In this document: positions 1 through 64,000 of the stretch, one piece after another | Layout: each line of letters begins with the position of its first letter | Numbering within the stretch: position 1 is the first letter of the stretch | Assembly: GCA_963823555.1 (NCBI GenBank) | Contig: CAWGMA010000001.1 | Span: forward strand, 1,824,001-1,888,000 | DNA: 64,000 nt | Direction: 5' to 3' | Origin: Candidatus Eiseniibacteriota bacterium | GTDB taxonomy: Bacteria > Eisenbacteria > RBG-16-71-46 > CAVPCR01 | Made by a program: the position numbers and the translations under genes | The notes under the pieces: generated by a model | The model's database searches: none | Told to the model about the DNA's origin: nothing | The model's input: the letters and a program-made list of their open reading frames with translations, nothing else

Positions 1-2
1 CG

Positions 3-2045
3 GGCCGGAGCGGATCCGGCAACCGGTGCGGCGGCGTGCCCGCCGCGGGCCGCGATCACCTCGACGAGTACGTTGTACAGCTCGGAAGAGCGCACCGGCT
101 TCATCAGGAGCGCGTCCGCTGGAGGCTGACCGCCGTCGGCATCCGCAGCCGGAAAGGCGGAGCTCAGGATCACGATCGGCATCCGCCCGAGCCTGGCGTC
201 CTTGCGCAGGACGCGTGCTACGGTCGCGCCGTCCATCTCGGGCATCACCATGTCGAGAATGACCACATCGAACGGTGTGTCCTCCTCGGCCCGCAGCCGC
301 TGAATGGCCCGCGGACCGTCGCCGGCGCGTTCCGCTTCCACGCCCCAGGCGGTCAGCTGCTCGATGAGGATCTCGGCATTGGTGGTGTTGTCATCGACGA
401 CGAGTATCCGGCGGCCGCGCATGTGGTCGGGCTGGCGGGCCGGCACCGCCTTGGGGGCCCGCTTGTCGAGCAACACGGTGAACCAGAAGGTCGACCCGGC
501 CCCGGGCCGGCTCTCGGCCCCCACCGTTCCCCCCATCATCTCGGCCAGCTGGCGTGAGATCGCGAGCCCCAGTCCCGTGCCGCCGAAGCGGCGCGTGGTC
601 GAGGCATCGGCCTGCATGAAGGGCTGGAAGAGCCTGGCCCGGACCTCGGGGGAGAGCCCGATGCCCGTATCCTGGACCTCGATCCGCACCAGCTCGGTCT
701 CCGCCGTCTCCCCGATCACGCAGGTCCGCACCGCGACCCCCCCCTCGTTGGTGAACTTGACGGCGTTCCCGACCAGATTGACGAGGATCTGCCGGACGCG
801 CATCTCGTCGCCGAACACGGTGGTATGGACATCGGCGGGGACCAGGGCAGCCAGATCGAGCCCCTTCTCCTGCGCCCGGGTGGCGAGCATCTGGCAGACG
901 TCCTCGATGAGCTCACGGAGATCGAACTCGATCGGGTTCAGCTCGAGCTTGCCGGCCTCGATCTTCGAGAAGTCGAGGACCTCATTGATGATCTCGAGCA
1001 GCGTCTCGGCGGACCGATAGGCGATGTCGGCAAAGCGCCGCTGCTGCAAGGTGAGATCGGTGCCGCGCATCAGATCCAGCATGCCGAGGACTCCATTCAT
1101 CGGAGTGCGGATCTCGTGGCTCATGTTGGCGAGGAACTGCGACTTGCCGCGGTTGGCCTCCTCGGCGGCATGCGCCAGCTCGACGGCGCGCTGGGTTGCG
1201 AGCTGGAGCTCGGCGGTCCGCTGCTCGACCTTCTCCTCCAGAGTGCGCTGGACCTCCTCCCGCGAGGCGCGCAGGCGGACGACCATCTCGCGGAAGGCGT
1301 TGCTCAGGGTCTCGACCTCGTCACCGGTCTGCACCTCAGGCGGCAGATCGAGACGCCCGTCGGCCACCGCGACCGTGGCCTGAGCGAGCGACTGGAGCGG
1401 AGCCGTGATGCGGCGGGTCAGATAAAAGGTGGCGGCGAGCAGAAAGGCGAGCAGGGTGAGCGAAGCCAGGATCACCGGGGCCATGGCCTGCAGCATCTGC
1501 TGCCGCGACGGCTCCCGCATGACGCCCATCTGAACCCAGCCCTCCGATCCCCCTGCGGCGTCCTTGCTCTGGGCTTCCGGGGCTGATCCACTCCGGGAGA
1601 TCTGTCCGGAGGACACCGAAACATCCAGCAATCGGCCGATCCGCTTCCCGCCTCGCACCTCTCGCAGCAGGGGCGCGGTCGCTGGCGGCCGCTCGGGCCG
1701 GGGCAGGAGCGTCCTCGCGACCTCCGAATGCGGATATCCCTCGAACAAGAGGGCGCCCGTTCGACTGAAGACACGAAAGTAGGCGACGTCCCCGCGGCTC
1801 TCGACGAGCTTGGCCGCCGGTTCAGGCAGTTCCCGACCGTGGACCGGCACGGCATTCTCGGTTGCCTGCGCGACCGCCAGCGCGAGCGCGACCCCCTCGC
1901 GTTCCAGGTTCTCATTGGTATGGCGGGATTCCCGAGAAATCAGCAGCATGCTGCAGCCGATGAGGGTCCCGACCACGGCGGCAAAGGTGAGCATGCCGAA
2001 CTTGGTCTCCAGACCCATCCACAGCCAGCGGCGCCGCGAACTCAT
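3..2045 (-). CDS. Membrane hybrid sensor histidine kinase (TM-periplasmic-TM-HAMP-HisKA-HATPase-REC), runs off the window edge
   Basis: Absent from the ORF track (no stop in the window). Manual translation: GGAGGAG RBS, then MSSRRRWLWMGLETKFGMLTFAAVVG; HAMP ITAPLQSLAQAT...GDEVETLSNAF; H-box KSQFLANMSHEIRTPMNGVLG; N-box ILVNLVGNAVKFT; G-boxes DTGIG and GGTGLGLAI; REC ILVVDDN...ILDMVMP. Confidence 0.93.
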   Translation of the reverse strand, partial: MSSRRRWLWMGLETKFGMLTFAAVVGTLIGCSMLLISRESRHTNENLEREGVALALAVAQATENAVPVHGRELPEPAAKLVESRGDVAYFRVFSRTGALLFEGYPHSEVARTLLPRPERPPATAPLLREVRGGKRIGRLLDVSVSSGQISRSGSAPEAQSKDAAGGSEGWVQMGVMREPSRQQMLQAMAPVILASLTLLAFLLAATFYLTRRITAPLQSLAQATVAVADGRLDLPPEVQTGDEVETLSNAFREMVVRLRASREEVQRTLEEKVEQRTAELQLATQRAVELAHAAEEANRGKSQFLANMSHEIRTPMNGVLGMLDLMRGTDLTLQQRRFADIAYRSAETLLEIINEVLDFSKIEAGKLELNPIEFDLRELIEDVCQMLATRAQEKGLDLAALVPADVHTTVFGDEMRVRQILVNLVGNAVKFTNEGGVAVRTCVIGETAETELVRIEVQDTGIGLSPEVRARLFQPFMQADASTTRRFGGTGLGLAISRQLAEMMGGTVGAESRPGAGSTFWFTVLLDKRAPKAVPARQPDHMRGRRILVVDDNTTNAEILIEQLTAWGVEAERAGDGPRAIQRLRAEEDTPFDVVILDMVMPEMDGATVARVLRKDARLGRMPIVILSSAFPAADADGGQPPADALLMKPVRSSELYNVLVEVIAARGGHAAAPVAGSAPA

Positions 2046-2225
2046 GACATCTCCTCCACCACGCTGCCGACATGGATCCCGTTTTCTGGCATCAGATCCG
2101 GAACGAGACATTGCGGACGACAGCTGGACATCGGATCGAGGCACTCCGGAATCGAGAGAGCAAGGACCCACGGCGGCATCAGCCGCCGCTCGACGCATGG
2201 CGACACGAAGGCCCCCACCGTCTAC

Positions 2226-2240
2226 TCAAGCGGCGTGCCA
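2226..2240 (-). promoter_or_regulatory. Possible sigma54 (-24/-12) promoter for the hybrid kinase
   Basis: Minus strand reads TGGCAC-GCCGC-TTGA versus consensus TGGCAC-N5-TTGC, ~180 nt upstream of the ATG. Confidence 0.4.
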
Positions 2241-2516
2241 TATCCCCACCGACAGGGGATGTCCTTTGGGCGACAACCGATGGCCTGGAGCCGGGCGATG
2301 TGGGCTGCAACAGCGAGCGTGCAGGATCGAACGACCGGGCCGTGAACCCGTGCACTTCGCACGACGGCGCTGCAGTTTTCGCCCTCGCCGGGCTGAACTC
2401 CTGCGTTTAGCCATCCAGCCAGGGGCAGCGGCAGCCGAGCCGGTGGCGTATAATGAATACGGACAAGGCGGCCGCCAACCGGTTCGATCCAGCGCTTCTT
2501 CGAGGAGACCCGCTCC

Positions 2517-4292
2517 ATGAGCTCGGGACCGCTCTCGCGTCGCCGTGGTTCGCTCTTCCTGGCCGCCCACCTGTTCCTGATCTCGGCCGCATGCTTCGCT
2601 TCCTTCGCCGGCGCTGAGCGCTCCGTGGATGGCGATGAGGAGCTGCTTCCGATCTGGGAGACGCCGGAAGAGCTTGCCGTCCGCCACCTCTTCCTGCCGC
2701 CTGAATCGTTCTCCGATCCACCGCCGACGCCTCCGATCCGCAATGTCGGCGAATTCGAGCCCTGCACCGGCGCCCTGATCCGGTATCCCCTCGGCATTCC
2801 CTACAGCGTGATCCACGAGATCACCGAGGACGTCACGCTCCACGTCATCGTCTCCAGCGCTTCGCAGCAGACGGCGATCAACAACTTCGTGGCCAATGGC
2901 GTCAACATGGCCCAGGTCGAGTGGGTCGTCGCCCCCAACAACTCGATCTGGACGCGAGACTACGGCCCCTGGTTCGTCTTCGATGGCACCGGCCAGCAGG
3001 TGATCCTCGATCACTACTACAATCGACCCACGCGCCCCAATGACAACGTGATACCCATCGTCCTCGGTCAGCTCTGGAACATCCCCGTCGTCACGCACGA
3101 CCTCTGGCATACCGGGGGCAACTACATGACCGAGGGCCACGGGCTCTCCTACTCGAGCGATCTCGTGTGGAACGAGAACCTGGGGATGACGCACGCCCAG
3201 ATCGCCCAGTTCATGTTCGACTACTACGGCGTGGACGCCTACAACGTGCTACCCGACATCTCGCCCTCCGGGATCCATCACATCGACACCTGGGGCAAGC
3301 TGCTCGACGAGGAGACGGTGCTCATGAAGCAGGTGGACCCGACCCACGCCGACTACGCGCGGATCGAGGCCAATGCCACCACCGTCGCCATGCTCACCAA
3401 CAAGTACGGGCGACCCTTCCGCGTGGTGCGGGTCTATTGCCCTCCCATCCCATCCGGGAACGTGGCCTCCTATACCAACTCCCTCATCCTCAACAACAAG
3501 GTGCTGGTGCCAACCTTCAACAGACCGGTCGAGGACGAGGCGGCGCTCCAGGTCTATCGCGACCACATGCCGGGCTACGAGGTCCTGGGCTTCACCTATT
3601 CCGGCTGGCTCACCGATGATGCGCTTCATTGCCGGGTGATGAACATCTTCGATCGCTACCTGCTGCGGGTCGACCACAACCCCGTGCAGGAAGCCGTCGC
3701 CGGTGTCGCGGTCCCCGTGAGCGTCTTCATCGACGACCGCAGCGAATCGGGCCTGGACATGGCGGGGACCGCGCTTCACTGGCGAACGAACGGGGAACCC
3801 GACTATCACCTGATCCAGCTCGTGGCCGAGCCCGAACCCGACTGGTACGTGGCCGAGATCCCGGCCCAGCCCGCCGGCACCCAGATCGAGTATTACGTGA
3901 CGGCGCTCGACCGGACGGGACGCTCCGCGGCACGGCCGCGGCCGGCGCCAGCTGCCGTCTATCGCTTCAGCGTCGAGGGACCGGCAGCGACCGATGCCGC
4001 GATCGCCACCCCCCTGGGCCTGGCCCTGGCCGCGCCGGCACCGAACCCGTTCAATCCATCCACCCGTGTCACCTTCTCGCTCCCCGAGGCTCTTGCCACG
4101 CGGCTCTCCGTCTTCGACGCCGCAGGGCGCGAGGTGGCGCGACTCATCGATCGCACGCTGCCGGCCGGCGAGCACTCGATCGAGTGGCAGGGGCGGATGA
4201 CCGGCGGCCGGGCGGCGCCGAGCGGGATCTACCTCCTCGTTCTCGAGGCGGGAGGTCACCGCCTCACCGCGCGGGCCGTGCTCCTCAAGTAG
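2517..4292 (+). CDS. Secreted agmatine/peptidylarginine deiminase (PAD_porph family) with C-terminal FlgD-Ig/T9SS-like domain
   Basis: Signal peptide; WTRDYGP, GGNYM, HIDTW, YTNSLILN, DALHC motifs; C-terminal PNPFNP...FDAAGR...SGIY. Confidence 0.88.
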   Translation: MSSGPLSRRRGSLFLAAHLFLISAACFASFAGAERSVDGDEELLPIWETPEELAVRHLFLPPESFSDPPPTPPIRNVGEFEPCTGALIRYPLGIPYSVIHEITEDVTLHVIVSSASQQTAINNFVANGVNMAQVEWVVAPNNSIWTRDYGPWFVFDGTGQQVILDHYYNRPTRPNDNVIPIVLGQLWNIPVVTHDLWHTGGNYMTEGHGLSYSSDLVWNENLGMTHAQIAQFMFDYYGVDAYNVLPDISPSGIHHIDTWGKLLDEETVLMKQVDPTHADYARIEANATTVAMLTNKYGRPFRVVRVYCPPIPSGNVASYTNSLILNNKVLVPTFNRPVEDEAALQVYRDHMPGYEVLGFTYSGWLTDDALHCRVMNIFDRYLLRVDHNPVQEAVAGVAVPVSVFIDDRSESGLDMAGTALHWRTNGEPDYHLIQLVAEPEPDWYVAEIPAQPAGTQIEYYVTALDRTGRSAARPRPAPAAVYRFSVEGPAATDAAIATPLGLALAAPAPNPFNPSTRVTFSLPEALATRLSVFDAAGREVARLIDRTLPAGEHSIEWQGRMTGGRAAPSGIYLLVLEAGGHRLTARAVLLK

Positions 4293-4394
4293 TCGCGATG
4301 GCGAGGCCGCTGCGGCCCGAGGATCGACGGCTGGAGGGCACGAGTTCGTGCCGAGGCGGTGATCCTCGACCCCGGCGCGTGGCAAGAGGCGCCG

Positions 4395-4430
4395 ACAAAC
4401 AAATGGAGGCCGGTGGTGACACCGGCCTCC
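4395..4430 (-). terminator. Intrinsic terminator downstream of tRNA-Gly
   Basis: Perfect 11-bp stem GGAGGCCGGTG/CACCGGCCTCC (4405-4430) followed by ATTTGTTTG on the minus strand. Confidence 0.75.
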
Positions 4431-4436
4431 TCAGGA

Positions 4437-4513
4437 TGGAGCGGAAGACGGGATTCGAACCCGCGACAACCACCTTGGCAAGGTGGGGCTCTACCAGACT
4501 GAGCTACTTCCGC
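4437..4513 (-). tRNA. tRNA-Gly (anticodon GCC)
   Basis: Minus strand GCGGAAGTAGCTCAGTCTGGTAGAGCCCCACCTTGCCAAGGTGGTTGTCGCGGGTTCGAATCCCGTCTTCCGCTCCA: cloverleaf, TTCGAAT T-loop, encoded CCA. Confidence 0.97.
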
Positions 4514-4528
4514 TCAAAATCGCCCCAG

Positions 4529-4558
4529 ACTCTAGCCGTGCTCCCCTGTCCTTGTCAA
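4529..4558 (-). promoter_or_regulatory. Sigma70 promoter of tRNA-Gly
   Basis: TTGACA-18 nt-TAGAGT immediately upstream of the tRNA. Confidence 0.7.
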
Positions 4559-4684
4559 CCCCTCCACCCGGGGCCGGATCGGCTGCACCGCTTCCGGATC
4601 CGCCCGGTTCCGTGAGACGGGCCCCTCCCCGGCACGTGGACATGGTCGGCGTCCATCGGTTAGCCTCTCCCCGGAGCCCAAGCC

Positions 4685-5878
4685 ATGCCACTCGTCGTTC
4701 ACAAATATGGCGGCACCTCGCTCGCCACTTCCTCCCGCATCCGTGACGTTGCCGCCCGCGTCGGTATGGAGAGACGCGCCGGCAATGATGTCGTGGTCGT
4801 CGTCTCCGCCATGGGCGATTCGACGGATCACCTGATGTCCCTGGCTACCGATATCTGCGAACATCCCGACCCGCGTGAGCTGGACATGCTCTTGACCACA
4901 GGCGAGCGCGTCTCGATGTCGCTCGTCGCCATGGCACTCAACGCGAGCGGGCTGCGTTCGATATCGCTCACCGGCTCCCAGTCTGGCATCATCACTGATG
5001 GCGTGCACACGCGGGCTCGCATCCTCGATATCAAGGGCGATCGAATCCGGGAAGGTCTCGCCGCCGGGCGTGTGGTCATCGTCGCCGGGTTCCAGGGCGT
5101 GAGCGCGGAGCGCGAGATCACAACACTCGGGCGCGGCGGATCGGACCTGACGGCGGTCGCTCTCGCCTCCCGCTTCGGCGCCATGCGCTGTGACATCTAC
5201 ACCGACGTCGATGGCATCTACACCGCCGACCCGGGACAGGTACCGACCGCACGGCGCGTCACAGCCATCGATCACGAAGCCATGATCGCGTATGCGGAGC
5301 TCGGAGCGGGCGTCCTTCACCCACGCGCGGCTCGCTGGGCGGCACGGCATCGGGTCCCGGTGGTCGTGCGTTCGAGCTTCATCCCCGGGCCGGGAACGGT
5401 GGTCGGCCCGGCCGGAGCGATGGCCCCGGGAAGCGAGCCGGGAGCCGCACCGGGTGTGATCGGGATCGGCTGTCGACGGCGTGTGGCCGCGATCGAATTC
5501 CGGCTGCCGGCGACCCGGCTCGCCGACGTCTTCGGCGACGAGGACGGGAGGCCGTTCCACCTCACGCTCGCGGTCGGCGGCGACACGTCGCTGGCGGTGA
5601 CCGATGCCGCCGACCTCGCCGAGGTGACGGCGCTGGCCGAGTCCGCCGGCATCGAGGCGCTGGCGCCGGTGACGGGCGATCTCCTCTCGGTCGTCCATGC
5701 CCCCGGGGCCAAGGTCACACCCACGATCGAGGAGCTGATTCTGGAGGCGTCACGAACGCGGCCCGCGCTCTTGCTCGGCGAGCGCGCGACTTCCGTCCTG
5801 GTCTCGGCCGAGCACACAACCGTGGGTCTGCTCGCTCTCCATCGCGCCCTGATCGAATCCCCGCTCGTTGCGGCCTAG
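4685..5878 (+). CDS. lysC: Aspartate kinase
   Basis: VHKYGGTS, VVSAMG, GFQG, TLGRGGSDLTA, YTDVDGIYTADP. Confidence 0.9.
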   Translation: MPLVVHKYGGTSLATSSRIRDVAARVGMERRAGNDVVVVVSAMGDSTDHLMSLATDICEHPDPRELDMLLTTGERVSMSLVAMALNASGLRSISLTGSQSGIITDGVHTRARILDIKGDRIREGLAAGRVVIVAGFQGVSAEREITTLGRGGSDLTAVALASRFGAMRCDIYTDVDGIYTADPGQVPTARRVTAIDHEAMIAYAELGAGVLHPRAARWAARHRVPVVVRSSFIPGPGTVVGPAGAMAPGSEPGAAPGVIGIGCRRRVAAIEFRLPATRLADVFGDEDGRPFHLTLAVGGDTSLAVTDAADLAEVTALAESAGIEALAPVTGDLLSVVHAPGAKVTPTIEELILEASRTRPALLLGERATSVLVSAEHTTVGLLALHRALIESPLVAA

Positions 5879-6762
5879 CGCTTCCTCCGGCCCCGCGGCG
5901 AGGTCACGGCTGTCGTGCGGGCACGAACCCGCTTGCGCTCGGCCCACGCGGCCCGCGCCGCGCGCACCACGGCTTCGACCCGCGCGCGCTCGATCGGAGC
6001 CCCGAGGTCGCCACCACGCTTGAGAGCGGTGCCGACGATGGCACCGTCGGCGAAGCAGAGCAGCTCACGGGCGCTATCGGGATCGACGCCGCTGCCGACG
6101 AGGAGCGGTACCTCGGGGCAAGCGCGTCGCACCGCTTCCACGTCGGCGGCAGCCGGCATCCTCCCAGTCGCTTCCCCCGTGACCACCAGGGCATCCGCTC
6201 CAGCCCGTTCCACGAGATCGCGGGCGCGATCAACGATCGTCACTCCCCACAGGGGGCGGCCGTGCTTGACGTCGACGTCGGCGAGAAGGGCGAGCTCCCG
6301 GGCACCCAGGCGGGCGCGATAGGCCAGCACGCGCTCCGCCTCGCCGGTCACGAGACCCTGGTCGGTGGCCACCACCCCGGCCAGGACATTGATCCGCACG
6401 AACGAGCCACCGGCCGCGCGGGCCACGGCGATCGCCGCTCGCGCGTCATTGCGTAGCACGTTGACTCCGAGCGGGAGCGAGACGCTCTCGCGCACTCCGA
6501 TCGCCAGCGCCGTGAGCATCGAAACGACGTGAGGGGCGACGCGGGCGGGTCTGAACGGAGCATCCCCGTAGTTCTCGATGAGAAGCGCATCGGCTCCCCC
6601 GGCCGCGGCGGCCCGAGCGTCCGCGATGACTCGCGCCGCGATGGCGTCGAGTTCCAGCCGGGATCGCGACGAACCGGGAAGCGCCGGCGCATGCAACATG
6701 GCGATCACGGCCGGATGCCGGCGAAGATCCCGGGCCAAGCTCTCTCGATGCGCTGCAACCAT
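5875..6762 (-). CDS. BtpA/SgcQ family TIM-barrel protein
   Basis: IAMLH..ALPGS, IENYGDAPF, GVNVLRND, ADVDVKH, VTGEATG, VGSGV. Confidence 0.88.
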   Translation of the reverse strand: MVAAHRESLARDLRRHPAVIAMLHAPALPGSSRSRLELDAIAARVIADARAAAAGGADALLIENYGDAPFRPARVAPHVVSMLTALAIGVRESVSLPLGVNVLRNDARAAIAVARAAGGSFVRINVLAGVVATDQGLVTGEAERVLAYRARLGARELALLADVDVKHGRPLWGVTIVDRARDLVERAGADALVVTGEATGRMPAAADVEAVRRACPEVPLLVGSGVDPDSARELLCFADGAIVGTALKRGGDLGAPIERARVEAVVRAARAAWAERKRVRARTTAVTSPRGRRKR

Positions 6763-6789
6763 CAGGAACTCCTCGAGGGTGAAGAAGAC

Positions 6790-8115
6790 TCAGCGGAGGC
6801 GCACCGGAGACGCGCGGCGCTCGGTCGATGAGCCGGGAGCGAGGTAGTTCATCTCGAGAACGAGGCCACCATCGGGCTCGACGGTGAAGACCGCGTACTG
6901 ATTGGCCTCGTTCTCCTCAGTCATCCGCTCCACCTGCCGGATTTCCCAGGACTCGAGTCCGTGGAACCCCTCCTCGGCGAGCCATTCGTTCTCTCTGCCG
7001 GCAATATCGCGCGGGCGCCGCGCCCCAGCACCCACCCACAGGAAGCTCGTGCGCGGTCGCCCGGACACGTTGATGACCGCGATCTCACGGCCGTCCTCGC
7101 GTCGCAGATGGAACCTCTCGTAAGTGTGCGTATGCCCGGTGAGAACCACATCCACACCGCCGTCGGCCAGAAGATCGACCAGCTGGCGGCCCTCGACCGT
7201 ACAATTCCACAGCTCCCTGGCCTGGCCGAAATGACGCTTAGAGGAGTGCAGCAACGGATGGTGCATGACGACCACGATGATCTGGCCATCTTCCTTCTCC
7301 TGACGTCCGACCGCAAGCTCCCGGGACAGCCATTCGAGCTGGGCAGCGGCGCGGCCGTCTGGCGGTGGCGGACAGGCACCGCCCTTGCCGTCCTCACCGT
7401 AGGCGAAATCGCTGGTATCGAGAAAGAGAAAGCGCATCCGGCCCACGTCCTTGCGATAGTACATGCGCTCGGTAGCGAACGCAGGATCGAGGTAGGAGAG
7501 GAAAGCCGCGGTGTTGGCTCGAGCCGCGAGGAACTCGTTGTCGTGCAGCTCATGGTTGCCGACCGCAACCAGGTACGGCAGGCCGCGAATGGGGGCCAGG
7601 ATGTCGCGCAGCATCACGAACTGGTCGGTCGGCTTGCCGTCATCGACGATGTCGCCGGTATCGATGACGAAGAGCAGGCGGTCATCGACCGCGGCGCGGG
7701 CCCCGACGGCGGCGACCAGATCCTGCCACTCGCCGTCGGCGAGCGCCCGCTGATCGCCGTAGGCGACGAAGCGAAACCCCGCCTCCGGGCCGGGATCGAG
7801 ACCAGCCAGGCGCGACTCGAGGTGTGGATGATCGAGCGCCGTCACGGGGTGCCGCGAGCTTCCCGGCCACGGCCCGCTCGTGTCCCAGGGCCAGGTGAAG
7901 GCCTGGACCGGGGCGGCCCCGCTGATCTCGCGGGCAACCAGGATGAGCAGGATGGCAACGACGAGTCCCGCCCGCGCGCGGCAGCGTCCCGAAGCGGTAC
8001 ACCTGCGGGGTGAGCGGCCATCGACCGTGCGGGGGATCTCACCCCACGCGCCGGCCACGGCAATCGGCTCTTTTTTTGCCGCCACCTTCGGTGTAGACTC
8101 TCCTGCGTGTTCCAT
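6790..8115 (-). CDS. Calcineurin-like metallophosphoesterase, probably exported (start uncertain)
   Basis: YGD, DTGDIV, GNHE, HHP, GHTHTYER motifs; hydrophobic signal-like segment. Confidence 0.82.
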   Translation of the reverse strand: MEHAGESTPKVAAKKEPIAVAGAWGEIPRTVDGRSPRRCTASGRCRARAGLVVAILLILVAREISGAAPVQAFTWPWDTSGPWPGSSRHPVTALDHPHLESRLAGLDPGPEAGFRFVAYGDQRALADGEWQDLVAAVGARAAVDDRLLFVIDTGDIVDDGKPTDQFVMLRDILAPIRGLPYLVAVGNHELHDNEFLAARANTAAFLSYLDPAFATERMYYRKDVGRMRFLFLDTSDFAYGEDGKGGACPPPPDGRAAAQLEWLSRELAVGRQEKEDGQIIVVVMHHPLLHSSKRHFGQARELWNCTVEGRQLVDLLADGGVDVVLTGHTHTYERFHLRREDGREIAVINVSGRPRTSFLWVGAGARRPRDIAGRENEWLAEEGFHGLESWEIRQVERMTEENEANQYAVFTVEPDGGLVLEMNYLAPGSSTERRASPVRLR

Positions 8116-8152
8116 TGAACACCGTCCCCCCGACGTCCAGGTCCCTGCATTC

Positions 8153-9304
8153 ATGGCTTCACCACTTTCGACCATTCTCTCGGGCATCACCCGACCCTAC
8201 CTGCGGACGGAGTTCTACGAGCGCATGCAGTGGCGGCTGCAGTCGCTGTCCCTCCGCACCGGGCTCAACCTCTCCAAGCCGACCTTCGTCTGCATCAAGC
8301 TCACGATGCAGTGCAATGCACGCTGCCTGCATTGCGACATCTACCGTCCCGAACATACGCCGCCGGACGAGCTCACGGCTGCCGAGTGGACGGTCGTTCT
8401 CGAACGGCTCCGGCGCTGGCTGGGGCCCGGAGCTCCGCTCTCGGTCACCGGCGGTGAGATCTTCCTGCGTCGCGACGCGTTCGATGTGCTCGAACGAGCT
8501 TCCGAGCTGGGTTTCGCCATTCACATGCTGACCAACGGCTGGCTCATCGATGATGAGCGCGCCACGCGGATCATGCGCTTGGCCCCGCGCATCGTACAGG
8601 TGTCCCTCGACGGCGCCAATCCCGAGATGCACGATTTTCTGCGCGGCCTCCCCGGGTTCGGCCGGCGCGCGGAGGCGGCGTTGGCGCGACTGGTTGCCGC
8701 GCGGGAGCAGACTGCCGCCAGGAGCCAGGTGGTCGTCTCGACGGTCATCTTCCGCCAGAACCTTGCCGAGCTGGCTGCGCTCGTGCGCAAGGTGAAAGCC
8801 CTCGGCGTCGACGAGATCAAGTTCCAACCCATCGAGCAGACCTACATGGAACCGGATGATCCCGACTGGATCGCCCGCAGCCCGCTCTGGGTCACGGATC
8901 CCGATGCCTCGGATCGCGCGCTCGATGAGCTCATCGCCATGAAGCGCGAGGGCTGGCCGATCCAGAACTCGATCGAGTATCTCGAGTTCATCAAGTTCTA
9001 CTTCCGCGATCCGGTCCGCGCCTACGAGAAGGGACGCAGCCACGACCAGCATTTCACGAGCCGGCAATGTCGCACCGCGGTCGCCGACTTCGACATGTCC
9101 TCGAACGGCGACGTGCGTCTCTGCTACAAGATGGATCCGATCGGCAACGTCCGCCACCAGGATCCCGAGGAGATCTGGAACCGCCGGCGGCGCTGCTGGA
9201 CCATGCCATGCCGCTTCCTCGAGGGAGCGGATGGCGGCACTGGTACCCACTCCGGGGACGAGCCCGCCGCCGAGAACTGGGTCGAGCTCAACCGCCGCGC
9301 CTAG
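8153..9304 (+). CDS. Radical SAM protein with C-terminal SPASM/Twitch-like domain
   Basis: CNARCLHC, TGGE, TNG, VSLDG; C-terminal C...GDVRLC. Confidence 0.88.
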   Translation: MASPLSTILSGITRPYLRTEFYERMQWRLQSLSLRTGLNLSKPTFVCIKLTMQCNARCLHCDIYRPEHTPPDELTAAEWTVVLERLRRWLGPGAPLSVTGGEIFLRRDAFDVLERASELGFAIHMLTNGWLIDDERATRIMRLAPRIVQVSLDGANPEMHDFLRGLPGFGRRAEAALARLVAAREQTAARSQVVVSTVIFRQNLAELAALVRKVKALGVDEIKFQPIEQTYMEPDDPDWIARSPLWVTDPDASDRALDELIAMKREGWPIQNSIEYLEFIKFYFRDPVRAYEKGRSHDQHFTSRQCRTAVADFDMSSNGDVRLCYKMDPIGNVRHQDPEEIWNRRRRCWTMPCRFLEGADGGTGTHSGDEPAAENWVELNRRA

Positions 9305-9358
9305 GCTGATCGGAGAGGCGCAGCATCCGGACCGGAACCACCGGGCAAGGAGGCCTCG

Positions 9359-11068
9359 ATGCGTCGGATCGTCGGCAGCCGTCAACCACTCGCTGTTCCC
9401 TTGCTGGCGGTGCTGCTTGAGCTGCTGGGAACCGGGCCCGGACTGCACCGCTCAGCCAGCGCCTCGCCGATCGAGAACACTCCATCGTGGAGCCTGTTGG
9501 GCCAGCAGGCTGCTCACTTCGGATTCTCCGTGGCCGGGGCCGGCGATGTCAACGGCGATGGGTTCGCCGACTTCCTCGTCGGAGCCGACCTCTACGACAA
9601 CGGGCAGTCCGATGAAGGCGGCGCCTGGCTCTACCACGGTGGCGAGGCCGGCGCCGACACCACGGCCGACTGGACCGGCGAGGGCAACAGCGCGAACGCG
9701 TATTTCGGCTACGCCGTCGCCGGGGCCGGGGATGTCAACGATGACGGCTTTGCCGACGTGCTGATCGGAATCCCCGGTCAGAACCGCGCGCGCGTGTACC
9801 TGGGCGGACCCGGCGGACTCTCGTCCTCACCCGCCTGGACCGCGAACGGTTCGGGCTCCTTCGGACTCGCCGTCGCCGGCGCGGGCGACATCAACGGGGA
9901 TGGCTTCGATGACGTGGTCATCGGCGCCCTCAATGACTCGAACGGTCAGGTCGGCGAGGGCCGAGCCTTCGTCTATCACGGGTCGGCCGCGGGGCTCGGC
10001 ACCGTCCCGGCGTGGACCGGCGAGGGGGAACAGGCGGGAGCCCGTTTCGGCTTCTCCGTGGGCTCCGCCGGAGATGTCAACGGCGACGGATTCGCCGACG
10101 TCGTGATCGGCGCTGCCGAGTACACCCATGGCGAGGTCGACGAGGGGCGCGCTTTCGTCTTCCACGGGTCGCCGACGGGGCTCGGTCCGATCGCGGCATG
10201 GACCGCCGAGAGCGACCAGCCCGATACCTACTTCGGCTTCTCCGTGGGCTCCGCCGGCGATGTGAACGGAGACGGCTTTGGCGATGTGATCGTGGGCGCC
10301 ACTTGGTTCGATGCCGGCACCGCCCCCGATGACGGCCAGGCCTACGTCTACCTGGGATCCGCCACCGGTCTTGCACTCGCCCCCGCCTGGACGATCTCCG
10401 GCCGCCATGAAGAGCTCGGCTTCTCGGTAGGCACCGCGGGCGACGTCAACGGCGACGGCTACGCCGACGTCATCGTTGGCTCTCCGCATCACGAGGATCC
10501 TGACTACGCGGAGGGCGCCGCGTTCGTCTTCCTCGGATCCGCCTCCGGGCTCTCACCGGCCGCCGACTGGTCGGCTCAAGGCAACATGCCCGAACCGCAC
10601 TTCGGGCAAGCGGTGGCCGGAGCCGGGGACGTGAACGGCGACGGCGCGGACGACGTCGTGATCGGTGCGCCCTTCTCGCACTGCCCATTGCCACCACCAT
10701 GGCCGCCCTGCGGGCCCGTTCCCGGTTACGCCGTCGTGCACCAGGGCATCCGCGCCGCGGCCGCAGCTCCTGGCGAATCCCCGCCTGCTGCGTTGCTCCA
10801 GCTCGCCGTTGAACCCAACCCGACGGCCGGCCCCACATCCATCCGCTATACAATGGCCACGCCTGGCGTCGTCGAACTCCGGGCCTACGACTCCCAGGGA
10901 CGAGCGGTGGCGACCTTGATCCGGAACCCCGTGGGGGCGGGGAACCATGATCTGCTCTGGAGCGGAAGCAACGATCACGGGCGCCCGCTTGCCTCGGGCA
11001 CCTATTTTCTGCGGATCACGGTCGAGGGCAGGGACACCCTCGCAAGGAAGATCGTTATCGTCCACTGA
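9359..11068 (+). CDS. Secreted FG-GAP (integrin-alpha-like beta-propeller) protein with FlgD-Ig/T9SS-like C-terminal domain
   Basis: Seven FG.SVA.AGDVNGDGFAD..IGA-type repeats; C-terminal PNP...YDSQGR...SGTY...KIVIVH. Confidence 0.9.
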   Translation: MRRIVGSRQPLAVPLLAVLLELLGTGPGLHRSASASPIENTPSWSLLGQQAAHFGFSVAGAGDVNGDGFADFLVGADLYDNGQSDEGGAWLYHGGEAGADTTADWTGEGNSANAYFGYAVAGAGDVNDDGFADVLIGIPGQNRARVYLGGPGGLSSSPAWTANGSGSFGLAVAGAGDINGDGFDDVVIGALNDSNGQVGEGRAFVYHGSAAGLGTVPAWTGEGEQAGARFGFSVGSAGDVNGDGFADVVIGAAEYTHGEVDEGRAFVFHGSPTGLGPIAAWTAESDQPDTYFGFSVGSAGDVNGDGFGDVIVGATWFDAGTAPDDGQAYVYLGSATGLALAPAWTISGRHEELGFSVGTAGDVNGDGYADVIVGSPHHEDPDYAEGAAFVFLGSASGLSPAADWSAQGNMPEPHFGQAVAGAGDVNGDGADDVVIGAPFSHCPLPPPWPPCGPVPGYAVVHQGIRAAAAAPGESPPAALLQLAVEPNPTAGPTSIRYTMATPGVVELRAYDSQGRAVATLIRNPVGAGNHDLLWSGSNDHGRPLASGTYFLRITVEGRDTLARKIVIVH

Positions 11069-11077
11069 GGAGGAGCC

Positions 11078-12607
11078 TCAGCGCTGCTCCACCTTGCGCC
11101 GGGCCCAGCTCCCGAAGTTCAGGCGGTGCTTGCGTTCGATGGCCCGGCGGTAGGCCTCTACGTACTGCCGCGCCGCGTGCTCCCAGGAGTGGTCGGCAGC
11201 CATGGCGTTGGCCACGATCCGGCGACGCAGGCTCGGATCTGCGAGCACGACGAGCGCGCGATCCACGGCGGCGAGGAGCTCGTCGGCGGAGTAGCCGGCG
11301 AAGACGAACCCGTTCCCTTGCCCCGTGGCGGCGGCGAACTCCTGAACCGTATCGGCAAGGCCGCCGGTGGCCCGCACGACCGGGATCGTGCCGTAGCGCA
11401 AGCTGTACATCTGATTGAGCCCGCACGGCTCGTAGCGCGACGGCATCAAGAACAGATCCGCTCCCGCCTCGATGTGATGGGCCAGCGGCTCGTCGAAGGC
11501 GATGCGCACTGCGACGCGCTCGGGGTCGAGCCGCGCGAGTTCCCGGAAGCGATCCTCGTATTTCCTCTGGCCGGTACCGAGAACGATCAGGGTCACGTCC
11601 CGCGCCATGAGCCCGGGAACGGCCCCGGCGACGAGATCCATGCCCTTCTGATCGACCAGGCGAGATACGACGGCGGCGAGCGGCCGCCCCTCGCGCGCCC
11701 GGGGCAGCCCGAGCCGATCGAGGAGAGCCCGCTTGTTCTCCGCCTTGGGAGCCGGCTCCGCAGCGGAATACGGGAACGGGATCGCCGGATCCCGGCTCGG
11801 ATCCCACGTCGCGACATCGATCCCGTTGAGGATACCGATCAGGTCCTTCTGCCGCTGGCGCAACACACCCTCGAGCCCGAAGCCGAACTCCTCGGTCCAC
11901 TGGATCTCCTGCGCATAGCGCTCGGAGACGGTGGTCACGAGATCCGCGAACATGATCCCGGTCTTCATGAAGTTGACCTTCCCCCAGAACTCGAAAGGAC
12001 TCAGGGGGAAGAAGGAATCGAGCGGTAGCCCCGCGAGCCCGAGCACATCGGGAGGAAAGATCCCCTGGTACCCCAGGTTGTGAATGGCAAAGACGCTCGC
12101 CAGGTTCTTGAGCTGGGAATCCTCGGAGTAGATCGTCTTCAAGAATGCGGGAGCCAGACCGGCCTGGTGATCGTTGGCATGAAGCACATCGCACGACAAG
12201 CGCAACGCGCGCATGGTCTCGATCGCGCCGCGAGCGTAGAAGATGAAGCGGAGGGCGTTGTCCGCGTAGGCCTCGCCGGTGGCCGGATCGGTATAGATCC
12301 CATCGCGATCGTAGAGCTCAGGGCGATCGATGAGATAGATCTCCACCCCGGTGCCCGGCATCCGCCCCTGCCACACCCGACCGGTCATCACCTGGCCGGC
12401 GGTCGGCACCTTGAGCTCGTGCACCACCGTGAACTCGCGCACCAGACTCGGATCGATGGCTCGGTAGCGCGGCAGGAAGACCATGACCCGGTGGCCCAGC
12501 CCGGTGAGCGCCCCGGACAGGTCGCGGACCACATCGCCCAGCCCGCCCACCTTGGCGAAGGGGGCCAGCTCAGCGCTGAGCATCGAGATGGTGAGTGCGT
12601 CCTTCAT
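11078..12607 (-). CDS. glgA: Glycogen synthase (GT5)
   Basis: KVGGLGDV, HANDHQ, IHNLGYQG, SRLVDQKG, PSRYEPCGLNQ. Confidence 0.95.
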   Translation of the reverse strand: MKDALTISMLSAELAPFAKVGGLGDVVRDLSGALTGLGHRVMVFLPRYRAIDPSLVREFTVVHELKVPTAGQVMTGRVWQGRMPGTGVEIYLIDRPELYDRDGIYTDPATGEAYADNALRFIFYARGAIETMRALRLSCDVLHANDHQAGLAPAFLKTIYSEDSQLKNLASVFAIHNLGYQGIFPPDVLGLAGLPLDSFFPLSPFEFWGKVNFMKTGIMFADLVTTVSERYAQEIQWTEEFGFGLEGVLRQRQKDLIGILNGIDVATWDPSRDPAIPFPYSAAEPAPKAENKRALLDRLGLPRAREGRPLAAVVSRLVDQKGMDLVAGAVPGLMARDVTLIVLGTGQRKYEDRFRELARLDPERVAVRIAFDEPLAHHIEAGADLFLMPSRYEPCGLNQMYSLRYGTIPVVRATGGLADTVQEFAAATGQGNGFVFAGYSADELLAAVDRALVVLADPSLRRRIVANAMAADHSWEHAARQYVEAYRRAIERKHRLNFGSWARRKVEQR

Positions 12608-13616
12608 TCTCGGTTTCCTGGGCCTCGATCTCGCGCAGGTACTCGGCGGCTTCCTCCGGCGGGGTCGGATTGATATGGAAGCCCGTCCCCCACTCGAACC
12701 CGGCCACCTTGGTCAACTTCGGCATGATCTCGAAGTGCCAGTGGAAGTGATCGAGGTGCGACTGATTGGTCGGACTGGTGTGCAGGATGAAGTTGTAGGG
12801 CGGATGGTTCAGAGCTCGACCGATGCGATTGAGCGTGAGCTTGAGGATGGATGAAAGCTGTCCCAGGTGCCCGGGATCGGATTCCTCGAAATGCGAGGCG
12901 TGGCGTTTGGGCAGGAGCCATGTCTCGAAGGCGAAGCGCGAGGCGAAGGGCGCAAAGGCCACGAACTCGTCGTTTTCCGCCACGATCCGCCGGCCGTCGC
13001 CGCGTTCCTGGGCGATCATGTCGCAGAAGATGCAGCGTTCCTTGAGCTGGTAGTGCCCCAGAGAACCGTCGATCTCTTCCTGCACCCGCTTCGGCACGAT
13101 CGGGGTCGCGATGATCTGGGTGTGCCCGTGCTCCAGGGTGGCGCCGGCCGCCTCGCCGAGGTTCTTGAACAGCATCAGATAGCGGAAGCGGCGGTCCCGC
13201 TTGAGATCGATCATCCGCTCGCGATAGGCGCGCAGCACCAGTTCGATGCTGGTGGCCGGCAGTTCCGACAGCTCCCGCTCGTGGTCCGGGGTCTCGATGA
13301 TGACCTCGTGCGCACCGATCCCGTTCATCTTGTCGTAGAGACCTTCAGCGCGACGGTCCATGTCGCCTTCGATCTGCAGCGCCGGGAACTTGTTGGGCAC
13401 CACGCGGACCGCCCAGCCCGGCCCGTCCGGACGCGCGCCGGCGTCGCGGAAGGCCAGGACCTCCGGCGGCGTCTTGTCCTCGTTGCCCGGACAGAACGGG
13501 CAGAAACTCGGACGGCGGAGGATGTTCCGATCCGTGAAGTCGGTCGGCCGCTTGCCGCGCTCGGTCGAGATGATGACCCACCGCCCGATGATCGGGTCCT
13601 TGCGTAGCTCGGGCAT
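12570..13616 (-). CDS. galT: GalT-family nucleotidyltransferase
   Basis: MPELRKDP, CPFCPGNE, GAHEVIIE, FKN.G.AAGATLEHGHTQ, CIFCD, FHWH.EI.P. Confidence 0.88.
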   Translation of the reverse strand: MPELRKDPIIGRWVIISTERGKRPTDFTDRNILRRPSFCPFCPGNEDKTPPEVLAFRDAGARPDGPGWAVRVVPNKFPALQIEGDMDRRAEGLYDKMNGIGAHEVIIETPDHERELSELPATSIELVLRAYRERMIDLKRDRRFRYLMLFKNLGEAAGATLEHGHTQIIATPIVPKRVQEEIDGSLGHYQLKERCIFCDMIAQERGDGRRIVAENDEFVAFAPFASRFAFETWLLPKRHASHFEESDPGHLGQLSSILKLTLNRIGRALNHPPYNFILHTSPTNQSHLDHFHWHFEIMPKLTKVAGFEWGTGFHINPTPPEEAAEYLREIEAQETENEGRTHHLDAQR

Positions 13617-13703
13617 GTCGTGCCTTCCCCGGGAGCGTCGAGGGCTCTGAGCAGGCCGCCTCGACGGGTGCGCGCGCCGAAGAGCGCGCCAGGTTGCTCG
13701 GAC

Positions 13704-14258
13704 TCAGCGCACTTGCACAGAAGACTCGACGACCCAGGGTCCGTCGTAGCCCTGGGTGATGGCCCTGTCCTTGAGCGCGTCGGCCTCGGTCCGCGTGATG
13801 CAATCCCCCACCCGGACCTTGTAGAGCGGCGACTCGTACTCGATGTAGACCGGCTCGCCGAAACGCGAGCGGGCCGCCGCCGCCACCTCACGCGCTCGCG
13901 CCTCCTCCGAGCTGGCGAAGATCTGCACCCGGTACCCGGGTGTGGTGCCGGTGCTGAGCGACCCGCTCGCGGGAGTCGCCCCGGCCGGAGCCGGCGTGGT
14001 CCACCCCTCGCCGGCATCGACGGCGCCCGCCGCCGGGGGCGGGTCGGGTGGGGGTGGCGCCGGGGCCTGACTGAGATCAGCCGCGGTGGCCCCGCTCGGG
14101 GGCGGTGGCGCGGGCGACTCCGGGGAAACCGGAGCCGGGCTCGGCGCGGTGACCGGCGGCGCCTCGGCGGCAGCCGGCGCGGGGGGCGGCGAGCTCGCGC
14201 ACGCGGGAAGGAAGAGGACCAGGAAGAGGAGACCCGCCCACTTCAGGCGAGGGATCAT
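13704..14258 (-). CDS. SPOR-domain lipoprotein with Pro/Ala linker
   Basis: GGAGGT RBS; lipobox LPAC; GYRVQIFA...YKVRVGD SPOR signature. Confidence 0.85.
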   Translation of the reverse strand: MIPRLKWAGLLFLVLFLPACASSPPPAPAAAEAPPVTAPSPAPVSPESPAPPPPSGATAADLSQAPAPPPPDPPPAAGAVDAGEGWTTPAPAGATPASGSLSTGTTPGYRVQIFASSEEARAREVAAAARSRFGEPVYIEYESPLYKVRVGDCITRTEADALKDRAITQGYDGPWVVESSVQVR

Positions 14259-14435
14259 GAACCACCTCCGGCGGATCCTCATCCTGGATCCGCAAGCACG
14301 GCGGGCGACGGACGCAACACCCGGCCTCCGACATCCGGCCGCGATCGAACACGGAGGCCGCGAGGGCTTATAGCACAGGGAGATGATGCCGGCAACCGGG
14401 CGCGCGCCGTGGAGCGCGGTGGGACGCCGATCGCG

Positions 14436-15578
14436 CTAGACGGGCAACAGCTCGACACCGTCGTGACCCGGCGTGCGCTGGTCCACCACGCGGTCGTACA
14501 CCTTCTCCAGCGAGTCGACGACGCGATCCCAGGAGTAATTGCGGAACACGAGATCCCGGCTCTGGGCCTCGTAGCGGCGCACCAGATCGGGATTCCGGAT
14601 CAAGAGCTCGAGCTTGGCCTTGAGGTCGGCGACATCACGGCTCTTGAACGAAGGTGCCGCGTCGCCCACCACTTCCATGTTCTCGGGGATATCCGAGGTC
14701 AAGACGCAGCGACCGTAGGACAGGCCTTCGAGCAGCGAGATCGACAGCCCCTCGAGGGTGGAAGGTTGCACGATGAAATAGGCATTCGACCACAATTCCT
14801 CGAGCACGTCGCCGTAGACATAGCCCACGAAGTGAATGCGATCGGACTGGTAGCGCTCGAGGTCCTTGACATACTGGTCGGAGAAGCTCGTCCCGCCAGC
14901 AATCACGAGCCGTACGCGCGGATCGACATCGAGCTGACTGAACGCCTCGACGAGGTAGTGAACGCCCTTCTCGGGAACCAGCCGCCCGACGAAGAGAACG
15001 TAGGGATCGCCGGCGAACCCGAAGCTCTGCATCTTTCGTGGGGGCCTGAGCACCGGCACATTGGTGCCGTTGGGGATCACATCGGTATTGATGTGGTACT
15101 TCTCGGTGAAGTAGTGCTGCAAAGTGCGGGAGACGACAATGGTCGAGTGCGGGAAATGCACCGCCGGATACTCGCAGTGCTTGAGGATCCACGCGGCGAA
15201 CAGGCCCCATTTCTCCCGCTCCCAGTCCAGTCCATGAATGGTGACCACGGAACGGCTCCCGCGCAGGCGGGGCATGGCAGCGAACACCGAGGGCCCGAGC
15301 GCGTGAAAATGCACCAGATCGTACTTGTGCCACAGGTAGTCGGCGGCACAGAACAGGCAGTGGCTCGCCGTGTCGAAATGCTTGGTGTTGACCGACGGGT
15401 ACCGCACGAGACGGATGCCGCGGTAGTAGCTCTCCTCGTTGTGCGTGTAATGCCAGCGGCAGTAGACGGTGACGTCATGCCCCTTGGCAGCGAGGCGAGC
15501 GGCGATCTCCTCGACGTGACGCTCGACGCCGCCATAGGTCGCCGGGATCCCCTTCTGTCCGACCATGGCGATCTTCAT
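14436..15578 (-). CDS. Glycosyltransferase family 4
   Basis: KGIPATYGGVE, FVGRLVPEKG, PSTLEGLSISLLE. Confidence 0.92.
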   Translation of the reverse strand: MKIAMVGQKGIPATYGGVERHVEEIAARLAAKGHDVTVYCRWHYTHNEESYYRGIRLVRYPSVNTKHFDTASHCLFCAADYLWHKYDLVHFHALGPSVFAAMPRLRGSRSVVTIHGLDWEREKWGLFAAWILKHCEYPAVHFPHSTIVVSRTLQHYFTEKYHINTDVIPNGTNVPVLRPPRKMQSFGFAGDPYVLFVGRLVPEKGVHYLVEAFSQLDVDPRVRLVIAGGTSFSDQYVKDLERYQSDRIHFVGYVYGDVLEELWSNAYFIVQPSTLEGLSISLLEGLSYGRCVLTSDIPENMEVVGDAAPSFKSRDVADLKAKLELLIRNPDLVRRYEAQSRDLVFRNYSWDRVVDSLEKVYDRVVDQRTPGHDGVELLPV

Positions 15579-16690
15579 CGCGCGCCCCCCTCCCCCACCG
15601 TAGCGCCGGCACCCTTGAGGCGCGTATAGCGCTCCTTGCCGCGATCATCGAGGTAGATGGGAATGGCACCCTGGCCCGTTCCCGGCGACCGGGCCTCATC
15701 CGGCATCATGGGCGCCGGGGATGGAGCGCCGAAGAGCTTGGCGCGGAGCAACCACAGGAGGGGGGTCCACGGTCGCTGGCGCAAGCCTGGGGTCACCGTG
15801 CAACTCATCCAGCAGTCATGGCAGCGCCGCACATCGGCGAGCAACGCCTCGTTCCGCGCCACGATCTCCTCGTAGCTCTCGGTGAGCAGGTTCCCCATGT
15901 TGTCGCCGCGGGCGTTGCAGGGGAAGACGTCGCCGTGGGGGTCGAGGTAGAAGTGGCTCTCGATCGCGTAGCAGGGCATGCGCCGCTTGCGGCCCGCCAG
16001 TTGATCGATGAGCCCGTCGGTGAACCACGCGCGTACCCATTCCTTGGGCCGCCGGCTCTTGAGCTCCCGATCCCGGATCATGACCAGATCATGAGCGGCC
16101 TGCTCTCGGTCGGGGGTGCTCGTGACCTGGTCCCCGAAGTAGGTCGGCGACGAGTGGGCGACACCCACCACAAACTCGATGCCCAGGCGTCGGGCGAGTT
16201 CCTGAACTCGCGGCACCTCCCCCGGATTGTGCGCCGAGGCAGTGGCCGAGAGCCCGAGATCCGTGACGCCGATCGAGCGCAAGCGCTCGATCGTCTCCAG
16301 ACAGCGATCGTAATTGCCCGGTATGCCGCGAGCGAAGTCGTGAGCCTCCCCGATGCCGTCAACCGAGATGCGAACCGCGGCGTCGGGGATCTCCCGCATC
16401 AGCCGCTCGGTCCGATCGGGCAGGATGCCGTTCGTCGAGATGACGATGCGGGGATGGACCGTCACCTCCCGCATGACACGGACGATCGCCGGAAGATCGT
16501 CGCGCAGGAAAGGCTCCCCGCCCGAGACATTGATGTTCTTGAGACTCCGCGGCAGCCGGCGGTAGTCCTCGGGCTTGAGCTCGTTCTCGGGATGGATCAT
16601 CCAGATGTCGCAGGTCTTGCACCGCGAGTTGCAGCCCATGGTCACGGCGATCACCGCCGAGCGGGGATGATGCGGCAGGCGGTGACTCAT
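15575..16690 (-). CDS. Radical SAM/SPASM protein inside the polysaccharide operon
   Basis: CNSRCKTC, SGGEPF, STNG, C...GDVFPC...CHDCWMSC. Confidence 0.88.
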   Translation of the reverse strand: MSHRLPHHPRSAVIAVTMGCNSRCKTCDIWMIHPENELKPEDYRRLPRSLKNINVSGGEPFLRDDLPAIVRVMREVTVHPRIVISTNGILPDRTERLMREIPDAAVRISVDGIGEAHDFARGIPGNYDRCLETIERLRSIGVTDLGLSATASAHNPGEVPRVQELARRLGIEFVVGVAHSSPTYFGDQVTSTPDREQAAHDLVMIRDRELKSRRPKEWVRAWFTDGLIDQLAGRKRRMPCYAIESHFYLDPHGDVFPCNARGDNMGNLLTESYEEIVARNEALLADVRRCHDCWMSCTVTPGLRQRPWTPLLWLLRAKLFGAPSPAPMMPDEARSPGTGQGAIPIYLDDRGKERYTRLKGAGATVGEGGAR

Positions 16691-17928
16691 CGCGCCCCTC
16701 CCGAGACCGGGATCGCCAGCGCCCGGACCCGCGGCCGGAGCCCCGCCAGGCGGGCGTAGCTGCGCACGAGTGCGGCACGCGAGTGAGCCCAGGCCAGCGT
16801 CTCCTTGAGCCGGCGCTGGCCGAAACGGCCCATCTCCGCTCGTCGCGCCTCGTCGGCCAGGAGCTCCAGGATGCGATCGCCGAAGTCGGCGGGGTCGTTG
16901 GGCCGGGCATAGGCGGCGGCCCCCGCCGCCGAGTAGCGGGTTTCCTTGAGATCGAAGGCCACGATGGGACGCGCCAGAGCCATGTACTCGAGCACCTTGT
17001 TCATCGTGGACCGATCGTTGAGCGCATTCTGCGGGTCAGGGCTCACGCAAACATCGGCGCTGCAGATGATCCGGGCCACCTCCGCATCCGGGATGCGTCC
17101 CGTGAAGGTGACCAGTTCCTCGAGACCACGGGCCTTGACCAGAGCACGCAGGTCTTCGAAGCTATCACCGGACCCGATGAGGACATAGCTGACGTCGGTG
17201 CGACCGCGCCCCTTCACCGTATGCTCGATCGCGTCGACGAGGACATCCACGCCGTCCTGGGGCGCCATCACGCCCAGATAGGCCACGAGATAGGGCCGCC
17301 CGTTCTTGAGCGCCGGATCGGGCGTGGCGGCACGGAAGCGACGCATGTCGGGAGCGCTGCGGACCACGACGACGCGATCCGGCCGCACTCTCCCGCGCTG
17401 GATGGCCACCTCGCGATAGGATTCGTTGGTGACCAGCACCAGATCGGCGGTGGCATAGGTGAGTCGCTCGAGCGCAAGGAGCCCCCGGTAGAGGAGATTC
17501 GGCTGCCGCTTGAAGCGCGCCAGGTAGACCTCCGGACAGAGGTCATGCTGGTCGTAGACGAAGCGCTTGCCCAGGAGCTTGTAGAGCCAGCCGAGAAGAA
17601 AGAAGGTGTCCGGAGGATTGCAGGCCTGGACCACATCGAACCCTTCCCGCCGGAGCACCTTGACGGAGAGATACGCCGTCATCACCCAGCAGTACAGGAA
17701 CTCCCAGAAGTAGGACAGGTGGCCGCGGGTGGCCCGAGGCGCCGGGTAGCGATAGATCGCCACGCCCTCCAACCGCTCGTAGGGACGGGTGAATTCACCG
17801 CCCGTGGGGCAAATGACCGACACCTGGAAACCGGCCTCGGTCAAGGAGGTCGCTTCCATCCAGACGCGACGGTCGAAGGGGACCGTGAGGTTCTCGACGA
17901 TGATCAGAACACGGGTGCTGGAGGCCAC
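16687..17928 (-). CDS. Glycosyltransferase family 4 (WbuB-like)
   Basis: IVENLTVPFDRRVW, ACNPPD, STMNKVLEYMA. Confidence 0.88.
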   Translation of the reverse strand: MASSTRVLIIVENLTVPFDRRVWMEATSLTEAGFQVSVICPTGGEFTRPYERLEGVAIYRYPAPRATRGHLSYFWEFLYCWVMTAYLSVKVLRREGFDVVQACNPPDTFFLLGWLYKLLGKRFVYDQHDLCPEVYLARFKRQPNLLYRGLLALERLTYATADLVLVTNESYREVAIQRGRVRPDRVVVVRSAPDMRRFRAATPDPALKNGRPYLVAYLGVMAPQDGVDVLVDAIEHTVKGRGRTDVSYVLIGSGDSFEDLRALVKARGLEELVTFTGRIPDAEVARIICSADVCVSPDPQNALNDRSTMNKVLEYMALARPIVAFDLKETRYSAAGAAAYARPNDPADFGDRILELLADEARRAEMGRFGQRRLKETLAWAHSRAALVRSYARLAGLRPRVRALAIPVSGGAR

Positions 17929-18095
17929 GCGCTAGGCTCCACGGTGACCCAGGGCCTGGTGGGCTGATGGCCCTGAGATGGGCGGTACCGCCGGGGGGCG
18001 GTCGATCATGCAAAGCGGAATGCTAGCAAACATCGGGCCGCCTGTCCAGGCGGCGCACCCGGCGAGATTCACTTCCGGAACGGCGAGCGCGGCCA

Positions 18096-19727
18096 TCACG
18101 GCGCCGCCCCGTCACCGGTCGGCGCAACCGAGGACTCGATCCCCATGCGCGAACCAGCCGGGTCATCGTAGCGCTCGAGCTCGATCCCGGGAAACGTGAC
18201 GCGGTCGCCCCGCGTGCGCGTCTCGGCCAGGATCTCACCGACATGATTCTCGGGGTCGGCGAGATACGGGCGGGCACGCAGCAGCCAGACGCGATGGTGC
18301 TCGCCGGTTGCCTTCTCGATCCGCCGGCGAAGCTCGAGATCATCTCCGATCCGATGCGGGTGGACGAGCAAGTAGCTCTCCGGGCGGCTTTCCGCGTACA
18401 GAAACACCGGGGCTGGCGCACCGATGCCGATCAGAGCATCCTGAGCCAGGAGATGCTCGTCGAGATAGGCGCCGGCGCTGCGGTAGTCCTCCTTGGCATA
18501 GGCGGAATCCCGCCGCAGGTGCCACCACGAGATCAGCGAGACCATGACCAGGAGCGCTGCGAGCCAGCGGCTGAGGCTCGGTCTGCGGCCGAGGGCGAGT
18601 CCGGCTCCGAGCAGCACGAGAAACGCCGGGAAGGACACCGCGACGTAACGTGCATTCCAGACCTTGACGTTGGTGACGGCCATCCAGGCTGCGATCGAGA
18701 ACGGGATCAGGATCCACAGCAGGACGAACGTCGCCTCTGCCGGGCGACGCCTGACCAGGGCGAAGAGTCCCCATAGCGCACAGCCCCCGAACGCCACAGC
18801 CACTCCCAGGATCAGGGGCAGGTGTCGCCGCACCGGTCCGCTTCCCGGCAGATGAAGCTCGGCGGGCGTCGGCCCCAGACTGAAGCCGACGGCAAACGCA
18901 TAGAAGGTATATGGCACGGCGAGGGCCGGCATCGTGGTCTCCCCCCTGAGTGGGGGCTCCTCCTCGGCTCCGCGATCGACGACGCGACCCACATCGTGCC
19001 TCTCGCCGAAGATGCCGAGCCAGGGCGTCGCCACGAGGACCACCATGAGCCACGCCAGGACGAAGCCGAGCACACGCCGGCGACCAAGGGCGCGAGCGCG
19101 CCCCAGCACCACCACTCCATGCACAGGGAGGAGAAAGCCCGCCGTCAGACTCGCCCCGAGACCGAGCGCAATACTGGCCGCATACAGCGCAAACTGGAGC
19201 ACGCCACCCCGGTGTCGCACGAGATCGACAAGGAACAGCGTGGCGACAACAGCAGCGAGGATGACCAGGCTGTAGCCGCGAAGCTCCTGCGCATACCAGA
19301 TGTGGAAGGGAGAAACGGCGAGCAGCAACGTGGCCAGGATCGCAGGCCGGGCACCGGCAAGTCGCTCGGCGAGCGCGTAGAAGGGCGGGATGGTTGCCAC
19401 GGCGAAGATGACTGGCAGGACGCGGAGCGCCGCATCGCTCATGCCAACCAGCCGACTCCACGCATGGACGAGCAGCATGAACAGCGGTCCCTGCGTCACC
19501 AGGAGGAGGTCGGATAGATGCCAGGGCGGGATTTCCGGGGCGCGCGGCACACCAGCGACCGCAAGGGTGTGCATCTCGTCGGTCCACAAGGACTGATCGC
19601 CCAGCCCGATGACGCGGAGGACCAGCGCGACCACCGTCAATGTCAGCACGACCGGCCAGACATGGCCGCCGGCTTCGCCGACCGTGAGGGCTCGCTCGCT
19701 GCGCCCGATGTGAGCTTGGCGTTTCAT
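18096..19727 (-). CDS. Polytopic GT-C fold glycosyltransferase (GT39/PMT/ArnT-like)
   Basis: SLWTDE after TM1, SPFHIWYAQELRGY, many TM helices, C-terminal extracellular domain. Confidence 0.82.
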   Translation of the reverse strand: MKRQAHIGRSERALTVGEAGGHVWPVVLTLTVVALVLRVIGLGDQSLWTDEMHTLAVAGVPRAPEIPPWHLSDLLLVTQGPLFMLLVHAWSRLVGMSDAALRVLPVIFAVATIPPFYALAERLAGARPAILATLLLAVSPFHIWYAQELRGYSLVILAAVVATLFLVDLVRHRGGVLQFALYAASIALGLGASLTAGFLLPVHGVVVLGRARALGRRRVLGFVLAWLMVVLVATPWLGIFGERHDVGRVVDRGAEEEPPLRGETTMPALAVPYTFYAFAVGFSLGPTPAELHLPGSGPVRRHLPLILGVAVAFGGCALWGLFALVRRRPAEATFVLLWILIPFSIAAWMAVTNVKVWNARYVAVSFPAFLVLLGAGLALGRRPSLSRWLAALLVMVSLISWWHLRRDSAYAKEDYRSAGAYLDEHLLAQDALIGIGAPAPVFLYAESRPESYLLVHPHRIGDDLELRRRIEKATGEHHRVWLLRARPYLADPENHVGEILAETRTRGDRVTFPGIELERYDDPAGSRMGIESSVAPTGDGAAP

Positions 19728-19733
19728 CCCGAC

Positions 19734-20420
19734 TCAGCTGGGCTGTCTCGCCGCAGCACCGGCGCTCGCCGGCTCGCTGGCAGTCGCATCCTCGCGTTCG
19801 AGGAGCAGGATCCAGGTCTCGGAGAAGAAGGGCAGCATGGCGAGAGCAAGGCGTACCCTGAGGCCGAGGGTGGCCAGCTCCTCGCGGGTCCGCGCCAGGG
19901 GCTCGCTGAACCACGGCCGGGCGGGGGCGCGGCGGAGGCGCCGGCGGAACCGGGTCCAGGGCGTCGAGTCATAGCAGGCCACCACCAGGTAGCGCCGGCT
20001 GACACGCGCCATCTCGGACAGCGCTTGCCGCCTCACCGGCGGCGGCAGGTGGGCGGTGAAGCGAAGCGAGACCACGAGGTCGAAATCGCGGTCGGAGAAC
20101 GGCAGGGCAGTGGCATCGGCGACGGTGACACGACTCGCATAGCCGCCCGCCTGGCGCAGCATCTCAGGCGAGAGATCGGCCCCGATGACGGTGGCGAACC
20201 GGGAGGCAAGGAGCCGGGCGAGTCGCCCGGTCCCCGCCGGCAGATCGAGGACGCGCCCACCGGCGGGGATGCCGGCGGTATCGATCGCATTCGCGATGAG
20301 TTCCTGCTCGCGGCGATCGACCAGTCGTCCACGCCATGAGCGGAATCGCCGCGCATTATAGCTCTGCGCTTCAGCGGGATCGCGGTAGCGATCACGGGCG
20401 GGATAGACCGCCTTGCTCAT
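19734..20420 (-). CDS. Class I SAM-dependent methyltransferase
   Basis: VLDLPAGTG, GADLS, DATALPF...FDLV. Confidence 0.88.
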   Translation of the reverse strand: MSKAVYPARDRYRDPAEAQSYNARRFRSWRGRLVDRREQELIANAIDTAGIPAGGRVLDLPAGTGRLARLLASRFATVIGADLSPEMLRQAGGYASRVTVADATALPFSDRDFDLVVSLRFTAHLPPPVRRQALSEMARVSRRYLVVACYDSTPWTRFRRRLRRAPARPWFSEPLARTREELATLGLRVRLALAMLPFFSETWILLLEREDATASEPASAGAAARQPS

Positions 20421-21664
20421 CTTGAGCTCCCCACTCCGCTGCGCCGTCGGCGAACCGATGCGGCGAAGAAATCGATGTAGGCATCGGTGATGGTATCGAA
20501 ACCGAAGCGCCGGGCCGCCTGCTCCGCGGCGCGCGCACCCAGCGAACGGAACCGGGCCCGGTCCTCGAGCACGGAGAGAAGGGGTCCTTCCAGCGCGGCG
20601 GTGGTGGGCGCGACCAGACCGGATTCACCGTCGGCGATCACCTCGTCGACGGCCAGTGCCGACGTGGTCGCGACCGGGGTGCCGAGCGCCATGGCCTCGA
20701 TCCAGGTCAGGGGTGGAGCCACCGTGGACGTCGTGCGCACGACCGGGGAGACCAGACAGTCGGCTCGCGCCAGGAGCGCGAGGAAGTCGGCGCAGCTCTT
20801 CTCGGCATGGATGCGCTCCGCGGAGAGGGCGCGGAACTCGTCACGCCAGGATTCCGGCTTGAAGACGAACGCAAAGTGGAGGTCGGGGACCTTGGCGACC
20901 AGGGCCCGGGCGAGCACGGCGGTTTCCTGCAGGGACTCCTCGGCCACTTGCTGCAGGAAACCGGTCCACACCAGGAGCGGCGCACCGGGCGGCATCCCGT
21001 ACGGTAGCGCCGCGGCCTCGCGGCGAGCATCGCTCACGGCGAATCCGGGCGCCGGCCCCCAGCGCAGGGTGGCGAGCGTCTCCTCACGGACCCCGATCTC
21101 GGCCAGGATTCCCCGGTAGGCATCGGTGAGACAGGCCACGCCATCGAGGCCGCGGAAGCTCGAACCGAGATACCGGCGATAGATGCCGGCGCGTGGATCG
21201 TAGCGCAGCGCGGTCGCGGTCACGGCGGTCACCCGCAGCTGGCGTCTGATCCAGGGCATGGCTGGACCGAAGTTGTCGATGAAGTGGAGGACATCGAACC
21301 CCTCATCGCGCATCAACCCGGCCAGCCGACGGCGCAGTGCCGCGACGGTCAGCTGTCGCTCGATGGACTCGCGCAGCGGGCCATGGAGATGATGGTACGA
21401 CCAGGTACCTCCGGCCTGGTGAAAGTAGCGGTCGGGATTGCCGCGGCAGAAGGGACGCCGGACGTTCCAGATCCGCACCGGACCGCCGGGGGTCTCCTGA
21501 ATCGCTTCTCCGATCGGTCCGTCGTTCACCGAGAGCACAGCGAGATCATCGAGTCGGCCGCGGAGACCGCTGACCAGATCGACAAAGAAGTTCTTGTCGC
21601 CGGCCGTGCGCCGGGGAAAGTAACCGAGGCCGAGCATGAGCACCTTCGGACCGCGCCCCTTCAC
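20417..21664 (-). CDS. Glycosyltransferase family 4 (divergent)
   Basis: GT-B C-terminal IEAMALGTPVATT...EVIADGESG. Confidence 0.78.
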   Translation of the reverse strand: MKGRGPKVLMLGLGYFPRRTAGDKNFFVDLVSGLRGRLDDLAVLSVNDGPIGEAIQETPGGPVRIWNVRRPFCRGNPDRYFHQAGGTWSYHHLHGPLRESIERQLTVAALRRRLAGLMRDEGFDVLHFIDNFGPAMPWIRRQLRVTAVTATALRYDPRAGIYRRYLGSSFRGLDGVACLTDAYRGILAEIGVREETLATLRWGPAPGFAVSDARREAAALPYGMPPGAPLLVWTGFLQQVAEESLQETAVLARALVAKVPDLHFAFVFKPESWRDEFRALSAERIHAEKSCADFLALLARADCLVSPVVRTTSTVAPPLTWIEAMALGTPVATTSALAVDEVIADGESGLVAPTTAALEGPLLSVLEDRARFRSLGARAAEQAARRFGFDTITDAYIDFFAASVRRRRSGVGSSR

Positions 21665-22935
21665 CGCTCCTCCCTGGGGACGACGCCGGCCTTCCGGCGC
21701 GCGGAGCCGGCCAGGAGAGCGGTGACCTGCGCGGCGACTCGATCCCAGGTGTACTCCCTGAGCACCCGCTCCCGGTACCGCGCACCGAGTTCTCGCCGGC
21801 GTGCGTCGTCGGCGACCAGGGCCAGTACCGCAGCCGCCAGCGCCGATGCATCCTCGTCCCGAACCAGGATGCCCTCATGACCATCGGCCATGACTTCCTC
21901 GACGGCCGTCACCCGCGGCGCCACGATCGCCAGCCCCGCCGCGCCATACTCGAATAGCTTGATCGGAGAGGAATACCAGGGAGAGCCGGCCAGCAAACCG
22001 ATGTCAAGAGCAGCGACATGGGCCGGAACGGCGTCCGGCGCCACGCCGCCGGTCAAGGTCACGCGGGAGTCGAGATCGTGCTCGGCGATGAATCGCTTGA
22101 CGTCGGGCATCAGCTGGCCATCACCGACGAGAACGACGTGCGCGCGGCGGGTGGCTGCAGCCACCTGCGCACAGGCCGCCATCAACGCCGGCATGCCGCG
22201 CCAGAAAGCAAAGCGGCCGATGTAGCCCACAGCGACCTGATCGGGAGCCACACCCAGCCGCCGCCGCAGCTCGGCCCGGGCCTCAGGTTCCACAGCGAAC
22301 ACCTCTGGCCGCACGGCGTTCGGGATCACGGAGATACGCGCCGGATCGGCTCCGCGCTCGGCAAGATAGGACTTGAGGGGTGATGTGACGCATACCATCT
22401 GATCGGCCAGCCGCATCTTCTCTTGCTCGCGGCGAACACCGATCCTGAACAGCGGGTAGCCATGGTGGTCGCGCCGCTCTTCGATCGGCGCGTTCACCTC
22501 GAGGACATGGGGCAATCCCCGCGCCGCAGCCAGGCGGACTCCCGACAGCTGCATGAACGCCGAGCGCTCGTAGATGGCGTCCACGCCGGCTTCGCTCACC
22601 AGGCGTTCGAGCCGTCCGTAAACCCTCGCGTCACCAACCAGCTCGCTCACGTCCCGCGCGAGATGGCGCACCGGCCGCGGCAACGCGGCACCGATCGGCC
22701 CACCGCGCCGCTTCCGGGTCGCCCCTCCGCCCCCGGCTCCCGGTCGCCGGCCGGGGTCGACCCCGGCCGCCTCTCGCGCAACGACCCCGCCGCTTCCCGC
22801 GATGTATCGGATGACCTCATGCCCCGCATTCTCGAGCGCGGACGCGACCTCGCGCATGTGCGTTCCGTAGCCCAGAGGGTCGTTGATACCCATCTGTGGA
22901 GCGAGCGAGAGGTAGAGGAGTTTCATGCCGAGCAT
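21661..22935 (-). CDS. Glycosyltransferase family 4
   Basis: IYER, LEVNAP, VIPNAV, SPIKLFEYGAAG. Confidence 0.88.
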   Translation of the reverse strand: MLGMKLLYLSLAPQMGINDPLGYGTHMREVASALENAGHEVIRYIAGSGGVVAREAAGVDPGRRPGAGGGGATRKRRGGPIGAALPRPVRHLARDVSELVGDARVYGRLERLVSEAGVDAIYERSAFMQLSGVRLAAARGLPHVLEVNAPIEERRDHHGYPLFRIGVRREQEKMRLADQMVCVTSPLKSYLAERGADPARISVIPNAVRPEVFAVEPEARAELRRRLGVAPDQVAVGYIGRFAFWRGMPALMAACAQVAAATRRAHVVLVGDGQLMPDVKRFIAEHDLDSRVTLTGGVAPDAVPAHVAALDIGLLAGSPWYSSPIKLFEYGAAGLAIVAPRVTAVEEVMADGHEGILVRDEDASALAAAVLALVADDARRRELGARYRERVLREYTWDRVAAQVTALLAGSARRKAGVVPREER

Positions 22936-23017
22936 CGCCTTCTCGAGACCGTCACGACCGACCGGCCTCCGGGTAGCTCGCGATCATGCGGGTTGAAGCG
23001 GGGCGGCTCCAGCGTAC

Positions 23018-24334
23018 TTACCAGCTGATTCCGATGTAGCGCTCGGCGGGCAGGCGACCGTTGGGCACGATCCGCACCAGGTCGATCACGATCTGGTCCG
23101 CGCGCAGGTGTTCGACCACCTCGCGATGGGCCGCCGACGCGGTGGCGACCACCACCACCTCCGAGTCATCGACCACATCGCGCATGGTCGGTTTCAGAAT
23201 GTCCGAGAGGTAGGGAATGTAGCTCTCCAGGTACTCCCGGTTGGCGCCGACCATGCGCGCGATGTCGATGTTCTCGTCGTGTACCTTGACCTGCATGCCG
23301 CGCCCGACCAGGGCCTCGACGACCTTGACGATCGGGCTCTCGCGGATGTCATCCGTGCCCGCCTTGAACGTGAGTCCGAGCACGCCGATCTTCTTCTTGC
23401 GCGTGCGCTCGATGAGCTTGAGCGCCGTTTCCACCTGCTGCTGATTCGATTCGAGCACCGAGGAGAGGAGTGGCGTCGTCACGTTCTGGCTTCGCGCGTA
23501 ACTGGTGAGTGCGCGCAGATCCTTGGGCAGACAGGAACCCCCGAAGGCAAATCCCGGCTTCAGATAGACCGGCGAGATGTTGAGCTTGGTATCGAGGCAG
23601 AAGAGATCCATGACCTCGTGACTGTCGATACCGACGCTCTTGCAGATGTTGCCCATCTCGTTGGCGAAGGCGACCTTGAGGGCATGGAAGGAGTTGTTGA
23701 CGTACTTGAGCATCTCGGCCGCGCCGAACGGAGTCGTCACCACGGGCGCCTCGATGCCGGCGTAGAGGTCTTTCACCACCTGCGCCGCCTGTTCATCGGT
23801 GGCGGCAATGACCGTGTAGGGTGGGCTCTCGAAATCCGAGAGAGCGCTCCCTTCCCGCAAGAACTCGGGGTTGTAGGCCACACCGAATCCGGCGCCCGGC
23901 CGGCGGCCCGAACCGCGCTCGAGCGCCGGAATGAACTCGCCCTCCATGGTGCCGGGTAGCACCGTGGAGCGGAGGACCACCACGTGGTAGCGGTCTTGAG
24001 CGCGCAGCGCCGCGGCGATCGAGGCGGCAATGCGTCGCACATAGGAGAGATCGAGGAAGCCCGCATCGGTCGACGGAGTGCCGACGCAGATCAGGGAGAC
24101 GTCGCTCTCGGCGACGGCACGCGCGGAATCGGTGGAAGCCGTCAGCCGGCCCGCTCGTCGCATCTCGGCAATGAGCTCCGGCAGCCCGCGCTCGACGATG
24201 GGGCTATGGCCGGCGTTGAGAGCGTCCACCTTGTGCTGGTTGACGTCGACGCCGACCACGTGATGACCCAGGCGCGCCAGGCAGCCGGCACTGACGCAAC
24301 CTACGTATCCGAGGCCGAATATTGCGATGCGCAC
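23018..24334 (-). CDS. Nucleotide-sugar 6-dehydrogenase, GDP-mannose dehydrogenase (AlgD)-like
   Basis: IFGLGYVG, CVGTPS, NPEFLREG, KLNISPVYLKPGFAFGGSCLPKD; GTG start after a purine-rich RBS. Confidence 0.9.
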   Translation of the reverse strand: MRIAIFGLGYVGCVSAGCLARLGHHVVGVDVNQHKVDALNAGHSPIVERGLPELIAEMRRAGRLTASTDSARAVAESDVSLICVGTPSTDAGFLDLSYVRRIAASIAAALRAQDRYHVVVLRSTVLPGTMEGEFIPALERGSGRRPGAGFGVAYNPEFLREGSALSDFESPPYTVIAATDEQAAQVVKDLYAGIEAPVVTTPFGAAEMLKYVNNSFHALKVAFANEMGNICKSVGIDSHEVMDLFCLDTKLNISPVYLKPGFAFGGSCLPKDLRALTSYARSQNVTTPLLSSVLESNQQQVETALKLIERTRKKKIGVLGLTFKAGTDDIRESPIVKVVEALVGRGMQVKVHDENIDIARMVGANREYLESYIPYLSDILKPTMRDVVDDSEVVVVATASAAHREVVEHLRADQIVIDLVRIVPNGRLPAERYIGISW

Positions 24335-24531
24335 GTGTTCCCTTTCCCTCATCGTGGGCCGCAACGCCGCCCACCGGCGAAGCCCCTCGCGGGAATCGGC
24401 TCCCGGCTGGAAGACGGGCGGCGCGCCCGGAACCGCGGGCCTCCCCTCGACCTATCGGCCACCGGCTGGGCCTTCCCCTGCCCGCCGCTTTATAGCACAG
24501 GCCCCGACCCCCTTCAGCGCTCACCCCTGCG

Positions 24532-27006
24532 TCATGCCGAGTCCCCACCCAGATCCAGTTCGAGCCAATCCGCGGTCCCCGGGACGGTGAGCGGTCTCCC
24601 GTTGAGCCGCACGTCGCGGATCCCGGGCGCCAGGAGGCGAAGGTGCCTGCCGTGACCCTCCACGACCGCCTGGTCACCCAGCCGGCGGAAGCAGAAATCC
24701 GCCGCGCCGCTCTCGGATTCGGCGACGACCACGCCCCGCGCCGCGAACCGCCTCAGGCCACGTCCGACGCAGGCGGTCATTCCGGTGCCGTCGCTCCACC
24801 GCACGAGAGCCAGGTGGCCGTCGAGCCGGACCTCCCCGCTCAGCGGACCTCCTTCCACCATGCCCTGGCCGCCGCCCGTGGCCACCAGATCCTGACCGGG
24901 CATGCCCTGAACCGCGAGCAGGTGGCCCGCCGTCAGCGGGCGCACCAGGGCGCTGGCCGCGGGCTCGATCGCCCCGGCGCCGGCCCGCGGGCGCAGCAGC
25001 AGGTGCATCGCGCCGGGCAGTGGCATCGTGGCTGCGAGCCGAAGCACGGGGGCGGGCTCGAGCCGGCCGAAGGCGGGTGATGACCAGCCCTGAAGCGGGC
25101 GTTCGCTGCCATGGAACCAGTCCATTTCCGGTGTGGGCGTCGAGAGCACCGCGACCTCGAGCGTGACATCGTTTCCGGTCGCGGCCGACAGCACCGTTCC
25201 ACTTCGCCCCACGAAACGCATTCCCGGAGCGAAATGAAGAAACGATTCGACGAGATGCTCCCCGCTGCCGGCGAGCTCATCGATCAGCCAGAAGTAATCG
25301 GGCTTGATGAAGATGATGGTCCGGCGATGATGCACCGGAGATCGCAATCGCGCGTAACCATCATGCTCGCCGCTGACGAGATCGAGAGCCGGCCAGGTCG
25401 CCCAATCGACGAGGCGTCCGCGGGCCTTGTGCCCCCAGAGGAACGCGCCGCGCATCTCCGACTGCTCGCATGCGTCGATGCGGAGCGTCGAATGCGCCGC
25501 GGTCGAGCGGAAGTGATCCCGGTATTCGGGCTCGGCGTGGTAGGTGTAGGTGCCGGGATCGATGAGCAAGGGCTCGCCGAAGGCCCCGCAGGCGATGGCC
25601 AGGCAATCGGCGTGACCATGAGCGGCGGTCTCCAGGTAGCCGAGCTCGCCGGCATCGAAGAGAAGGCCCCGATCCCCGCTCGCATCACGCAGGAGAGCAT
25701 AGCCACTCTCGGCGTAGAGCCGCGAGACCGGGGCCGCGCGCTCCGCCATGAGCGCCGCGAACCTCCCGCGACCCTCTTCCCCCAGGAGGAAGGCAGCTGC
25801 CGGTGTGAGATCCCTGACCAGGGCCCGCCAGTCGGCGCGATGGAAGAGCACGGCACCCAGGGCCAGCAGCGTCCGGCGCGGCGTGGTCTCAAGCGCCAGG
25901 GGCAACACGGTCTGATCGTCGGAGTCACCGATCGCCGGGGCCCCTCCCGGGAAGGCCTCGGCCTCCGCCACGAAATCCAGCATCGCGGCGATTCGCTCGC
26001 GCGCCGCGGCCGGAGGTTCCTCCCCGTTCGCCTGCAACGCGAGCCAGGTCAGAAGGGCGAGCTCCAGCACAAACTCGTGGTAGTGGAGCGAAGCCTCCCG
26101 CGACACGCCGTCCTTCGCGGTCTGGCGCAGGATCTCAGTCCAGAGAATCTCGCGTCCGGTCTCGCGCCAGACCGCCGCGCGCCTGAGCCCGCTGAAACCA
26201 ATTCCGGCGTGGACGAGCCCCGCGGCTTGCGCGATCAGATGGTTATTGGCTGAGGAATGGCGCGACAGGCTGCCGAGGATATGCTCGGCCTGGAGATGCA
26301 CGGAGCGCGCCAGCGAGGGCCCGAGATCCGTCAAGGCAGCCGATCCACCGATCATCCGCACCCCACGCGACCAGGCTACGAGGCGGAGCGCCAGTTCGAG
26401 GGGGATCATCCACTGAATCCCGTGGTAGGGAGGGCATTGATCGATCCAGCTCCGGATCAGGGCACCGGTCCGCGCCGCAGTTCGCTCATCGCCGCCCAGG
26501 TAGTACGGGAGGGCCAGGGCGGCGAGGTTCAAGTGCCGGCCCTGATACCAGAGGCGGCGTATCCCTCCCTCCAGATCCGGATTCCGGTAGTCGATCCGGG
26601 ACCAGTGAACCAGCGGAAAGCGTCTGCCAGTCAGGGGATCGGCATTCCAGTCGGGAGTTCCTCCGCCTGGATCGTTCTGATCCAGCAGCGACGCCCCCTT
26701 CCCCATTCCGGCCTGGGCGGATCCGGTCCCCGCGCTCGCAGCCGCGAGCGCTCGGACCAGGTCCGCTCGCCCCGGCCCCTCCCAAGGGAGTAGGCGCATC
26801 GGCCTTTCCCCGAACAAGCGCGACTCGGAGTCCCGGGAAGCCGGCGCCACGTCGTGGTCAGCAACAGCGCCGGTTTCGATTCCCATGGAGACCGCCACGC
26901 GATGAGTTCGGACCGCGAAGGCCCGGTGGGCGCGCCAGCTCATTTCCTGAGGCGACATCGCCCGGGCCCGGTCCAGAGTCCATTTGAGTCGATGGAGCCG
27001 CGACAT
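24532..27006 (-). CDS. Heparinase II/III-family protein
   Basis: SANNHLIA, EASLHYH, AHGHAD, LIDPGTYTY, FRSTAAHST. Confidence 0.85.
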   Translation of the reverse strand: MSRLHRLKWTLDRARAMSPQEMSWRAHRAFAVRTHRVAVSMGIETGAVADHDVAPASRDSESRLFGERPMRLLPWEGPGRADLVRALAAASAGTGSAQAGMGKGASLLDQNDPGGGTPDWNADPLTGRRFPLVHWSRIDYRNPDLEGGIRRLWYQGRHLNLAALALPYYLGGDERTAARTGALIRSWIDQCPPYHGIQWMIPLELALRLVAWSRGVRMIGGSAALTDLGPSLARSVHLQAEHILGSLSRHSSANNHLIAQAAGLVHAGIGFSGLRRAAVWRETGREILWTEILRQTAKDGVSREASLHYHEFVLELALLTWLALQANGEEPPAAARERIAAMLDFVAEAEAFPGGAPAIGDSDDQTVLPLALETTPRRTLLALGAVLFHRADWRALVRDLTPAAAFLLGEEGRGRFAALMAERAAPVSRLYAESGYALLRDASGDRGLLFDAGELGYLETAAHGHADCLAIACGAFGEPLLIDPGTYTYHAEPEYRDHFRSTAAHSTLRIDACEQSEMRGAFLWGHKARGRLVDWATWPALDLVSGEHDGYARLRSPVHHRRTIIFIKPDYFWLIDELAGSGEHLVESFLHFAPGMRFVGRSGTVLSAATGNDVTLEVAVLSTPTPEMDWFHGSERPLQGWSSPAFGRLEPAPVLRLAATMPLPGAMHLLLRPRAGAGAIEPAASALVRPLTAGHLLAVQGMPGQDLVATGGGQGMVEGGPLSGEVRLDGHLALVRWSDGTGMTACVGRGLRRFAARGVVVAESESGAADFCFRRLGDQAVVEGHGRHLRLLAPGIRDVRLNGRPLTVPGTADWLELDLGGDSA

Positions 27007-27409
27007 GTCTCCGCCGTCGAAGTGCTTGGGTTTCTGCCGCCTCTCCACAAGGACGGGGTTCCCGGGCGAAGAGACGAGGCCGATGAGGCAAGCCGGACTG
27101 GCAGGCTGAGGGTCCGGTCACTTGGTGGGAGCTTACACGCCTCCGGGCCGCTTCCGGCGCGGGAACAGTGGCCGGACCGAGGCAGGTCGGTAAGGTCGAC
27201 CGGCATGAGCGTCCGGCTCGCGCTGGCCGCAGGGTCCGGGAGCCGACATCGCCATGATCGGCCGGTCGGGGTCCGGCCGATCCAGGGCTCACCTCAAGGA
27301 CCCGGCAGGTCGCGCGGCCCGCTGCGCGGAAGCGGCCCTCGATCTGTTTGCGGCCGTGAGACAGCGTGTGGCTTCGGGCTCGGCGCCGAAGCCACCGTCA
27401 GGCCTGGCG

Positions 27410-28138
27410 CTAGTAGGCACCCCGGCAGGAGAGAACAGCCGGGATGGTCCGCGCCAGAATGCGCATGTCGTTGGCGAACGAGCGGTTGTAGATGTACTCG
27501 AGATCCAGGCGAACCCACTCGTCGAAACTCAGGTCGGAGCGTCCGGAGACTTGCCACAGGCAAGTGAGCCCGGGCTTGACCGACAGCCGGCGCATTTGAC
27601 TCGGCGTGTACTGCTCGACCTCCTCGGGGATGGGGGGGCGCGGACCGACGATCGACATATCACCGCGCAACACGTTCCACAGCTGCGGCAGCTCGTCGAT
27701 CGACGTGCGCCGAATGAAGCGACCCACTCGGGTCATACGGGGATCGTTGGCCAGCTTGAAAACCGGCCCATCCACTTCGTTCAGATGCAGAAGGGTGGTT
27801 CTGAGGCTGTGCGCGTTCTCACGCATCGACCGCAGCTTGTAGAACGTGAAGGGCTCGCCGCCGAGACCGCAACGTGTCGAACGGAAGAGAACGGTGCCCC
27901 GCGAGTCCATCTTGATGGCAAGGGCGATGATGGCAAGGACCGGGAGGCAGATGAAGAGCAGAATGGAGGCGATGATCACATCGAGCCAACGCTTGCCCGC
28001 TTTCTCATAGAAGGAAGCTTCGGAACGGGCACCGGCATCGAGGATCGAGGAGTCGATGGTGAAGGGAACGGCTTCCTCACCAGGAAGGGTTGCAAGGCGG
28101 TGTTCGGCGATGGCGGTCAGCTGGTTGGGAGGATTCAT
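27410..28138 (-). CDS. Priming glycosyl-1-phosphate transferase (Bac_transf)
   Basis: KRWLD, YKLRSM, DPRMTRVGRFIRRTSIDELPQL, GPRP, KPGLTCLWQVSGR. Confidence 0.95.
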   Translation of the reverse strand: MNPPNQLTAIAEHRLATLPGEEAVPFTIDSSILDAGARSEASFYEKAGKRWLDVIIASILLFICLPVLAIIALAIKMDSRGTVLFRSTRCGLGGEPFTFYKLRSMRENAHSLRTTLLHLNEVDGPVFKLANDPRMTRVGRFIRRTSIDELPQLWNVLRGDMSIVGPRPPIPEEVEQYTPSQMRRLSVKPGLTCLWQVSGRSDLSFDEWVRLDLEYIYNRSFANDMRILARTIPAVLSCRGAY

Positions 28139-28545
28139 GTCAAGCCACCCGCTGCTCCATGGATGCTAGGCCAAAGGCCAGTTTCCCGGCCCGGTGGACG
28201 AACCCGCGCCAGCTGTTCCATTTCGGAGCAACTCCGACGCGTTTCTGGCTTGAGCGGTGGGAGTCCGGAGTCGATCGACCCGGTGGGCGAGAACCTGGCC
28301 GCCGCACCCAGCGAGGCAAGGCTCATTGGGGGCACGACGATCGTGTGAGGGGGACCGCCACGAGTTGCGAGGCGGCACTGCTCAACCGGCTCTCAGCCTA
28401 GACCATCCGCTGCGGCCAGAAATCGCGCCTTTGGTGCTCCGCCAGCGACTGCTACGATGGACAAACTGACTGCGAGTCTGGCTTTAACAAGTGTCCGCTA
28501 GGAGTCCTTCTGAGCATGACCGCCACTTGCGATGCACAGATGACG
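28139..28545 (-). ncRNA. Candidate structured ~400 nt 5' leader RNA of the polysaccharide operon
   Basis: Nested complementary segments between 28201-28260 and 28403-28478, with G-U pairs that work only on the minus strand; GAAA-tetraloop hairpin at 28176-28191. Confidence 0.5.
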
Positions 28546-28551
28546 AGTTGG

Positions 28552-28580
28552 ACTATAACAAGCGCCCCCTCCCAAGTCAA
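28552..28580 (-). promoter_or_regulatory. Near-consensus sigma70 promoter with extended -10
   Basis: TTGACT-17 nt-TATAGT with TG at -15/-14. Confidence 0.8.
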
Positions 28581-28622
28581 TGGACTTTTGAGGATTAGCC
28601 ATTCCTGGAGCTCCTGGCCCCG

Positions 28623-29981
28623 ATGATCCCAGCCCCCTCCATCCCTTCGCAGTTCCGCGATTTCCTGCGGGCCCGGATACGCCTGGGCAGCCGCTTCAGG
28701 GCCCGACTAGCCGAGCTGAACCGCACCGAGCGCCTCGGCTCCGGGGATCTGGAAGCCTTCCAGCTGGCTGCCTTGCGACAGGCCCTGGTCCGGGCTGGGC
28801 GATCGGTGCCTTACTACCGCCGGCTGTTCGCCGATATCGGGTTTGACCCGGCCGCGATCTCCTCGCTGGCCGATCTGACGAGCCTGCCCACCATCGATAA
28901 GGCCCGCGTCCGCGAACGACCGGCCGAGTTCCGCGATCATTCGATCCTGTTCACGACCCGCGGCTATACGAGCGGAACGACCGGCACGCCGCTCGTCGTC
29001 CAGCGCGACCTCGACAGCGTTATTCATGAAAATGCCATGATTTGGCGCCAGCGCCTGTGGTTCGGCGTGAAGCCCGGCGATCGCATCGCGGTCCTCCGCG
29101 GGGAGGTCGTCACACCCGCGGCGAACACAGGGCCGCCCTTCTGGCGCGAGGACCGGTTCGCCCGCGAGCTCGTCCTCTCGAGCCATCACCTGGCGCCGCA
29201 GCATGCAGCGGCCTACCACCAGGCGCTCACGCGGTTCGCCCCTGCCGCCCTCTATGCGTATCCCTCCTCGGCAGGCGAACTGGCCCGCCTGTTCCGGGAC
29301 CAGCGGCTCGATCCACCTCCCCTGCGCGCCGTCTTCACAGCCTCGGAGACGCTCCGCAGGGAAGACGGGGAGATCATCGCGCACGTCTTCCGCGCCCCGG
29401 TCGTCGATCGCTATGGCAACGCCGAGCGCACACTGGCCGGCGGGCACTGCGAACGTGGTGGCTATCACATGTGGACCGACTGCACGTTGCTCGAGCTCTT
29501 ACCGGCGATCGAGGACAGTGCCGAGATGGTGGGAACGCCGCTCACGGGGCGAGCCATGCCGCTCTTCCGCTACCGAACCGGGGATCACGCCACCGGTGGA
29601 GCGCCGCCCTGTCCCTGCGGCCGCGTCTTCCCAGTCGTCGAGCGCGTTGAAGGCCGCCTGGACCCTCTTCTCGTGACCCCGGACGGCCGACGCATCGGGC
29701 GGCTGGATCATGTGTGGAAGGGAGTTGAGCACATCTCCTCCGGCCAGATCGTGCAGGAGGCGGACCTCACGGTGCGTCTCAAGGTCGTCCCTGAACCCGG
29801 CTATTCAGAGGTGGATCGCAGCCTGATCACCGCCCATGCCAGGGATCGCCTCGGCCCCGGAATGAACATCATCGTCGAAGAGGTCGATCGCCTCCCACGA
29901 ACCCGGAGCGGAAAGTTCCAGGCGGTGGTCAGCCTCGTGGAAGAGAGCGACGATGAGAGATCCGGGGGACGCGAGCCCTGA
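28623..29981 (+). CDS. Phenylacetate-CoA ligase/CapK-like adenylate-forming enzyme
   Basis: VPYYR, LPTIDK, TSGTTGTP, YGNAE, MPLFRYRTGD, EGR, SGKF. Confidence 0.88.
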   Translation: MIPAPSIPSQFRDFLRARIRLGSRFRARLAELNRTERLGSGDLEAFQLAALRQALVRAGRSVPYYRRLFADIGFDPAAISSLADLTSLPTIDKARVRERPAEFRDHSILFTTRGYTSGTTGTPLVVQRDLDSVIHENAMIWRQRLWFGVKPGDRIAVLRGEVVTPAANTGPPFWREDRFARELVLSSHHLAPQHAAAYHQALTRFAPAALYAYPSSAGELARLFRDQRLDPPPLRAVFTASETLRREDGEIIAHVFRAPVVDRYGNAERTLAGGHCERGGYHMWTDCTLLELLPAIEDSAEMVGTPLTGRAMPLFRYRTGDHATGGAPPCPCGRVFPVVERVEGRLDPLLVTPDGRRIGRLDHVWKGVEHISSGQIVQEADLTVRLKVVPEPGYSEVDRSLITAHARDRLGPGMNIIVEEVDRLPRTRSGKFQAVVSLVEESDDERSGGREP

Positions 29982-30017
29982 TTCCCGGGGTCCGGCGCGC
30001 CCCGGCCAGGATGTTCG

Positions 30018-31496
30018 TCAGACCTGACCGGGTCGGTTCCATTCGACCGCGCCGATCCAGCCGAAATGGGGACGGAACGCCAGGGACGGGGCGGCGGAAT
30101 CGAGGTCCGGGAGGGGGATGTTGCTCCTCACGTCGATCGCCGATGGCGAGAATCGAGCGAGCGCCAGCTCCGTGGGCGCGAAGGCCTCCGCGACGATCTT
30201 CACCCGGCGCGGGTCGAAACCCATGATTCGTGTCGCCACCCAGTCACAGGCCGCCGGATTGAACCCGGCGATGATGAGACCTGACGGGCGCGCATCGGCA
30301 GCCATCGGACCATTGCCCTCCCCCCCGATGATGCCGTCGATCAAGCTCAGGTAGCCGGAGCGCGGCCCGGCCGCAAGGCGACCGTCCGGATGGGCGTAGA
30401 GGAGCACCTTGGCTAGATCGAGGGCCATCCGCCACGTGGTGTCGTTGCCGTGCCAGTTGCCGCTGCGCACGACCTCCTCCGTATCCCCGAACACGCGAGC
30501 GCCCACGAGTCGCAGCTGGCGGGCCAGTTCGAGCACGGGACGGGAGCGCCGCGGCAAGAGCGGCTTCAGGCGGTTCAGGAGGCGCATCTCGAGCCCGGCA
30601 CGGCCGTGGGCTGCCGGGTACTGATCGCCCCCGCGGTCCGGTGCGCCGAGGGCGTAGTGCGGGAGCCAGTTCTTGTTGCCGTTGAGACCCACCAGGTTCT
30701 TGAGACTCAGGGTGACCCCGCACTTCTTGTGCGTCTTCAGCTTCGGCAGGTTGATGACGACATCGGCCGCCAGCGCGGATGTGGAGAACATGTAGGCGTG
30801 CCGCTCTCCGCGATGGTGGCGATTGGTCTCCTCGGTGTCGTAGTCGGCTCCATAGTAGACTCGCCCGTCGAGGCCGTAGAACATCGAACGCTGGCCGAGA
30901 TCGACCTCGGTCGTGCCCATGGGATCGCCTGCCGCCGTGGTCCGCTCGAGAATGACCCCATCGCGCGACAGCCACCGGCTCGACCGGAGATCGACCACCT
31001 CGATGGCGATCGGCAGGCGCTCGCCCACGAAGGAGCGGATCTCCTCGAGACCCATCCGTGCTGCGATGAGCTCGAAATCGGAATCGGTCTGCGGAGCATC
31101 GGCGATCAGAACCCGACCGCGGCCGGCCAGAGCGATCGCCACGTAGTCGAGAACCGCGCGCACCACCGAGCCATGGGTGATGATCTGCTCCCACTCCGCC
31201 GGCCGGTTGATATGCGACTCGCGAATCATGTTCGGCTTCAAGAGCACCGTCGCGCCCGGCCGCACGAGCTCGCCGAGCGGATTCCAGTCCCTGGTGCCGA
31301 AGCGGGCGGCGTCCAGACCGAGGAGACGCCAGGCCTCGCGGACACCAGCATAGGCGGGATTGGGCTCGTCCCCGGTCATACCCGGGAACGGGGATTCGGG
31401 ATAGGCGATCTCCGGGTGATACGGCGGCCGCCGCGCGTAGCTCGGCTCGCCGCGATACACGGCGACCTCGCGCCGATCCAGGATCGAGGGGGTCAT
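30018..31496 (-). CDS. DUF362-domain protein
   Basis: VLLKPN, ADVVINLPKLKTH, VTLSLKNLVG, IDGIIGGEGNGP. Confidence 0.88.
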   Translation of the reverse strand: MTPSILDRREVAVYRGEPSYARRPPYHPEIAYPESPFPGMTGDEPNPAYAGVREAWRLLGLDAARFGTRDWNPLGELVRPGATVLLKPNMIRESHINRPAEWEQIITHGSVVRAVLDYVAIALAGRGRVLIADAPQTDSDFELIAARMGLEEIRSFVGERLPIAIEVVDLRSSRWLSRDGVILERTTAAGDPMGTTEVDLGQRSMFYGLDGRVYYGADYDTEETNRHHRGERHAYMFSTSALAADVVINLPKLKTHKKCGVTLSLKNLVGLNGNKNWLPHYALGAPDRGGDQYPAAHGRAGLEMRLLNRLKPLLPRRSRPVLELARQLRLVGARVFGDTEEVVRSGNWHGNDTTWRMALDLAKVLLYAHPDGRLAAGPRSGYLSLIDGIIGGEGNGPMAADARPSGLIIAGFNPAACDWVATRIMGFDPRRVKIVAEAFAPTELALARFSPSAIDVRSNIPLPDLDSAAPSLAFRPHFGWIGAVEWNRPGQV

Positions 31497-32722
31497 GAGC
31501 TGGCCTCCGGACCCCGACCCGCCGCGGAGTTGGCCTGTCGTGAATAGCGAGCGGAACGACCACGATGCCGGGCGTGGACCGCTTCGAGCTCGGCGACGAG
31601 GCGGCCGATGGCCACGTCCCGATCGAACTCGCCAACGGCCCTCTTCCGCCCGCGTTCCCCCATCGCCTGACGCAGGGCGGGATCGGCGACCAGCCGCCGG
31701 ATGGTCTGGACCAGGGTCTCCCGGTCCCGCGGCGCCATGAGGAATCCCTCCTCGCCGTCGGCGATCATCTCCGGGATGGTGCCTACTCGCGTCGAGATGA
31801 CCGGCAGCCCGGCCGCCATCGCCTCGATCAGGACCACGGGCTGGTTCTCCAGATGCGACGGCAGGATGAAGATGTCCGCCTCGGCGAAGGCCCGGAGCTT
31901 GGCGTCTCCGGTGATGGTACCGAGCAGCGTGATATGCGGGGTCAGTTCCTGGTCCGCGATGAAGCTCCTGATCTCGCGCTCAACGGCCGGGAACTCGGCG
32001 ACTCCCCCGAGGATGAAGTGCGTGCCCGGAGCATGCGCCACAACCGGTGCGACCGCATGCAGCAGATCCCACACTCCCTTCTGCTCCGAAAGCCGGCCGA
32101 GGAAGAACACCGTCACCCGCGAGCGCGGTGGTCGTGGCACAGGGAGCGCACGATAGGCCGTGGTGTCGATGAAGTTCGACAGCACTCCGGCCTGCCCCGG
32201 GGCGAGATCCGGGTTGAAATAGCGGCGCAGGCCATCGCTCAGGAGCAGGACCCGATCGGCCGGGCTGAGCAGCGGCCCGAGGAACCGCCGCGCCCACCCG
32301 GCGCCCGTCACGAACAGCTCCCCCTCGTAGCGAGCGTGGAACTGGCACACAACCCCGGCTCCGGCGAGGCGGGCCAGCCGCACGAACAGCGCCTCGCGGA
32401 CGAGGGAGTGGTCGGCCACCGGGGTCAGGAATGCCAGATCCGGTCGCATGCGCAGCAGCTTCCAGGCCAGATCGATCGTCGATCTCAGGAAGTAGTACCC
32501 ATCGCGCAAGCTCACGCTCGAATCGGAAACCACCTCGCGGGCATCCTTCTTGGAGGTGTCCACGACCGTGATACGGAAATGCTCGCCCAGGTCCGACTCG
32601 AGCATGGCCTTGAACATCGCCCCCACGCCGCCGAAGGGTGGCGGCACGGGCCCGATCATGAAGAGGTGAGGCGCCGGCAACCCGGCCGCACGGGCGCTGC
32701 GTTGTGGCGATTGGGATGGCAT
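31493..32722 (-). CDS. Glycosyltransferase family 4
   Basis: IGPVPPPFGG, FLGRLSEQKG, LPSHLENQPVVLIEAMAAG. Confidence 0.9.
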   Translation of the reverse strand: MPSQSPQRSARAAGLPAPHLFMIGPVPPPFGGVGAMFKAMLESDLGEHFRITVVDTSKKDAREVVSDSSVSLRDGYYFLRSTIDLAWKLLRMRPDLAFLTPVADHSLVREALFVRLARLAGAGVVCQFHARYEGELFVTGAGWARRFLGPLLSPADRVLLLSDGLRRYFNPDLAPGQAGVLSNFIDTTAYRALPVPRPPRSRVTVFFLGRLSEQKGVWDLLHAVAPVVAHAPGTHFILGGVAEFPAVEREIRSFIADQELTPHITLLGTITGDAKLRAFAEADIFILPSHLENQPVVLIEAMAAGLPVISTRVGTIPEMIADGEEGFLMAPRDRETLVQTIRRLVADPALRQAMGERGRKRAVGEFDRDVAIGRLVAELEAVHARHRGRSARYSRQANSAAGRGPEASS

Positions 32723-32844
32723 GGCTTGATCTGCGGGGCGAGCAACACGGGGCCAACCGACGCTGTCCGGCGCCGCACATTCGAGCGGGGCCACTCGAGT
32801 ATCGACGGCCCCGCGCATGCGGTCAAGCCGGGCCCGCATTCCGC

Positions 32845-33819
32845 TCACGCGTCCGCTCCCGCCACGCCGGTCGCCGGGCGCTCGAGGATGGCGACCACGC
32901 GATGGATCACGAGCTCGCGCAGTCCAGGCACTCGCGCGGCCATTGCGCACAAGGGCGCCAGCAGGCGCAGGAACGGCCGCCCGGCGACCACGCGACCCAC
33001 GCTGAACAGCGGGCGCAGCGGAACGGCCACCGGAACGAATCCAGCCCGCTCCGCCGCCTCGAGGAAGCTCCCGCGCGTGGTCCCGTTCAGGGTGTGCCCA
33101 CGCTCCCACGGCGCCAGCTCCGGGGATGTCCGTCGATACCACCGCGCACCCTCGCCCCGGTCGCGCACCATCGCATCGTAGACGCGCACGAGATCACGTC
33201 CCGGGAAGATCCAGTGCAGACCCGGAGTCCGCGTCACGAGCCCGAGGTGATGTTCCGTGGGGTGCCAGTACGAGGGGAAGACGGCATAGAGCCGCCCTTG
33301 CGGGCGCAGCACGCGGAGACACTCCTCAAGCACGAGCTCCAGATCCTGCACATGCTCGAAGACATCGAAGGAGAGAATGGCATCGAAGCTCGCGGCAGCG
33401 AAGGGCAGAGCCTCCCCCACCGCCGCGGCGAAATGCGCCTTGAGCCGGCGCTCGGTGGCGAAGAGCTGGGCCCCGGCGACGATCGCCGGATCCACATCGA
33501 CACCGGCCAGATACGATAGCCGGTAACGCTCGATCCAGGCGGCGCTGCGCCCACCGGTGAAGCAACCGAGATCGAGGACGGTCTTGCCTTCCAGGAGCGG
33601 TCCGAGATCGCAATCGAAGTAGTGATCGAGTGGATACTCGCACTCGTCGTCCTGCCGGTAGCGAGCCGAGGCCAGGAGCCGGGCCCTCTGCTCCTCCCGG
33701 GGCGCAAGGCGAAAGGAGGGATGAGCGAAGATCTCGCCGAGCGACAGATCATCCGCCGAAGGCTCGGAAGAGCGCAACCGCATCAACGCCCGCAGGAGAT
33801 GGGTACGCATGACCGCCAT
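32845..33819 (-). CDS. Class I SAM-dependent methyltransferase
   Basis: VLDLGCFTG, GVDVD, LPF...FDAI...VFEHV, RVLRPQG. Confidence 0.9.
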   Translation of the reverse strand: MAVMRTHLLRALMRLRSSEPSADDLSLGEIFAHPSFRLAPREEQRARLLASARYRQDDECEYPLDHYFDCDLGPLLEGKTVLDLGCFTGGRSAAWIERYRLSYLAGVDVDPAIVAGAQLFATERRLKAHFAAAVGEALPFAAASFDAILSFDVFEHVQDLELVLEECLRVLRPQGRLYAVFPSYWHPTEHHLGLVTRTPGLHWIFPGRDLVRVYDAMVRDRGEGARWYRRTSPELAPWERGHTLNGTTRGSFLEAAERAGFVPVAVPLRPLFSVGRVVAGRPFLRLLAPLCAMAARVPGLRELVIHRVVAILERPATGVAGADA

Positions 33820-35090
33820 CAGATCCCGGCCGCGGCGACCGGAGTGTTGCCGGATCCGCGCGCGCCCCGCCCGCCGGCCCGCTCCGCCAGGATCGCCGTT
33901 GCCAGGCGGGTGATCAGGTCGGCGTGATGTCCCCAGTCATGGTGTTCGACGGCATCCCGTCGCGCCTGGGCCCCCAGAGCCTGTCGGAGCCCGCCATCCA
34001 CCGCCAGGCGACCGATGGCGGCGGCCAGGGCACCAACGTCCCCGGGGGGCACGAGAAGTGCATTCACATCGGGGCGGAAGACCTCGCGCAGCACCTCGAG
34101 ATCGGGCGCGACCAGCGCCTTTCCCATCGCCATGTACTCGAAGATCTTCATGGGCGAGCCGTAATCGGTCGCCCAAGGGATGGTGGCGATGTCCATCGCC
34201 CCCATCGCCTCCGGTACCTGGGCGAACGGGATCTCGCCGACCAGGAGGATGCGCGATCGAGCGCCGGCCTCGTGAACGCGGTGCCGCGCCGCGTTGAAAC
34301 GCGGCTCGCCGGGGCGGCCGCCGATGATCAAGAAGCGCAGCCGCGGTTGCTCGGCAACGAGCTTGAGAGCCGCCTCGATCAGGAGCTCGACACCGTGCCA
34401 GGGAGCAAAGGTACCGACGAATCCAACCACGATGTCGTCGGGGCGCAGGTCGTGCTGCTGGCGGAACGCGGAGCCGTCGATTCCAGGGTGAAATCGCTCG
34501 GTCGAGACCCCGTTGTGCATGGCAACGACGCGCTCGGGCACCACGCCGCGAGTCAGCACCTCCCGGCGCAGCACACCGGACACCGTGATGACGCGATCCG
34601 CAGCGCTGAGGGTCGAGTCCTCGATGCGTCGCGCGAGTCCGACCAGTCCCGCACCGTGAAAGGCCGCAGCCTCGTTGACACCGGCGTTGAATTCGAGGAT
34701 GACGGGAACGCCATGGCGCCGGGCCTGAGCCACCCCCGCCCATTGCAGATGGTGGAATCGTTCATAGACGAGGTCCACCCCGCCCCGGGCCAGGCGCTCC
34801 CGCACGAGTCGCCCGGCGCGAAGATTGTGCAGGAGATAGACGAGATCACGCCCCATGGCCCGTAGCCGGGGCGGCATGCCGGCGGCCGCGTGCCGCGTTG
34901 ACGGCATCCTCCGGGTGACACCGGAGCCGGCCGGGTGCGGGGTTCCCTCCCCGGCGCGCGAGTCGAGGACCTCGACCGAATGTCCGGCATCCTCCAGGGC
35001 CGAGATCACTTCGCGCACATGCGTCGCGTAACCACCGCGACGGTGGCCTTGCGCCTGCGTTGGATCGAGGAGGAGGTAGAGGATGTTCAT
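33819..35090 (-). CDS. Glycosyltransferase family 4
   Basis: GYATHVRE, VYER, FVGTFAPWHG, SPMKIFEYMAMGK; resembles 21661-22935. Confidence 0.9.
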   Translation of the reverse strand: MNILYLLLDPTQAQGHRRGGYATHVREVISALEDAGHSVEVLDSRAGEGTPHPAGSGVTRRMPSTRHAAAGMPPRLRAMGRDLVYLLHNLRAGRLVRERLARGGVDLVYERFHHLQWAGVAQARRHGVPVILEFNAGVNEAAAFHGAGLVGLARRIEDSTLSAADRVITVSGVLRREVLTRGVVPERVVAMHNGVSTERFHPGIDGSAFRQQHDLRPDDIVVGFVGTFAPWHGVELLIEAALKLVAEQPRLRFLIIGGRPGEPRFNAARHRVHEAGARSRILLVGEIPFAQVPEAMGAMDIATIPWATDYGSPMKIFEYMAMGKALVAPDLEVLREVFRPDVNALLVPPGDVGALAAAIGRLAVDGGLRQALGAQARRDAVEHHDWGHHADLITRLATAILAERAGGRGARGSGNTPVAAAGI

Positions 35091-37171
35091 CGAGCGAGGA
35101 CGGCGCGCAGCAGAGAGCCCATGAGAGCGACGATCCCCCGGCGAGCCGGATCTCCACCGTATTCGCTCACGAAGGCAGCGAGATAGGCAGCGTAGAGCGC
35201 GGGGAACACGGCGGATTCGTAGCCCTGCGCCAGCAGGTACGCTTCGACCCGAGCCCGAAGCGGATCGCCGAGGGGACTTCTGTCGAGCATGTGTCCGGTC
35301 ACGCGACCGGCATCGACGTGCTGACTACGCGGATCCGCGAGCAGGCAGATCACGGCATAGTTGACGACATGAATCGCGTCGAACCCGGGCATCGGCACCC
35401 GTCCGAAGCGTTCCCAGTCGATCACACCCATGCGGCTCCCTGCCGTGCGGATGTTGGACAGAGCGAAATCACCATGCTGGGGCGTGCAGACGACGGTACC
35501 CAGGCGGCCAGCGGGTTCGATCGTGCGAGCCAGCCGTTCCGCCAGCGCGTTCCCATCCTCGAGCGCGGCGCGAAGGCCAGGGCTCACCTGTGCGGCGAGT
35601 CCGCCTCCCGTGATCTCCCTCGCCGGCGAATCGGGGGCCAGAGCGTGATGGAATGCGGTGAGCCAGCCGAGCGCCCCACCGATCACATCGTCCACGCGGC
35701 TCACCGTGCTCGCCGCCAGCGGATCGCCGGCAGGCAGGACCGGCGTCGCGCCCGTCATGAAGGTCGTGACGCCCACTTCATGCCGGCCATGGACGAAGAG
35801 ATCGAGGGGGCGAGGCGCCGATCCGGCGAGCGGACCGGTGAGCAGCGGGGCGATCCGCCGGAGCGCGGCGATCTCGGCGCCCGGCGGGGAGAAACCGGCC
35901 CCGGATGGCCCCCCCGGGGAATCCGCCTTCCCCTTGAGCGGGAACAGGCGAACGACGAAGCTGGCGGCACGGGCATCCCCGGAAAAGGCGACGAGCGTCG
36001 GGTGAGAGCGGTTGTGAATCAGAAAGCTGAGGCGCTCCGCCTGGACCGGGAACCCATAGGACCCCGAGCGGGCGGCGAGCGCGGCCGCCAGCCCCCCCGG
36101 CCGCGGCGCCTGCCCCGTCGCCGCAAAGAAGATGAAGTCATTGGCGAAGGCGCGAGAGAGCCGGAACTTGAGGTGCAGGCTCCGCAGCCACGGCCACCGC
36201 GCGGCGCGGCCGCCTCCGCCCATGAGGAGCGAGGCCAGATCCTCGCGCGGCCCGGCGGGCTCGACCGGCAGCAGGAAGTCGGGCGAGTTGTAGCTCCAGA
36301 CCGGGAGCAGCGTGCGCGTTTGGTCGAACCCGGCCCGCGCCAGGATGCGCTGGTAGCCGCGGTGGGTGTAGGTGTAGGTATCGTAGGGATGACCCCGGCG
36401 GACCCGGGTCACGACGTTGGCCAGCCACCGCGGCATGAGCGAGGTGAACGCCAGGTAGCTGTGATCCTGGCGACCGAGGAAATACCAGATCCCGATGCGG
36501 TTCTCGATGCCGACCACGAGCGTGCCCGCGGGCCGCAGCAGCTCGCGGAGCCGGGCAAGAACCTCGAGCTGCGCCTGCCCGGGATCGCGCTGCCCCTTTC
36601 CCAGCCACTCGAGCACGCCGCTCAGCACGATCACATCGAAGGACGCCGGCGGAAACGGCAACGTATGGGCATCACCGCGTACGACCGTGACTTCGCCCAC
36701 CCCGTCCTGCGCGCACCGCGCCCGGGTGAAACGCGCGCGGAGGAGAACCGGTTCGAGCGCAATCACTCGCGCCGCATGAGCCGCCAACCCGGCCGCCACA
36801 CCACCCATGCCTGCCCCGATGTCGAGGATCACCGCCCCGTCCGGGAGGCCGAGGTCGAGCGCCCAGCTGGCTCGCCTGGTGTCGAGGAGGAAGGAGGCCT
36901 TGTCGCGCACCGAAGACCGAGGTGAGGTCTCGACGACCTCACGCCAGGGGCGACCGCGTTCCACTTCGGCGACCAGCCAGGCCATGTCGGCGGCCGGGAT
37001 CTCACCCCAGTAGCTACTGTCCTCGACGAACGTCGGAATACCGTCGATCACCGGATACTGGATGCCGCAAGCGCCGCAAGCGTACGCCTGCTCGCTGGTC
37101 TGAAGCGCGGATCGACAGCGCGGACAGGCGAAGAGGAGTGGCGATACCGGCGCCACCGTGGACCCGCTCAT
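35087..37171 (-). CDS. Trm112-like zinc ribbon + SAM methyltransferase + APH/kinase-like phosphotransferase fusion
   Basis: CPRC...CGACG..YPVIDGIP; ILDIGAGMGG; C-terminal HGDFALSNI and VIDWE. Confidence 0.78.
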   Translation of the reverse strand: MSGSTVAPVSPLLFACPRCRSALQTSEQAYACGACGIQYPVIDGIPTFVEDSSYWGEIPAADMAWLVAEVERGRPWREVVETSPRSSVRDKASFLLDTRRASWALDLGLPDGAVILDIGAGMGGVAAGLAAHAARVIALEPVLLRARFTRARCAQDGVGEVTVVRGDAHTLPFPPASFDVIVLSGVLEWLGKGQRDPGQAQLEVLARLRELLRPAGTLVVGIENRIGIWYFLGRQDHSYLAFTSLMPRWLANVVTRVRRGHPYDTYTYTHRGYQRILARAGFDQTRTLLPVWSYNSPDFLLPVEPAGPREDLASLLMGGGGRAARWPWLRSLHLKFRLSRAFANDFIFFAATGQAPRPGGLAAALAARSGSYGFPVQAERLSFLIHNRSHPTLVAFSGDARAASFVVRLFPLKGKADSPGGPSGAGFSPPGAEIAALRRIAPLLTGPLAGSAPRPLDLFVHGRHEVGVTTFMTGATPVLPAGDPLAASTVSRVDDVIGGALGWLTAFHHALAPDSPAREITGGGLAAQVSPGLRAALEDGNALAERLARTIEPAGRLGTVVCTPQHGDFALSNIRTAGSRMGVIDWERFGRVPMPGFDAIHVVNYAVICLLADPRSQHVDAGRVTGHMLDRSPLGDPLRARVEAYLLAQGYESAVFPALYAAYLAAFVSEYGGDPARRGIVALMGSLLRAVLAR

Positions 37172-38674
37172 CGTCCCCCCATCCCCCATCGGGAGACGAG
37201 ACCCAAGGCGTCGGCCACCTCCGCCCGCTGGATGATCCCCAGGGCCACGGCCAATCCGTAGAAGGCAGCCATGTAGAGCGCGCTGCCCAGAGTCAGCATG
37301 AAGATCGGTGGCGCGCTGATCCGGGCGTGGGCGAACCACAGCGCCGCACCGAGAGCCAACGCCAGCGCGGTCATCTTCGCCAGTTCCTTCCAGGGGAACA
37401 GGCGCGTATAGGGCACCTGGAGCAGGTGCCTCGTCCTGGCAATCTGGGCCTCGGCCACGACCCACATCCCGACCACGACCGCGATGGCTGGGCCCAGGAG
37501 TCCCAGCGGCACGACGCGGACCAGCACGTACGCCAGCGCAACGGCGATCGCCAGCGCTACCAGGCACGCGTAGAGGATGTAGCGGGTGAGCCCAAACGCC
37601 CGGGTCACGGACCCGTAGGGCACCGCCTGGCGCGGAATCAGGAACAGGAAAGCAATGAAGATCGGTGTGGCCTCAGCATACTCCGCGGTGAACAGCCCGA
37701 CGATGAACTCACGCGCCAGCACCGCGAAGACCACCGTCACGGGGATCGACACCAGCGACATCTTGCGGGTGGCGCTGCGCCACAGCGCCAGCATCTCGGC
37801 CAGCTTGCCTTCCTTCTGCAGCTCCGCCATGCGACCGAGGAGCACGCTGGTCGCCGAGGTGAAGACGATGGTGACGATGGGCAGCTGAAAGCAGCCCACC
37901 GAGTAGACGGCGAAGGCCTCCGAATCGAAGATGCGGCTCACATAGAACCGGTCGACGCTCGAGAGCACAGTGACGACCGTGCCGGCCAGCCCGAAGGGCA
38001 CCGCATAGGCCGAGCTGCTCCCTGAGAAACGGCAGGCGCATCGCTCGCCAGGACAGGTAGCGCTCCGAGCGACAGTGCCACACGACGAACAGCATGCGCG
38101 CAAAGGAGAAGACCGTGAGCGCCGCCAGCATCATCCCCACATCTCGAGTCAGGAGGCCGGCGAGAACCACGAGAATCGAGCGCAGCACCTCGGAGCCCAT
38201 GACCACCCAGAAGGTGAGTTTCACATTCTGCTCGACGATGGTCAGGACCTCGATCGTGGAGGACACGACCATCAGCGCCGTGAACGGCCCAACCCACCAT
38301 ATGAGGTCCGCCATGACCGGCTGCCCGAAGTAGTGGGCGACGAAGGTCCGCGCCAGGATCAGAATGACAGCGAAGGACACCCCGATCACGCTGAGGAAGG
38401 ACAGCGTCTGGGTCACGAGCGCCGGGCGGTCCGCGGCGCGACGCGGAAAGAAGTAGAAGAGGCTCTGGGTGAGGCCGAACTGGAGGATCGGCATGCCGGT
38501 CGAGAAGATGAAGAGGGCCTCGCGATAGATGCCGTAGCTCTCCTTGCTCACGATGCGAACCAGGATGACAGGAACGCCGAAGGCGAAGAGGAAGGCGAAC
38601 GCGCGGCCGAGAATGATGACCCCGGCCTGCCGTGAAAGCGAAGCCGGCCTCTCCAGAGACCCCTTCACGCTCAC
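37168..38674 (-). pseudogene. wzx: Wzx flippase split by a one-base frameshift (real lesion or sequence error)
   Basis: N-half in ORF 37709-38674, C-half in ORF 37168-38103; junction CAG CTC G GCC TAT at 38010-38011; removing one G gives a continuous ~501 aa flippase. Confidence 0.8.
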
Positions 38675-40200
38675 GCCTCCCCGAAGCTCGTGCCGGCGGC
38701 GGCCGCTGCTTCCGGGCCCGACCGCATCAGCTCGGCTCGTCGCACGATGACTCCCGCCAGCACGAAGAAGTACCCGGGCAAGAACTCGTCAAAGCTAGGA
38801 TCGACAAAGTTGATACAGATGAAGAAGGCCATCGCGCTCTGCCAGAAGGCGAGCACGAGATCGCGGCCGAAGAGGCCTGTGGGCAGGGAACTCCGGTAGA
38901 GCACACGGCTCGAGCGAAAGATGAACCAGAATATCAGAACGTAAGGCACGAGGCCGACCAGTCCGAGCTCCACGGCAATGCGCAGGAACGTGTTGTGCGC
39001 GTGCACATTCCGCGCCATGTCCATTCTGATCTCACCGAACCAGGACTTCACGTTGCCGAGCCGCTGGCGATAGCTCTCCCATTTCTGGTCCCACATCTCG
39101 AGCCCATGGCCGAACAGCGGCTCATCGAGGAACATCACGGTGCCGACAACGTAATGCGCGAGGCGGGACTCGCCGGTGGATTCATCGGTGGCGCGCGCCT
39201 TGGCGACCTTGGGATCGACGATGGCCCCGGGCCCGACCATCACCACGAACATGACGCCTGCCAGAAGGAACAGCCCCAGCGCCAGTCGCTGCTGGCGTGA
39301 GAAGAAGGAGCCCAGGAGGAGCGGCACGAAGAAGCCCAGCCAGACCTGGCGGGTCAACGTGTAGAAGATGGCCAGCGGACTGGCCACGATGCCGATGAAG
39401 AGCACCCAGCGCCAGCCGCTACGGATGTTGTTGTAGAGATGGAGAAGGATGAAGAATCCCATCCCCATCGTGGCGCCGTACACCGGTGAATGCAGATAGG
39501 GCCCACGGATGCGGGCGCCGAACCAGCGGCCATCCCCGGCCTTGGGATCCAGGATATCGGGCGGGAACACGAGCCACTTGACTCGATAGTGCTCCAGGAT
39601 ACCGGTCAGGACGAGATAGATTTGCAGGATGGAGAGCGCGACGAGAATCTTCCTCGTGGCGCGGTCGCTTCCGCTCGAATTGCGCGCGAGATAGAAGACC
39701 GAGAACGGGAACACCACGAAGTTCATGAACGCGGTGATCGGACTGATACGGCTCACCGTATGCACCAGGTTCTCGTGCTGGATCATGCTCGCCAGATTGA
39801 CTCCGATGAAGATGAGCATGAGGAGTTCCGGGATCGTGAGCGGCAGCGGCTCACGCCGGCGGAGGGCGAATTCGACGCCGAACACCGCCCACATGAGCAC
39901 CAGCATGAACCGTGGCCCGGACATGTCGGGAATCCCCGGCAAGTTCAGCTGTGTGTAGCGCGTGATGCACGTGAGCGCGAAAAGCCAGAGCACGATGGCA
40001 TTGGTGATATCGAAGAAGGCAACGAGCGTGGTGAGGAGGAGAACGTCCAGGATGACGAGCATGAGGACCTGACGCTCGAGGTCCATCACGCTCCCCAGCA
40101 CGAATGCGGCAGCAACCGTCAGCCCGGCAAACAGGAGCACCGCAAGGACCAGACGCAGGTCCGTTCGCGGTCGCGATTCGATGAGGTTAATCCGCTGCAC
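38671..40200 (-). CDS. O-antigen ligase/Wzy polymerase family protein
   Basis: Many TM segments, RIRGPY, TLTR..W, PLFGHG, HAHNTFLRIAVELGLVG. Confidence 0.85.
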   Translation of the reverse strand: MQRINLIESRPRTDLRLVLAVLLFAGLTVAAAFVLGSVMDLERQVLMLVILDVLLLTTLVAFFDITNAIVLWLFALTCITRYTQLNLPGIPDMSGPRFMLVLMWAVFGVEFALRRREPLPLTIPELLMLIFIGVNLASMIQHENLVHTVSRISPITAFMNFVVFPFSVFYLARNSSGSDRATRKILVALSILQIYLVLTGILEHYRVKWLVFPPDILDPKAGDGRWFGARIRGPYLHSPVYGATMGMGFFILLHLYNNIRSGWRWVLFIGIVASPLAIFYTLTRQVWLGFFVPLLLGSFFSRQQRLALGLFLLAGVMFVVMVGPGAIVDPKVAKARATDESTGESRLAHYVVGTVMFLDEPLFGHGLEMWDQKWESYRQRLGNVKSWFGEIRMDMARNVHAHNTFLRIAVELGLVGLVPYVLIFWFIFRSSRVLYRSSLPTGLFGRDLVLAFWQSAMAFFICINFVDPSFDEFLPGYFFVLAGVIVRRAELMRSGPEAAAAAGTSFGEA

Positions 40201-40229
40201 GTCCGAGGGCCGTCCGGCCGGGATCCGGC

Positions 40230-40976
40230 CTACACCCGGCGATAGATCCACTCCGGCACATAGAACCGCCGGCGATTGAGTACCGCGCCCAGGACTCGAA
40301 TGCCTGCGCCGCGCAGAGCATCGGTCGTCTCGGCGGCGACCTCGCGCACCGTGCGGCCGGCTTCCAAGACGAGAATGGTGCCCGCGGCCGCCTGGGCGAG
40401 ATTGACCGGGTCCGCCATCCCCCCGAAGGGGGCCGAATCGATGATCACGAAGTTGAAATCCCGGGCCCACGCGTCCAGGATCTCGCGAAACGCCGGCTGC
40501 TGGAAGAAGGCCTGCGGGGCCTTGGTCGCCGTGCCCACGGTGACCAGGCTGAGATTGGGCACCGCCGTCGCGTGCATGATCTCGGTCGGTTTGGCCAGGC
40601 CGCGCACCAGGTCGGCGAGGCCAGGTTGGCGCTCCACCTTGAACTTGGTATGCAGGACCGGCGTCCGCAGATTGGCATCGACCAGGAGGATCGGCGCCTG
40701 ACCGGTGGTGGCCAGCGTGGCAGCGAGGCCGACGGCGACCGTCGAGGCCCCGGCGCGGCGCCCGGTGGCGCCCACCACCAAGGTCCGCCTTAGCTCATTG
40801 GCGAACACCGATTCCATCCGGCTCGCCAGGGTAGCGTAGTCTTCCACGGCTTGAAGCGGAATCCCGAGAAGGGCGCCGAGCTCGACCTCCTCTCCCTGGA
40901 GAATGCTGCGGCCCTCTGGCACCCGCTCGGTGGAGTGCCAGCGCTCATAGGCTTTCCTGAGTACCGTGGATGACAT
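40230..40976 (-). CDS. CpsD/CapB-type BY-kinase homolog with degenerate Walker A
   Basis: LLVDANLR, VIIDSAP, LGAVLN; Walker A reads RRAGAST. Confidence 0.82.
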   Translation of the reverse strand: MSSTVLRKAYERWHSTERVPEGRSILQGEEVELGALLGIPLQAVEDYATLASRMESVFANELRRTLVVGATGRRAGASTVAVGLAATLATTGQAPILLVDANLRTPVLHTKFKVERQPGLADLVRGLAKPTEIMHATAVPNLSLVTVGTATKAPQAFFQQPAFREILDAWARDFNFVIIDSAPFGGMADPVNLAQAAAGTILVLEAGRTVREVAAETTDALRGAGIRVLGAVLNRRRFYVPEWIYRRV

Positions 40977-40990
40977 GGCGCCGGGTTGCC

Positions 40991-42421
40991 TCACGTCTTG
41001 TTCCGAGCCGGCCTGACTTCACGCACCGAGCCGAGCACGGGCACCCCGAGTGCAGACTCGATGTCGGCTGGGAACTTGATGGTGTGATCCAGCGTGTCGA
41101 CCATGAAAGCTGCCACCAGCGCCATGCCGACGGCCAGGATGAACGAGAACACCATGAACAGCTTCTGCTTGGCGCCGCCCCCGATCTGCTTGGCGGTGAC
41201 GGCCGGCGAGAGAATCTGCAAGTTCGACATTCGAGGATCCGTCGCTTCCTGCAGACGATGTTGCTGGTGCTGGTTCTCGAGCTCCTCGAGCTCCACGGTG
41301 GCCGTCTTGAGCTCGAGGCTCATCAGCGCCACTCGGGCCTCGTGCTCGGGAATCCCGCTCAGCTTGGCGATGATGCCCTGATACTGCTCATTGAGAGTGG
41401 ACTCACGCCCGCGCAGGACCTCGAGCTGATTCCTCTTGGCCGTCACCAGCCCGAGGACCACCTCGCGGATCGACTCCTTGCACGCCTCCACATCGCGCAG
41501 CACCGACTGTACCTGCGGGCTCTCCGGCGTGTAGGTTGAAAGCAACGAATTGTACTTGGCGTCCAGCTCCGACAGCCGCCGCTGGTAGTTTTGCAGGTTC
41601 TCGTCCTCGGCCAGTTCCGGTGTCGGCACCCGCACATCCGGATGATCGCGCAGGCTACGCTCGATGACTCGCAGCTCGGCCTCCAGCGCCGCGCGTTGAG
41701 CGCGCACCTGGGTCAGATTGTCTTCGACAACGGACCTCTGGTGAATGAGCTCGTTCGTCTGCTGACCGATGTCCGTGAGTCCATGCTTGGTCTTGTAAAG
41801 AGCGAGCTCCGCCCGCATTCGCTCCACATCGGAGCGGGCCTTCATGATCTGCTCTTCAAAGAACTCGGCGGTCTGCTTGTTGCTGCGCATCGCCCGCCGG
41901 TGGGACAGGTAGGCCTCGGCCAACGCGTTCACCGCATCGATGGCGGTACGCGGATCCAAGGCGTGATAGGCCACGCGAATGAAGTTCGTCTCTTCGATGG
42001 GCTCGACCGATAGGTTGCCGATGAGATCGTCGATGCTGGGCGGTCCTGACGGCACGATCCGGTCGCCGTCCTCGACACTGACGGCGACGAAGTCCCGGCT
42101 CAACATCGCCGCCGCCCGCTCGGCCACTGGACGGGAGCGCACGATCTCCACCTCCGACTTCATCTCCTCCCACCACTGCAAGGTCGGACGCGGGATCGCT
42201 CCCGAGGCCCCGCCCTCGCCGCGCATGACCAGGATCCGGGTTTCGGCCACGTAGGCCGTCTTCTGCCTGGCAAGGCTCAGCGCAGAGGCCAGAAAGATGA
42301 GACCGAAGATGGTCAGGACAATCACCCTCCGGCGGAAGATGAGCGAGATCAGATCGCGCGTCGAGCCGAAGCCCGGTCGCGTTCCTCCGGGTCCGATCCT
42401 GACGTTCCTGTCATCCACCAT
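40991..42421 (-). CDS. Wzz/GumC polysaccharide co-polymerase
   Basis: Two TM helices flanking a long coiled coil; C-terminal LDHTIK...LGVPVLG. Confidence 0.88.
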   Translation of the reverse strand: MVDDRNVRIGPGGTRPGFGSTRDLISLIFRRRVIVLTIFGLIFLASALSLARQKTAYVAETRILVMRGEGGASGAIPRPTLQWWEEMKSEVEIVRSRPVAERAAAMLSRDFVAVSVEDGDRIVPSGPPSIDDLIGNLSVEPIEETNFIRVAYHALDPRTAIDAVNALAEAYLSHRRAMRSNKQTAEFFEEQIMKARSDVERMRAELALYKTKHGLTDIGQQTNELIHQRSVVEDNLTQVRAQRAALEAELRVIERSLRDHPDVRVPTPELAEDENLQNYQRRLSELDAKYNSLLSTYTPESPQVQSVLRDVEACKESIREVVLGLVTAKRNQLEVLRGRESTLNEQYQGIIAKLSGIPEHEARVALMSLELKTATVELEELENQHQQHRLQEATDPRMSNLQILSPAVTAKQIGGGAKQKLFMVFSFILAVGMALVAAFMVDTLDHTIKFPADIESALGVPVLGSVREVRPARNKT

Positions 42422-42440
42422 GAATCCGACTCCACCAGCG

Positions 42441-43268
42441 CTAGGGCGCGAAGAAGAGCTCGTTCTTGTAGATCTCGCTCAACGTGAGCACCGTGATCAG
42501 CGCCGGGTTGATGTTCTTGAAATAGAGCTCGATCACGTCCCCGACCTTTCCAATCCCCGACTTGGGCACGATCAGCACGTCCTGCCCGCGCAGGGCGAGG
42601 TCCTGGCCGCTCACCGGTTCGCTGATCAGCTTCTCCAGGTTCACCCTCACCGCCGCCACGCGCCCGCCACCCATCGGACGCACGAGCACGACCTCGTTCC
42701 GCTGGGCCTTGATCGTGAATCCCCCGGCGGTGGCAATCGCCTGGAGAGCCGTCAGCGGGCCGGTGAGCGGGATTTCGCGCGGCGATGTCACCTCCCCGAG
42801 GACGAAGACTCGCTCACCGGCAAACCGGGTGATGATGACCGATAGCGAAGGATCGACGAGAATGCGTCCGAACCCGGCGGTCAGTACCGAGTCGAGTCCG
42901 GCCGGTGTCAGCCCCGCAGCGAGGACATCATCGACACCACGGACCGAGATCCGCCCGTCCGGGCGCACGATGACACGCGATGCGTTGGTCGCCGGCTCCG
43001 GATCGGACAGGAATTCGATCAAGATCTCATCCCCGACCCGGATCCGATAGTCGCTCTGGTACTCGAACGTGGGATCGAACTCCCACGGCACTGGGGTGAC
43101 CTGCTCTCCTGGCTGCAACTCCTTGATGTTGGGTCCAGCGCAGGCCAGAATCGCGAGCAGAACGGCCACCATGCCGACAGGTCGGATTCGACCCGGGTGG
43201 GCTCTAGAGGAAGGAATAGCGGCCGACGCAGCGGAATGGATTCGCGCCTGGACCCATAGCTGGACCAC
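42441..43268 (-). CDS. wza: Wza/Poly_export lipoprotein (start uncertain)
   Basis: Lipobox ILAC, YRIRVGDEI, VRPDGRIS, VLGEV, AIATAGG. Confidence 0.85.
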   Translation of the reverse strand: MVQLWVQARIHSAASAAIPSSRAHPGRIRPVGMVAVLLAILACAGPNIKELQPGEQVTPVPWEFDPTFEYQSDYRIRVGDEILIEFLSDPEPATNASRVIVRPDGRISVRGVDDVLAAGLTPAGLDSVLTAGFGRILVDPSLSVIITRFAGERVFVLGEVTSPREIPLTGPLTALQAIATAGGFTIKAQRNEVVLVRPMGGGRVAAVRVNLEKLISEPVSGQDLALRGQDVLIVPKSGIGKVGDVIELYFKNINPALITVLTLSEIYKNELFFAP

Positions 43269-43372
43269 ACCCTTGACGGGTGGTTCTCGCCGTTCAGGCT
43301 CGACCATTCCCTCGTGCTCGCGAAAACCGACCACAGACTCGTCACTTAGCATAACCCGCGTCCCCAGCCCGG

Positions 43373-44515
43373 TCAACGCTGCCGGCTCCGGCCGGATCGT
43401 GCCACCCCGCCGCGACCACCGGACCCGGCCCGCCCCGTGCTTGGTCCCGCCTTGGCACCTCGCCTCGCCCCGACCCGATCCATGCCGCCGAGGACGAGGG
43501 CGGCCAGGAGCGGCAGCATGATCTCGTGGTGTCCGATGATCTCGATGCCCTCGCCGATACCCCGCGTCGGCCGTTCGAGGACGTTCTTCCCCGGACGGTA
43601 GTGCCGCTGGAAGTCGAAGTTGGCGGTGGTCAGAGCGCTGAGGGGTTCTCCCAGGTTCCTGACCACGCTCAGCGCCTTCAAGAAGACCTCCGGCATGATG
43701 ACCGCCGACCCCAGGTTCAGGACCACCCCGCCCGAGAGCCCGCGCAGCGCAGCCGCCAGGCGGCGAAAATCCCGGAACGTGGTCTCCCCGATCGCCCGAC
43801 CCGAGGCGCTGGGATGCTGGTGCAGGATGTCGGTTCCGATCGCCACGTGCACGGTGACCGGAATTCCCAGCTCGTAGCCTGTAGCCAGAAGGCTACCATC
43901 GCGATACGGAGCCCGGAGCGCAAACAAGCTCTGGCCCAGCACCTCCCCGAGCCCGATGCCCTGGCGTTCCCCCTCGGCGGTAGCGGCATTCATGAGCTCG
44001 GCCGTCTCCCCCGCCATGCCGAAAGCACCCGCATCGAGGGTCTCTTCCACGGTTTCGGACGTTTTGCCCCACATGGCTAGCTCGAAATCATGGATGGCGG
44101 CTGCCCCATTCATGGCAAAGGCGGTGATGACCCCCCGCCTGGCCAGGGCAACCAGGGCGGAGCTCGCGCCGACCTTGACGACATGTCCGCCCAGCATGGC
44201 GACCACCGGGCGCCCTCCCGCGGCGGCGTCCAGGATGGCGCCGACCAGGCGGCGGAGGCCCTCGGCAGCCAGCTGGCGGGGCAGGAAGTCCAGGAAATCA
44301 CCGATCGGGCGCGTAGGATCGGGAGCGGGAGCCAGGTCCGCGATCTGGACCTTGCTGCCACGGCTGGCGATGGGCACGGCCTGGATCCCAGCCAGGTCCA
44401 CCTCGGGCCAGCGGGGAGGCTTCGGGCTCGGGGCCGGGCTGTCCTGTCGGCGATCCCCGCGCTGGGGAGTGCTCCGCGCCCGACCGCGGGGCCGCACGCC
44501 CTTCGGCTGGCTCAT
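43373..44515 (-). CDS. Conserved hypothetical protein, deoxyhypusine-synthase-like fold
   Basis: GGHVVKVG, MNGAAAIHDFE, IPVTVHVAIGTD, GSAVIMPEVFLK, GHHEIM. Confidence 0.6.
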   Translation of the reverse strand: MSQPKGVRPRGRARSTPQRGDRRQDSPAPSPKPPRWPEVDLAGIQAVPIASRGSKVQIADLAPAPDPTRPIGDFLDFLPRQLAAEGLRRLVGAILDAAAGGRPVVAMLGGHVVKVGASSALVALARRGVITAFAMNGAAAIHDFELAMWGKTSETVEETLDAGAFGMAGETAELMNAATAEGERQGIGLGEVLGQSLFALRAPYRDGSLLATGYELGIPVTVHVAIGTDILHQHPSASGRAIGETTFRDFRRLAAALRGLSGGVVLNLGSAVIMPEVFLKALSVVRNLGEPLSALTTANFDFQRHYRPGKNVLERPTRGIGEGIEIIGHHEIMLPLLAALVLGGMDRVGARRGAKAGPSTGRAGSGGRGGVARSGRSRQR

Positions 44516-44529
44516 TTTGGGCCTCGTCT

Positions 44530-45438
44530 TCAGTTCGTGTTCGACTCGGGGAGACCCAGGGTGGTTGCTGGATCCCCCGGTTCGATCCCGGTCAGGATGG
44601 CGGCCACGGCCCCCACCTTGATCTGGCTCTTCATCAGCACCGGGAGGCGCCGTTCGTCCCGAGTCAACCACACCGTGAGCGACCCCGTGCGGCGAAAGAG
44701 CCCGCTCGTCATGAGCTTGGGTTCGACCACCCAGCAATCGAATCTGCCGACGGGAGTGTCGATCGTCTCCTCGCGCAGCACATGGATGTTCAGCGAGTAG
44801 CTCTTCTTGCCGTCGTGGGCCTCGATCGGAATCGAGCTGCCGACCTCGAGCGGTACGGTACGCACATAGTACATGGCACCCAGGACATCGCGCGCGCCGG
44901 GGATGAGATCGAGCGTGGATCCATCACTGTAATGGAGTTCTTGAACCTCTTGGTCCCACTCGACTTGCTGATCGAGGCGGTAGCTTCCCTCGCGGATCCG
45001 CCGCGTCGAGCGACGAGTGACGAGGGTGACGAAGTCGGCGTAACTCTCGATGCGGTCGTCGACCTTGTAGAACGCCGAGAAGAGGGGTAGAGACTTGGCC
45101 GTGGAAGCAAAGCGGTAGCACTCCCGGCCGTCCACCATCTCGATCGCCTCGACCGCGAGCATCGCCACGCCGGCCTTGATCGGCCCCCACTGCAGGGAGA
45201 ACCTGAGTTTCTCGCCCACCGCAAACGGTCGCGGGAATGGAATCTCCCTGGGCGGGAGGAGTGCTGCAACCGAGTCCGCGGCGAGCGACGCCGCCGCAGA
45301 ATCCACCGCTCCCGCAACGTCCTCGGGCAGATCCGAGTACTCCGATTCGGCCTCGTCGCCGTCACTCGCAGTGAGCGGCGCCGGGATCAGGCCGACCAGG
45401 ATCAGCACCACCGGGAGGAGCCAAACAGATCGAAACAT
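44530..45438 (-). CDS. Exported DUF3108-family protein
   Basis: Signal peptide; F.VGEKL.F.L.WG.I.AG, TPVGRFDC, VWLT.DERRLPV. Confidence 0.75.
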   Translation of the reverse strand: MFRSVWLLPVVLILVGLIPAPLTASDGDEAESEYSDLPEDVAGAVDSAAASLAADSVAALLPPREIPFPRPFAVGEKLRFSLQWGPIKAGVAMLAVEAIEMVDGRECYRFASTAKSLPLFSAFYKVDDRIESYADFVTLVTRRSTRRIREGSYRLDQQVEWDQEVQELHYSDGSTLDLIPGARDVLGAMYYVRTVPLEVGSSIPIEAHDGKKSYSLNIHVLREETIDTPVGRFDCWVVEPKLMTSGLFRRTGSLTVWLTRDERRLPVLMKSQIKVGAVAAILTGIEPGDPATTLGLPESNTN

Positions 45439-45582
45439 CGCCTCCAGAGTCCAGCTTCGGGGCACACCAGAGTGGCCGGGAAGGGTAACCCACCAGGCGC
45501 GCCCGGCCTAGCTTGTTTCCACGACGGCCGGGGAACACCATCCATGAACCCGGGACCCCATTGCCCCTCGGATTCGCCTCTC

Positions 45583-45611
45583 TTGACCCCCCGCCGGGGC
45601 TCTCCTAGGAT
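45583..45611 (+). promoter_or_regulatory. Sigma70 promoter of the aminotransferase
   Basis: TTGACC-17 nt-TAGGAT, 45 nt before the start. Confidence 0.6.
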
Positions 45612-45656
45612 GGAATCCTCCATTCGGCGCCGTCATGACCAAAAGGAGCACGACCC

Positions 45657-46892
45657 GTGCCGGAAATCTCACGCCGCGCCCGACAGGCACCACCTTCTCC
45701 GATCCGTCGTTTGATGCCCCTGGCCGACGCCGCTCGCCAGCGTGGGATCACCGTTCACCATCTGAACATCGGCCAGCCCGACCTCGTCACGCCGGAACCG
45801 ATGCGCGCGGCTCTCGGCCGCTACCGGGACCAGGTCATCGCCTACGGTCCCTCGGACGGGTTGCCCTCCTGCCGCACGGCGTTGCGTCGCTACTACGCCG
45901 ACGCTGGCATCCCGGTTACGGATCCCGAGTTCGTCGTCACCACGGCAGGCTCCGAGGCCATCCTGTTCGCGCTCGCCGCGGGGATCAACCCGGGTGAGTC
46001 GGTCCTAGTCCCCGAGCCGCTCTACGCCAACTATCTCGGGTTTGCCGCCGTCCTGGGCGTCGACGTGGTCGCCATCCCTTGTCACGTGGAGAACGGATAT
46101 CACCTTCCCATCGATCTCGACCGCTTCGTCGAGCCGGGCACGCGGGCGATCCTGTTCGCCAATCCCGGCAATCCCACCGGGACGGTCTATGGCCGCGACG
46201 AGCTCCAGCGCCTGATCGATCTCGCCCTGGCCCGCGATCTCTTCGTGATCGCCGATGAGGTCTACCGCGAGTTCGTCTATGACGGCACGGAACGCGCGAT
46301 AAGCGTCCTCGAGTTCCCGGAGATCCGGGACCGCGCAATCGTCGTCGACAGCATGTCCAAGCGCTACAGCCTGTGTGGAGCCCGCGTGGGCACGATCGTG
46401 AGCCGGAACGCCGAGCTCATGGCCGCGGTACGCCGCTTCGCCATGGCTCGCCTCTCACCGCCGGTGCTCGGTCAGCTCGTCGTGGCCGCCGCGGACGAGC
46501 TGGGACCGGATTACTTTGCCGAGGTACGAGCCGCCTACCGTTCGCGGCGCGACCTGACGGTCAAGGCGCTGCGCGCCATCACGGGTGTGACCTGCCCCGA
46601 ACCGGAAGGGGCCTTCTACGTCATGGCTCGCCTGCCGGTCCCCGACGCCGAGGCGTTCGTGCGATTCCTGCTCGAGTCGTTCGCCATCGATGGCGAGACC
46701 ACCATGCTGGCGCCGGGGAACGGCTTCTATCATACGCCGGGCGGCGGCGCCGACGAGGTGCGGGTGGCGTACGTCCTCGCCGAGGACAAGCTCGAGCGCG
46801 CGCTGCGGATCGTGACCGAGGGACTCGTGGCCTACAAGGCCGTGGCTCCGGCCCGCCCGGCGGCGGCCGCCGCTTCCCCACGCTCGGGCTAG
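45657..46892 (+). CDS. Class I/II PLP-dependent aminotransferase
   Basis: LNIGQPD, NPGNPTG, DEVY, SMSKRYSLCGARVG. Confidence 0.92.
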   Translation: MPEISRRARQAPPSPIRRLMPLADAARQRGITVHHLNIGQPDLVTPEPMRAALGRYRDQVIAYGPSDGLPSCRTALRRYYADAGIPVTDPEFVVTTAGSEAILFALAAGINPGESVLVPEPLYANYLGFAAVLGVDVVAIPCHVENGYHLPIDLDRFVEPGTRAILFANPGNPTGTVYGRDELQRLIDLALARDLFVIADEVYREFVYDGTERAISVLEFPEIRDRAIVVDSMSKRYSLCGARVGTIVSRNAELMAAVRRFAMARLSPPVLGQLVVAAADELGPDYFAEVRAAYRSRRDLTVKALRAITGVTCPEPEGAFYVMARLPVPDAEAFVRFLLESFAIDGETTMLAPGNGFYHTPGGGADEVRVAYVLAEDKLERALRIVTEGLVAYKAVAPARPAAAAASPRSG

Positions 46893-48520
46893 CGCGCGCG
46901 GACGATCTTCTCGACCGCTTCCTCTCCGCCCGCGGTGAGCCGGACGAAGTAGACGCCGCGCGGCGCGCGGGTGGCACCGAGCCATGTCAGCTCATGCGGT
47001 CCCGCCGCGAGCATCCCCCGGTGCACGCACTCGATCGCGCGCCCGGCGGCATCGTAGATCTGGACCTCGACCTCGGCGGCCGCTGGCAAGCTGAATGCGA
47101 TCTCGACCGGGCCCGACGCCGGGATCGGCGCGGCCCGGAGCTGGAACCGGGAAGCGGTGGGCGCGGGCTCTCCGATCGGAGTCGTCTGCGGCATGAACTC
47201 ATAGGCCCCGATGTCGTAATAGCGAATCGGTAGCGCGCCCGTGTCCGGCACCGATGGCACATCGATGCGCGGGTTGCCGAGGATGTCGAACTGCGGCATG
47301 CCGTCGGAATAGCCGGCATCGATGCCGGGCGAATCCGGAGCCAGCGAGAAGACGAAGCTGTCCGCGTTCATGAAGCGCGGATCGGTGTTCCCGTTGTGCG
47401 CGCCCGGGTAGGGTGCCGGGGTATCGAGGATCGAGTAGTAGATGGTCGCGGTCGAGATCGAATCGAGATACACCGGGGTCACCGAGTTCCAGGCGATCGA
47501 GTTGCCGACGACGATGCGAGCCCCACCGGCATACATGTACTTCTCGTAGGCGGCAAAGGCGCGATTGCACCTGTAGGCCACGCAGTTGAAGATGCTGAGC
47601 GTGGAATGGGCGGTGGCGGTGAATCCCTCGTTGGCATCGGCGACGACCGAATTCTCGATGATGACTTGACTCGAGAACTCGCTGACCGAGACCCCCTTGT
47701 CGTTGCAGTTGTAGGCCTCGAAACAGCTCATCCGGGTCTGGATCCCGAAATGATCGATGTCGAGACCGTCGTCGCCGACATCGATAGCGACGTTATTGTG
47801 GAAGTTGATTTCGGCCTGCTCCGCGGAGGTAATGCTGTAGGCATCGTCGAAGCAGCTCACGACGCGACAATCCTCGACGGTGGTGGAGCAATGATCCCAG
47901 CTGTTGAAGCCCTGCCGGTAGGTATACTGGACGAGGTTGCGGCGAAAGACCACGCTTCCGCCCTGGAACTCGGTGGCGTCGAGCCCGGCGTTGGAGAGAA
48001 CGCAGTCCTCCACAATCGTGTTACCGACGGCGTTCGAGATCATGCCCTCGTGATCGGTGTTGTAGATGATGGGCTGGTCCGAGCTCCATTCGAGGCGGCA
48101 GTGGCGGAAGGTCAGCTCGGCACCGAAGCCCGCGACCACACCCCAGCGACCGGCCTGGTTGCGCTTGAAGGTGATGATCGAATCCGGCGTGCCTTCGGCG
48201 AGGAGCGTCCCGTTGTCGATCACGAGCGACTGGCCGGGGTCCAAGCGCACCTGGACCCCGGGGCGGATGGTGAGCGTCACGCCGGGCAGCACGAGCACGT
48301 TGCCGGCCACGATGTAGGGCGATCCGGCCACGTTCCAGGTGGCGTCGGCCGGGATCGGCCCGGTCACCTGGGTGCTGGCGCCGGCCGCGTGAGAGATCGT
48401 GACCCCGAGGAGGAGACCGATGCCAAGCACGAGGGCAAAGCGAGCGCGAGCGAAAACGTCCGTGTCACGGCGAGGTGGATGAAGCACGGTCCCCGCAGGG
48501 CGCAGCATGATGTACCTCAT
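46889..48520 (-). CDS. Secreted right-handed beta-helix protein with FlgD-Ig/T9SS-like C-terminal domain
   Basis: W...GSPY, GVTLTIRPG, DDA/DDGLDID/DKGVSV rungs, DPRF...SPGIDAG...DIGAYE, YDAAGR...GVY...KIV. Confidence 0.8.
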   Translation of the reverse strand: MRYIMLRPAGTVLHPPRRDTDVFARARFALVLGIGLLLGVTISHAAGASTQVTGPIPADATWNVAGSPYIVAGNVLVLPGVTLTIRPGVQVRLDPGQSLVIDNGTLLAEGTPDSIITFKRNQAGRWGVVAGFGAELTFRHCRLEWSSDQPIIYNTDHEGMISNAVGNTIVEDCVLSNAGLDATEFQGGSVVFRRNLVQYTYRQGFNSWDHCSTTVEDCRVVSCFDDAYSITSAEQAEINFHNNVAIDVGDDGLDIDHFGIQTRMSCFEAYNCNDKGVSVSEFSSQVIIENSVVADANEGFTATAHSTLSIFNCVAYRCNRAFAAYEKYMYAGGARIVVGNSIAWNSVTPVYLDSISTATIYYSILDTPAPYPGAHNGNTDPRFMNADSFVFSLAPDSPGIDAGYSDGMPQFDILGNPRIDVPSVPDTGALPIRYYDIGAYEFMPQTTPIGEPAPTASRFQLRAAPIPASGPVEIAFSLPAAAEVEVQIYDAAGRAIECVHRGMLAAGPHELTWLGATRAPRGVYFVRLTAGGEEAVEKIVRAR

Positions 48521-48724
48521 AGGAGGGGGCTACGGGCGACGTCTCTGATGTCTCTAAGGATAATGTGCCGGCACGAGCGTCGCAAGCGCCATGCACCTGC
48601 GGCCTCTGCCGCAGCTCGCCGCCTCGTCGCGGTGCAGCGTCCGAGTGGGGAATCACACCCCGGTGTGTCCAATCGGCTCGCTTCCCGCCGCTTCGCAGGG
48701 CGAGAAGCCCCGGCCGCGAAGGCC

Positions 48725-49576
48725 TCAGCGTGGTGAATACACGCCGTCGAAGACGAACGAGGCCGGGCCCTCGATGACCACCCCCTCACCCTCCTGGTAA
48801 CGGGTGACCAGACTGCCCCCGGGGAGATCGACCCGAAGCGGCGGGCGGGCGCGCCCGCGAAGGATCATGGCGACGGTGGCGGCCGCGGCTCCCGAGCCGC
48901 AGGCAAGCGTCTCGCCGCTCCCCCGCTCCCAGACCCGGAGCTTCAAGTGATCCGGGGCCGCCACCTCGACGAACCCGACGTTGGTGCGGCTCGGGAAACG
49001 AGGATCCTTCTCGAGCCGTGGTCCAAGGACCGAGACGGGTGCGGCCCCGGCATCGCTGACCTCGATCACGAGGTGCGGATTGCCCATCGAGAGAGCGCTC
49101 ACCGTGAGCTCCGCCCCATCGACGACCAGCCGCTCGCCGATCACCCGTCCCGCTGCCGGCTCGCCCCGCATGGGCACCTCACTGCGCGCCAGAGCCGGCC
49201 GGCCGAGATCGGTGCGCACGGCGCGCACGCTGCCATCGGGATCGAGCAACAGCGTGGCCCGGATCAGACCCGCGCCTGTCTCGATCGTGAGCTCGGCCTG
49301 GCGGGTCAGCCCGCGCTCGTAGACGTAGCGGGCAATGCATCGCAGAGCATTGCCGCACATCCCGGATTCGGAACCGTCCGCGTTCCACATGCGCATGCGG
49401 AAATCGGCCTGATCGGAAGGCATGATCAGGACGAGCCCGTCGCTGCCGATGCCGAAATGGCGATCCGACATGGCGCGGGCGAGCCCTTCCGGATCGGCGA
49501 GATCGACCTCGAACCCGTTCACGTAGATGTAATCGTTCCCGAGGCCGTGCATCTTGGTGAACGGGATCGCCGGCAT
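48725..49576 (-). CDS. dapF: Diaminopimelate epimerase
   Basis: FTKMHGLGNDY, MCGNALRC, GNPH, ERGSGETLACGSG. Confidence 0.96.
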   Translation of the reverse strand: MPAIPFTKMHGLGNDYIYVNGFEVDLADPEGLARAMSDRHFGIGSDGLVLIMPSDQADFRMRMWNADGSESGMCGNALRCIARYVYERGLTRQAELTIETGAGLIRATLLLDPDGSVRAVRTDLGRPALARSEVPMRGEPAAGRVIGERLVVDGAELTVSALSMGNPHLVIEVSDAGAAPVSVLGPRLEKDPRFPSRTNVGFVEVAAPDHLKLRVWERGSGETLACGSGAAAATVAMILRGRARPPLRVDLPGGSLVTRYQEGEGVVIEGPASFVFDGVYSPR

Positions 49577-49587
49577 CGCCGCCCTCC

Positions 49588-50871
49588 CTAGCCCAGGAGC
49601 TCAGCCGCCCGGAGCGGTCCCTCGGGCAGCGGACCAAGCGCGACGAGCGAGAACCGCTCCGGATGAAGCATCTCCTCGGCGAGCGCCATCACGTCGTCCA
49701 TGGTCACGGCCTCCACGCGCGCGATGAGCTCGGCAGCCGGGACGATCCGATCGTAGTACATCAGACCCTTGGCCAGCCGTCCCATGCGACTCCCCGTCGA
49801 CTCGAGGCCGAGGAGCAGGCTGCCGCTGAACTGTGACTTCATGTCGGCCACCTCGCCGGGCTCGAGACCATCCCGCTTGAGACGCCGGAACTCCTCGCCG
49901 ACGATGCGCAGAGCCCGCTTCCCCTCGCTCGGACTCACCGCCATGCCGCAGACCAGAATACCCTGGTCGCGGTGGAATTCCACGTCCGTGTACACCGAGT
50001 AGGCCAGCGCTTCGTCCTCGCGCACCCGCTGGAACAGACGAGAGCTCATCGAACCGCCGAGGATGCCGTTCAAGATGAGCAGAGCGAAGCGGCGGTCATC
50101 GCTGTAGGCGAGACCGGGGGCGCCGAGACAGAGGTTGAGCTGCGCCAGATCGCGCTCGAGACAGAGATCCCGCGGGCGATAGTCCAGAGGCACAGGGGAA
50201 GATGCCCGCAAAGGCAGGGATGGATCGAGAGCGAGGTGCTGCTCGGCCAGCCCGACGACCTCGTCGTGGACCAGGTTGCCGGCGGCAGCCACGACCACAC
50301 ATCCGGCGCGATAGGCGGCATGGAATCGCTCACGCACCACATCGGTGGTGAATGCGCGCACCGTCTCCCGCGTACCTAGAATCGGCGTGCCCAGGGGATG
50401 CCCGTGCCACACGCACTCCGAGACCAGGTCCTGGATGTGCTCGTCGGGGCTGTCCTCGTAGCTCTGGATCTCCTCGGTGACAACCTGCTTCTCCCGCTCC
50501 ACATGCTCAGCGACGAACAGCGAGTGTGAGAGGCAATCACCGATCAGATCGAGAGCGAGCGGCAGATGCTCATCGACGACACGCGCCTGGTAGCACGTGT
50601 ATTCGCGCGTGGTGTAGGCGTCGAGCGAGCTGCCCACCGATTCCAGGCAGCGGGCGATCTCGCGGGCGTCGCGGCGAGCTGTGCCCTTGAACATCATGTG
50701 TTCAAGGAAGTGCGAGATACCGAACACTGGGGGCGGTTCATCTCGCGACCCGCTCTGAACCCAGACGCCGACCGCCACCGAGCGCACGCCGGGCACGCGC
50801 TCGGTGACCACCACGCCGCCGCGGGCCAGCGGCGTCACTTGGACAGCCGCCGCGTGTTCCAGGAGATCCAT
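49588..50871 (-). CDS. M16 family zinc peptidase
   Basis: HFLEH inverted zinc motif, GSRDE, SSRLFQRVRE; typical position after pnp. Confidence 0.92.
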   Translation of the reverse strand: MDLLEHAAAVQVTPLARGGVVVTERVPGVRSVAVGVWVQSGSRDEPPPVFGISHFLEHMMFKGTARRDAREIARCLESVGSSLDAYTTREYTCYQARVVDEHLPLALDLIGDCLSHSLFVAEHVEREKQVVTEEIQSYEDSPDEHIQDLVSECVWHGHPLGTPILGTRETVRAFTTDVVRERFHAAYRAGCVVVAAAGNLVHDEVVGLAEQHLALDPSLPLRASSPVPLDYRPRDLCLERDLAQLNLCLGAPGLAYSDDRRFALLILNGILGGSMSSRLFQRVREDEALAYSVYTDVEFHRDQGILVCGMAVSPSEGKRALRIVGEEFRRLKRDGLEPGEVADMKSQFSGSLLLGLESTGSRMGRLAKGLMYYDRIVPAAELIARVEAVTMDDVMALAEEMLHPERFSLVALGPLPEGPLRAAELLG

Positions 50872-50902
50872 GCGGTGGGCCACCGCCGCGCTTGCCGCCC
50901 CT

Positions 50903-53239
50903 CTAGCGCCCGGCGCGAAGCGGGCGATCGGATCGCTCACCGCGCTCGTTGCGGTCGCCGTAATCGCGATCGGCGCGGTCCCCGCGCTCCCCGCGCTCCC
51001 CGCGCTCCCCGCGATCGCCACGGTCCCCGCGATCGCCACGGTCCCCGCGATCGCCACGGTCCCCGCGATCACTCCGCTCTCCGCGCTCGTAGCGATCCCC
51101 GCGCTCACCACCACGGTCACCGCGGTCACCGCGGTCGCCGCGGTCCCGGGTCGGCCCGGCGTCGGGGTCGAGTGCCTGCCGCCGACTGAGCTTGATCTTG
51201 CCCTCGGAGTCGATTCCGATCACCTTCACCTCGACCACATCGCCCTCGCGAACCACGTCCTCGACGCGATTCACGCGATGGGCATCCAGCTCCGAGATGT
51301 GGCAGAGTCCGTCACGGCCGGGGAGAATTTCGATGAACGCCCCGAAGTTCACGATCCGCTTCACGCGCCCGCGGTAGACGCGACCGATTTCCGGATCCTC
51401 GACCAGGGCACGAATCATGTCGACTGCGCGATGCCCGTTCACCGAGTCGTAGGAGGCGATCTTCACCGTTCCATCGTCCTCGATGTCGATCTGGGCTCCA
51501 GTTTGCTCGGTGATCGAGCGAATCGTGCGTCCCCCTGGTCCAATGATCTCGCGCACCTTCTCCGGGCTAACCTGCAGCATGGTGATGCGCGGAGCGTAGA
51601 CCGAGAGCTCGGTGCGCGGCTCGCTGATGGTCGCTGCCATGGCATCGAGCACCTTGAGCCGGGCGAGGCGAGCCTTCTCGAGCGCTTCGGTGAAGATCTC
51701 GAAGCTGATACCTGCAATCTTGATGTCCATCTGGAAGGCGGTGATCCCGCTGCGCGTCCCGGTGACCTTGAAGTCCATGTCACCGAGGTGATCCTCGACG
51801 CCGAGGATGTCGGTCAGCACGGCAACGCGCTCGCCCTCCTTGATGAGCCCCATGGCAATGCCCGCCACCGGCGCCTTGACCGGCACACCGGCGTCCATGA
51901 GGGCGAGCGTTCCCCCGCAAACGGTGGCCATGGAGGACGAGCCGTTCGACTCGAGCACGTCCGAGACCAGGCGAATGGTATAGGGGAAGAACTCATCCGA
52001 GGGGATGACGGGCTCGATCGCCCGCTCCGCCAGGGCGCCATGACCGATCTCGCGGCGGCCCGGACCGCGAATGGGACGCACCTCACCGACCGAGTACGAG
52101 GGGAAGTTGTAGTGGAGCATGTAGCTCTTCCAACGCTGCCCCTCGAGCTCGTCGATCTTCTGCTCGTCCATCGTCGTCCCGAGCGTGGTGACGACGAGAG
52201 CCTGCGTCTCACCCCGGGTGAAGAGGGCCGAGCCATGCGTCCGCGGCAGCATTCCGATCTCACAGCTGATCGGACGAATGTCATCGGTCCCGCGGCCATC
52301 GGCGCGACGTCCCTCTTCGAGGACGGCGCGTCGCAGATCCTGGCGCTGCAGCTCGGCGATGACGTTCACGATATCCACGGCGGAATCCGGGAACGTCGTC
52401 TCGAGCTGGGCCAGAGCCTCATCACGCAGCCGGTCCATCGTGGCCTGACGCTCTTCCTTCTGCGCAATGCGGTTGGCTTCATGAATGCGCGAGCCGAAGA
52501 CCTCGGCGATGGTGCGCTGGAGCTCGGTCGCCACCTCGTGCGGCGGCACCACCCGCTTGGTCTTGCCGGCGGCCCGGCGCAGCTCTTCCTGGACATCGTT
52601 GATGCGGCGCACCGCCTCGTGTCCGAAGCGCAGGGCCTCGACCATCACGGCCTCGCTGACCTCGCGGGCGCCACCCTCGACCATGACGATCGAGTCCGAG
52701 GTGCCGGCAACGACGACGTCGATCTCGGATTCCTCGATCTCGGCGAAGGTAGGGTTGAGGACGAAGTCCCCGTTGATCAGACCGACGCGCACGGCGGAAA
52801 CCGGAGTCGAAAAGGGAATGTCGGAGACGATGAGAGCCGTTGAGGCACCGATCAAGCCCAGCACGTCCGAGTCGTTTTCCTGATCAGACGACAGAACGTT
52901 GGCGTGGATCTGCGTCTCGCAGCGAAAGCCCTTGGGGAAGAGCGGGCGCAGCGGACGATCGATGAGACGCGAACTCAGCACCTCCTTCTCGTTGGGCCGA
53001 CCTTCGCGCTTGAAGAAGCCGCCTGGTATGCGGCCCGCAGCGTACAGCTTCTCTCGGTACTCGACGGTGAGCGGGAAGAAGTCGATGCCCTCGCGAGGGA
53101 GTTGCGACGCGACAGCGGCGACGAGAACGACGGTGTCACCGTAGCGGACGGTCACGGAGCCGGAGGCCTGCTTGGCCACCTTGCCGGTCTCGATGGTCAG
53201 GATACGCCCGCCAAGCTCTAGTTCAACAGTATGCGGCAT
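50903..53239 (-). CDS. pnp: Polyribonucleotide nucleotidyltransferase with long RGD/RGE tail
   Basis: [44 protein letters not shown] and S1 domains. Confidence 0.98.
50980..51070. repeat. Coding tandem repeats in the pnp tail
   Basis: CCCCGCGCT x3 (50980-51006), then CCCCGCGATCGCCACGGT x3 plus a partial copy (51007-51070). Confidence 0.9.
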
Positions 53240-53254
53240 GGATGATCTCCATAT

Positions 53255-53292
53255 AAAAAGTAGCCTTCCTCGTGCACACACGAAGAGGCTAC
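53255..53292 (-). terminator. Intrinsic terminator after rpsO
   Basis: GTAGCCTCTTCGTG-TGTG-CACGAGGAAGGCTAC followed by TTTTT. Confidence 0.75.
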
Positions 53293-53349
53293 GGATAGGG
53301 AAGAACGGGATTTTCCAAGCGATGGGAACCGGAGTCGCGAGCGCGGGAC

Positions 53350-53619
53350 CTATTTCCTGAGTCCCAGTTCCTTCACGATCGTCCGGTAGCGCTCGATCTT
53401 GGTGGCTTTGAGGTAATCGAGGAGTCGTCGCCGCTGGCCGACCATCTTGAGAAGCCCACGTCGTGAATGGTGGTCACGCGTGTGGATCTTGAAGTGCTCC
53501 GTGAGGTACTTGATCTTCTCGGTGAGGAGAGCGATCTGCACCTCGGGAGAACCCGAGTCGGACTCATGCAAGCGGTACTGATCGATGATGCCCCGCTTTT
53601 GGTCCTTGGTCAGCGGCAA
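53350..53619 (-). CDS. rpsO: 30S ribosomal protein S15
   Basis: [35 protein letters not shown]. Confidence 0.98.
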
Positions 53620-53874
53620 GTCCGGTTACCCTTCTACCGTCCCGCCGGACACCGGCGGGGCAGAGTTAAATCCAGTTCTACCAACCAGATTCCTGTCTCT
53701 TCATGGTTCAGCAGGCGAGAAACTTAGCACAGACGCGCCGCTTGGGAAAAGAAAAAAGCCGCCGCCCGCCACATGGATTTCTTTCCTTCATCCCGAGCCA
53801 TCGGCCGTCGCTGAGTCCGTCTTGAGCCGCCATCCCCCACCCGCACCCAGGCCGGGGCGGAACCGCCTATCCGG

Positions 53875-54861
53875 CTAGGTCTCGGTCACGATGGACCCCG
53901 GCTCGGCGGCCGCAATCGCCCTGGCGGTAGCCACATCGGCGGTGATCTGCGCCTTCAGGGCTGAGGCGTCCGGGAACCGCTGCTCGCCGCGAATACGTGC
54001 CAGGAAGCGAATTACGAGCCGCCGCCCGCCCAGGTCCCCGGCGAAATCCAGAATGTGGACCTCGACGCGCCGCTCGCCGACGGCGAACGTGGGGGCAAGG
54101 CCGATGTTGACGACCCCGGTCCGCCACTCTCCCGATCTCCAGTCTGGACTTGCGGGGTCGCCCTGGTGGCCCCCCGGCCCCAACCGCACCTGGACTGCAT
54201 AGACGCCGTCCGCCGGCAGCATCTTGCCCGGATCGACCCTCAGGTTCGCGGTAGGAAAGCCGAGCCCACGGCCCCGCCCGAAGCCCGTGGTCACGCTCCC
54301 CCCGATCTCGTAGCTCCGGCCGAGCAGGTCTCGCGCCACCACGACTTCTCCGGCGGCAATGGCCTGCCTGAGGCGGGTGGAGGAGACGGGGCCGCCACGC
54401 CCGGAAACCGGCGCCACGACTTCGACCGTGAATCCGAGCTCGGCGCCCAGCGCCTCGAGCGCCTCCAGATCACCCTGGCGATCCTGCCCCATGGCGAAGT
54501 CGGGACCGACCACCAGGACCTTCAGATCGTACCGGGAGAGGAGCACCTTATCGAGAAACGCGCGCGCCGAGAGTCGGGACATCTCGCGGTCGAAATCAAG
54601 CGCCACCACCTCGGCGATGTCGTGCGCCATGATCAGAGCCTGGCGCTCGGAGACCGTCGTCACCGGAGGCGGACAGCGCTCAGGAGCGAGCACCGCCAGT
54701 GGATGGCGACTGAAGGTAACGGCGACCGGGATGCCACCCACCCGACGCGCCGCACGCACGACCTGCGCGATGAGCGCCTGATGCCCGCGATGCACGCCAT
54801 CGAACACGCCGATCGTGGCTGCTGCTCGTGGTCGCCCATCGGCGCTCGACCCGGAACTCAA
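53875..54861 (-). CDS. ribF: Riboflavin kinase/FAD synthetase
   Basis: IGVFDGVHRGH, VSSTRLR, GRGLGFPTAN, EVHILDF. Confidence 0.96.
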   Translation of the reverse strand: MSSGSSADGRPRAAATIGVFDGVHRGHQALIAQVVRAARRVGGIPVAVTFSRHPLAVLAPERCPPPVTTVSERQALIMAHDIAEVVALDFDREMSRLSARAFLDKVLLSRYDLKVLVVGPDFAMGQDRQGDLEALEALGAELGFTVEVVAPVSGRGGPVSSTRLRQAIAAGEVVVARDLLGRSYEIGGSVTTGFGRGRGLGFPTANLRVDPGKMLPADGVYAVQVRLGPGGHQGDPASPDWRSGEWRTGVVNIGLAPTFAVGERRVEVHILDFAGDLGGRRLVIRFLARIRGEQRFPDASALKAQITADVATARAIAAAEPGSIVTET

Positions 54862-55817
54862 GTTCCCCTCTCCTCATGGCCGGCCAGCACCCGGGCGAAA
54901 CGGAGGGGCGCCGCCGTCTCGGGTTCCCCGGCTCGATGATCACCCAGGGCGGCCGTGGCGACCACGACGGCAACCAGTTCGCCCTTCTCGTCCTCGAGGC
55001 GAGCCAGATCACCGGGTGCCAGCGCCTTCGCCACCGGCCGCAGGTCGCCCCATCGGGGTCGCACTCCGTGCCGCACGGCGTAGGCCGCATCGTCCGTGAT
55101 CACCACTGCGGGCAGGTGCATGAGCGCTTCGCGCAGGCTGTGGCCGGACTGCGCGACCACGGCTTCAGGATCGCTACCGGCAAGGCGGGAGCTCGCCCAG
55201 GCGCCATCGACCGTGAAAGGCCCGATGCACTCCCGGCGGAGCCCGGCCACATGGGCGCAGGTGCCCATCGCCACCCCCAGATCCTCGATCAGCGTCCGGA
55301 CGTAAGTCCCCTTCCCGCAACGGATGCGTAGGGTCATGAGCTCGGGCTCGATCGCGAGTGGTTCAACCGAGTACACCTGCACCGTACGCGCGGGACGCTC
55401 TACCTCCAGTCCTCGCCGACGCAGGCGGTGCAAGGGTTCGCCACCGACCTTGATGGCTGAAGCCATCGGCGGGATCTGCCGCACCGGTCCGATGAAGCGA
55501 TCCACCACGCGGCCGAACGCCGCCGTGGGATCCGCCGGCACCGGCTTCTCCGCGGTCACCTCGCCCTCCCCATCTCCGGTGCTGGTCGCGACACCCAGGC
55601 GCATCTGAGCCAGATAGACCTTGTCCAGATCGGCGAGCAGGCCCGCCACCTTCGTCGCGCGGCCGACACAGACCAGAAGGAGCCCGCTGGCCAGCGGGTC
55701 GAGCGTCCCGGCGTGGCCCACGCGGCGCATGGCCAGGAGTCGACGCACGGCGTCCACGACATCGTGGGAGGTGGGACCTAGCTCCTTGTCGATCCGCAAC
55801 ACGCCGTCGCGCATCAC
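54858..55817 (-). CDS. truB: tRNA pseudouridine(55) synthase
   Basis: TSHDVV, GHAGTLDP, CGKGTYVRTL. Confidence 0.96.
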   Translation of the reverse strand: MMRDGVLRIDKELGPTSHDVVDAVRRLLAMRRVGHAGTLDPLASGLLLVCVGRATKVAGLLADLDKVYLAQMRLGVATSTGDGEGEVTAEKPVPADPTAAFGRVVDRFIGPVRQIPPMASAIKVGGEPLHRLRRRGLEVERPARTVQVYSVEPLAIEPELMTLRIRCGKGTYVRTLIEDLGVAMGTCAHVAGLRRECIGPFTVDGAWASSRLAGSDPEAVVAQSGHSLREALMHLPAVVITDDAAYAVRHGVRPRWGDLRPVAKALAPGDLARLEDEKGELVAVVVATAALGDHRAGEPETAAPLRFARVLAGHEERGT

Positions 55818-56785
55818 GCCGGCATCGCCTCGGCCAGGGCGGCGAGGATCGCCTCGCGGGCCGCGGGCAGCGGTCCGGGCACGCGGGCGCCGGCCGCATT
55901 CCTGTGCCCGCCACCTCCGAAGCGCCGCGCCACCTGGTCGACGTCGACCAGGCCCTCGGCACGTAGGCTGACTTTCACTTCCCCACCCTCGACCTCGCGA
56001 AGAAGAACACCCGCATAGGTACCGGAGAGGTGCTTCGCGTAGTTGACGATTCCCTCGACATCCGACTGGTCGGCTCCGGTGCGGGCGAACACGTCACGAT
56101 CGAGCATGATCAGTCCAACCCGGCCACCGAGTTCGGGAACGAGCGCCCGCAGCGCTTCACCCAGAAGACGGAGGGCGCCAATGGGCTTGGTGGCGAAGAG
56201 CAGGCTCGCGATTCGCGCGCCATCGATGCCGGTCTCCATCAATCGCGAGCCGACGCGCAGCACCTCAGGAGTCGTGTTCGAATAGCGGAAATTGCCGGTG
56301 TCGGTGATGATTCCGACATACATATTGGTCGCCTTGCCCTGATCGAGGTCGAGACCGAGCTTCTCATTGAGATGGTAGACGATCATTCCCGAGGCGCAGG
56401 TCTCGGGCTCGACATGGTTGATGTGGCCAAAGCGCGTGTTCGAGCGGTGATGATCGATGTTGACGATCATCGCACTGCCAAGCCGTTCTCTCACTCTGCC
56501 GATGCGCTCCATGGAGGCGCAATCGAGAACAAAGGCGACATCGAATGTCTGATCGCCGACGGCATCCGGAGTCACGATGCGCCCGATGCCGGGCATGAAC
56601 GCATAGCGCTCCGGCGGCAGGTCATGATTGACCACGGCAACTTCCTTGCCGAGATCATCGAGAATCGCCGCCATGGCCAGCTGCGAACCGAGTGAATCAC
56701 CCTCTGGATCGATGTGAGAAGAAATGAGAAAGCGATGGCCCTGGCGGATGGCGGCAATCACCGGATCGAGATCGGAGGCATTCAT
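55814..56785 (-). CDS. nrnA: DHH/DHHA1 oligoribonuclease-PAP phosphatase
   Basis: HIDPEGD, IDHH, TDTGNF, GGGH. Confidence 0.9.
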   Translation of the reverse strand: MNASDLDPVIAAIRQGHRFLISSHIDPEGDSLGSQLAMAAILDDLGKEVAVVNHDLPPERYAFMPGIGRIVTPDAVGDQTFDVAFVLDCASMERIGRVRERLGSAMIVNIDHHRSNTRFGHINHVEPETCASGMIVYHLNEKLGLDLDQGKATNMYVGIITDTGNFRYSNTTPEVLRVGSRLMETGIDGARIASLLFATKPIGALRLLGEALRALVPELGGRVGLIMLDRDVFARTGADQSDVEGIVNYAKHLSGTYAGVLLREVEGGEVKVSLRAEGLVDVDQVARRFGGGGHRNAAGARVPGPLPAAREAILAALAEAMPA

Positions 56786-56788
56786 GCG

Positions 56789-57193
56789 TTATCCGGTCTC
56801 CCCCTCTTGCGGCTTGGTCTCCCCGTCCGGGGCCTGATCCGGAACGGGCGGCTGAACCTGGCGCAGGAGCTGCTCGATGCGGCTGCCATGTTCGATCGAA
56901 CGATCGGGAAGGAACTCGAGCTCCGGGAGGTGACGCAGGTCCAGCCGGCGCCGACCCAGCTCGGCGCGAATCGCGCCCCGCGCGCGGTTCACGACGCGCA
57001 AGAGACTCTCCATCTCGACATCGAGCCGGGCCGAGCTCAGAAAGACCTTGGCATGGGCCAGGTCGCGGCTGACCTCGACCGCAGTCACGCCCAGGAGCTC
57101 GAAACGCGGATCCCGCATGCTCAAGCGGAGGATCGCCGAGATCTCATCGCGCAACAGATCCCCGATTCGCTCGCTGCGCTTGCCGTGTGCCAT
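56789..57193 (-). CDS. rbfA: Ribosome-binding factor A
   Basis: DPR, VEVSRDLAHAKVF, PELEF.PD.S. Confidence 0.95.
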   Translation of the reverse strand: MAHGKRSERIGDLLRDEISAILRLSMRDPRFELLGVTAVEVSRDLAHAKVFLSSARLDVEMESLLRVVNRARGAIRAELGRRRLDLRHLPELEFLPDRSIEHGSRIEQLLRQVQPPVPDQAPDGETKPQEGETG

Positions 57194-57200
57194 GATCCGC

Positions 57201-57482
57201 TTACCTGATATCGGTCAAATAATCGAGCAGGATCGCGCGCGGCTCGGATTCCAGGAGGCGACGCACCTCGGCCAGGATGCGCTCCACGATCCCCGCATCC
57301 GCAGAGATGACCGCAACGCCAAGTGTCGCGCGCTGCCACAGGTCCTGGTGATCGAGCTCCGCGACCGATACGTTGAAACGACTCGTGATGCGGTGCTTCA
57401 AGCTCTGAATGACGGCGCGCTTGGCCTTGAGCGAATTGGCCGCGGGGATATGGAAATTCGCCTGTGCAATACCCACGATCAT
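57201..57482 (-). CDS. DUF503 (YlxP) protein
   Basis: SLKAKR, FNVSVAELDHQDLWQR; usual position between infB and rbfA. Confidence 0.92.
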   Translation of the reverse strand: MIVGIAQANFHIPAANSLKAKRAVIQSLKHRITSRFNVSVAELDHQDLWQRATLGVAVISADAGIVERILAEVRRLLESEPRAILLDYLTDIR

Positions 57483-57507
57483 TGGCTCGGGCGTGCCCGC
57501 CAGCGGG

Positions 57508-60138
57508 CTACAGAGTTCGCGCCACCTCTTCGATACGATAGGCTTCGACGATGTCGCCGATCTGCACCTGATCGTACCCCTCGACCGTCAGGCCGCATTC
57601 GAATCCCGACGCCACTTCGCGCACATCCTCCTTGAAGCGCTTCAGGGATCCGAACCTGCCGTTGTAGACCGCCTCCTGGTTGCGAATCACGCGGGCCCGC
57701 GCGTTGCGCTCGATCTTGCCCTCGGTCACGTAACACCCGGCGATCACGCCGCGGGGCAAGCGGAAGACCTCGCGGATCTCAGCCGCACCCAGCACCACCT
57801 CGCGCTCGGTCGGCTTCAGGAGGCCGGCCATCGCCTTCTTCACGTCGTCGACCGCCTCGTAGATGACCCGATAGAGATTGATGTCGACTCCCCTCTCATG
57901 TGCGAGCACCGAGGCCCGGGCCTCGGTGCGGACATGGAAGCCGACGATCACCGCGTTCGAGGCGGCAGCCAGGAGCACATCGGATTCGTTCACGTTGCCC
58001 ATGCCGCGGTGGATGGTGTCCACCCGCACCTCCGCCGTGCCGAGCTGCTCCAGGGAGTCGGAAAGCGCTTCCAGCGAGCCATCGACATCAGCCTTGAGAA
58101 TGAGGTTGAGCTTCTCCACCACCCCGGCCGCGATCCGCTGGTGGAAGTCGGCCAGGCTCACCGGATGCGCGCGCTGGATCGACTGCTCGCGAGCGAGAAT
58201 CTGCCGCTTGTGGGCGATCTCGCGGGCCTCACGATCATCGCGGAGTACGGTGAGGGTCTCCCCCGCCTGGGGCATGCCGTCCCAGCCGAGGACCTCGACG
58301 GGAATGGACGGACCGGCGACCTCGACGATATCGCCGTACTCGTTGTGCATCGCACGCACTCGACCGGAGTGCACGCCGCAAACGAAGGCGTCTCCCACCC
58401 GCAAGGATCCACGCTGCACGAGGAGCGTGCCGACAATACCGCGGCCCTGCTCGATCTTGGACTCGATGACGACGCCGCGTGCCGTCTTGTGCGGATCGGC
58501 CTTGAGTTCGGCGAGGTCAGCCTCGAGCAGGATCATGTCGAGGAGATGATCGACCCCTTGCCCGCTCTTGGCCGAGATCGGCACCGCGACCACCTTGCCG
58601 CCGAAGTCCTCGACGATGAGACCATGACGGGAGAGATCGGTCTTCACCATTTCGACGCTGGCACCTGGCAGGTCGATCTTGTTGATGGCGACGACAATGG
58701 GAACGCCTGCCGCCTTGGCGTGATCGATTGCCTCGACGGTCTGCGGCATGACCCGGTCGTCGGCGGCTACCACGAGCACGACAATATCGGTGACCTGCGC
58801 CCCACGCGCACGCATCGCTGTGAATGCGGCATGTCCGGGGGTATCGAGGAAGGTGATCTGACGGTCCTTGTGTTTGACCGAGTAGGCGCCGATGTGCTGG
58901 GTGATGCGTCCGGCCTCGGTCGCAACGACGTTCGCGTGCCGGACCTTGTCGAGGAGCGAGGTCTTGCCGTGATCGACATGCCCCATCACGGTGACGACCG
59001 GCGGCCTGGCCTCGAGCTGCTCCGGCTCCTCATCCTGCGCCTGGATCTGATCCGAACCGTACTCGGTGATGAACTCGACCTCGAACCCGAACTCATCGGC
59101 GATGGCGACGATCGAGTCCTTGTCCAGGCGCTGGTTGATGGTCGCCATGAACCCGAGACGGAGACAGGTGGCAATGACTTCGGACGCCGCCTCCTCCATG
59201 AGCTGGGCCAGCTCGGCGAGCGTGATGAACTCGGTGGCTTTGAGCTTCTGCGCAGCTTCGACGGCGACTCCGCCTTCCTCGCGTGCTCGCCGCCTGTGCT
59301 TGGCCGTCTTCTTGCCACCGTCGACGACGTGCATGGTCTTGCGCACGCTCTCGCGGATCTTCTTCTGATCGTAGACTTTCTTCGTCCCCTTCCGGTCCTT
59401 GGCACCACCGCTGCGGCGGCGCCCGGCATCGCCCCCCGCCGCGGCCGGCCCCGCCGTCGGGGCCGTCCGGTATTCGGGACGGCGACCACCCGGAGCCTCG
59501 CGGCCGGCACTCGCCGCTGGTCGTGGCGCATAGGTCCGGCCACCGGGTCGGAACGGGGGCCGCGGGGGCGGAGTCGCCCCGGGCGCCATGGCGGACTGAC
59601 TCGGCCGACGGAAGGCTGCGGGCTTGGGCGGCGGCGCAGGGGGGGCAGGAGGGGGCGTCGGGCGCGCCTTGGCCGGACGGGCCGGCGCTGGACGCGGCGT
59701 CCTTGCCGGCTTCGGGGCGGCCGGCAGGGGGGTGCGGGCCGGAGCCTCGGGCTTGGCCGGGGGTGCCGACGGCTCCGCCGGAGGGGCGGGCGCGCTGGCT
59801 GCCGGCACCGGCGGCGCCTCCGCTGGAGGTTCAGCGACCGCGGCAGCAGGTGCTGCCGGCGGCGGAGCTTCAACCGGGGCAGGTGCCGGTGGGGCCGCCG
59901 GTGGCACGGGGGCCGCCTCCGCCGCGTGGCGCTGGCGCTCTCGCTTCGCCACGTCCGCTCGCTTGATCTTCTCCTTCTCGCTGTCGAATCGAGCGTGAAG
60001 CGCCTCCTCGACGGCATCATCCACCGCCGACATATGGCTCTTCACCTCGGCGCCCATCGCGCGAATGATCTCGACCAGCGCCTCGCTCGAGATCTTGAGG
60101 TCGCGAGCGACCTCATATACTCGCTTCTTCTTGACCAA
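57508..60138 (-). CDS. infB: Translation initiation factor IF-2
   Basis: [33 protein letters not shown]. Confidence 0.98.
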
Positions 60139-60256
60139 GCTCCATCCACCTCCAGCCGGTACGAGCGAAAAGCCTCTAGCTCATGACTACTCCCGACTCT
60201 GTTCGCATCACCCGTTGCCGCGCCAGACCGGTTGCCCGGTCCAGCTGCGGGCCAAT

Positions 60257-61846
60257 TCAGGAAATGCTCGACTCCGTTGTTCCGGTTGCTGGTCGCTCCT
60301 CTTCCTCCGTGATCGCTGTCCTGTCGTCGCCCGCGGGCCGCTCCTCCTCGCCGCCACCGGCATCAGGCAAGCTGGCCTCGTCCTCAGCGATCTCGGGTGG
60401 AGTCCCAGCGCCGGGCTCCTCACCGACCCTTGGTTCTCGAGAGGCCGCTGACTCCTCGGGAGCCATGGGTTCTTCGGGCGCCTCTGGATCTTCAGGCGCA
60501 TAGGGCTCCTCGAGAGCGGCACCTTCCTCCAGCACTGCGGTCTCTTCGGCGACCTCGGCCGAGCGCTCGCTCATGAGGCCTTCGACTTCAACGGCACGCT
60601 GAGCCAATGCCTCGCGGGCCAGAGCCAGCAGCTTCTCGGCCGTCTTGTCGCCGATCCCGGGCAGCTCGACCAGCGCCGAGAGATCGGCAGCAGCAAGATC
60701 CGCAGCGGTCTCGATCCCCGCCTTGATCAGACTCTCGGCCAGCTTCTCGCCCACACCGGCAAGATGCTCGATCTCGATGCGCATCAGCTGCTCGACCTCC
60801 GAGCGGTGCTCGACCTCCCCCTCGCTCATGAGATCGATCCTCATGCCGGTCAACTTGGCAGCCAGGCGCGCATTCTGACCACCCTTGCCGATGGCAAGAG
60901 AGAGCTGGTCGTCCTCGACCACCACGCACATCTCGTTGCCGCTCCCGGTGATGGACACCTGCTTGACCTTGGCCGGCGACAGGGCCCGTCCGACATAGAC
61001 GATCGGATCGGTGCTCCAGGGTACGATATCGATGCGCTCTCCGTTGAGCTCACGAACGATGGACTGCACGCGCGAGCCCTTGATCCCGACACAAGCACCG
61101 ACCGGATCGACCTTGTCGTCGTGTGAGATGACGGCAATCTTGGCGCGCATGCCTGGCTCGCGAGCGACAGCACGAATCTCAACGATCTGATCGGCGATCT
61201 CCGGCACCTCGGCTTCGAACAGACGGAGCAGAAAGTCGGTCGAGGTCCGAGACAAGATGATCTGCGGGCCCTTGGCATTCTTGTCCACCGTCATGATGAG
61301 GGCCTTCAGGTGTTCGCCCTGACGGTAGCGGTCGCGGGTGATCTGCTCGCGCGGCGGCAGCACTGCCTCGGCGCGCTCGAGCTTGACGATCACCGAGCCG
61401 CGATCGACCTGCTGAACGATGCCGGTCACCAGCTCGCCCACCCGATCGTGGTAGTCATCGAAGACACGATCCCGTTCGGCTTCTCGCACACGCTGAATCA
61501 GGACCTGCTTCGCCGCCTGAATGGCGTTGCGTCCGAACTCGGCGATCGGCAGGTCCATGGTCAGGATATCGCCGACCCGGGCATCCGGGCGGATGGCTGC
61601 GGCCTCGTGCAAGGGAATCTGCAACCCGGGATCCGTCGCCTCCTCGACCACTTCCATGTTCGCGTACATACGAATCTTCCCCGACTCCTCATCGAAATCG
61701 ACGCGGACATCGGCGGCGGCGCCCAGCTTCTTCTTGGCCGCGGAGATCAGACCGGCAGTCAGCGTCTCGATCAGCACTTGCCGATCAACGCTCTTCTCGC
61801 GCGCGATCTGCCCGAGGGCCTCCATCAACTCAACGTTCATCGTCAT
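60257..61846 (-). CDS. nusA: Transcription factor NusA with acidic C-terminal tail
   Basis: FGRNAIQAAKQ, AREPG.RAK, DPVGACVG, SLAIGKGGQNARLA. Confidence 0.97.
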   Translation of the reverse strand: MTMNVELMEALGQIAREKSVDRQVLIETLTAGLISAAKKKLGAAADVRVDFDEESGKIRMYANMEVVEEATDPGLQIPLHEAAAIRPDARVGDILTMDLPIAEFGRNAIQAAKQVLIQRVREAERDRVFDDYHDRVGELVTGIVQQVDRGSVIVKLERAEAVLPPREQITRDRYRQGEHLKALIMTVDKNAKGPQIILSRTSTDFLLRLFEAEVPEIADQIVEIRAVAREPGMRAKIAVISHDDKVDPVGACVGIKGSRVQSIVRELNGERIDIVPWSTDPIVYVGRALSPAKVKQVSITGSGNEMCVVVEDDQLSLAIGKGGQNARLAAKLTGMRIDLMSEGEVEHRSEVEQLMRIEIEHLAGVGEKLAESLIKAGIETAADLAAADLSALVELPGIGDKTAEKLLALAREALAQRAVEVEGLMSERSAEVAEETAVLEEGAALEEPYAPEDPEAPEEPMAPEESAASREPRVGEEPGAGTPPEIAEDEASLPDAGGGEEERPAGDDRTAITEEEERPATGTTESSIS

Positions 61847-62342
61847 CCGTCTGCTCTCTAGCCTTTCCCTTCCAGGGATCGCGCTTGAGATGGGCGCTGG
61901 CAATCTCCGAATACGGGATACACTGGCTCGGACCACCTTCGGTCTCGAGAGTCACCGACTCCTCGTCGGAATCTCCGATCGTGCCGCGGATCTGCTGACC
62001 TCCTCGTTCCCTTGCTAGCTTCACGACGGCCGTCTCCCCCCGGAAGCGGCGGTAGTGCACCGGCCGCTTGAGCGGTCGGTCGACCCCCGGCGAGGACACC
62101 TCGAGCGAGAAGCGACCGGTCAGGAGCCGATCCAGATCAACGCCGTCCTGGATGGCGCGTGATGCCCGCGTGCAATCGCCGAGAGTCACCGCGGCCAGCC
62201 CGTCTTCGTGATCGATGAAGATCTGGACGCTCAGGCTCCCGCCGCGTGGCACGAGCTTGAGATCGATCAGCTCGAACCCCGCCCGTGCCAGCGCGGACTC
62301 GATTGAACCCGCGAGTTCATCCCGATTGAGTCCCGGCACCAT
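61830..62342 (-). CDS. rimP: Ribosome maturation factor RimP
   Basis: LEVSSPGVDRPL; directly upstream of nusA. Confidence 0.93.
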   Translation of the reverse strand: MVPGLNRDELAGSIESALARAGFELIDLKLVPRGGSLSVQIFIDHEDGLAAVTLGDCTRASRAIQDGVDLDRLLTGRFSLEVSSPGVDRPLKRPVHYRRFRGETAVVKLARERGGQQIRGTIGDSDEESVTLETEGGPSQCIPYSEIASAHLKRDPWKGKAREQTDDDER

Positions 62343-62570
62343 CGCTCTCTTTGCGCTCACGCGTCCGAACAGCTTCGTCCCGGGTCCAACCAAGAAGCCC
62401 CGGTCAAGGTGGTCTCGTTCCCGGCGTTGCCGGTCTGCCACCCCGCGGGGCTTGCCGCTCGAAACCTACGTGTCGATACCGAGCGGGGTCATCCCCCTCC
62501 CGATGCCCGCCCGACCGGCAACGGACACCGGCGAGAACAGGAGAGCCGCCCGCTGACCCCAAGACGACGA

Positions 62571-62593
62571 AGAGTGGACCGCCCGCCCACTCT
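62571..62593 (-). promoter_or_regulatory. rimP-leader-like hairpin
   Basis: AGAGTGG-GCGGGCGGT-CCACTCT just after the predicted start site; resembles the GAGTGG/CCACTC hairpin seen before rimP-nusA operons. Confidence 0.55.
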
Positions 62594-62605
62594 CGCGAAC
62601 AAAAG

Positions 62606-62634
62606 ACCCTAATCCCAATACGCGCAGCATTCAA
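62606..62634 (-). promoter_or_regulatory. Sigma70 promoter of the rimP-nusA-infB operon
   Basis: TTGAAT-17 nt-TAGGGT. Confidence 0.5.
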
Positions 62635-62704
62635 GCGCAAAAGCGGGCCGGCGGTGGCAGCGGGGCCCGAAGTCCCGGTCCGGCTGTCCTCAGATGCGGG
62701 GTAA

Positions 62705-63553
62705 CTACCTGTCTCGGGCCGGGTTGCTCTGTCTCCGGGATCGCGGTCGAGCCGCCGTCATTCCCCGCCACAGGTGGTCGGGAGGCGAGGATCCGCGACC
62801 CAATCGCGGCGCGGCCGCAATGGCCCCCTCCAAGTAGCCCTTGGCCTCGGCGATCGCCTCCTCGAGCGGGCGGCCGAGGCCAAGGAGAGCGGTGATGGCC
62901 GCAGACAACGTGCATCCCGTGCCATGAGTCGAGAGCCGGGGCAACCGATGACCGAGGAATCGCGTGAGGCCGGTCGGTGCGATGAGGATGTCGACCGGTG
63001 CCCCGCGCAGGTGCCCTCCCTTGACCAGGACGGCGGCACCGCTGGCCACGGCGATCCGGTAGGCGGCGCGCGCCATCTCGCGCTCGTTGCGCACCGGCAT
63101 CCCGGCAAGCACGGCGGCCTCGGCCATGTTCGGCGTCACCAGAGTGGCGAGTGGAAGCAGATGGCGCTTCACGCCTTGAATGGCGGCGGCAGCGAGCAAT
63201 CGATCCCCGGACTTGGCGACCATCACCGGATCGACCACCAGGGGGCGAAGTTGGTGCTTCCGGACGGCATGGACCACGGCGCGCACGATCGGCGCCGATC
63301 CGAGCATCCCGGTCTTGGCGGCGTCGACACCGATGTCTTCGGCAACCGCCGCGATCTGTGCGGCGACCAGAGTCGGTCTCAGGAGCTGCACGCCACGGAC
63401 CTCGCGGGTGTTCTGCGCCGTCGCGGCGGTGATGGCACTCATACCGAAACAGCCAAAGGCGGCAAAGGTCTTGAGGTCAGCCTGGATGCCGGCGCCACCG
63501 CCCGAGTCGGAGCCGGCGATCGTCAGGAGCCGCGGACGAAGGGGTGTCGGCAT
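62705..63553 (-). CDS. thiD: HMP/HMP-P kinase
   Basis: [42 protein letters not shown]. Confidence 0.96.
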
Positions 63554-63579
63554 GAGGCTCGTCCTCCATCGGGGTGAGA

Positions 63580-63999
63580 TCACTGGCGCCCGGGAAGCCA
63601 GGGTGGAGACTGCCACATTGCTGGAGGCGTGGAAAAGGCGAACTCGCGGTACCCGGGTGGCACCTCCGCTGCTCCGGAGACGGGACGGTCACAGGGGACG
63701 ATAGCGACAGCGCAATCGCGGCACTCGCCGGCGGCTGCCATCCCCGCCATCACAGCCGCCGGTGGTGGGCTCTCGCCGCCGACGTACTCGTAGATCCAGT
63801 ATTCGGTGACCGCGGTGACGGCACGAACGATGACCGCGCCGTGGCGATACTCGTAGTCGAGGATGTAGTCAGGGCTCCGGGTCACGATCTCGTAGAGGAG
63901 CCGGAGCGCCACCGGGCTACCGAACACGAGCACTCTTCGCTCGGCCGTCGAGGCCAGTTGGCGCGCGTAGGCCAGTTCCAGATCGACACGCCGCCGGAC
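63580..63999 (-). CDS. Hypothetical protein, C-terminal fragment
   Basis: Frame is open from the window edge to the stop at 63580, with protein-like composition ([13 protein letters not shown]...TEYWIYEY). Confidence 0.55.
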
Positions 64000-64000
64000 C

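Follow-up and report, generated by a model that had tools for sequence, protein, structure and literature searches.

The locus lies in the window, the whole 64,000-nucleotide stretch of DNA that was analysed, and centres on a gene for a priming glycosyltransferase (GT). As originally predicted, this gene starts at 28138: the open reading frame 28138–27410 on the minus strand matches Bac_transf (PF02397), and this near-core gene has a single-copy orthologue in 163 of the 206 genomes of the phylum, a set that is identical at class and phylum level. On its 3′ side, a 400-nt gap is followed by co-oriented genes for a heparinase-like protein, UDP-glucose dehydrogenase, a GT4 enzyme, a methyltransferase and other proteins. 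On its 5′ side, the claimed promoter TTGACT-17-TATAGT is present on the minus strand in TG-extended form; it is the sole promoter-like site within 27000–29500 (0.2 in shuffles), and its sequence is the same or nearly the same in five family homologues. Transcription is predicted to start at 28545, which gives a leader of 407 nt up to the GT ATG. Plus-strand open reading frames across the leader (28090–28401) were rejected as unconserved, the homologues differing by 1-nt indels. The features of the region are as follows.

28552–28580, minus strand: sigma70-type promoter TTGACT-17-(TG)TATAGT, from a site scan and kept in homologues
28519–28524, minus strand: GGCGGT hexamer, partly ops-like, at family level only (3/3 own-family genomes, 3/63 in family f10)
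28484–28510, minus strand: motif A, GGAGG-N15-18-TTGnTA, here GAAGG-N15-TTGTTA, a predicted and likely factor-loading or pause site, from a PWM trained without the window's own family
28413–28478, minus strand: 5′ strand of a rod, invariant by genus conservation
28286–28398, minus strand: multi-hairpin head with GAGAGCC/GGUUCUC, UGAG/CUCA, GCCGCC/GGCGGU and a variable hairpin, kept via compensatory changes
28201–28285, minus strand: 3′ arm of the rod, drifting in sequence and re-pairing with the 5′ strand; its part of the closing helix is GCGGGUU, 28207–28201
28173–28192, minus strand: GC hairpin 3′ of the rod, stem kept and U tail not
28139–28166, minus strand: ribosome-binding region GCATCC...GGGTGG, predicted to be paired, its opening energy not above that of other genes
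27410–28138, minus strand: priming GT, from its reading frame and domain match
28194–28532, no strand assigned: stretch lying under RNA contigs of four metatranscriptome studies

The helices claimed for the leader are fully paired where they had been placed: GACUCGC/GCGGGUU (7/7), UCCAU/AUGGA (5/5), CGGAGCA/UGCUCCG (7/7), GGCGCG/CGCGUC (6/6), UUUCUGGC/GCCAGAAA (8/8), AGCGG/CCGCU (5/5) and UGG/CCA (3/3). Together they are the minimum-free-energy and centroid fold of the leader. The core of this fold, 28195–28485, has a z-score of −3.56 against shuffled sequences on the minus strand (0/200 shuffles) and −1.42 on the plus strand, the whole leader scoring only −1.89, and the lowest value among 40 random 291-nt windows was −3.4, short of −3.5. 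Because the helices guided the choice of the core limits, and because the neighbouring intergenic stretch, 27005–27409, has an equal z-score of −3.56, the z-score alone is not unique to the leader. That stretch, downstream of the GT on the minus strand, is a possible second structured element, whose long-range 12-bp helix GGGCCGCTTCCG/CGGAAGCGGCCC is kept in relative G001; G003 and G004 have only a short gap there. A search of Rfam with the window and the leader returned no match at the gathering score or at E ≤ 10, and a search with 32 source loci of relatives gave none at the gathering score and two chance matches (E 0.014 and 0.39). At 28449 (UAGC-AGUC), one base that is present in four homologues and two RNA contigs is missing from the window; this is either a strain variant or an assembly slip.

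Homologues of the leader were then compared. BLAST against 61 relatives yielded matches only in G001 (80%) and G002, and in a pattern scan of metagenomes three of 13 matches were true, two of them full length. Two metagenome homologues (L145 and L149) represent further genus-level variants of the leader that are usable as seeds. All five full-length homologues share this promoter and lie directly 5′ of the GT orthologue. Trimmed to the segment that the outer helix bounds, each forms a rod closed by (GA)CUCGC/GCGGG, with z-scores of −3.9, −3.2, −3.7, −3.0 and −2.7 in the sense orientation and −0.4 to −1.0 in antisense; longer cuts score more weakly (−1.1, −0.4, −2.4 and −2.2). The 5′ portion of the leader (28545–28413) is 93–95% identical among genus relatives, whereas identity at the four-fold sites of the GT is 50–58%. 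For the 3′ arm, identity within the genus is only 46–54%, yet the arm re-pairs in shifted registers. The outer helix, CGGAGCA/UGCUCCG (within the genus), the head helices and the stem of the GC hairpin are kept. In this set of five sequences, which is below the size needed for a covariation statistic, compensatory changes are seen in GUCAG/CUGGC, which becomes GUCGG/CCGGC, in AGCGG/CCGCU, which becomes AGCAG/CUGCU in G002, and in the variable head hairpin. By contrast, the inner helices GGCGCG/CGCGUC, UUUCUGGC/GCCAGAAA and UGG/CCA, although paired in the window, are absent from the genus-level relatives and lost outside the source species, as is the U tail: the terminal hairpin GGCCGG-GAAA-CUGGCC-UUU of the original prediction is present at 28191–28176, but its UUU tail is unconserved.

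Could the fold be the chance product of GC-rich intergenic DNA? The GC content of 67%, the equally strong folding of the neighbouring intergenic stretch and the z-scores of only −1.1 and −0.4 for longer cuts of two homologues would be expected in that case. Set against them are core z-scores of −2.7 to −3.9 in five of five homologues in the sense orientation only, conservation far exceeding that of four-fold sites, the presence of RNA contigs over the leader and the pattern of change among close strains, in which six of eight natural differences fall at unpaired positions although 69% of positions are paired (of the other two, one preserves its pair and one breaks a terminal pair). We therefore regard chance folding as hardly tenable. 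The leader is real, previously undescribed and larger than first reported. As judged by comparison of sequences, the rod is specific to the family, and the phylum-wide part is the short signal at 28510–28484, which is predicted to be unpaired and was not among the features first proposed.

The RNA contigs, which are 98–99% identical to the window, span 28203–28531, 28194–28531, 28280–28515 and 28327–28532. Part of 27400–28700 is found in 20 sequencing runs, six of RNA and 14 of DNA, and four of each were compared, with RNA runs X19 and X20 and ten DNA runs outside the comparison. Leader-only contigs occur in all four RNA runs, which come from four studies; RNA contig depth is zero at 27963–28115 and at 28575–28800, and among the matches listed for the RNA runs only short, diverged contigs of other organisms reach the GT. 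By contrast, contigs from the four DNA runs are scattered pieces across the whole region, some extending beyond both ends. These data are a weak hint that leader RNA accumulates by itself, from contigs that give no strand, exact ends or level and that a nuclease-resistant decay product would resemble.

One reading of this accumulation is that the RNA of about 340 nt is a stand-alone non-coding RNA freed from the GT transcript, acting in trans as a sponge for a protein or for ribosomes, with a start-less Shine–Dalgarno (SD) sequence that binds the 30S subunit. Its assembly from the RNA of four studies in which the organism's neighbouring genes were not assembled fits such a molecule, as does a long irregular rod with one invariant strand. 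However, the element is single-copy, with no paralogue of the rod in its own genome, and in all five full-length homologues it sits directly 5′ of the same gene. Moreover, each family has a different body in its place, one covarying helix of the f10 leaders described below needs read-through mRNA, and the genome has canonical copies of 6S, RNase P, SRP and tmRNA at other loci, so the leader is none of them. We consider a trans-acting RNA quite unlikely.

Motif A was surveyed in DNA upstream of 147 of the 150 GT matches listed (G053 and two matches at contig starts were left out); 110 of these stretches had a promoter score of at least 13, 27 belonged to family f9 and ten were dropped as short or promoter-less. 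Of the 110 GT leaders, 87 carry the motif in their first 150 nt (0.7% in shuffles), against none of the 27 of family f9, counts that overstate the support because the genomes are kin and not independent; it is also found in three dropped f12 leaders and in G014. Its usual position is 20–50 nt after the predicted start. The copy in the window, 28510–28484, outscores all 1,500 random windows with the PWM trained without its own family. A strict pattern of promoter plus motif gave 63 matches in 49 of the 206 genomes (G053 included) against one control match. Of 16 non-GT pattern loci examined, 15 precede Poly_export/wza (PF02563) and one is an ordinary ribosome-binding site; at three further motif loci, the gene that follows is wza-like in one case and encodes a secreted protein in the other two. 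In the source genome, copies after promoters at G000:C1:463497 (minus), C2:217508 (minus) and C3:393909 (plus) precede a lipoprotein/Pal region, a large secreted protein and, as a weak case, a radical SAM gene. No motif was found before the window's own wza cluster, nor upstream of f9 GT clusters in 14 stretches of 2.4–5.8 kb, some of which end at contig ends. The GTs of family f9 (L365–L378) lack a long leader, and the genes before them encode large secreted proteins that carry a sorting-like domain at the C terminus.

The GGAGG half of the motif is complementary to the 16S anti-SD (16S 3′ end GATCACCTCCTT) and is often extended to GGAGGTGA, yet a start codon follows GGAGG by 4–10 nt in none of 87 leaders, against 11.2 expected. 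A leader peptide or upstream reading frame starting from the TTG was rejected on that count, because the frames range from 1 to 199 codons and because the TTG is replaced by TGG, CTG or TCG in 12 leaders. A sigma54 promoter at the motif was also rejected, since GG is missing at the distance that the consensus requires.

The wza leaders of family f10 (L344–L358) form a second conserved leader family, composed of a promoter, a hairpin CAYCGC-N5-GCGRTG, the motif, further hairpins and often a terminator; it has no Rfam match. In the window, 28535–28519 has arms similar to those of this hairpin, with the loop reverse-complemented, an arrangement that is possibly a DNA operator.

A different account of the motif is that the leader RNA, whether a 5′ UTR that happens to be stable or an intermediate of decay, takes part in no switch, and that motif A is a DNA operator or an alternative-sigma promoter, with GGAGG as the −35 element and TGnTA as an extended −10. 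The spacer between GGAGG and TTGnTA, at 15–17 nt in 85 of 97 cases, is promoter-like; TTGCTAA resembles the extended −10 of actual f10 promoters; the motif lacks covariation; and its targets are envelope genes. Weighing on the other side, the RNA contigs begin at 28531–28532, upstream of motif A, the final T of the −10 hexamer is absent, in 77 of 87 leaders a sigma70 start is predicted within 13–52 nt of the motif, and terminators come after it in many leaders. A DNA site of this kind is thus an unlikely explanation, in our estimate.

The bodies of leaders in other families were also modelled. A sequence model of 50 f10 leaders finds no match in 33 loci drawn from other families and from wza leaders, which indicates that the short motif alone is common between families. 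In the f10 body of about 290 nt, 87% of cells are paired, compared with 37–43% in slid controls, and 17 of 35 pairs show two-sided changes (0/500 shuffles), a covariation that is overstated because the structure was derived from the same alignment of kin sequences. One covarying f10 helix closes only after read-through. A hairpin followed by a U tract ends 51 of 63 leaders of f10, the largest family, compared with five of 63 shuffled ones, and terminator-like hairpins with U tracts are also present in f18 (3/3), f14 (2/2), f3, f4 and f6. No fold that offsets the f10 terminator was found: the alternative fold costs 10.2 kcal/mol in native and 10.2 kcal/mol in shuffled sequences, with the native lower in 24 of 51. 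A candidate f10 antiterminator, CCUUGGU/GCCGAGG, was rejected, as one column pairs in only 22% and the energy test was null. Because no such fold is seen, strand swapping as in a riboswitch is unlikely, and polymerase would have to be modified, or a factor act, for read-through to occur.

These results bear on a riboswitch that would sense a second messenger, a lipid carrier or a nucleotide sugar, and in which the invariant 5′ module would be the aptamer and the 3′ arm would swap between the rod and the ribosome-binding region. The 5′ module is indeed invariant, and early transcripts are predicted to fold it locally before the rod supplants this fold. In addition, UGCUCC of the 3′ arm pairs with either of two GGAGCA copies, one beside the SD, and in the source genome opening the ribosome-binding site costs 13.6 instead of 7.4 kcal/mol when the 5′ strand is blocked. 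In the other four homologues, however, the rise is just 0.1–1.8 kcal/mol and the values are like those of other genes (median, 10.1), f10 is without an antiterminator, an aptamer-like fold is conserved within families only and none between them, and Rfam gives no match. We rate a riboswitch as decidedly improbable. Pairing of the 5′ end as a switch of the ribosome-binding site was rejected separately, the opening energy being the same when the 5′ end is blocked.

The genomes were also searched for candidate factors. The UpxY profile matches in 137 of the 206 genomes, mostly to one housekeeping-type NusG gene each; extra NusG paralogues occur in a few genomes. The source genome has two, on another contig and far from the operon (L029 at G000:C3:16.4 kb and L364 at G000:C3:408.8 kb); both are stand-alone and UpxY/LoaP-like, with a long extension at the N terminus, and both have an integrase-like gene as neighbour. 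Elsewhere, G001 has four paralogues and G003 has one that heads a wzc/GT/flippase cluster. The own-genome paralogue that was scanned scores 37 bits against an RfaH cut-off of 144.5 and 62.7 against a UpxY cut-off of 100, and neither the motif nor ops was seen before six NusG paralogues. Rho is present in the source genome; two Rho-like genes occur in each of five genomes tested (in the source genome at G000:C3:496469 and C1:203953).

We favour, at somewhat better than even confidence, a reading in which the leader is a default-off attenuator and a factor loaded at the motif, in the manner of ops or opsX, permits read-through into the GT. Polymerase would mostly stop near the end of the leader, leaving leader RNA, and a factor loaded at GGAGG-N16-TTGnTA would license read-through into the polysaccharide genes. 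TTGnTA would be read in the non-template strand as a pause or loading site, and GGAGG, some 30 nt upstream of the active site, would be read as upstream DNA or as a start-less SD. With TTGnTA at −11 to −6, we infer that GGAGG would be near −32 to −28, at about the distance of the UpxY contacts with upstream DNA described below and in a part of the nascent RNA accessible to the 30S subunit. The loading factor may be the housekeeping NusG, the 30S subunit or another protein. In the window's family, the stop would be Rho-dependent, or the RNA trimmed to the base of the rod, rather than intrinsic. The rod is likely a family-specific body whose free-drifting 3′ arm may mask the invariant 5′ module once made. 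The reading draws its support from the RNA contigs confined to the leader, the motif before GT and wza genes and the terminator-like hairpins of other families. Several observations count against the attenuator: the f10 model matches no locus outside its family; the motif in the window is degraded to GAAGG, scoring 15 against a training median of 25 (8.9 in G002); terminator-like U tracts are absent from the own family f1 (0/3) and from f2 (0/2), f13 (0/6) and f17 (0/5) and present in one of seven f8 leaders; and no phylum-wide NusG paralogue was found among the 206 genomes.

A version of phylum-wide antitermination without a dedicated NusG paralogue can also be drawn, in which polymerase pauses at TTGnTA, the start-less SD brings a 30S subunit to it, and read-through of envelope-polysaccharide operons is thereby licensed; a large RNA body would have been built around the signal in each family. 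We hold this version to be quite improbable.

Long polysaccharide operons are classic targets of processive antitermination, for which few systems are known (RfaH, UpxY, LoaP and EAR). In our search, no published description of the leader or motif was found; subscription papers and the supplements of motif surveys lay outside that search. By analogy, the motif A leader likely works like ops/RfaH or opsX/UpxY but is neither. Like ops/JUMPstart–RfaH of Enterobacteria, it has a short, sense-oriented leader signal downstream of the promoter of polysaccharide synthesis and export operons, which is likely a pause or loading site. Unlike ops, motif A differs in sequence, is bipartite with a 15–18-nt spacer and comes with no RfaH; the 12-nt ops consensus GGCGGTAGnnTG has no match in the leader at ≤1 mismatch, only GGCGGT being found, at family level. 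Motif A also holds a perfect SD, whereas SD elements are missing from RfaH targets (PMC7819879), and many motif A leaders have intrinsic terminators downstream, against which RfaH is described as inefficient.

The opsX signal of UpxY is described as a multipartite element of about 40 nt in non-template and upstream DNA, with UpxY contacts near −31 to −34 (PMC11685472), and the opsX–UpxY system of Bacteroides capsule operons involves premature termination in the 5′ leader (PMC11685472 and PMC7819879). Motif A is likewise multipartite and its geometry would be compatible with reading of non-template and upstream DNA: the predicted position of GGAGG is at the UpxY contact distance of −31 to −34. 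Unlike opsX–UpxY and LoaP, the first gene of the operon is the GT and the NusG paralogues are on another contig; unlike opsX, which is locus-specific, motif A is one signal common to several operons and families. In Bacillus leaders, the housekeeping NusG reads a T-rich non-template motif, TTNTTT, at −11 to −6 in attenuators (PMC11602163). TTGCTA fits three of the five fixed positions of that motif; in the Bacillus leaders, pausing tunes a ligand-driven terminator/antiterminator switch, and none such was found for motif A leaders.

The leader resembles EAR of Bacillus eps and HK022 put in being a structured RNA tied to a polysaccharide operon with a proposed change in read-through. According to PMC8191782, EAR and put act on their own. 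By contrast, the leader has no covariance-model match to them, and its structure is replaced in each family around a common, short, unpaired signal. Comparison of the sequences points to a factor loaded at that signal rather than to antitermination by RNA structure in the style of EAR or put. The proposal of a new cis-regulatory or antitermination RNA thus stands in part, as a new cis-acting structured leader, on the evidence of conservation, fold and RNA data.

The analysis provides a defined cis signal and its regulon (the priming GT, wza and some envelope genes) in an uncultured phylum mostly without known factors, together with about 100 natural variants, covarying family-level RNA structures and two family-level RNA motifs ready for Rfam. 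The signal is short enough for reporter and in vitro transcription tests.
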